A stretch of DNA of 33,209 nt, taken from assembly GCA_013115145.1 (NCBI GenBank), contig JAAPAO010000398.1, positions 1 to 33,209 of the forward strand. Direction: 5' to 3'. The notes below the pieces were generated by a model that ran no database searches, had not been told where the DNA came from, and saw only the letters and a program-made list of their open reading frames with translations. The DNA is from Perkinsus chesapeaki ATCC PRA-425. Lineage: Eukaryota; Protista; Perkinsozoa. The first letter of the stretch is position 1, and each line of letters starts with the position of its first letter. The translations under genes were made by a program, and so were the position numbers. Below are positions 1-33,209 of the stretch, one piece after another.

Positions 1-152
1 AAGTAATTTTGGGGCGAGCGAGGTATTTTTGGGGCGCCGGTAGCATTTTCCGGTGCCCAGTAAGCTTATGGCGTTCACGTCTCGTAACGAGACTCTCTTT
101 GAACTCATCCTCAATTTTGAATTTCAGAATTGGTTTACTGAACAAGCCGGAA

Positions 153-2076
153 ATGTCTATTCTCGAGCCGGTTGACGTAGTGATGGTTGGTACTGGTGAA
201 TACACCACCGGCTACGTGTGTGGTCAAGCCTCTAGAAGCGACAAAACAAAGGGGGTTGTCGGCCTTGTTATGTTCGACCTTCGTCGACTAGGAAAAGTCG
301 CATCTATCGGATGTGTCGGCACTAATGGTACCAAATTCCCCCTCATCCGTGAGCTGTTTGATCGCAACATTTCTAAAGCTTACAACGACGTAGACGTACA
401 GATGAAGACTTGGCCGGCCGATGTTGTCGAGAGGGACCCGGAGGCCTACAAGACGGCAATCGATTCCCTTCCCCGAGGCGGAGCAATAACAGTTTTCACA
501 CCCGATGCCACCCACTACGAAATTGCAATGTACGCGATAGAAAGGGGCATTCATGTGATGGTGACGAAACCGATGGTCATGACAGTTGAGGCTCATGAAA
601 GAATTATTAACGCTGCGAGAAAGCACGGAGTTTATGTCCAAGTGGAGGTCCACAAAAGATACGATCCGGTGTACGCAGACGCACGGGAAAAGATCCGGTA
701 CATAGAGAATTTTGGGGCCTTTCAACACTGGGATTCGGTGATGACCCAACCGAGAGACCAGCTGCACACGTTTAAGGCCTGGGCGGGGAGGAGCTCGGAT
801 ATCAGTTATTATTTAAACAGTCATCATGTCGATTATCATTGTTGGATATTAGATGGTAGGTTGAAGCGCGCAAGATACAAAGGAGGTCAGATTGTGGATA
901 TCTTTCAGGGTTAGCTGATCCAATTAGAGTGATGGCGGTTGGGTCTACTGGTGTGGCGAGTTCTGAGGAGTTTGGTTGCCCTGAGGGGACTGAGGATACC
1001 ATTACTATCATAGCCGAGTGGAAGAATCGTTGCGACGGCTCCATAGGTAGGAAAGTCACAGCTAAAATAGTGTTTACAAATTGTTACTGAGGAACCAGTA
1101 CCAGCTCGCCACGACGTAGACGCTTTCATTTGGCGAGAAGTTGTTTGGCACCGTTAGTAGTACTGAGGGCGGCTCTATTCAGGCACAGCGGTGTATATGG
1201 CTTCATGGGCTCATCCGGACAACTCAGAGGTTCACACTCAACAGAGGTTTATGTGCCTTGGCCACAAGGGGGAGATAAGAGCGGACCAGGCTCATAGAGG
1301 GTACTCAGTGACACAGAATAATAAGTAAGATAGTTTTGATTGATAAGAGACTTGTGAGACGAATCTTACGAACACTCTTGCATTTCTTGATTGACCACCA
1401 GGATAGTGGTAATAGTATTATTAGCATACTTGGTATAATTAATAATCAGATAATAGTGTGCATCTTTGCGTCCGGCGCTCAACCTGCGCAGGATGAAGCC
1501 ATACTCCTGTACTGGTCTGCCTGACCGCAGGAGTGCTGCAACTCAATAATAAAATAGTATATAATTTCTAGTTGTATAGTACTATTACTAATGATACCGT
1601 GTATTTCTCCACGCACCAACATCACAACCCCTTCGTTGGTGCTCGTAGGCATTTGTAGGATCGGAAAACAGTACAAGTGTTTGTACGATTAAAGGATAAA
1701 GACCATTTTCAAATGAGATTCCCTGGAGGTTGGTCTCCTTGCTGCATGGAACTCCTTTAGATACGCCTCGGTGAACCCTCTCTATATGAAGTACACCCCC
1801 GGTTTGGATGGCGAGTTTTCGGGCCAAAATGGTTACGGTTATCGATCGATTGAAACCTTTATCGATGCCTGTCGTCTCATCAATGCTGGCAAAGCTAAGC
1901 CGGAGGATTTCGACAAGCGTCTGCCAACTGCGGCGAGCACGCTCACCAGTACGGCGATTTTGGAGGCAGGTCGCCGAAGCCTGGATACCGGCGGGAAGTG
2001 GATCAGCATTCCTGATTTGATAGCTGGGAAGATTCCAGGAAAGATTAAATTCGCGAGAGAGGGACAGATTGTGTGA
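153..2076 (+). CDS. Gfo/Idh/MocA-family NAD(P)-dependent oxidoreductase, 4 exons (153-855, 909-1046, 1183-1324, 1761-2076)
   Basis: Rossmann start VVMVGTGEYTTG, followed by HVMVTKPM, EVHKRYDP, YYLNSHHVD, TEDTIT, DQAHRGYS and NPLYMKYTPG...GYGYRSIETF. GT-AG introns keep the frame. Confidence 0.88.
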
Positions 2077-2738
2077 GTTGTCGTGTCGTACGTTTTTTTG
2101 GAATAAGTTGTTTCCTGACGTTTGTCCCGTCTGTGAGTTTCGTTACAGGGTAATGCTTGTAGACATAGAAGAACACTTAATGTTCCGGGAATGAGCAATT
2201 GCTCTCACCTCTCAGGAACAATCTTCGACATTCGACGAACACATATCCTCGAGACTGTATCAGCGGGGTTCATTTTGCATCGTCAAGATATCTCTCGTAT
2301 TAATGGAAATTTGGCCTCTACATTGGAATCATCACCAATCCAGCTTCGTTTACAGCAGTTTCTATACCTTATCAATCTAGTCAACATCGGTATAAGTGCT
2401 AGCAACTTGCCTTCCTTGAAAGTCATCCTCGCCTTCAGTAATCTTTATTATCAATGCCTCGCAACAACTTTGGTAAGAGCCGTGGATCCCCTAGTCGTCG
2501 TGGCGGCGGAGGCGGCAACAACGCAGTCCAGCAACATTATTATCATGAAGTAACAGTTACTGATAAAGTCAGTCCTCCGACCAAAGGTGTGCTTGGGTGG
2601 ATGATGCCGGGGGGAAAGAGCTAGCTTCGAGCGCTAGGTGAAAAGTTAAAGTAGTGTAATGTGCCTGGGTGATGAGCGTGCGTGGTGGTGGTTCAACCTG
2701 GAGCAATCTCAGCTGCTAAAAATTATTGGTGCGGGGAG

Positions 2739-3607
2739 TTAATGGTTATCTGTGGAATCTTTAGTGAGGAGGATATACATATCACAAATTTGTACGGGGG
2801 GCCGAAGCATATAGTGTGTGCCTCGTTGTGAAACTGGTTCGCATTTTGCTGGTGATTCCGGTTGTGCAATCTGTCCCCTTTTAAGGTAACCGTTATGCTC
2901 CTCAAGCTGCTCCAACTGGAGGTAATAGAGCACTTGATGAATATATCGTTCAATAGTACATCACCAGGCACAGCTGATATACATCAAGTTTACGACCCAG
3001 AGCATATCATTGTAGGAGCTAGTCACAGCAAGACAGCACAGATGTTGGTTGACAGGGTAATAATTGTGGGACAGCGAGGCGAAGGCGGTATCCTACCACA
3101 CCTATCAAACTCAGTTCGGTTAGAAATATACGGAGTCATTCGCCGTTGCGTGGCGCATTTGCGCTACACCTCCGATGGCGGTTTGGCGACGAGAATATCG
3201 AAACGTGGCTGGCTCTGTGGTGCTGTTAGTTATCAGTTTATCCTTAAGACTGAGAAATCGTAACAAATATCCATATCCTGAAAACTCTCTCGCCTCTTCA
3301 AAGATTCTCACAGGCAAACCAGCATTCCCTTGATCAAAAGGGATTCTCATAATTCCCTCCCAGCGTCCTCAGTCCCGTTGAATTGATCGATTCCGGCTTG
3401 CGGGATTCGTTCTCGGTACCAATCAGGATCCAGTCCTACACGAAATTGTCGTTGATGCCATTCGTTATGCTGCGGAGCAATTTCATCGCCCTGGAGGAGC
3501 GGCTGGTAGGGGAGCCAGAAGTGAAGTTGGTGGATTGGATGATGAAGGTAATAGGGGACAGTGGGTTGTGTGCGACGGCAACTGTGGAGTGTTGGGATGC
3601 CCGACAC
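2739..3607 (-). CDS. Possible spliced hypothetical gene, exon structure unresolved
   Basis: Chain of same-strand 64-86 aa ORF pieces. No recognisable motif, and I could not build a consistent splice path. Confidence 0.22.
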
Positions 3608-4006
3608 TAATGTGACGAGAGATATTAGATAAAATATGAGTTATGAGGGATAATAATGAACTACTGATGATTGTGTGAAAAGTGTGGTTTAAACCGTGAG
3701 CGAGGCTCCTCGCGGGCGAGGGCTGCTGCTCCCCACGGCGCACGCACGCGTCACCACCACCTCAGCGAAATGAATCAGTGGAGCGCTGCGCCTGTGCTAC
3801 GGGGCGTAACTCCTAAACTGCTACGCAAACTCTCTAGAATAACTTCATCACTTCCTCAGGGCTAGCAGGGTATTTGGAGTTCTCAAGATTGGTTTGTCAT
3901 TACCTTCATAATCTAGCTCTGAAGAGTGATCCATTCCACAAGGCTCTCCTGTCTACCTCAACTGTGGTTGTCGGCAATATGGGCTTCTGCGGCAATATAC
4001 CGTGCT

Positions 4007-4889
4007 TCAGGTGAGTATCTTAGCTCGAAGCGTGCTTTTCGGATTTCGAGTGATTGGTGAAAGAATATTTGTAGTACGGAGAGCAGGGAATACATCACTA
4101 GTGAATCCTGAGATATCCGTGAGAGACTTTTCCCGGTGTTGGTGAGGAAATTTTTGCAAAAATTTTCCGAAAATTCGGTAAACTTTTCTACGCTCTGTGC
4201 GCTTTGTATTTTTGAGGCATGAGTGAGCAGATGGACGCCGCCCAGCTGATGAGCTGACGGCATTCTGCATCAAAATGTACAGTGCCATCGTGCCATCGCT
4301 GGATAGAAGGATTGAAACTGAATAGCTCATGTTAAAACGCTGATGGAGATGAAGCTCTTGTTCCGTCATGTTGCTCACCAAGCCGGAGCAGAACTGGGCG
4401 CGTGTCTTACAGGTATAAGTTGAGACTAGTTCTCCCCGAGCATTATGCCAGTCCATACAGCTATCGCACTAAAGATGCCACTTACAGTTGGTGCAATGTC
4501 TTCTTCTTGGAGCCACTGGAGGAGGCCAGCGCCGGGAGAAATCATCGTTAGAAGGAAGGTGTTCGTGTCGAAACTGACATGAAATGTGTGTTTAACTCAT
4601 GGTGTCTGTTATGGTAGCAGTTGAGTCGCGTTTAGATATTATAAATACGGTCTCTGTGTAGTGGTGGCTGTAGAAGAAGCTGTGGTTAGTTATTAACTGT
4701 ATTATTACCAGCTTCGTTACAGTATTCGCCCTCAAGAGCATTTGGGGAGCCCATAACAGCAACTGTACGCTTTAAGTCGGCTAGCACTGTGTGCCAATCG
4801 ACAAGATTCGGCGAAGTCCTCCTCTTGTATATTTTCCTGTCCTCGGAGAGAGAGACGTGGAAGACAGTCATCGAATTGTTCTCTGTCAT
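4007..4889 (-). CDS. Possible spliced hypothetical gene, divergent from PP4, unresolved
   Basis: ATG at 4889 opens MTENNSMTVFHVSLSEDRK...EYCNEA, followed by a GT donor, and a 149-codon open frame lies downstream. The join is uncertain. Confidence 0.28.
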
Positions 4890-5222
4890 TGGTTATTTTA
4901 TTCAACATTGATAACTCCTTAACTGCTAGTGCTGCCCTATTGATGAGGGGAAAGGGTTGAGGCGCTCAAAAGTGGCTACGCTTTCTTCATCTACTGTTAT
5001 CTGAGTTGTGGAGGCCAATACGTGTATATATATTATTATGCTCTGTATATCATTCACACGATCACTGTATTATATATAGTATTAATATATAATTAATTAT
5101 TAATATACTGTATTTGATACTATTGCTCTATTGATATCCTATTTTAACTTTCCACAGAGCCCACCAAAAGTGATGGCTTATATATTTCAGTGTTTTACTG
5201 GTGTCCCTCTAACACCATTCCT

Positions 5223-8200
5223 ATGAACGTCGCTCAGTTAGATCAGCAGATAGCTCGGCTTAGGAAGTGCGAGACATTACCGGCGAATCAGGTTAAAGGT
5301 GGTATGGGGATGGAGGGCTCGAGGCTGCTTCGATAGAGTATCCCACACCGGGCTTTCGAACTGCGCATCGAGTCGATATAGCTCCGATCCGATCGTCTTG
5401 GGTGACATATGCTTACTATCGGATTGTGATCTATAGCCGCTGGTTCGGGGAGGAATGGTGGCGAGAGTATACTTGCTCAAACTCGTCGCGAGCAATATTA
5501 TTGTATAACCCCCGGAAGGGTGTTATCGGTGATAGGTGCAGGGTAGATTATCACAAGGCAAAAGCTTGAAGGAGTCTCTTGTCAAAAGTGTAATGATTAT
5601 TACACCTAGCAAGAGACAATAGAGATGTAGCGCAAGCTGGATTTAGGGGACAAGCGAGGCGATTAGGTTTATCTCGCGGGGAGGCGTGTGTGAAAGTGTA
5701 GACTTGGAATGTTACTTGAGTTTTCACTGGCGCTTGGAAATGTTGCCGATGGACCGGCAATAGTAAAGACCTGCTGACAGCGTTCCGTCAGAGCTATGCT
5801 CGCTGTGCCGTGATATCTTGATAGAGGAGGATAATATACAACGAGTTGAATCGCCAGTTGTTATTTGTGGAGATATCCATGGGCAGTTTTACGATCTTAT
5901 GGAGCTCTTCAAGGTACTACAGGAGGAAGCGGCCGCCGCGGCGACGGTGTCGTATTCTCACAGCTTGTCATTTTTGCTGTGATGATGAAATGGTGTAGGC
6001 GATGCTTTAATGGTGAATATACGTATATTTCTGATGGATAATTTATAATAGCTATGAAATGCCGAATTTCTTGTGGCGTATTTTTTATAAAAAGTTTTAT
6101 TGTTATTTGTATGTATACAGTTTAGTCCAACGCCGATCCGAATGCGGTATCGATTGAATAGAAGAATAAGATAGCATTGGATCGGACATTCCTAGGCTTT
6201 CGCAGAGCTACACGACTCATCTCAGCGTGATCCCTTACTTGTGGGAAGTTCAAGTATTCAAAAATGGGTGGTGGTAATATATATTAAATTTTTTGGGGAA
6301 ATTATTTCCATGAATTTCTCAATTTTCGGTGAGCATAGATATATCGCTTTTGAGCTTGAACGGATTCTTGTTGATTTGTGCGCCGCCGCTGCCCGGGTCG
6401 AGACACACGTTATCTAACTTTTCAGGTTGGTGGGGACTGCCCGGAGACAAACTATCTATTTCTGGGCGATTATGTGGATAGAGGCTTCTATTCGGTCGAG
6501 ACACTTCTACTGTTGATTGCTCTGAAAGTAAGTATAAGCTTGTGCAACGTGCGACGTGGCACTCGAAAATAGTGGTGAAGCTGCGGCGGCTTCTTGCGAG
6601 ATTTGTGAGGGTCTGGGCGTTGATTACTTATTGGACATGCATTTTTTCAAAATATTGTTGTTTATTGCATATTGATTTTGGTCCTCAGAACTCCTTGAAG
6701 CTTGAAATCGCAAAGTAGGGAACATCGTAGTGGCAGTTTAGGACTGTCGAAGTCGCGCTTAGCATAGACGTATCTACCTATCTTTGGCAAATTTCTTAAA
6801 TCTGTTGAGGGTCTGAGTAATAATAGGTGCATCGATCCTCTTATAGATGCGCATCTGTTGGTTATGACTAGTAGATTATTATAAGTATCAACACAATACT
6901 TCAGGAGATAGGATCTCGATTATACATCGAGTGAGTCAAACATGACGACTTTAGCCTAGCTTTAGCTACAGCACAGAATCATCTTTGCTGGGGCGCGATC
7001 CACGGCAACAGTTATACGTACGGCTGGATGCAGTGACATAGAATTATTGAAATCTCACACAGTTGTAACGTGTGACACATCACATTTTGAGAATGTGTCA
7101 TCAAATGGGAATTGAAAATAGTACACTCAATCGATCAACTATGACTAAGCATTGATATCTTGGCGAGCCAAGTTTTCAGCGCTCGTAGAAGTGAACTGGA
7201 CAGATGTGATGGATGCTGAAATTGTAGTGTTAGTTTTACTTTGAGAAGGTGCGCTTGGCTTCTCCTGCTGCTGTTGCTGCGGAGTTTCGATCAGCTTGGA
7301 GCTACCGCATTGGTAATGTTGATAGTTGTAATGAGAAGATGGTCATTAGTGTTAAATGCATTACCAGTCATATAGAGAGAGGGAGTCGGTGGGCACCTGT
7401 AACTTGTTCGAGAATAGTAGTAGACAAATAAATGAAGCTTTAATGTCTTGTAGATAGACTTTAGAATAGAGCTTGCTTGAGGCAGCAGCAGCAGCAGCAT
7501 CGCTGAAATGGTGAGTGTTATTTTGTCAGGTAAGGTATCCCGACCGAATAACATTGATACGAGGAAATCACGAGTCGAGACAGATTACGCAAGTGTATGG
7601 TTTCTACGACGAGTGTGTCCGCAAATTCGGGAACGTAAGATCGCCTAATCACTGGCAGGTCGTTGAGCGTTTCACAGGTTAATGTTTGGAGGTGCTGCAC
7701 GGATTTGTTCGACTACATGGCCCTGAGCGCGATTATCGACAATAAGGTTTTCGCAGTCCATGGAGGACTGAGCCCTGCTTTGTGAGCTGATAGAGGGGTT
7801 TGTGGTGAGCTATAGTGAGTGGCAGGCATACGATGGATGAGATTAGATTGATTGATAGAAAACAGGAGGTTCCGCATGAAGGGCCGATGTCGGATATCAT
7901 GTGGTAAGCTACAGGCTTACCGTTTACCGACTAGCATGTCAGTGTATCTTAGGTCGGATCCAGATGACATCAGTGGATGGGCCGAATCTCCTCGTGGAGC
8001 TGGATGGTTGTTTGGCGGAGATGTTGTGAAGTAAGTCTAAGATGCTAGTGTCTAGAGTGAGAATCTCTTGTTTACATCGATGCTTATATTCGCAGTCTTC
8101 GTGGTTTACTCTATCTCCGCTTGCTAAGAGAGTGTTCGCTAGCAGGCCTTTTCCAACGGTCTGCAGCTTGTGTTAGGCAACACGTGGAAGCGGAACACTT

Positions 8201-8901
8201 GTCGATGATGATAGACTGGCAACGTTATTAATAAATTTTCTTCAGAGGCGCTTGTTCCATCTTGTAGGGTATGTACCGCATGGCAGCTTCGGGTCGGGTG
8301 AACTCGGCAAGAATGTCGTCCTTTCCCTGAGTCTTAGTGCCCCTGGTAACGGTGTGGCAGAGGTGGCCCTTCTCACTCCCTCGCACCGGCACCTTGCAAG
8401 GCACTGAGGACAAGGGGGAGAATAAAAGGAAAACAATTACATGCGAAATACGCTGCTCTCCCCGAAAGTGTTGTCATTCCTTGTTTACTGCCACCTGGCT
8501 TTAACCGAAACTACAAATACGTTGATGCGCTTCATAGACGTCATTTATGATTCAGGCAATGGAATCATTCCAATTCGATAACGCTCATCGCCAGAGCACA
8601 TCAGCTTGTTATGGAAGGCTATAAGATGATGTTTGATGATCAGCTTTGCACTGTGTGGAGTGCACCTAACTATTGTTATAGGTGAGTGGCACACCGCCGC
8701 TCCACTGGGGTTCTGGATTCGGTCCCGAAATCTGGTTTTTATCACCTTGGAAGTTGGTATCTTTTTTTCAGGTGTGGTAATATTGCCAGCGTGCTGTGTC
8801 TCGACGAGCAGTTGAATATGGATTTCCGAACCTTCCATGCAGCTCCGGCGGAGGAGAGGGCCCTCCCCGCCAGGAAGCCGATGCCCGATTATTTTCTGTA
8901 A
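5223..8901 (+). CDS. PPP4C: Ser/Thr protein phosphatase 4 catalytic subunit, 9 exons (5223-5298, 5792-5913, 6426-6527, 7530-7634, 7678-7781, 7826-7903, 7953-8030, 8556-8681, 8772-8901), 306 aa
   Basis: PPP motifs GDIHGQ, GDYVDRG, RGNHE, HGGLSP, WSDP, RAHQ and [12 protein letters not shown] are present. The C-terminus RKPMPDYFL and the VQRV(E)SP region fit PP4 better than PP2A or PP6. Exons sum to 921 nt in frame. Confidence 0.93.
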
Positions 8902-9547
8902 CTGTTCCTACGTCCCAAATGTGAACAACTTGAGTTGCGTTGATGACGTCATGAGAGCTGCTGCGGACAGTCCGAACTCGGAAGGACATAAGATGCATTA
9001 CGTTAGATGATGACAACGCGGCCACTGTGAAAAAATTTCAAAACAGTTTGCGTGGAAAACTTTTTGAGCAGCTAGGATGGATGCCCTATGTGTCGCATAC
9101 GGTAGCGTTAAAAGCAATTGTAGAGGTGTCTGAGGGCCTCTTATACAACTTAATAAATGTCGAGAAACTTCAAAATCACCTTTCATTAAAGTGATGACAA
9201 TAGTATGAAATTGACAGTTGAAAAGGTCCTTGCAAAGCCTTCCAAGCAGATCGCGATGAAAGTTTATATCAAATCTTTATCCGTCATAGATTATAGCGGT
9301 TTTCAAAGTGACCAGATTAGCATTAGCAGGGGAAATATGGATTATATTTTTGATAGTCCAAGGGAAACGTGGTGAAAATAAAACCATCACGCAATTTGGA
9401 ACAGGATAACAGCAGTCAACAGATGGCGTTACTAGCGCACTGTATAGGGGACACTTAAGGCACGACACAACTGAACTACATGAAGCGGAGAGGTGAAGAG
9501 AGGCTAAAACAGGGACAATCCGAAGGTATACAACTTGAACAATGAAA

Positions 9548-9558
9548 GCATTCCGAAA
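9548..9558 (+). repeat. Left copy of an 11 bp direct repeat (putative target-site duplication), GCATTCCGAAA
   Basis: 10/11 match to 13049-13059. Each copy lies 1 nt outside the end of an inverted arm. Confidence 0.7.
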
Positions 9559-9650
9559 TACTTTAATAACAAAACAGAGCTAGTACTGAGATACACATTA
9601 ATATTATTATTTAAATCATTATTATCAAAAATATGGGTCAATATATTGAC

Positions 9651-10058
9651 TTAGCAATAATAGGGTTCACCCTCACACTCATCATCAGTTGGGGCGAAAC
9701 AAAGACTTCCATCATCCTTCTTAATAATACCAAAACAGACCTGAGGATCCTGCCAGGTCTTGCAGTAAGAACCCCACTTGGAGTCACGACACTGAGGCAT
9801 GCCATTGCAGATATCTTGACAACTAGGTTGGGGCTCGGGACAGGCAACCGGCTCGAGAGTGTAGTCATCACAGGTATCCTGCTCAGTGGGTTGGAAGCAA
9901 TAACCATCATCTTGGTGATAAAGACCAAAGCAGACTCCATTACCCTTACAATAAGAACCATACTTAGAATCAGCACAGGCCGAGTGACTGTCACAAATAT
10001 CCTGACAATACTCGGCAACGGCAACAGTGAAGGCAACAGCAGCGATGGTGAACTTCAT
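9651..10058 (-). CDS. Secreted cysteine-rich protein, copy 1 (135 aa, two 8-Cys domains), intronless
   Basis: Signal peptide MKFTIAAVAFTVAVA, then a tandem domain C-x3-C-x5-C-xDSK(Y/W)GSYCK...VCFG...DDG..CF.PT...C...P..C. Polypyrimidine tract plus CAG acceptor lies just upstream. Confidence 0.9.
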   Translation of the reverse strand: MKFTIAAVAFTVAVAEYCQDICDSHSACADSKYGSYCKGNGVCFGLYHQDDGYCFQPTEQDTCDDYTLEPVACPEPQPSCQDICNGMPQCRDSKWGSYCKTWQDPQVCFGIIKKDDGSLCFAPTDDECEGEPYYC

Positions 10059-10191
10059 GGAGAAGAGATAATTAATCAACTGAGAAACAGGAAATAAGCG
10101 TACGGAAGTTTTCCACCAAGGAAGATGGTCATATATAATTGATAAATGTTACTATAGCTGAAGTACCAGAAGTGAAGCACCTTTTGAACTA

Positions 10192-10215
10192 CATGCACGC
10201 ATGCACAGCATGCAC
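10192..10215 (-). promoter_or_regulatory. Three tandem GTGCATG motifs upstream of Cys-rich gene copy 1
   Basis: CATGCAC occurs at 10192, 10200 and 10209 on the + strand and mirrors 12392-12415. Confidence 0.4.
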
Positions 10216-11107
10216 CTCTTGTGTCGAAAGGCTTGTGAATTCTTCGCGTTGCGAAACGTAACCGATTGACAGATCTTTGATGCTATTCTAGAAGGACCGC
10301 TGTAAATTGGCCTCGGAAATGTAGGTGGAGTATTCAGCTCCAGCTTTTAAGTGACGCCGATCTGACAAGATAATACTTATACCGGAGAAAGTATCGAGGG
10401 AATAAGCAGCCGATACTCCTCAGTTTAGAGTCAGAACTGGGTCCCATTGTAATGTGAGAGCCGTTTAATATATATTCTGATAACACTTTCTCGTTTATCT
10501 TCGAGCTCTTTTGCCAACAACCGGGGGATGTATTAAATCTATCTGATAAGAATATTGTAGTCGCTCACCGTTCCAATATGAACGGGAATCCGACAGAGGC
10601 CGAACCAAGACATTACCTCAGACATCACCGGGCCTCAAGCCCTGCTTCAGTGCATTAAGAAGCTGTACATCTTCGATTCCATTTCAACCTCGTTAACATC
10701 GTGAATCAGTCACTTGGACCAAGTGCTTATGGTACGCCCACCACTATTTCAGTTTTGTGTATCACGTACACGTGTATAACTGGATGATCCAGTCTGGACC
10801 AGCCTAGCCGATTAGCCGTTGTACCGGTGTGACTTTAGTAACGCAACTCCGAAATCGGGGAAACGAAGGTTTGAATAATGGCTAACTCGATATGGGCCAG
10901 AATCACTATGAGCGTAACAGACAACTCGCCGCCACAAATTTAGACTCTCATTTTGAGAGGAATGTTGAGAAGCCGAGCTTCGTTGAATAATTTCGATCCG
11001 CGCTCCAGGGAAAGGATGGAGATCATCCCCATCTTATTGGTATTGTCTCGACGATATATGATAAGAGTTGTAGTATTAACAATGTCTTTCGCAACAACAA
11101 CCACGAA

Positions 11108-11722
11108 CTAAGCGGAAGTTGTGTTGAAGGCGCATACTCCAGCGATGCCAGTATTGAAGCATATAGCCCCTTCCTGACAGTCTGTGTTCTGAAAAAGAAA
11201 ATGGTAAAAGTGCAAATGAGATAAAGAGACTCGCCCTCACCTTATCACAGAGAATGACGCATAAACCTGGTGGATTGCTGCATCTTGGCTTGTTCTTAGC
11301 CGGACCGTTCGGACAGGGCCCCTCCAGACAACTCGGCGTGCAAAAAGATATCCTGTGGTCCTGAGTCAACCGATCTTCTGGTTCCCGACAAGAAGTACTT
11401 ACCTTGTAGAAATGTGCTGGGTACTGTTTAATCCCTCCGATGGCCGGGCAGACATCTTTGGAGCCGATCTCCCCGTAAACTGAGATAATGCAATGCCCCG
11501 GCTCGAGACTCCTGAGCTCCAACAGAGACTTACATTCCGATCCACGAAGTTTGTTCGGGATATTCTCAGCCGATGATATAGCACTAAAGAATCCCCTGAA
11601 ACGCTTCGTGTGTTCACACAAGGATGAAACCTCTACATGGATTCAGACTCGTAAGGGTGATTTGAGTCAGCCATAACAGTGCCGATCATGTAGACTAGGG
11701 AGTAAATCCCGATGAGAAGCAT
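11108..11722 (-). CDS. Secreted cysteine-rich protein of a different family, 5 exons, about 140 aa
   Basis: Spliced product MLLIGIYSLVYMIGTVMADS...FCTPSCLEGPCPNGPAKNKPRCSNPPGLCVILCDK|NTDCQEGAICFNTGIAGVCAFNTTSA*. Four short GT-AG introns keep the frame. Confidence 0.78.
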
Positions 11723-12391
11723 CCAAGAGCGTGGGGTAAAGGAAAATTGAAACTAACCGACAGGACATTCGTTACTTGAAATAGGTCAAAGTTCGCCGCT
11801 TTTTTGCAGGAAACGGTACCTGTAGGCTGCCGCTCAACGTGACGCCACGTCGGAAGCCTACGTCACTGTCGTTTGCACAGCTTATGCGCCTTGACTTGTG
11901 GAAAACGAGTCCTCCTCACAACTGCCATCGTACGGTACAATTTGTACCCTCCAACTTTCGAATGAGCAGCGTACTTCTGAATGAGCCGCGTTCGCACCGC
12001 GCGGCGTACCGTGAGCAACCGATAACGGTCAGTAGCAGCCGGGCTGTTTTCAAGAGGCTCAAACTTCATATGTAGTCTTCATAATGTAGAGCCGAAGTAG
12101 AACTAGCGAATCTGATCTATAACGGTTTTTGAGGCCAAGTCACACGTCAGTCGTATGCTAGTTATTGTTAACTAAATTTAGCTTCTGCACTGGAGGGTGA
12201 GCTACGCATATTGCATGATGATCGGTAGTTATCACGGCCATCTCGCTAAGCAGATCCTTGAGCAGATGAGATTTTCGCGCAGTCTACGGTAACGCGACTA
12301 GCAGGGGACATGAGAGATCAACAAATAGATTCCAATTCTATTTGGTTACGTTTCGCAACGCGAAGAATTCACAAGCCTTTCGACACAAGAG

Positions 12392-12415
12392 GTGCATGCT
12401 GTGCATGCGTGCATG
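12392..12415 (+). promoter_or_regulatory. Three tandem GTGCATG motifs upstream of Cys-rich gene copy 2
   Basis: GTGCATG occurs at 12392, 12401 and 12409, about 135-155 nt before the ATG. Confidence 0.4.
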
Positions 12416-12548
12416 TAGTTCAAAAGGTGCTTCACTTCTGGTACTTCAGCTATAGTAACATTTATCAATTATATATGACCATCTTCCTTGGTGGAAAACT
12501 TCCGTACGCTTATTTCCTGTTTCTCAGTTGATTAATTATCTCTTCTCC

Positions 12549-12956
12549 ATGAAGTTCACCATCGCTGCTGTTGCCTTCACTGTTGCCGTTGCCGAGTATT
12601 GTCAGGATATTTGTGACAGTCACTCGGCCTGTGCTGATTCTAAGTATGGTTCTTATTGTAAGGGTAATGGAGTCTGCTTTGGTCTCTATCATAAAGATGA
12701 TGGTTATTGCTTCCAACCCACTGAGCAGGATACCTGTGATGACTACACTCTCGAGCCGGTTGCCTGTCCCGAGCCTCAACCTAGTTGTCAAGATATCTGC
12801 AATGGCATGCCTCAGTGTCGTGACTCCAAGTGGGGTTCTTACTGCAAGACCTGGCAGGATCCTCAGGTCTGTTTTGGTATTATTAAGAAGGATGATGGAA
12901 GTCTTTGTTTCGCTCCAACTGATGATGAGTGTGAGGGTGAACCCTATTATTGCTAA
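12549..12956 (+). CDS. Secreted cysteine-rich protein, copy 2 (135 aa; one residue, K vs Q, differs from copy 1)
   Basis: Same features as copy 1, with the acceptor-like sequence cttatttcctgtttctcag upstream of the ATG. Confidence 0.9.
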   Translation: MKFTIAAVAFTVAVAEYCQDICDSHSACADSKYGSYCKGNGVCFGLYHKDDGYCFQPTEQDTCDDYTLEPVACPEPQPSCQDICNGMPQCRDSKWGSYCKTWQDPQVCFGIIKKDDGSLCFAPTDDECEGEPYYC

Positions 12957-13048
12957 GTCAATCTTTTAACTCATATTTTTGATAATAATGATTTAAATAA
13001 TAATATTAATGTGTCTCTCAGTACTAGCTCTGTTTTGTTATTAAAGTG

Positions 13049-13059
13049 GCATTCTGAAA
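13049..13059 (+). repeat. Right copy of the 11 bp direct repeat, GCATTCTGAAA
   Basis: 10/11 match to 9548-9558. Confidence 0.7.
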
Positions 13060-13336
13060 GGGTGGTAATCGGAATTCGAATATTTTTCGTAAAAAAGGAT
13101 ATTACTTCAGCAGTCTTATAATTCTGACAATGCATTGCATTCAATTCGGTTAACTGTCGGATGCGTTTGATAGACTATCATTTCCTGCACTGTCTCTTTG
13201 ACAATTCTTGTTGTACTTTGTTCGTAATTCCTGCTTTGTGATTGTGTTGAATTATTTCCATTGTATTCATGCATTTTCAACGCAACCAAGCATCTTGCCA
13301 TGAGCAACATCATATTCTCCATCGCCATTATCATGC

Positions 13337-14830
13337 TCAATGCCTAGTCTCTGGCATTTTAGGGTCAACCCAGTCCGGGACGTAGCATGGCGAGTAAGGC
13401 TTGTCTTTGGTGTAGGCATGAGGGTCGCAGTTCTTCTTGCGGGTCTGAGAGAGTTCATTATGCAATTTGGTTGAAGCACCGCAGCCGCTACCTGCGGAGG
13501 AGTCTCCCCAACTGACTGCTTTGATCGGAGTTGACCGGATTTGTTCTAAAAATGTAAGCATTCTCTGCGACACAAAATATGTCCCATTCTGTAACACTCA
13601 CCTTGATGGCCAAGAAGGACTCATTCTCACTCGGAGCTGTCACGGCACCGACCGCCTGAGCAGCCTGAGCGACCTCGGCAACCTTATCAACTGGTGGCGC
13701 GGGCTCTTCAGGCAACTTGGTAGCGTAGCGTCCAACCTGATAACAACACAAACTTCAACCTTCAAAGAGCTTGGGAGTTCACCTCGTCCCAAAGTTCAGA
13801 TCCAGAAGTTCGGTGAGAGATATCAAGTTGAACTTTCTGAGAAAGAAGGCAAATGTCCAGCGCGGTTGGGAGGAGCCTTACCGTGGCCTTTGGAGCCGTT
13901 TGTTGAACAACACCACCGCCCTCAGCCTCTACTGGGGCAGGAGCCTCAGGCTCGAAGTTCTGACAAAGGCAACAACATCGTAGTAGCCTATGGGGAGCCT
14001 ATCCGAGCTCACCTCGGAAGCCTCAATGGATTGGATCACATCATCCGTATTAACGGGACTCTGGCTCACTTCACGGATGGCTTGGATCGACTGGCCATGC
14101 TGAAAAGGGAATCAGAAGAGCGGCGATTATTCGGTGAAGTTCCTACATCACATCCGAGCTCCTTCTTGGCCTCCGCGACGAGAGCATCATCCGAAGTCTG
14201 CAGCTGCTGGCGGAGGTCATCGACTCTAATATTACACAAAGCTTCACAAATGATGCACTTGTGCACTCACTCGGGGGAGTCGAAAAGGCCCTGTGTGGTC
14301 TGCTGCACCGGCACCTTTCCAGTGACGTACTTTGAAGAATCAAGCTTGACTGGGAACCTGGCAAGTCCCGCCATCATCGACGGGTAGGCCGACGCTCGAG
14401 CATCCTTACTGTTTCTCATCCCATTCGGGACGATACGCGTGGAACTTTGGCTCGGTCGGCTTCAGTTCTCGAGGACGATTCACCTTGTTCGTCAGCGACT
14501 CAAAATCACCACCTTGCGGCTCCAACAAAGGCTGATCTTTGTTCCACTGAGACAAGCAAGTCACGCGCCGCGAAACTACGCGGCAACGTTACTGTAGCGC
14601 CCATGTCGAGGGCCTGATAGTTGGGCTCGTACTCGGTATTGAGGGGTTCTTCCTCAGTTAGCTCCACTGGTCGCTCGACCTCCACCGATTCGGTCTGAAC
14701 AGGCGAGGCCGGTTGGATGATGATGAGCTAACCCTGTAATTCTGCTCACTGGCTCTTCGTGTGTCCTAATCCTCAAGGCGTTGGCAAGTAGAGACAATGC
14801 CCCGACAAGTGCGATGGTGGTGCGAATCAT
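13337..14830 (-). CDS. Secreted acidic/Pro-rich protein, paralog B, 11 exons
   Basis: Signal peptide MIRTTIALVGALSLLANA and ten short GT-AG introns, all in frame. Ends with KKNCDPHAYTKDKPYSPCYVPDWVDPKMPETRH*. Confidence 0.85.
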
Positions 14831-14935
14831 TATTAATAGGAATTTAGTAGTAGCTGTTGGAAGGCAATCTCAGAGGGTAGAAAACACAAACCTTAAATGT
14901 GGACACCGCACACCATGCCGTAAACGCGGCGGCTT

Positions 14936-16867
14936 TCACCAGCTTTGGATCACTTTGTGACCGGAATGGCGAAGGAAGGATCTGACCAAGTCAGCCAACA
15001 GCAGTCAGGCCGAGGGAGCGACGCCCTGAGCGACTTACGTTTTGACCGGCAAGGCTGCGGCAGCGGCCGCAGCTGAGCCCTCCACCACAGTGGCTGCTGG
15101 AGTGTCCGCTGTTGTGCTGCCCTCTCCTCCTTCAGACGTGCTGGGGGTCGACACTTCACTCTCGGGTGAGGATGCGGCCGCGGCGCCACTGGCAGGACGT
15201 AACGAGTGAGCAATAAAACGGATTATGTTAGTAAACTCGGACTCACCTAGTTGCTGGCTCTCCATTTTTCATTTTCTCAGCGGTTGGATCTTCCCAAATG
15301 GGTCTGTAGGGGCAGGGATGATACTCCTCGCGAGATGTCGAGTCGTAACCTTCTTCGCAAGGCTGAACAGGAATGAGATATGAAATAGCTAAGCTGGTCG
15401 AGCACGTTGATTGACATCTAAAGGTTGCGAGTTCCAATCCCTCACCTCACCTTTTCTTTCTCGCCTTCTATGGCCTTTTCCTCACTGGCAGCCGCGGCCT
15501 CCTGAGCTTCACCAGGGCTCGAGGAGCTCCTTTCCAGGAGCGATTCCGAGGAAGTCTCCGAGGTTGGAGGTTTCTCGATCGTTGCAGCCTCTTCGACGTT
15601 GTCCACGTGCCTGCTCCCCGCCGCAGCTACTGACCCACGAGGCAGGTGACTATGAGCCTTACTCTTTTAGCTTCCCTTCTCTTATGTCCTGAACTCGCTT
15701 AATCAGCCTCTCTCGGTGAGCCTCGGAGTCGACCTTCTCGCGTTCCTTAATGTTCATTCTAGCACTCTTTGCATGTTGCAATGCCTGACAACGAAACAGA
15801 CATAACCCCACTGGAAGGTGGTCTCGGGTTCGATCCCGGCGGCTGCGTCCACTTACTGCATTAAAAATGTCTCCTCCAGTCTCTCGATTGACATCCAGCT
15901 TGACAGGCTAACAAAGCAGCAGCAATCGTCAATTACACCGCATCACTCCAGCATACCTCTGGTTCCTTCTCAGCCTCTTCGTCCGCCGGCATCTCAGTGG
16001 GCACAGCTTGGGCGGGCTCGGGAGTAGATACCTGCATGTCACGACGGTCGTGGGTTCGAACCCCGGTGACGGCAACTTACTCCTGGCGCCTCGACCTTAT
16101 CAACTGCAGGATCCTCCTGTATGGGGTTCTCGGCGATCGCTTTGGCCTCCTTCATCGCAGGACTTTTCTGGAATCAGAAACTTGCACCCAGGTTCGATCC
16201 GCGGCTGGTAACCTCTAGCTCTTTCTCTGCCTTCGCCGCAGCCGGTGATTGATCCGGTGGTCCGTTGGCTTCTTCTTCAAGATCGTCGAACCTAACACAG
16301 AGTACACTGCCTTCCATTCAAGGAGGAGACTCACGCTTGACCAGGGTCGCTGAGGACCTTCACAGCCTCGGCCTTTACTGGGACAGCACCCGAGCAGGTC
16401 GGTCGCCGAAAGTATTTGGTCACCCTAAGACGATAGCCGAAATCAATGTTATACATAAACCTGATTCGTCTACTCTTTAGCGTCGATACTGTAGTCACGA
16501 ATCGCGAACTTCGGTTCGGGTTCCTTTGGTTTTGGCGGCACAGCCTCGGAGCCGACCATGACGCTGAAGTCGGCTCCTTTGTTCTCCAACTCAGGAAGGT
16601 CATCAGTAATCTCCTGAAGATAGCACGCATGCACAAACAAAGACCGCGAATCAACCTCAAGAGTATCTTTACCTTCATTTTTTCGACCTTCTCAGGTTTC
16701 GGTTTATCCGCTGTCGTTTCGAGGACATCTCCAGGATCATCGACCTTGTGTTCTGGTAAATCGTCCTTTACGAATTCCGCGTTAGTATCCGGTGACTCCC
16801 TTATAACGCCCCTCACTAGAGTTGCTATGATCGTCCATATTAAAGTCGTTCGGTAGAGATATGTCAT
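14936..16867 (-). CDS. Secreted acidic/Pro-rich protein, paralog A, 12 exons
   Basis: Signal peptide MTYLYRTTLIWTIIATLVRG and eleven 43-88 nt GT-AG introns in frame. Shares GADF/GGDF..EPKF, DDL, KEL, V(K/Q)LD and C..PCxx.PxWxDP blocks with paralog B. Confidence 0.83.
15379..15451 (+). pseudogene. Degenerate full-length tRNA-like sequence, antisense inside intron 9 of paralog A
   Basis: TAGCTAAGCTGGTCGAGCA (A box and D arm), then ATCTAAAGGTT, then GAGTTCCAATCC (B box), at exact canonical tRNA spacing with no indels. Acceptor and anticodon stems do not pair. Confidence 0.65.
15819..15851 (+). pseudogene. tRNA 3'-half remnant (Gly-like), antisense inside intron 7 of paralog A
   Basis: GGTC-TCGGG-TTCGAT-CCCGG-CGGCTGCG-TCCA: variable loop, T arm and acceptor 3' strand. 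Confidence 0.55.
16045..16074 (+). pseudogene. tRNA 3'-half remnant, antisense inside intron 5 of paralog A
   Basis: CGGTC-GTGGG-TTCGAAC-CCCGG-TGACGGC-A: 4 of 5 T-stem pairs, canonical spacing, directly followed by the antisense donor ACTTAC. Confidence 0.6.
16186..16213 (+). pseudogene. tRNA 3'-half remnant (Gly-like), antisense inside intron 4 of paralog A
   Basis: CCAGG-TTCGATC-CGCGG-CTGGTAA-CC resembles a tRNA-Gly 3' end of the type CCGGG-TTCGATT-CCCGG-CTGGTGC-A (recalled sequence, about 19/24 positions). Confidence 0.45.
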
Positions 16868-16949
16868 AATTGAACAGTAATGGCTGCAGTCGTCCTCGCT
16901 TACGTGGGCCCCAATCTACATTTTCTCAACGCCTACTCAGTACATATCT

Positions 16950-17094
16950 CCCGAAATAGTCAATTAAACCCGAAATAATAACCACTATCACATTTCATTG
17001 ACAGCAGAGTCCAGCAACCTCCCCTGCGCAAAGCTGCCGTTCTACGATCGCAGCCTGCCGCGAAGTTGCGCCGACAAAAGCGCACGCCCGAAAT
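16950..17094. promoter_or_regulatory. Bidirectional promoter region with three copies of CCCGAAAT
   Basis: 270 bp lies between divergent ATGs at 16867 (-) and 17138 (+). The 8-mer occurs at 16950, 16969 and 17087. Confidence 0.4.
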
Positions 17095-17137
17095 TGTGAA
17101 CTTGTGCGTCCCAACGAAATGAGCGCCTCACCGCCGG

Positions 17138-19731
17138 ATGAACCTTCCTTGTTTACTTATCATCCCTTACTTGCTTGTAGGGGCAACATCACCGAGCTTC
17201 GTGAAAATAAAAAGTCTCGAGGAGTTCAATAAGGCTATTCATGATAATGATTTCGTTGTTGCTGTTTTTGGATCAAAGTGGTGTGGTCGGCTTTGCGTCT
17301 GGGCAGCTCGAGCGGTAAGCATATAGGGACCGGATGGATTATCACTCAAACGAATCACAGATGATCACTCACTGGATGATCAAACAAAAAACCTTACCAC
17401 TGAATTTTCCTGCAGTGCAAGTGACGGTGTATTTCGGGAGCGGTAAGATGTTATTTACGCCCACTGCACGAAACGAGTTCCGGTGTTTTGCCCATTGTAC
17501 AGCTCGCTCACCGATGAGTGCTGTTGGTGTTTGTAGTTGACCTGGTCGCAGGTTCTTGAAACGGCTAAAATCCTACCGAGTGACCTTAGTGGCGTGCATG
17601 GTCAGGATGAAGCCGACGAATTGGTGATACCGATTTTTCCGACGATCCGATTGAATTCGGGGTATACCTTCCCTCAGGAAGCTTTAGACCATCCTGACAA
17701 CGGCCTTCTCCTGTTGAAGGTCGATGGTGGTCGAAAGGTCAATGGGGAGATCCTGGCTCAAGAGAGTGTGCTGGGATACCCTGCGATACACTTATATGTC
17801 AGGGGCTACAAGCATGTGTAGGCCGAGGTTCGATCCCCAGGCCATCCATTTTTACTCCAATAGGTTCGAGATGGCGTACCGTACGCCAGAGCTGCTTCAT
17901 CCGTGGATCGTGTTTATTATCTCCCACAGTCCGATTCGGCTGAGTGCCTCCCACGGATCCGCTTGCGCGGGGATCTTGGACCTTCCCGTCGGGCTCGTGG
18001 CGCTCCTTCGTGCGCCAGAGGGGACCCTTTGGAATGTTATCAACAATTTGGGGAGTAAGTTACATTTGTGATAGCTCCCCCAGAGCGGTCTGATTCGCGG
18101 GCACGCGTGACCTTGCCAGCTTACGCCGATTCTCGCATATATTTCGCAATCGACCGCAATCGAACGAAGGATGAGATGGTCTACTGCACCTCGGAGGGGC
18201 TCACATTACCGTTCCCCTCACTGAATGCTGATGACGCTCCCGAAGATGTCCGGAAGGCTGCGGGGATGTTTTTGGACCGCCATACGACCAAGAGGGTAGC
18301 TGGTCAATTTATATGGCTGAGTCTACCAACGACTTAGGTTACTCTGCTCGATCCACAGCGGGTTCATCGCTACGTGTCCGGTGGATTCCCGATGGTTGTA
18401 TTTGTTCTGGTCGCAGTGGACTTAAAGGGGGCGCGAGAGAGACTGACAGAATTGGAGCCATCTGCGAATCAATTATCCTCAACGGATTTGTGGAATATAT
18501 GGATCCCAGCACTACCGGAAATTGCGAATGTCATGGACGAGTTGACCGAGTCGTCATGGATACATCTTCGGAAGCGTAAGGTCGTGACCTCCACATATTT
18601 TCTTCGGTGTATGTGTCTCGTCATCTTCTATTGCCTGTTCCGGCGGTCTACATCTTCCTCTGCTTTCGAAGCTGCTGTTGCCCATACATACCACGACTCA
18701 ACCGCCTAGCCAGTGACGTTCGACAAAACGACAAGACTGACGAATGGTTTCTAAAATCCGTTTAAAATCGTCGCATTTTCATTTTGAGATGTTCTCTATC
18801 GCAGACTTTGACATCGACGGAGCTGCCGACATCCTCACTGTTGTCGTTCCCCATGTCCCCAGCTCAGACATCGGTCTCTGGCGCTCGCCAGGCAATGGTC
18901 CCAGCCAAGATCAACTATCATCGGTAAGTTGGAGGAGGCCACCGACTTCCACGGGGACTTGTCCTTCTCAGGTCGCCGAGGCGTGGGAGCTTTTGCACGG
19001 AGTGCAAGTGATGCTTAACCAGTGGTTCGGCTTGGATACAACAAACGGCAGATCGAAGGTCGGAAAAACTGACACGATTCTCACAGGCCGATTTGCAGCA
19101 GCTCCTCGCCTACGAGCCTTTCGAGGAGCGAAAATATATTTTGGAGCTGGACGGTGGTGACCTGCCGGAAGCCATTGGGAGTTTTGTTGCTGATGTGGTC
19201 CGTGGGGGTATCGAACCGAGGCGAATCGCTCAAACGCATGAGAGTGCGTCTCGGGCGGTGCAAGAGGTAGGCGGACGCGAATAGGTTTCAGAATCTCTAA
19301 AGTGGAATATCTTGCCAAGCTACGGCGCCTCTGAATTGCAGATACACCCCTCCATCGAGGCGATGACTACGGACACTATACCGAGATTTATGAAGTCTCC
19401 GATGACTCCAGTCCAGTTGCATCTACTTCTCGTTTATGCGCCGTGGTGCGTGCACTGTGTAACATTCATGTGGCATGTTCTGCGGCCTCTCGCCGAGAAC
19501 AGTATCAGCGAGCAGCTCGAAATTTTTGTCATCGACGGCACGGCGAATGAGCTGCCACGAACGCTACGCGACCATGTGGAGGGCTATCCGACGTTGTTGA
19601 TGCACGATGGTGATGTGATGTCAAGCTATCCCATGTACGACACTGCGAATATGATGCACGTGTTGGAATGGATTAAGGAACACTTTAACATGGCTGTCGT
19701 TTCGGTGGAATCTGATCGGGAAGAACTATGA
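17138..19731 (+). CDS. Protein disulfide isomerase/thioredoxin-family ER protein, multi-exon
   Basis: Signal peptide, then FGSKWCG, LKVDG...GYPAIHLY and a b'-like KYILELD...IGSFVADVVRG. The last domain has YAPWCVHC...IDGTANEL...EGYPTL, and the protein ends in REEL*. The first-domain splice path is unresolved. Confidence 0.82.
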
Positions 19732-20273
19732 CTTTAAGCTCAGCGACTTTGAGTTAAGGATATCTCAACCCCGAAGAAAGATAGCTAACCTTACCTCTGC
19801 TTAGAACACACCGACTGCGAGGACTCGAGCTGTATTTCCAAGCTCTTTGTGCGTGCTCAATTGTTTCGAAGTCCGTCAATGTCCGCATCCTCCATACCTG
19901 AGATACACAGAATCAAAACGTCTTGAATTGGCGATTGAAAGTTCTCTTAGATTGAAAACCAACTGCAGCGGTCCCACGTCTTGTTAAATAAAGGGCAGGC
20001 GAATTGCATCCATTTTCATCGACTTGAGGCATCGCAGGCACAGTCAACGAAATTTGGAGTAATAAGTCGATTTCAATACGTACTGTAGGAGTGTTGGGTC
20101 CTTCAACCATTTCAAATGTGCAGCGATGAACACAGAAAAGGTTCTTCAGAAAATTGCCGTTGACTAGTAACTCGAAAAGTGTTGCATTTAGACATAACAG
20201 CATTCACATTAAGATAAACATAGCGTAATTAGGAGGACAACTTAAAGGCTTAAGATTGAATGAAAAAATACAA

Positions 20274-21598
20274 CTAAACGGATATTGGCATATACTTCAA
20301 GCTTGCCGGATCAGAAGAGTAGGCAGGGTCAATACGGTACTCGCACCAATGTTGGATGTGACCTTCTGTCAGGTAAGTGATAATATTCTTGATGTCGGTG
20401 TAAACCCGTATACTGTATCCAAATGTATCAGATGAGGTGCCAACCCATTGAGGTATCCCAGGATAATCAACAACATAGACTCCATCTCGTGCCAGCATTT
20501 CTTTAGCATAATTAGCATACCGATGTACTTGCGTAACCAGGTCTCTATGTGTGATATTTTTCTGCAGGAATGCAGATATTTTTGCCTCGGACTCCAACAG
20601 ACGAAGGCGGGTGATGTTAAATTTTGGCTGGGTCAAAATGCTGAAAGCGGCTCGAGTGCTTACTACCGCCAGCCAGCAAACTTACTCTGGATCAGCCTCA
20701 TCGATGGACATTGTAAATCTAAAGCCTTGTATTTCCAAGCTTTTACTCGTTGTGTTGTACATGAGTCCTAGGTCAGCACGACAGTAATCCTACAGAAGCA
20801 AACAGAGCATCCTCAATAATCAACATTCCCGACGGACAGTTAGGCTCACCCTCGTTTCCAGTCCCAAGTGAAGTACATCCCCACTGCTCGAATCTATTAT
20901 TGACTCTGTATCCGAGGAAATATTGTATATCATATCTTTCATTGAGTGGGTGAATCTCTCAATAATATGAGTTACCAAGTCTCGATGTGGCTTCTTCTTG
21001 TCGCTTCTTATGGCGAAGTCAGTTTTTTTTAAGTTTTCGATAATAATATCACCGATAGCAACATGATAGAGTACACGTGCCCCCCAGCTGAGTAAGAATG
21101 TCAATTCCTGACTCATCGAAGTGATTTCTACTTTTTTCTATCGCAATCCCAAAGAAACCATTCCAAGCTCGTAAGCCTGATGTCCTCCCTACCAGTATCC
21201 GGTGAAGTTCTGACAATGTGAAAGCCAAAAGTAACCTGGAAATTATCATCACAAATGTTGCTCATCACCCACATCCCCGGACTACGACTCATCCTCTTGC
21301 CAAAAGGAAATGCTGGCATTCAACAACTATCTTACATTCTCATGCCTGCCTCCAGAGAAAAAATTGAACTGCGCGGTCCGCCGCTCATCGGTTGAAGGTT
21401 GAGCCTTCCGGATTTTCTGGAACAAGTCAAGGGTCCCACTGTGCTCGGATACCCTTCTTGCCTCACATCGGTGCCTCCTATTAAGTTCAATACTGAATCC
21501 GTCTTCAGTGATCCAACCGAGTTAACTCGTCGAGGTTGGGACAGCAATAATAGGGCGATACAGATGACGCGGTGTTCTTTATTACCAAAGCTAATCAT
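20274..21598 (-). CDS. Hypothetical, possibly secreted, multi-exon protein with two HRDLVT-containing repeats
   Basis: Hydrophobic stretch VICIALLLLS near the N-terminus. In-frame exons around 21079-20850, 20750-20657 and 20640-20274 are joined by GT-AG introns. 5' exons are uncertain. Confidence 0.55.
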
Positions 21599-22037
21599 CA
21601 ACTCGAAAATCAACAAAATATCTAATGCACCCTTCCTCAGGAAATTGCAGCGAGTAGTTTTGGTGCTAGACCGGTGGAGAGGCTCCTTCCAACATCATCG
21701 ACGCCAGGTAGTGCAAGGTGAAACTATTACCACTATCATGAGTTACATGGATCTGTCGGGGTCTGACGCCCCTTCTATTGGTTACACTGGGGTCACTAGG
21801 AAAAGAGTAGGTACAGCAGCTAGGGTGTTGCTCTCCCGTGCTGGAGTGAATTGTCAAAGCAACAGCTACCAATACAGCTTTACGAGCGAGCTACTACTTC
21901 CCCTTAACTAGAAATTGGGGGACGGAATCTAACTGCGTTGTCGGGGAAATCGCGCTATCCATAATCGATCAGATGATCGATTATAGGCGCGCGCAGGGCA
22001 GGGCCTGGAGATATACATCCATCATAAACCTTAACTC

Positions 22038-22972
22038 ATGGCAGGTAATAATTAAAACGATTTTAGCTCCTCTCCCGTGGCTCTCTGCTCGCATTGGATT
22101 GACGCTAATGTACCTGGCTTTATTGGTGTTCCTTTATTCTCAGATCGCGGTGGATTCGGCACTGGTTTCGGCGGCAAAGGCAAGGGCCGCGGCAAAGGAA
22201 AGGGCAAGGGAGGAAAGGGCAAGGGCCGCAAGGGCAAGGGAGGCGAGAAGGAGTGGGTCCCCTACACCAAGCTCGGCCGATTAGTAAAAGAGAACAAGAT
22301 AACCTCTATTGAGGAGGTCTATCTTCACTCTCTCCCCATTAAGGAGTATCAGATCGTCGATGCTCTCTTTGCCCCTGGCGTTCTCAAGGAGGAGGTAATT
22401 TACTATCATTTAATAAACTGAGTTATGTCGTGTCTTAGGTTATGAAGATTATGCCTGTACAGAAGCAGACTACTGCCGGTCAACGTACCCGTTTCAAGGC
22501 CTTCGTCGCCATCGGTGATGAGAACGGTCACGTCGGTCTCGGAGTCAAGGCCGCCAAGGAGGTCGCCACTGCCATTCGTGGTGCTATCATGGCCGCCAAG
22601 CTCACTCTTATCCCTGTCCGTCGTGGCTACTGGGGTAACAAGCTCGGTGAGCCCCATACCGTGCCCATGAAGGTCACCGGCAAGTGCGGTTCCGTCGCGG
22701 TCCGTCTCATTCCCGCCCCTCGCGGTACCCATATAGTCGGTGCTCCCGCCTCCAAGAAGCTCATCGCCTTCGCTGGTATCAAGGATTGCTTCACATGCAG
22801 TACTGGTCATACCAGAACTAAGGGTAACTTCCTCAAGGCTACCTTCAACGCCCTCCAGGCCACCTACGGCTACTTGACGCCCGATCTTTGGATGGAGCAG
22901 CTCCCCGCTCAGAGCCCCATGCAGCAGTGGTCCGACTTCCTTGCCTCCAGCAAGGGTATTAAGATGCAGTAA
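22038..22972 (+). CDS. RPS2: 40S ribosomal protein S2 (uS5), exons 22038-22044, 22144-22394, 22439-22972
   Basis: [64 protein letters not shown] and LIPAPRGT. Confidence 0.97.
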
Positions 22973-23589
22973 ACTAGTGCGATTTAGTACGTATGTTTGA
23001 TTGTGTCTTAAGTTGGGTTATTATAATTGCATCACCACCGACGGCAGCGGCGCCGATTCAAGTCTCGCCTGCAGTTGAGGAGAAGGTTTCAATATACTTG
23101 TTATTGTGTTTAAGTGTTAATAGTGATTGTTATCCTCTGATGGATGCTGGCATTGGGAGAGGATCATCTGGATATATTGTAGGTCTTCTGGTCGATTACG
23201 GCAAGATAAGGGTCGGTTGTTTTCATCGGGCCTCGTCTTGGGTATAGATGATGTCTTTGCTTTGGGTAAGTTGTAGACTGCGTTGGTTCAAGTAATGGAT
23301 AGTTTGGTGTGAAGTGGTGGGGGAATCGATTGGCTTCATTTTCTATATTGTAATAGGTGTCTTGTAAAGCCAGTTTGGGTCAACTGGTGACCGGAGGAGC
23401 GGATTAGCCTGCCGAACATTTCCTGTCGTTTCTGCTGGCCTGGTACTACCTTACTGTATATGAGCAATCGTCGTAATCAGTCCTCTTTAATTATTCACAA
23501 TTCGACTGGGTGTTTACTAACACATTACTTTCTACCGATTGCTTGTTCGATTAGATACTCCGGGTTAAGGTTTTATTATTTTTTATCCA

Positions 23590-26500
23590 ATGTCGGCTAT
23601 GTTGGCCACCAATCGTTGGGCTCCGTCGGTCACTCAAGCGCTTCGGTATAGGTCGTTATTATCATGCATGATGTTGAGATCACCAGGAGTAGCAGTATCT
23701 AGAAGGATGTTCTCAAGCTCGGGCGAAGCGGTAGGACTAAACTACATAGGTTGCTGCTGTTTATGAGAATGACTGAGGAGGTGATGTTATAAATTGGTAT
23801 TATAAAATCCAGTCGTTGGTTGTATTTCGTAGCTCTTGACCGGGTCTTTGTTGTTAACAACGCTACGGTCGACTACGGTTGTGTGGATCACCGTTGTATT
23901 TATATTACAGAGGGTAGAGAATGCACTAGTCTGCAGTAGTAATAATTAAAGTGCTGTAGGCTATGGATGCCATTATGGAGATGAGGCGTACATACCTGTT
24001 CAGGTACCATTGGGTAAGGTACGTAATGTAGCTATAATAGCACATGTTGACCATGGCAAGACTACGCTGGTCGACACTCTTCTGAGGCAGACGATGCAGG
24101 GTAATGAGTATTAAAGGAGGAAAAGTTGACTTTGAAATACGCATTACAGTATTCGATAAAATGCTGGAATTTTTTGGAAGACTTTTTCATTGTATTCGAA
24201 TTCAGTGTAACATTGGTGGTTTATATCGTTGATGCCGGCGGGGAATTAGGTTGCCTATCGCTGGGAGAGCGCGCTTGATGCTCGAATCCGATGGCGCCTC
24301 TCTTCGCATCTGACAACCTGGAGAGATTCGTGACGGAGGCCCTCGAAGGATATTTTATTGTGCTTTTGAATTCTAGCGCGCCAGTAAATTGAGGGGTGGA
24401 CTCTTGTTCACAGTTGGTAGATTGTGCAGAACTAGTTGCTTCCGTTTTCCAGCGACACTTGCGAATATTAACTTTAAAAGTCGGCGGGTCGATCATTGCG
24501 TATCTTTAGATGGTGACAAGATGAGTGGCTCAATGGACTGCAATGAGTTGGAGATGGAGCGCGGTATCACTATCCTGTCCAAAGTCACCCGACTCGAATG
24601 GAAAGGTGCGCAGCTTCGTCGTCGTTGTTGGTGCGTGGTTTGGTGGACGTTCCCCGCTGTAGGGCATGTTTTAAATATCGTGGATACTCCTGGGCATGCC
24701 GACTTCGGTGGGGAAGTGGAACGTGTTATGAGCATGGTTGATGGAGTTGTATTATTGGTGGATATAGTACAAGGGCCAAGGACACAGACGAAGTAGTGCT
24801 CATTGGGCTGGAGGGGATAATCGATTGTTGTGGATAAAAACTAGTAGAGGAGGCACGCTTGGGATGAGAGAGCAAAGCGGTGTAGGGTGGAAGGCATTGC
24901 GGAAGGGTTTGAGCGACTGGGCAACTTTGATCTCCTCCTTTCTGTGAAGGATAGTACCAATTGTCGTATGAATGTTTACCAGGTTTGTCCTCCAGAAAGC
25001 GTTGGCTCTACCTCATGTACAACCAATAGTGGTTATTAATAAGGCGGATAGGACAACAGACAGATCTCAGGATCAGATAGAGACGGAAGTGAGTTAGGAG
25101 AGGGGCAGAGGTGCAATGAAACTCAGCATGCCTGACCACGTGAGGAGTGCAATGGCTTGTTGGAAATTGAGCGCTTCCTCTTGGGTATGCTCGACTATCA
25201 TCTGCTCTGTGCCTGTAAACTCGATTTACAGTCGTTTTCTGTTCATTTTTTCGGATAATTTCTCGTAAGTAGAGAGGGAGGGAAGTGTCCCGGATAGTGT
25301 TCCAATATGGACGGGGATCTGGGAGGACTTTCTCCAGAGAAGAAACTTGCAAGTTTAATAAGGAAGTTCAGGGTCGAATAGGGAGAGTGAAACAGGAGGC
25401 GTTTTTGTGTTGTCAGATATTCGACCTCTTCTGTTCGCTGAATGCCACAGAGCAACAATTAGACTATCGCACAATGTACGCCAGTGCGAGGGACGGATGG
25501 GCTGTCACGGACTATGCCGATATAAAGGACGAGAGCAAGCGACAGAATTGGTATGGCCGGTTGGTGACATCGGTGAGTCTGGACGCTTGTGCTTAGTTAC
25601 TGCATACTGGACTCGATAGTCGACCTTATTAAACCGCCGATCGAAACTCGGACCGAACAAAATGGAGATAAGTTTTCGATGCTTGTAACGACGATCGAGA
25701 AGGTAGTGTGGAAGGGCTGTTGTTGTTGTTTGGTGGGGGTTGGATGGGTAGGGGTTGTGTTTCAGCCTCCCTCGACGATGAATCTTTCATGGACCAGCAC
25801 GGGGAAGATATACTCTGGTGCGATAAAGAAGGGAGAACATGTAGTGTTCGGGCGGATATAGAACGATACGTTGTATTGAAAGCACGTGCATTCTCGCATT
25901 TGGATCATAAAAGAGGCTTCAGCTACTAGCGCGGTATCGCGAATGGGAATTGTATTTATATCGAAGGTAGGCTTGGCAATATTAGTAGCTCCTAGAGGCT
26001 GCAATCATCCGGTATTTACGTCTGAGCTAGGATGAATCACACTTACAACCACGCCGCCTTATTACGGATCCGTATTTGACCGTGAAGGTATATATTAAAT
26101 CACCGGAGGGCAATGTGATCGCTAAGGAGAAAGTAAGGGAACTTACAGTGATGAAGGGTCTTAATCGGGAGGTAGGAAAACGGTAGTCCGAAGCTGCGTG
26201 ATAGGCTGCGACTGTCAGATTGTTAAGTCGGCTGCAACTGGTGATATTGTTGCTATCACGTTGGGTGGGAATGTAATACCGTCGGTGGCGGACACTATAT
26301 GTTCGGCACAAGACGTGGAGCCAATTCCTAGCATACCTATTGGTAGGAGGGCGGGTGGTGAGGGGATTGGAAGCATTCTTCTTGGGATCGATATTTACCG
26401 GCTTCATTGTGCATTGCCTACGCGGGTGCTGCTGCTGCAGATCCGCCTGTGATGTCGTTGAAGCTGTCGGTTAACACGAGCCCATTGGCTGGTAAGGATG

Positions 26501-28115
26501 GGAAGTTCCTGACGATTGAAGCCATGTGGAAGAGACTGGTGCGAGAGACGACTAATAATGTTGCGATAAAGGTGATGACAAATGAGGCGTTGTAGAGGGG
26601 TTGTATAGCACTAGCCCAGCAGTATGAGCTCGATGCTATGAAGGGCTGTTACCGTGTGCGACAAGTCTCCTTAATTATCTTATTATTATATATTACATAA
26701 TAATATTACTCTGCCAAGTTCAAATTCATAGGTTGAATTCGGATTGTCTGCGATTACTTCCGACATATCAGTTTTAGGCGGAGCGGACTCCGGAGAAGGA
26801 CGGTCTGATAGTTAAAGGAAGAGGGGAACTGCAGCTGTCAATCTTGGCTGAACAAATGCGTCGAGAGGTCTGTCTGCATCGCTCCGCTTGGAAGATTATT
26901 CACATATTCAGGGGTTCGAGATGACTGTGAGTCAACCGACGGTTGTGACTCGAGTGGTGGATGGAGAGAAGCAGGAGCCCTATGAAGAGGTGATAGAGTG
27001 AGGGGACTGTTGGCATAGGTCGTCCGTTAACAACGTTAACTTTTGTCAATACGAATGAGCGGTATAGAACATTCTGGGCAGCGGCAGCATGCCCGGGCGA
27101 GATATTATATTCAAAGCGGTTGGGCCACCTCTGGGCCAGATGCTCTGGCAGCGGTTCAGAACCGCCGGTTTTTTTAGCCGACGGCTACCTGGCGTGGCTT
27201 GGCTGAAGTTACTCCGACCGATTTTTACTCTGGTTATTAGGTTGTCATTCTTGCTGATAATGAGCTGGCGAGTATCTTCGCCGACAAGCTGGCTTCAAGA
27301 GGAGGAGAGCTCACGGAACTTGTCCCGCAGAAAGGGAATGAATCGCTGTTAAAGGCTGTTATAAGTTCCAGGAATCTTATGGTGATTTCTCGTTCGATCA
27401 ATCTCGCCATCTGTTCTTATCTGTCAGGGATTCCGAACATATGTCCGAGAGAAGTCTCAAGGGAAAGCAGTGATGATGTCGACGTTGGTGGGTTTCAAGA
27501 AGTGGCAAAAATCCATACCATCGAATAGGGACAGGGTGAGCCTGTGTTGGTAGGAACTTCCTATTGCCAGGTTTGACAGGTGTTGATCTCGGCTGGTCAG
27601 GGGATCTGTACGGAGCATGACTTGGTCCATATGTCGCATAAAGGTGAATTAACTCGGTAAGTTAGTTGGGACTTTCAGCAGCAGGTACATTGTTCGTCAA
27701 ACCGAATGATCAAGTTTACGTCGGCCAGATAATCGGGGTCCATAATGGTGATCAAGAGCTAGATATGAACCCCACCAAGGGTAGGGTAATCGTTCGGGTA
27801 TTCGAGGCAATTAGAGCTGGATGTCTCCGCTTCGGGCGATCGCTGTGTGGATTTTGGTCAGGCAAGAGAGAGCAGGAGATACGGCGGAAAAATAAAGAAA
27901 TCAAGGAGGTCCTGCCGCCACACAAACCGTTTACGTTGGATGAAGCTCTTGGGTTCATCGAGGAGGATGAGTGTGTGGAGATAACGCCTCATAGATTGGC
28001 GATACGAAAAAAGTAAGTTTGTGAGGTAGAGTAACTGCTGACGGAGGCATTCCATATCAGTGTGCTCGATCCTGGTCTGAGAAAGTCGCAGAAAAGGAAA
28101 GAAGGCAAAAACTGA
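23590..28115 (+). CDS. typA: TypA/BipA translational GTPase, multi-exon, with a probable mitochondrial presequence (start approximate)
   Basis: [83 protein letters not shown] and [20 protein letters not shown]. Confidence 0.93.
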
Positions 28116-28883
28116 GGCTATCATACTTCGCATGGTTGTGCTTATGTTTCAAAGCGTTTCTGAAAGTTGCTACTGTGGCGTTGTATGTTAAGTAACCGAT
28201 TCTCATCACACGAACGTCTCTCTTTGATGCCCTTGTGTAGAAGGCCAGAGCAGTAGGCTCGGAGAGAAACTTTACCGAACCAACTTTTGTGAGAGCCTCT
28301 TATGAATAGCCACGTCACGGAGCTCCAATTCGCACAAACTTCGATCCTCTTGACCTTCATTGACCTCTCACAAGGCTTCTTCGACGCATGAGCTCACGAG
28401 ACAATAAAGCTGTCCGCAGCTAAAGTGGGTCTTTGACGGGAATTTGAAGTGATGCTCGTCAAATTAATTCATTATACAAGATACGAAAGGAACCACCCGG
28501 AACCCCAGATCAATAAGGAACGGTCGTCGATACATGGCTTGTGGCATGACTAGCGTCTCGAGGAAGACTCAAAGTTGGGCTTCAGTGCAAGTGGCGCTGT
28601 TCTATGCAGTCGGCGCCACACCTCCTCACTGCAGAATGCTCTCAGCGGTGTGCTTCAATAAGTCTCACGCAGGCTCGTGATAAATCACGGATGCCGGTGA
28701 TACCTGATGGCCTTACGGGCCGTAAGTCACGGCTCCTATCGGCCATCACCAAAGCAGTGTTGCACACAAGCAGGGTCAACAACGTCGGGTCCATTGTGGA
28801 GCCGAGGAGCACAAAGCTGCGCCCAAGACCTTTGTCGTCGACCACTTTCCCTGCTTTAGCGGCGAGCTCTGATATTGAAAGAT

Positions 28884-30130
28884 ATGACATTACATGCGCT
28901 GCTGCTCTTCTTATTGGGTCATGCCTCCACAACTCCCACTAACCGTACACTGATTATGGTTGAGCATGGCGGCAAGGCCTTGGATTGCCGCCAATTGCCA
29001 AATATGGCGGCGAGGGCTTTTGGAACATCTCGCCGCTTAACAGATGAAGATCGCATGTTCGAGAATTGTCTTCTGAACGATGACATGGTCGAGGATCTCT
29101 CCGCTATTGGTGTACAAATCATTAACTCCAATTGTCCGGCTACTACAGACCAAATCTCTAACTATATGAAGAATGTACATGATGCTTTGGACGTTGTCAG
29201 CATTGTCGAACCTGATAGAGAGCTATTCCTTTATACAACACCGGAACACTTTTCACTTCGCCGAACCCAAGCCGACTGTGGACCAAATCCAAGGCTCGAC
29301 ACTAATGACCCGCTATCCTCATGCCAGCCTAGTCTGGAACTGATCGACATTGCTAGTGCGTGGGAAAAGATCAAAAATCCCGATAAAGCCAAGCCTATAA
29401 AAGAAGTTGTAGTTGCTGTTATTGACAGTGGCATCGACCCTAACCACCCCGATCTTGTGAATCAGTTGTGGAGGAATCCCAAAGACGGTTCTGTTGGTTA
29501 TAACTTCATCAACAATGACAATGATCCAACTGACGATAATGGCCATGGTACACACTGCGCGGGAGTGATAGCCGCTGAGACTAATAACGGTATTGGTGTG
29601 GCAAGTGTTGCCGGAGCCCTCGGTGTTAAAGTCATGGCCTTGAAGTTCCTCGGTAGTTATGGCTCAGGCAGCACTGCTGATGCACTACGTGCACTCAACT
29701 TCGCGATTGAGAATGGCGCTCAAGTGTCCTCCAATTCCTATGGTAGTCGCGCTGCTAGCGACATCTTTCAACAAGCCATTGCTAATGCTGCAGCTCGTGG
29801 ACATATTTTCGTTGCTGCTGCTGGTAATGACGGTGCATCGGTAGATATCTCACCTACATACCCTTGTGTCTACACTAAAGATGTTCCTTCTATGCTCTGC
29901 GTCGCAGCCACAACATCGGGTCCAAATACACCGGTGGCCCTCGTGGAAACTACCAGCGCCTGAGTGGAACGTCGATGGCCACGCCACATGTGGCCGCTGT
30001 GACAGCTATTCTGGCCTCGTTGGGACTTGAAGGTCAGGATATCACTAATGCCATCATTCAAGGTGGGGGAGAAGTGTCCGACTCCAACATTCCGTTGCTT
30101 AATGCCGCGGAATCAATTCTGGAAGCATAA
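28884..30130 (+). pseudogene. Subtilisin-like (S8) serine protease, intronless, with an internal deletion and frameshift before the catalytic Ser
   Basis: Signal peptide, IDSG (Asp), GHGTHCAG (His) and AAGND are in frame 1, which stops at 29961-29963. SGTSMATPHVA starts at 29963 in another frame that runs to TAA at 30128-30130. Confidence 0.8.
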
Positions 30131-31831
30131 TTTTGTGTCTAATGTATATGCTAACAATTGTCGAATAGCTCATTGTAATGCGTTCGACTGTCGACCCTTT
30201 TGATATGTCAGTCCGTGATAAGCTCTGGGTTCTTATTATCCCATAAACTGTCTCAACTTGTCTAGTCCAAATGATCGTTGTCCTGTAGTTGTACAGAGAC
30301 AGCAAGACCAGTGTGATTACGAGGCTTGTACGCGCTGCAGCGCATCGAGAACTTTTTCATTTTGAGAGCTTAATGGCTCAGAGTTCAGTCCAAAGTGGCA
30401 ATGTAACGATACCTGAGTCAAATAGAACCTCATCAAGGTCGTCTGAAGAGGGCATTATGCCGAGTGCGGTGACAGCATCCAACGCAAAGCACGGGTACGC
30501 TCGAGCATGAAAACACATGAAGTGTCACAGAGACAAAGACAGGGTATTCTTTATGGAACTGCAGCATCTCATCGGCGGAACATCACTCTCCATCTTGTTA
30601 GTTTTGCGTGATGTTCGAAATCAAAGATGTCTGGAGTTTCATTAGTTACTCAACCCCATTCATTGAGACACGTTCTTAGCTAATGCCTATATCACATAGG
30701 CTATGTATTCAGCTTATAAGTTGATAAGCGGGGTGATTCAACCCGCTTTGGAGACCACACAAGTTCTTGCACCGTTCCATCAATGTGTAGTTCCAGACTG
30801 CAACCTCTAGTTCGCAACCCGGACATGGGCTCAACCAGCAGGAGACCTTTTCGGCCGTCTGCCTCTGTCACGCGTGGCTGTGCTTCCCATGGAATCTACT
30901 GAGATCGATGTTCAAAACAATACAAAAACATTCGATGAGAAACTAACCTGAATGCCAAATTGGTATCTTCGTGCAACCACATGAACTGTCTACCCTAAGA
31001 GACTGCTGTTCCAAGAAGCATGCAACACCGCGCGCGTTTACTCGGGCCCCATTCCTGTGGTTCCTTCGACGTCGAGTTACATAGCAGAACTCCTCGATGA
31101 CTCGCGATATTCTATACAGCGCTCAGCGCTGTATTGCTATAATTTATAGCAGTAATTAATGATGATTTAGTATATTCATGCAATTTTTGCGATTCATTCT
31201 GATGATTATGCCAAATCTTATGGGGAGGAGAGATGATAAGACTCTGTACGTTGTCATATCCATGATGCAATTATCGCCATGGCCCGAAACTGAACCGTTT
31301 CGGATTCTCTCTCATTCAGTATATCTATTGTATGATCGTGTCGGTATATCTCTCACTACTACTAATATCACTATCTGCACTATTCTATATCATGGCTGCA
31401 TCGAGTTCCAGTAACACAGAAGACCAGCAGTTCCTTAACAGCAGCTTCGAGTGTTGAGGGTTGATTGTTGGATTAATGCAATGTCAAGAGGATAATGAAG
31501 AGACTTAGCTTGAAATGGTGAACTATGCGAGAGTTACCCGACGCTAGGCCGGAGATACTCCCCGAAATGTTACAAAATAAGGGACAGGTCCACTTATCGA
31601 AGCGAAGAAGACAACACAATTCTCATCATCTTTCTGGATTATATAACATCCACAGAGCAAGTACCCCGGTGTCCGTGAGGCGTCCGCCGACGCCCCAGCC
31701 ATCCTGTCCCGAAAGCCAATGTCCATGCGACTTCATGCATCGAATACTTTTTGAACTCGGAAATAGCTTATTAGAAACAATGGAGATTACAACGTTTCTG
31801 GTTTATTGACGTTTGGTAAAGGAGCCATCTC

Positions 31832-33056
31832 CTAACGACGACCACCCTTTCTCTTCTTGCCACCTTGAATGTTGAGAAGCTCCACGTCGAAGACGAGGTC
31901 AGAATTCGGGGGAATGGCAGGAGGGGCACCACCGCGGCCATAAGCCAGATGAGCAGGAATGAATAGTTTACGGACCTGAAACAGATGAGCATGCGTGCAG
32001 GATTCGGTGAAACCGTCATTATTGTTACCTCCCCAACTTGCATGCCCTTCACTGACATATCCCAACCCTTGATGACCTCGCCCATTCCAACACGGAAGTC
32101 AATGGTCCCCTTGTCGAACTGCTTCCCGTTCTTAGCCAACCGACCGGCGTACTTCACCTATATATATAACTTTCCATCGAAGGGTCCCCTAACTTATCTC
32201 TCACCTTGGCCGTCTTTCCAGCTGGGCAAGGAATACCACCATGGCCAGCACGGATGACCTCGTACTTGAGGCCACCAGGCAAAGTTTTAGTGCGAACCGC
32301 GGCCTCCTGCTCCTTCTTTTGCTCCTGTTTCTTGGAAGGCTCCTCCTTCTTCTCGATGGTCTTCTGGACCTCCTTCATCTCAGCCTTCTTTTCGGACTTC
32401 TTGGCGGGGCTCTTCTGTTGAGGCTTCTTCTCAGCCTTCTTGGGGCCTAAAATCACCAAGTGAGGGGAACGAACCAACGACCTGCCGATAGCGAGCGTCA
32501 CCCTTTAACCTCCAAACTGTGATGACCTCTTACTACCAGCAATAGGCTCCTCAGTGATCTCCTCGAACTTCCCATCATCCTCTTCCTCCTCTTCCTCCTC
32601 ATCAACATCAGACTCCTACATTGATAACCGTCCATCCCCCCAGCCAACACGCTCCTACTACTACCATAGCAACAGGAATAGGGCCATCGAAGTCCTCCTC
32701 CTCATCATCTATGTCACTCTCATCCTCCTCCATTCCCTCTGGAAGGCCGATGTTGCCGGATATAGTAATCTCACCACCTGAACTCCATCAAGTTCGACAG
32801 AGTCCCACGCGTCTTGACTACCCTCCGCGGTGAAAACGACATCCTCCTCGAAGTCGAGGCCGAGCTGTACGTTGGGCTGGGCATCGCTGAGGCGAGCTAT
32901 CATGAACTTATCCTCGCCATCGGTTGACACGAAAAGCTTGGCGTGTTTCTGGGAGCCCGAAAGGACAACATTGAGGAGCTCCAAAGTGGCGCCTTCAAGA
33001 GACTCGGAGCTTATCTCTAGCGGCTTGCCAGGGACGATCTTCTCAGCCCAGAACAT
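31832..33056 (-). CDS. Nucleoplasmin-like (NPL) domain FKBP peptidyl-prolyl isomerase (Fpr3/Fpr4/FKBP53-type histone chaperone)
   Basis: N-terminus [12 protein letters not shown]..., an acidic tract and a Lys-rich linker precede the FKBP core YAGRL...GEVIKGWD...GMQVGE|[13 protein letters not shown]...[14 protein letters not shown]. The tail is basic. Confidence 0.9.
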
Positions 33057-33209
33057 TGAGATAAGGGTGATGAACTAACATGAATCAATAATTTGTCAAG
33101 GAGTTTTCGTCCGGTGGACTGTCACCATCGCAACCCCGTAGCGCCTGGATTTTACCAAACCCGAATTTAACCAATAAAAGACCGCGCGCCAATATAATCG
33201 ATAAAAAGG

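Follow-up and report, generated by a model that had tools for sequence, protein, structure and literature searches.

Gene content and structure of the locus

Perkinsus species are major parasites of oysters and clams, and the window analysed here is one entire P. chesapeaki contig of 33,209 nt. A single-copy, lineage-specific palindrome lies in it, flanked by two conserved genes that converge on it with their 3' ends. The left one, annotated as a Metallophos-type protein phosphatase (2549..8901, + strand), points its 3' end toward the palindromic cassette and is conserved and collinear in P. olseni (L009) and in a third Perkinsus genome (L010). The right one (13337..16867, - strand; P0019) encodes a protein of 737 aa and has collinear orthologues in the same two genomes.

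The palindrome is formed by a left arm (9560..10263, - strand) and a right arm (12344..13047, + strand) of 704 nt each, separated by a unique spacer of 2080 bp at single-copy depth (10264..12343). The arms differ by 10 mismatches and no gaps (98.6% identical, 99% complementary) and match exactly the coordinates of the initial annotation. In gene sense, each holds an intact 408-nt CDS preceded by 205 nt of upstream sequence and followed by a 3' flank of 91 nt, in agreement with the layout first described (upstream region, intact CDS, about 90 nt of 3' flank). The claim that homology ends at the arm boundaries was likewise borne out: the ends are sharp, and no degenerate extension into spacer or flanks was found at inner or outer ends. 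The arms have no tandem sub-repeats, their sole internal repeat being one pair of 18-nt motifs 161 nt apart. A search for longer direct similarity between the left and right flanks found none, and within 8000-14500 there are no tRNAs or known RNA families.

One nucleotide outside each arm lies a copy of an 11-nt direct repeat with the consensus GCATTC(C/T)GAAA. The left, TSD-like copy, GCATTCCGAAA, occupies 9548..9558 and the right copy, GCATTCTGAAA, occupies 13049..13059; both sit where they had been reported, and they agree at 10/11 positions. The repeat geometry delimits a putative inserted unit of 3490 bp between the two copies (9559..13048), whose outermost base pair (T...G) is non-complementary. 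Unit, spacer and repeat copies carry no strand assignment.

Genes in the arms and the spacer

Both arms encode a 135-aa Cys-rich secreted protein, the two gene copies standing head-to-head on either side of the spacer gene. The left-arm CDS (9651..10058, - strand; Q49 variant) is intact and unannotated in the public record, and the right-arm CDS (12549..12956, + strand; K49 variant) is annotated and transcribed; the two differ by 4 synonymous and 1 non-synonymous changes. An RNA contig carrying the spliced leader, CGTAGCCATTTTGGCTCA, is joined at 12526, where an AG acceptor for trans-splicing lies (12526..12527, + strand) and right after which the 5' UTR of the right copy begins (12528-12548, + strand). 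This contig shows right-arm states at every arm-distinguishing site that it covers, so the right-arm gene is transcribed and spliced-leader trans-spliced. The arms also reach 184 nt beyond the trans-splice acceptor on its upstream side, and retroposition of the arm gene was rejected on this ground.

The search with the arm protein returned 18 homologues, each of them from Perkinsus or from an environmental sample. Their alignment shows a signal peptide followed by two repeats, with 12 invariant and 4 nearly invariant Cys. Neither a significant Pfam match nor a PDB fold match was obtained, the AlphaFold DB fold matches with E-value < 0.001 have accessions that are all of Perkinsus type, and the Pfam and fold searches revealed no nuclease or transposase features. 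Judged by these searches, this unnamed family occurs in Perkinsus and in related marine sequences only. At other loci and in other species its members stand singly or in direct tandem arrays and in no case as inverted arms, and they occupy non-syntenic contexts across loci and species. An older paralogue pair (P0006/P0007) has retained its DSBA neighbour. From this pattern it follows that the arm-gene subfamily does relocate. Synteny was also considered for the loci in P. olseni and P. marinus where the nearest family members lie (L001-L003, L006-L008), and rejected, since these match in the CDS only and are thus paralogous.

The third gene that had been claimed for the spacer is present, as an annotated 141-aa orphan (11108..11722, - strand; P0024) with a signal-like hydrophobic N-terminus and a Cys-rich C-terminus. 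A homologue search returned only P0024 itself, RNA support was not found for it, and the long ORF covering most of the gene has no significant Pfam domain.

The palindrome in sequencing reads

Could the palindrome be a product of assembly, in which two allelic or paralogous copies were collapsed or chimerically joined? In this draft assembly the two arms are identical over their inner 342 nt, so that short reads leave the orientation of the spacer unfixed. Against such an artefact, all four arm junctions are present in contigs of two independent samples. In both samples the spacer forms a contig of single depth that reaches 30 nt into an arm on both sides, the flank contigs each extend 30 nt into an arm, and arm depth is doubled; the sole path through the graph runs flank, arm, spacer, arm, flank, and the variant sets specific to each arm were both recovered. 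An artefact is hardly credible in the face of these data, and the palindrome is real.

K-mer depth is about 124 in the flanks, 130 in the spacer and 207-270 in the arms. The arms are thus present in two copies and the spacer in one, with no further copies by this measure, and the equal depth of flank and spacer places the cassette on all copies of the locus. No allele lacking the cassette was seen among the read contigs of the two samples. Separately, sample S1 has an apparent alternative haplotype. One contig of this sample joins exons across a Metallophos intron, so that it may stem from a paralogue, from a retrocopy or from RNA carried into the library.

All 10 mismatches between the arms fall within the outer 362 nt, for which (362/704)^10 = 0.0013; 5 of them are in the 91-nt 3' flank and 0 in the 205-nt upstream region. 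This confinement to the outer half points to arm-to-arm gene conversion, and the non-uniform identity of the arms indicates conversion tracts.

The orthologous site in related genomes

Collinearity extends over the entire 33 kb with P. olseni and over window positions ~400-19,000 with the third Perkinsus genome. On the left, collinear blastn and tblastx matches stop at 8914-8931. The interval between the two convergent genes measures 4417 bp here, compared with 370 bp in P. olseni and 482 bp in the third genome, and no arm gene or spacer gene was found within 10 kb of the orthologous site in either. The difference in interval length marks the whole cassette as lineage-specific. What is new here is that two other Perkinsus genomes lack the whole cassette at the orthologous and fully collinear locus.

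The initial annotation had proposed looking for an empty site elsewhere, with a single copy of the repeat. The unit is missing from both genomes; in their orthologous intervals, where intergenic DNA is too diverged to be aligned between species, no single GCATTCYGAAA was seen. The two genomes are nearer to each other than to the window, and neither has any arm copy at the orthologous site. Because they are sisters, one loss in their common ancestor is as parsimonious as one gain in P. chesapeaki. We infer that the cassette was gained here rather than lost elsewhere.

One-step insertion or duplication in place

How did an entire palindrome come to lie between these two genes? The reading that we consider best, and hold to be evenly poised between right and wrong, is that the whole cassette was inserted as a unit with duplication of its target. 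The full 3.49-kb palindrome would have entered the site in one event, duplicating 11 bp of target. Integration would have been of the staggered-cut type, carried out by a transposase or as a one-off repair or recombination insertion, and gene conversion between the arms would since have held the inner 342 nt identical. With random flank pairs taken from the window, the chance of a direct repeat of at least 10/11 was estimated at 1.4e-4 when offsets of up to 1 are allowed and 6e-4 for offsets of up to 5. Duplication of one arm in situ predicts no direct repeat around the whole palindrome, so the repeat counts toward block insertion. This suggests that the 11-nt repeat, a single instance, may be a target-site duplication, and its one mismatch fits the age level of the divergence between the arms.

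The main rival is an inverted segmental duplication in situ, in which the gene and the orphan spacer were already at the site and the 10/11 flanking repeat is a coincidence. A replication template switch or break repair would have placed an inverted copy of the 704-bp gene unit 2 kb away, with conversion maintaining the likeness; the resident first copy would have been an earlier gain, or one that the olseni lineage has lost. The arms suit such an origin, being complete functional gene units with the five CDS differences only, present just twice in the genome, with a conversion gradient typical of palindromes and lacking transposon features. The set of repeats behind this analysis was also large, and within it chance direct repeats at p ~1e-4 to 1e-3 are expected. 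On the other hand, the repeat at this locus is symmetric, 1 nt from both arm ends (p = 1.4e-4), the inner junctions show neither the microhomology nor the filler that would mark a template switch, and the presence of the first copy and the orphan spacer at this site, empty in two relatives, calls for a separate event. We regard duplication in place as a serious contender that is somewhat more probably wrong than right.

Block insertion with target duplication has difficulties of its own. Only one instance is known, and k-mer depth gives no additional arm or spacer copies; the unit has no transposase, none of the known transposon termini was recognised, and its end pair is non-complementary. 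The exact empty site is unreadable in the unalignable intergenic DNA, and the single ancestral loss considered above is equally parsimonious. Very many inverted repeats were examined, and a few chance repeats of such quality are expected overall.

Two further histories were rejected. Under a staggered-break inversion the right outer flank should reappear inverted at the left inner junction, where no such copy exists, and two separate insertions of the 704-bp unit should have left an individual target duplication around each arm, where there is none.

The locus offers a clean, dated case of lineage-specific secreted-protein genes held in a palindromic block at an otherwise collinear site that is empty in relatives, and it combines the signature of one-step insertion with ongoing conversion between copies. 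Should the flanking repeat be a genuine target duplication, this genome can move gene-bearing palindromes as units, which would link Mutator-type transposons to the dispersal of secreted genes. If it is not one, the locus is still a compact model of how a palindrome drives the concerted evolution of a parasite gene.

Comparison with known systems

The initial annotation went further and proposed a non-autonomous transposon. Absence of the block at orthologous sites and a TSD-like repeat improbable by chance speak for this proposal; against it, no transposon family was found. Its own reservations were that the unit lacks a transposase and that its termini are not recognisably those of a Mutator-like element (MULE); the absence of a transposase was confirmed, and no known transposon ends were recognised. 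Further copies of the arm terminus, for which it had recommended a search, did not appear in ~200 kb of Perkinsus DNA, and k-mer depth shows none.

A strict form of this idea is a sub-case of block insertion: the two gene copies would be the 704-bp terminal inverted repeats (TIRs) of a non-autonomous MULE, a MULE transposase resident in the genome would have moved the cassette by recognising its outer ends, and the 11-bp repeat would be its TSD. MULE TSDs span 9-11 bp. MULEs end in long inverted repeats, hundreds of bp in length, and their non-autonomous forms, including Pack-MULEs, carry host gene sequence without a transposase (PMC3310237, PMC5861414). The 11-bp flanking repeat of the cassette falls within that TSD range. 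Its long inverted ends match the MULE hallmark (PMC3310237), the Mutator/Foldback family Tm1, with 9-bp TSDs, offers a precedent for carrying a virulence-linked gene (PMC3169594), and the unit is absent from the orthologous site of two genomes. Yet the cassette is single-copy and its ends have no demonstrated likeness to any MULE TIR. The TIR-like gene arrangement recurs at 0/5 other family loci. A P. chesapeaki paralogue, moreover, shares the same 3' flank to ~30 nt from the terminus (loose end at 9621), which argues that the arm end is a gene UTR rather than a transposon end. We consider the strict reading unlikely, and it is doubtful that inverted, functional secreted-protein genes serve here as the TIRs of a cassette movable by a Mutator-type transposase. 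If they did, a parasite gene for a surface or secreted protein could turn mobile through any inverted duplication, and such genes would spread to new loci together with the intervening DNA.

Set beside MULEs and Pack-MULEs, the cassette has the long inverted ends, a direct repeat in the 9-11-bp range, the host genes and the lack of a transposase. Pack-MULEs differ in carrying gene fragments between dedicated TIRs, in many copies and with conserved termini, whereas the arms of the cassette are whole genes, the right one expressed, in a single-copy unit.

Tm1 of root-knot nematodes has a 9-bp TSD, contains the virulence-linked Cg-1 and is low in copy number (PMC3169594). It resembles the cassette in its parasite genome, long inverted ends, internal gene and low copy number, but its composite TIRs, built from arrays of short repeats, mark out a family that shares related termini and has a transposase of the Phantom type. 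The arms of the cassette belong to no such family and lack the short tandem sub-repeats that make up composite TIRs in Foldback-type elements (FB, Tm1).

The human Y-chromosome palindromes P1-P8, reportedly described by Rozen et al. in 2003, are said to bear genes and to undergo arm-to-arm conversion. They share with the cassette near-identical inverted arms, a unique spacer, intact expressed genes and a conversion-like pattern of identity. They differ in scale (tens of kb to Mb, against 3.5 kb), in their in-situ origin and in having no known flanking direct repeat of target-site type, whereas the cassette is missing in its entirety from the orthologous site in relatives.

Bacterial composite transposons consist of an IS, cargo and an inverted IS that move together as one block, with arms that encode the transposase and a target duplication on the flanks. 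Their arms differ from those of the cassette, which encode a secreted Cys-rich protein, but in both cases two inverted, complete gene units bracket cargo within a flanking target duplication, or, at the Perkinsus locus, what may be one.

The palindrome and its flanking repeat

Repeat searching of the window, which spans all 33,209 bp of contig JAAPAO010000398.1 (assembly GCA_013115145.1), returns a single long inverted repeat, with arms of 704 nt at 9560-10263 and 12344-13047 that are 99% complementary and spaced 2080 nt apart; base by base, they differ by 10 mismatches and no gaps. One base away from the left arm lies GCATTCCGAAA (9548-9558), and one base away from the right arm lies its direct-repeat partner GCATTCTGAAA (13049-13059). 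Arm homology is sharply bounded at all four arm ends, and sensitive BLAST found no degenerate continuation of the arms into the spacer, no inverted similarity between the flanks of the cassette and no direct similarity of these flanks past the 11-mer. The 18 nt adjoining the arm terminus (TAATAACAAAACAGAGCT, 9564-9581) recur with 16 of 18 matches 161 nt away within the CDS (9725-9742), a pair mirrored in the other arm (13026-13043 and 12865-12882). The CDS copy encodes the conserved VCFGII motif, and the recurrence may be due to chance or be a relic of the origin of the 3' flank.

Support for the assembly comes from Logan contigs of two independent samples, one of 2020 (X5) and one of 2022 (X1, X3). 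Each arm is entered for exactly 30 nt (k-1) by a flank contig in both samples, one contig consists of the spacer plus 30 nt of either arm (10234-12373), and the identical inner part of the arms (9922-10263 in X5) forms a contig of its own with twice the depth. X5 has depths of 124 for the left flank, 130 for the spacer, 121 for the right flank, 207 for the outer arm and 270 for the inner arm. Contig layout and depths leave a sole path through the graph: flank, arm, spacer, inverted arm, flank. Because flank and spacer depth are equal, the cassette is present on all copies of the locus, and no Logan contig of either sample joins 9558 to 13060 as an empty allele. The orientation of the spacer is not fixed by the contigs, since the arms do not differ over their inner 342 nt. 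The palindrome described in the initial annotation, with its 704-nt arms and 11-nt direct repeat, is thus confirmed in its coordinates, its sharp ends and the contigs of two samples.

The samples differ in some details. Across 9704-9887, the 3' part of the CDS, k-mer depth reaches about 13-fold single copy in the 2022 sample and about 3-fold in the 2020 sample, and a paralogue contig of 176 nt (about 91% identical) is present only in the former; family copy number or expression may differ between the two. An X1/X3 contig agrees with the window rightward of 13329 and extends leftward for at least 255 nt with a diverged, indel-bearing version of 13299-13329; the right intergenic region may have a second allele in the 2022 sample. 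At 8683-8770, a short contig found in X1/X3 but not in the 2020 sample, with roughly double the depth of the window haplotype, omits 86 nt; by the P. olseni exon matches, these are precisely the final intron of the Metallophos gene. The contig also has C>T at 8649 and 8805, and may represent an intron-less paralogue, a retrocopy or RNA in a DNA-labelled library.

The orthologous site in other Perkinsus genomes

The main new result is the comparison of the orthologous site. The cassette lies between two convergent genes, one for a Metallophos-type phosphatase (2549-8901, +) and one for a 737-aa protein (13337-16867, -). Exon 1 of the latter, used as a query, recovered the window's own protein and a 375-aa P. 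olseni protein. Collinearity of the corresponding P. olseni locus, L009, with the window extends over 175-31,865; homology ends at 8914, just past the Metallophos stop codon, and restarts at 13332, the stop codon of the 737-aa gene. The interval between the convergent genes measures 4417 bp in the window versus 370 bp in P. olseni, and 482 bp in a third Perkinsus genome (L010, a Logan contig from run SRR12548988), which matches the window collinearly between about 400 and 19,000 over 13.3 kb of contig. The arm gene and the spacer gene are absent from both loci within 10-kb flanks. GCATTCYGAAA is absent from both intervals and the intergenic DNA is too diverged to align, so the exact empty site is unreadable: of the empty site anticipated in the initial annotation, the absence of the whole block is seen, and the single-copy 11-mer is not. 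L009 and L010 align with each other over more sequence than either does with the window, and at higher identity in a fast-evolving gene. They are probably sister lineages by this measure, in which case a single gain on the P. chesapeaki side and a single loss in the ancestor they share would be equally parsimonious.

In two million random flank pairs sampled from the window, a direct repeat matching at 10 or more of 11 positions lies no more than 1 nt from both ends in 1.4e-4 of cases and no more than 5 nt in 6e-4. This chance of 1e-4 to 6e-4, together with the absence of the block from the orthologous site of both other genomes, favours a model in which the complete palindrome would have entered the site in one step at a staggered break, duplicating the 11-nt target. 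We give such an insertion, which predicts a direct repeat around the whole palindrome, about an even chance. Two other routes were rejected: under a staggered-break inversion the left inner junction should carry the right flank in inverted copy, and two separate arm insertions should have left a duplication around each arm; both features are absent.

Probable gene conversion between the arms

In gene sense, each arm contains 205 nt upstream of the ATG, an intact 408-nt CDS (9651-10058, -; 12549-12956, +) and a 3' flank of 91 nt. Between the arms there are four synonymous differences, one K49Q replacement and five differences in the 3' flank. All 10 mismatches fall in the outer 362 nt, for which a uniform distribution gives a probability of (362/704)^10 = 0.0013; the 3' flank is 5.5% diverged versus no differences in the upstream 205 nt. 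Since selection cannot hold 342 nt, synonymous sites included, identical beside drifting non-coding DNA, the best reading is that arm-to-arm gene conversion homogenised the inner part, which would make the duplication older than the overall identity of 98.6% suggests.

The conversion pattern also speaks for the main rival to one-step insertion, an inverted duplication of one arm in situ beside a coincidental repeat, as do the completeness of the arms as gene units and the very large number of inverted repeats examined. The direct repeat around the whole palindrome is not predicted by such an event. We regard duplication in situ as a serious possibility, at somewhat less than even odds.

The arm gene and its family

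The 135-aa arm protein combines a signal-like N-terminus with two Cys-rich repeats; 12 of its 16 cysteines are invariant in the family alignment and the other four nearly so. It has no Pfam domain, and its AlphaFold model (mean pLDDT 78) no fold match in the PDB. All 18 homologues come from Perkinsus olseni, P. marinus, P. chesapeaki or environmental contigs. AlphaFold DB matches with an E-value <0.001 carry Perkinsus-type accession numbers, the organisms being judged by accession type, and several are larger proteins carrying the Cys-rich module, which is N-terminal in proteins of 260-460 aa. In P. olseni the module is fused to other sequence at L002 5831-7296 and L001 1-5055: one fusion is a 292-aa gene with a 12-nt tandem-repeat (PT-rich) tail, another a gene model running a DnaJ gene into a family copy.

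An environmental 454 metatranscriptome contig spans 12526-12869 with one mismatch (99.7% identity) and has the right-arm state at every arm-distinguishing site within its span. Ahead of the matching part stands CGTAGCCATTTTGGCTCA, the body of the spliced leader of dinoflagellates and Perkinsus, which shows that the right copy is transcribed and receives the leader by trans-splicing at the AG at 12526-12527. Joining of the leader, CGTAGCCATTTTGGCTCA(AG), to 12526/12528 leaves a 21-nt 5' UTR (12528-12548). The identity of the contig to the window points to P. chesapeaki-like cells expressing the right-arm gene in that marine sample. The left copy has an intact CDS and is without annotation in the public record.

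In a tree, the two copies in the window pair together, within an unresolved group that also includes P. olseni P0001-P0003 and P. marinus P0004 and P0005. The loci of these other members have nothing in common with the window or one another except the gene itself. An older pair of paralogues (P. chesapeaki P0006, P. olseni P0007) retains the same DSBA-domain neighbour; positional conservation is thus detectable, and this subfamily has moved. Other family loci hold single genes or direct tandem arrays, never inverted repeats. At L006 8785-9377, at least nine copies of a ~53-nt tandem repeat lie directly upstream of P0004. Between species, homology of the gene unit starts at the trans-splice acceptor and stops at or shortly past the stop codon. 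In a P. chesapeaki paralogue (sample S1; contig end 9621, a similar loose end) the 3' flank is shared up to about 30 nt from the arm end, so most of the "terminus" is ordinary 3' UTR.

The spacer

The spacer contains an annotated gene (11108-11722, -) for a 141-aa protein with a hydrophobic N-terminus and a Cys-rich C-terminal part; an alternative model with three introns gives 159 aa. The main exons of the gene, used as a query, returned only the gene itself, its product has no relation to the arm protein, and among Logan contigs none from RNA covers the gene, leaving a putative orphan. In the 2022 sample its last exon has a 6-nt insertion and two substitutions at 11170-11172, an in-frame indel weakly consistent with coding. 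Outside the cassette, a 306-codon frame without a Pfam match (13467-14387, +) lies antisense to the 737-aa gene, overlapping its 3' exons, and could reflect either a spurious antisense ORF or a gene model placed on the wrong strand. Between 8000 and 14500, searches for tRNA and Rfam families were negative.

Could a transposase have moved the cassette? The longest spacer ORF (181 aa, mostly inside the annotated gene) has no Pfam match, and the unit is therefore without a transposase, as first described. The further copies of the arm ends then envisaged did not materialise: by k-mer depth, the genome holds only two near-identical ones. Movement by a transposase in the strict sense, a sub-case of insertion, seems less likely than not, the unit being single copy and no known transposon termini being recognised at its ends. 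Of the proposed transposon with effector genes as terminal inverted repeats, block insertion stands as likely, given the repeat odds and the orthologous absence; a transposon family is not supported, the unit being single copy.

Comparison with known systems

The cassette recalls MULEs and Pack-MULEs by its long inverted ends and the length of its flanking repeat (PMC3310237, PMC5861414), but it is not multi-copy and lacks dedicated conserved termini, and is therefore not classed as a MULE. A further parallel is Tm1, a Mutator/Foldback family in root-knot nematodes with a virulence-linked gene inside it (PMC3169594). In layout the bacterial composite transposon is closest, except that a secreted protein takes the place of the transposase in the arms here. 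As in the gene-bearing palindromes of sex chromosomes, arm-to-arm conversion would maintain two gene copies; those palindromes arise in place, without flanking duplication.

Follow-up and report, generated by a model that had tools for sequence, protein, structure and literature searches.

The window analysed here is the entire 33-kb Perkinsus chesapeaki contig JAAPAO010000398.1. Its minus strand carries FOL47_006921 (P0121). The encoded protein is specific to Perkinsus, and its N terminus looks secreted; GenBank gives the gene 21 introns, not the 11 counted in the first-pass annotation. The six intron intervals named in that annotation match GenBank introns 4, 5, 6, 7, 9, and 11, except that the interval given as 14983-15039 is in fact 14982-15038. 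Splicing was judged from the GenBank gene model and from comparison with P. olseni, whose ortholog (P0126) likewise contains 21 introns, with exon lengths that match over at least the first ten. These conserved exon lengths, together with intron-length differences that are not multiples of three, support the introns of FOL47_006921. Two small runs filed under the same species label, the only ones that a search for RNA data returned, contained 0.00 of the words sampled and gave no reads at the locus. The flanks of the relic-bearing introns display nothing beyond an ordinary AG|G exon junction. Because an Rfam E-value is multiplied by 4227 families, a tRNA profile (nhmmer, from 21 E. coli tRNAs) and a covariance model (CM) were built for this analysis. 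The host gene and the candidate relics are as follows.

13337-16867, - strand: host gene FOL47_006921, 737 aa, with 21 annotated GT..AG introns
15363-15450, gene on -, relic on +: intron 9, 88 nt, nearly whole decayed class-I tRNA (nhmmer 14.4 bits, E 7.5e-4)
15785-15856, gene on -, relic antisense: intron 7, 72 nt (nhmmer 11.7 bits, CM 10.7 bits)
15908-15956, gene on -: intron 6, 49 nt, doubtful relic from sequence reading
16032-16080, gene on -, relic antisense at 16045-16074: intron 5, 49 nt (nhmmer 11.6 bits, CM 9.4 bits)
16168-16212, gene on -, relic antisense: intron 4, 45 nt, weak (exact 10-mer, profile 2.0-2.4 bits)
17818-17863, + strand: 46-nt intron of the neighbouring thioredoxin-like gene, sense relic (nhmmer 6.3 bits and geometry)
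32447-32536, - strand: putative 90-nt intron of another gene, weak sense relic at 32462-32488 (nhmmer 5.2 bits)

The three best profile matches in the window lie in introns 9, 7, and 5, the fourth lies in the intron of the neighbouring gene, and all top matches are intronic. None of 200 dinucleotide-shuffled windows reached 11.6 bits (maximum 11.4), and none of 300 shuffled sets of 22 introns reached 11 bits (maximum 7.9). Against shuffled introns, the background that the first-pass annotation had proposed, introns 9, 7, and 5 stand above every one of the 300 sets. In the CM ranking these introns come 1st, 2nd, and 4th, with E-values that are individually marginal (0.11-1.1). The original proposal of tRNA remnants in four introns therefore holds for these three, which stand far above the shuffled background, but intron 4 scores only 2.0-2.4 bits and its assignment is based on a 10-mer. 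Introns 6 and 11, put forward as weaker candidates, gained no profile support: neither nhmmer nor the CM matched the + strand of intron 6, and the tRNA profile found no match in intron 11 (14982-15038).

When aligned with E. coli tRNA-Phe, the relics run in register from the variable loop through C72-A73. In introns 5 and 7 and in the neighbour's intron, the T loop is followed at tRNA spacing by 5 + 7 + 1 nt and then by a splice site, CCA, or a T-run. The acceptor strands vary between relics, as had been noted. The 'T arm' described earlier is present as sequence, but the T stems are mostly non-complementary, with at most three of five canonical pairs in most relics, so that the term is a sequence label and not a hairpin. 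Together, the profile scores, the spacing from D arm to T arm in intron 9, and the T loop + 5 + 7 + 1 geometry support a tRNA origin of the relics.

The B-box motifs are located where the first-pass annotation had placed them, all on the + strand: GGTTCGATCC at 15827-15836 and 16191-16200, GGTTCGAACC at 16053-16062, and GTTCCAATCC at 15431-15440. Its estimate that GGTTCGANNC should occur about once per window, and that the sites cluster, was also borne out: six are seen against 1.06 expected, three of them inside 374 bp, and none of 100 shuffles matched the count of six. In intron 5, the copy of GGTTCGAACC is perfectly palindromic. The bases G53, T54, T55, C56, A58, and C61 occur without an A box in introns 4, 5, and 7, in the neighbour's intron, and in P. 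olseni in intron 7 and the neighbour-gene intron. Intron 9 differs from the other B-box introns in having C at position 57 and in retaining an A-box-like D arm. A coding exon of P. olseni also holds a perfect B box, by chance.

The most complete relic is that of intron 9, where the profile covers positions 6-65 with nhmmer and 8-65 with the CM (12.7 bits). On the + strand, a D arm/A box at 15386-15404 is separated by 23 nt from the T stem, the T loop is TTCCAAT (15432-15438), and the acceptor 3′ strand (15444-15450) doubles as the 5′ splice site GTGAGGT. TTTT comes after this relic on the + strand. The relic of intron 7 (15817-15851) extends from the variable loop GGTC through the B box to T73 and a CCA that adjoins the 5′ splice site. 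Intron 5 combines GGTC, a T arm pairing at four of five positions, the B box, an acceptor strand, and a discriminator A; the complement of GTAAGT comes immediately after. The first base of intron 4 is position 73 of the implied tRNA, which puts the 5′ splice site GTTACC inside the acceptor strand; support here comes from the 10-mer, from its distance to the end of the intron, and from a P. olseni counterpart that has decayed. Intron 6 has a CCA beside its 5′ splice site and, at the canonical distance from that CCA, a T-loop-like GTCAATT.

Both relics outside FOL47_006921 are in sense orientation, and in both a T-run directly follows the acceptor end. In the neighbouring gene, the B box (17827-17836) is followed by 5 + 7 nt, A73, and TTTTT at 17849-17853. 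In the 32.4-kb relic, TTTT adjoins the 3′ splice site of an intron whose borders are inferred solely from GT..AG. A strand bias of the relics was considered, as two divergent genes contribute five of them, all on the + strand, but it was set aside given p ~1/16 and a sixth relic on the - strand.

None of the relics is a functional tRNA, as judged from ARAGORN, Rfam, and folding. ARAGORN reports no tRNA genes in the window, and none in the P. olseni and P. marinus loci; the first-pass annotation had proposed a look for intact tRNAs in orthologous introns of sister species. Rfam returned no tRNA at the gathering score, nor at E ≤ 10, in searches of 4 kb and 456 nt, and our own CM gives no relic more than 12.7 bits. 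No relic folds better than its shuffled counterparts (z-scores -1.46 to +1.86). A search for repeats among the relics found nothing common beyond a tRNA core of 14-18 nt. Several other identities were discarded: an LTR primer-binding site, since no LTR is present and complementarity runs beyond position 58; a split or permuted tRNA gene, by the broken stems; and a branch-site role of the motif, as other positions in introns 4 and 5 read as CTRAY-like sites.

Comparison with P. olseni separates two relics from the rest. Among orthologous intron pairs of the two species, 18 of 22 are indistinguishable from shuffles. By comparison, an 18-nt block of intron 7 is identical at 17 positions to intron 7 of P. 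olseni (z 9.1, 0/500 shuffles), but 3′ of the B box the match is lost, with identity at 2 of the 11 bases that follow the block. In P. olseni, the neighbour's intron keeps the stretch that starts at the T loop and ends with the T-run (z 6.8, 0/500 shuffles); its conservation through the acceptor strand and T-run speaks against a reading in terms of the B box alone. The two conserved blocks overlap solely on the B-box core GTTCGAT(C/A)CC, which includes the invariant T-loop bases, and G53, T54, T55, C56, A58, and C61 are intact in both species at both relics. Stems are not retained in either conserved relic, and neither folds. For the other three P. chesapeaki relics (introns 4, 5, and 9), no B-box conservation is seen between the two species compared: introns 9 and 5 of P. 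olseni show no similarity to the relics of their P. chesapeaki counterparts, and in P. olseni intron 4 the relic is decayed and differs at T54 (CM 6.2 bits). Between the P. olseni haplotypes L003 and L005, which are 94% identical, intron 7 shows a single change that lies outside the core, too little variation to be informative. For P. marinus, the gene is represented by a 1.4-kb contig with only its 3′ part, and for the relevant portion of the protein a profile search matched only P. olseni. A protein search for syntenic Perkinsus loci with an exon of ribosomal protein uS5 returned no Perkinsus protein.

The interpretation we prefer, with about even confidence, is that these introns hold very old tRNA-gene relics, some of whose B boxes are under selection, most plausibly as TFIIIC-only sites. 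Genes of several different tRNAs would have been copied as DNA, long ago, either creating the introns or landing in existing ones; the positions of these introns are shared with P. olseni. Deletion pressure, in a genome whose introns measure ~45-50 nt, may then have trimmed each insert to its splice signals and a selected part. With both orientations found relative to the host genes and stem pairing lost, that part would act at the level of double-stranded DNA. Its likeliest reader would be TFIIIC, on a B box with no accompanying A box, comparable to ETC sites, and its role would lie in chromatin or local Pol II regulation and not in tRNA production. The B box in intron 7 and in the neighbour's intron is probably still in use, as its conservation suggests, and the unconstrained relics (intron 9, intron 5, and P. 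olseni intron 4) would merely decay. Conservation in P. olseni covers two of the five P. chesapeaki relics, so any function would be dispensable or subject to turnover.

Three explanations had been offered in the first-pass annotation. Retention of B boxes without A boxes fits best, in that both conserved relics share the B-box core and have lost their stems, but it has to accommodate conservation in only two relics of five. A tRNA cluster hosted antisense and then trimmed finds no direct support: the neighbour's relic is sense-oriented, and the exons that separate the relics are conserved coding sequence. Insertion of tRNA cDNAs would explain the CCA in intron 7, and perhaps that in intron 6, but the T-runs directly after the acceptor end of the two sense relics speak against it, as does the lack of a CCA in the P. 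olseni ortholog of intron 7. A gene-copy origin, for its part, is at odds with the CCA of intron 7.

A neutral history, in which tRNA-gene fragments were inserted or served as break-repair filler and now decay, with cores preserved by gene conversion or a locally low mutation rate, is possible but rather unlikely. It would sit well with the decayed, non-folding stems, with the three of five relics that lack a P. olseni counterpart, and with the loss of T54 in P. olseni intron 4. An unusually high number of tRNA gene copies, in the hundreds, is reported for P. marinus (PMC3706591); this also counts towards the preferred interpretation, and under neutrality such copies could donate conversions. 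However, neutral decay should strike the intron 7 core and the 11 bases next to it alike, conversion tracts shorter than 20 nt and limited to the T loop are improbable, and 18 of 22 intron pairs are fully randomised. The motif might instead act in the pre-mRNA, as an intronic splicing signal of very short introns; GGWUCGAWCC is near-palindromic and so nearly the same in both orientations, perfectly palindromic in intron 5, and in most relics sits 10-20 nt 3′ of the 5′ splice site. We consider this doubtful, since 17 of the 21 introns of FOL47_006921 lack the motif and are presumably spliced anyway, candidate CTRAY-like branch sites lie elsewhere in introns 4 and 5, and both the 32.4-kb relic and P. 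olseni intron 1 carry the motif at a long distance from the 5′ splice site. We know of no RNA-binding factor for GGWUCGAWCC.

Small Pol III genes that yield short tRNA-like or tRNA-half RNAs inside introns are, in our judgement, very unlikely. The A-box-like and B-box-like elements of intron 9 with TTTT after them on the + strand, and the T-runs that end the sense relics, speak for such genes, but ARAGORN and Rfam are silent, stems are broken, fold energies are no better than those of shuffles, and the 5′ two-thirds, A box included, is missing from most relics. Chance matches to the motif in GC-rich introns, without any tRNA derivation, are the least credible account; the marginal CM E-values, the silence of Rfam, and the chance exonic B box of P. 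olseni lean that way, but three scores exceed all 200 shuffled windows and all 300 shuffled intron sets, intron 9 carries a D arm and a T arm at exact spacing, and the top matches are all intronic. The profile scores against shuffles already contradict this account.

The elements favoured here as TFIIIC-only sites resemble the ETC and COC sites of budding and fission yeast, respectively, in pairing a B-box consensus with the lack of a working A box or tRNA, in being short linear DNA motifs, conserved between species in the case of intron 7 and the neighbour's intron, and in a presumed action of TFIIIC without Pol III. Those sites are few and mostly intergenic, whereas the Perkinsus elements lie inside tiny spliceosomal introns, cluster within single genes, and still display their derivation from tRNA genes (variable loop, acceptor strand, and T-run). 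In mammalian introns, the B boxes of tRNA- or 7SL-derived SINEs (MIR, B2, Alu) are likewise Pol III boxes of such ancestry within Pol II genes, are bound by TFIIIC, and have been proposed to affect the host gene through it (e.g. PMC3744447). SINEs, however, belong to high-copy retroposon families and add a body and a 3′ tail to a 5′ tRNA-like head with A and B boxes; the Perkinsus relics lack a body and a tail, form no repeat family, and consist of single, mutually unrelated 3′ thirds from different tRNA genes that fill nearly the whole intron. As in introners (PMC9860276, PMC3609843), inserted DNA makes up an entire short intron and may be a source of intron gain, but introners are recognised by their numerous near-identical copies, in which TIRs or TSDs are frequent, and the Perkinsus introns form no such family, are old, and are shared with P. 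olseni. Intron-nested tRNA genes and tRNA pseudogenes also place tRNA-gene-derived sequence in introns in either orientation. Nested tRNA genes are intact and occupy long introns; in Perkinsus it is usually the last third that fills a 45-90-nt intron, with its 3′ end at a splice signal. Our literature searches found no published description of such intronic tRNA relics, in agreement with the first-pass annotation, which knew of none.

A broader and decidedly tentative proposal is that tRNA-gene fragments are a recurrent raw material of Perkinsus introns, supplying or abutting splice signals, with the B box kept as a TFIIIC docking site, so that 'Pol III-marked' introns may take part in chromatin or Pol II control. 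Antisense fragments would bring their acceptor end to the 5′ splice site, and in sense fragments the Pol III T-run could serve as the pyrimidine tract. If the relics are neutral, they would still mark an unusual mobility of tRNA genes, in keeping with the tRNA gene amplification reported (PMC3706591). If the B boxes are bound, TFIIIC-only sites can be systematically embedded in the introns of protein-coding genes, and tRNA genes, besides transposons, can furnish intron sequence, which bears on the source of new introns and on what extra-TFIIIC sites do. P. marinus is culturable and transfectable and three diverged Perkinsus genomes exist, so the case is testable.

The window holds six copies of the motif GGTTCGANNC, where 1.06 would be expected; three of the sites fall inside 374 bp, a fourth is at 17827, and none of 100 shuffles reaches six. 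The motifs are at the positions given in the first-pass annotation, which had proposed antisense tRNA remnants in introns of one minus-strand gene. ARAGORN detected no tRNA in the window, and Rfam returned no match at its gathering score and no tRNA match at E ≤ 10 on either 4 kb or 456 nt. Because Rfam E-values include a 4227-family penalty, we built our own tRNA models from an alignment of 21 class-I tRNA genes of E. coli, as annotated in the K-12 record: one covariance model, and one profile HMM that reads sequence only and fits relics with decayed stems. In an unfiltered covariance-model search of both strands of the window, intron 9 ranked first (12.7 bits, model positions 8–65), intron 7 second (10.7 bits) and intron 5 fourth (9.4 bits); the third-ranked match is mostly exonic and probably reflects chance. 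The HMM scored intron 9 at 14.4 bits (E 7.5e-4), intron 7 at 11.7, intron 5 at 11.6, an intron of the neighbouring gene at 6.3 and intron 4 at 2.0, and found no match in the remaining 17 real introns. The top score over 200 dinucleotide-preserving shuffled windows was 11.4 bits, and no shuffled intron set (n = 300, 22 introns each) reached 11 bits (maximum 7.9). Introns 9, 7 and 5 outscore all shuffles, so the refuting outcome named in the first-pass annotation, scores no higher than a shuffled-intron background, does not apply to these three. The observation is real, and better supported for them than the first-pass annotation could show. Intron 4 is a weaker case, with the exact 10-mer and spacing but a low profile score, and introns 6 and 11 are unsupported by the profile.

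Features of the host gene and of the relics
13337–16867, minus strand: FOL47_006921, encoding protein P0121 (737 aa, without Pfam family)
16614–16672, minus strand: intron 1 (P. olseni L005 5196–5281), with common motif GTGCATGCGTG(C/T)TA
15386–15404, plus strand: D arm of the intron 9 relic, A-box-like TAGCTAAGCTGG...GAGC
15444–15450, plus strand: acceptor 3′ strand of the intron 9 relic, complement of the 5′ splice site GTGAGGT
17818–17863, plus strand: 46-nt intron of the neighbouring gene, sense module of B box, 5 bases, 7 bases, A, then TTTTT
32447–32536, minus strand: putative intron with a weaker sense relic, TTTT after the relic

The window is the complete contig JAAPAO010000398.1 (33,209 bp) of the Perkinsus chesapeaki assembly GCA_013115145.1. 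Fitting the GenBank protein to the DNA places 21 GT..AG introns in FOL47_006921, rather than the 11 first counted; the six intervals originally singled out correspond to introns 4, 5, 6, 7, 9 and 11 of this model. Two small sequencing runs listed under the species label contained none of the sampled words and gave no reads over the stretch. Twenty-one introns are likewise present in P0126, the 744-aa P. olseni ortholog (loci L004 and L005). Exon lengths are equal across at least the first ten exons, while the introns differ in length by non-multiples of three (45 versus 274, 49 versus 50, 72 versus 54, and 88 versus 81 in P. chesapeaki and P. olseni, respectively), so this comparison supports the introns. 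Annotated intron 12 (14695–14953, minus strand, 259 nt) holds a stretch kept in P. olseni (~33/38 columns), and, adjoining it, an open reading frame for a hydrophobic segment present in the P. olseni protein; the GenBank model probably omits a small exon here.

On the plus strand, the match of intron 9 to the tRNA profile extends from the D arm to the T arm, and the anticodon region between them has the canonical length. Directly after this relic lies CTTTTCTTTC (15451–15462, plus strand), a candidate Pol III terminator. It falls in coding sequence, in a Glu/Lys-rich exon whose sense strand reads GAGAAAGAAAAG, and we therefore read the resemblance as probable coincidence. Introns 5 and 7 retain the variable loop GGTC, the T arm, 5 bases, a 7-base acceptor strand and the discriminator, which is followed at once by the complement of GTAAGT in intron 5 and separated from the splice site by CCA in intron 7. 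The implied tRNA position 73 of intron 4 is the first intron base. Alignment places the relics of both species in register with E. coli tRNA-Phe from the variable loop to C72-A73, and it upholds the earlier claim that their acceptor strands differ; beyond a 14–18-nt core the relics share no similarity and form no repeat family.

The relics have no fixed orientation with respect to the host gene, as sense relics also occur, one of them in the thioredoxin-like gene on the plus strand that is divergently transcribed from FOL47_006921. The T-runs just past the acceptor end indicate that tRNA genes were copied along with their Pol III terminators, rather than mature tRNAs. Contrary to this, the CCA of intron 7, absent from the orthologous P. 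olseni intron, points to a mature-tRNA copy.

We aligned the 21 orthologous intron pairs and the neighbour's intron between the two species, comparing each local score with 500 shuffles. Eighteen of the 22 pairs were no different from random, and intron sequence is therefore saturated between P. chesapeaki and P. olseni. The exceptions were intron 7 (z 9.1; 17/18 identities in an 18-nt block), the neighbour's intron (z 6.8; 22/25 aligned columns), intron 1 (z 4.0, 4/500 shuffles), whose common motif is unrelated to tRNA, and, marginally, intron 11 (z 2.9). The remaining introns of the thioredoxin-like gene showed no similarity to P. olseni. The conserved block of intron 7 comprises the variable loop, 5′ T stem and T loop, the next 11 bases agreeing at just 2, and that of the neighbour's intron extends from the T loop to the T-run and includes the acceptor strand; they overlap in GTTCGAT(C/A)CC alone, the B-box core. 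Positions G53, T54, T55, C56, A58 and C61, universally invariant in our tRNA alignment, are intact in 4/4 sequences (two relics in two species). No P. olseni counterpart was detected for the relics of introns 5 and 9, and intron 4 of P. olseni holds a decayed relic with T54 altered. Relics common to both species indicate that the class predates their split, and this pattern suggests that a minority is constrained and others are decaying. Intron 1 of P. olseni carries a weak antisense T-loop-like GGTGATCGAACCAC, absent from P. chesapeaki.

The relics derive from tRNA genes, now lack tRNA structure, are old and lie in both orientations; the linear motif shown by the interspecies comparison is the B-box core, apparently kept by selection in two of them. 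Residual Pol III genes are one rival reading. Most relics keep at most 3/5 T-stem pairs, and no relic intron folds better than its own shuffles on either strand (z −1.46 to +1.86); the elements are relics, not genes. Another is that the near-palindromic motif has a role at the RNA level. The conserved relics show no stem covariation. Chance is a further rival and can produce lone B-box motifs: the thioredoxin-like gene of P. olseni has a perfect one, GGTTCGAATCC, in a coding exon (L005 2577–2593, plus strand; LDSNRT on the other strand). The count of six GGTTCGANNC sites in the window was not reached in shuffles. The relics might also be neutral debris, with conversion from tRNA genes behind the two conserved blocks.

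The most defensible reading is of ancient tRNA-gene relics, some with a retained B box. The constrained element would act as DNA, with TFIIIC, which is known to recognise precisely this motif, as its candidate reader. TFIIIC function at these intronic B boxes is plausible. At ETC/COC sites TFIIIC binds B boxes that have no accompanying A box, and in mammalian introns it binds the B boxes of SINEs (PMC3395662, PMC3744447). Deletion bias in a genome with ~45–50-nt introns would strip an insert to splice signals and a selected core, and would thus leave a relic that nearly fills its intron, its 3′ end 0–6 nt from the 5′ splice site.

In full-text literature searches, no account of introns derived from tRNA, or of B boxes within introns, came up for Perkinsus, and neither the Perkinsus intron survey (PMC3101222) nor the Amoebophrya introner paper (PMC7789003) contains anything on them. 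Kojima and Jurka (PMC3706591) report five types of tRNA gene in >500 copies in P. marinus, and Dada transposons aimed at tRNA genes. The dynamics of tRNA genes in this lineage are therefore unusual; that paper is silent on introns.

Elsewhere in the host gene, a 45-aa motif (WNKDQPLLEPQGGDFESLTN...) of the exon at 14412–14546 (minus strand) matches the 4271-aa protein P0123 in 16 separate stretches and is therefore part of a repeated domain of unassigned function. At 9651–10079 (minus strand) and 12528–12956 (plus strand) the window has two near-identical cysteine-rich open reading frames of 142 aa, inverted relative to each other, whose N termini look secreted.
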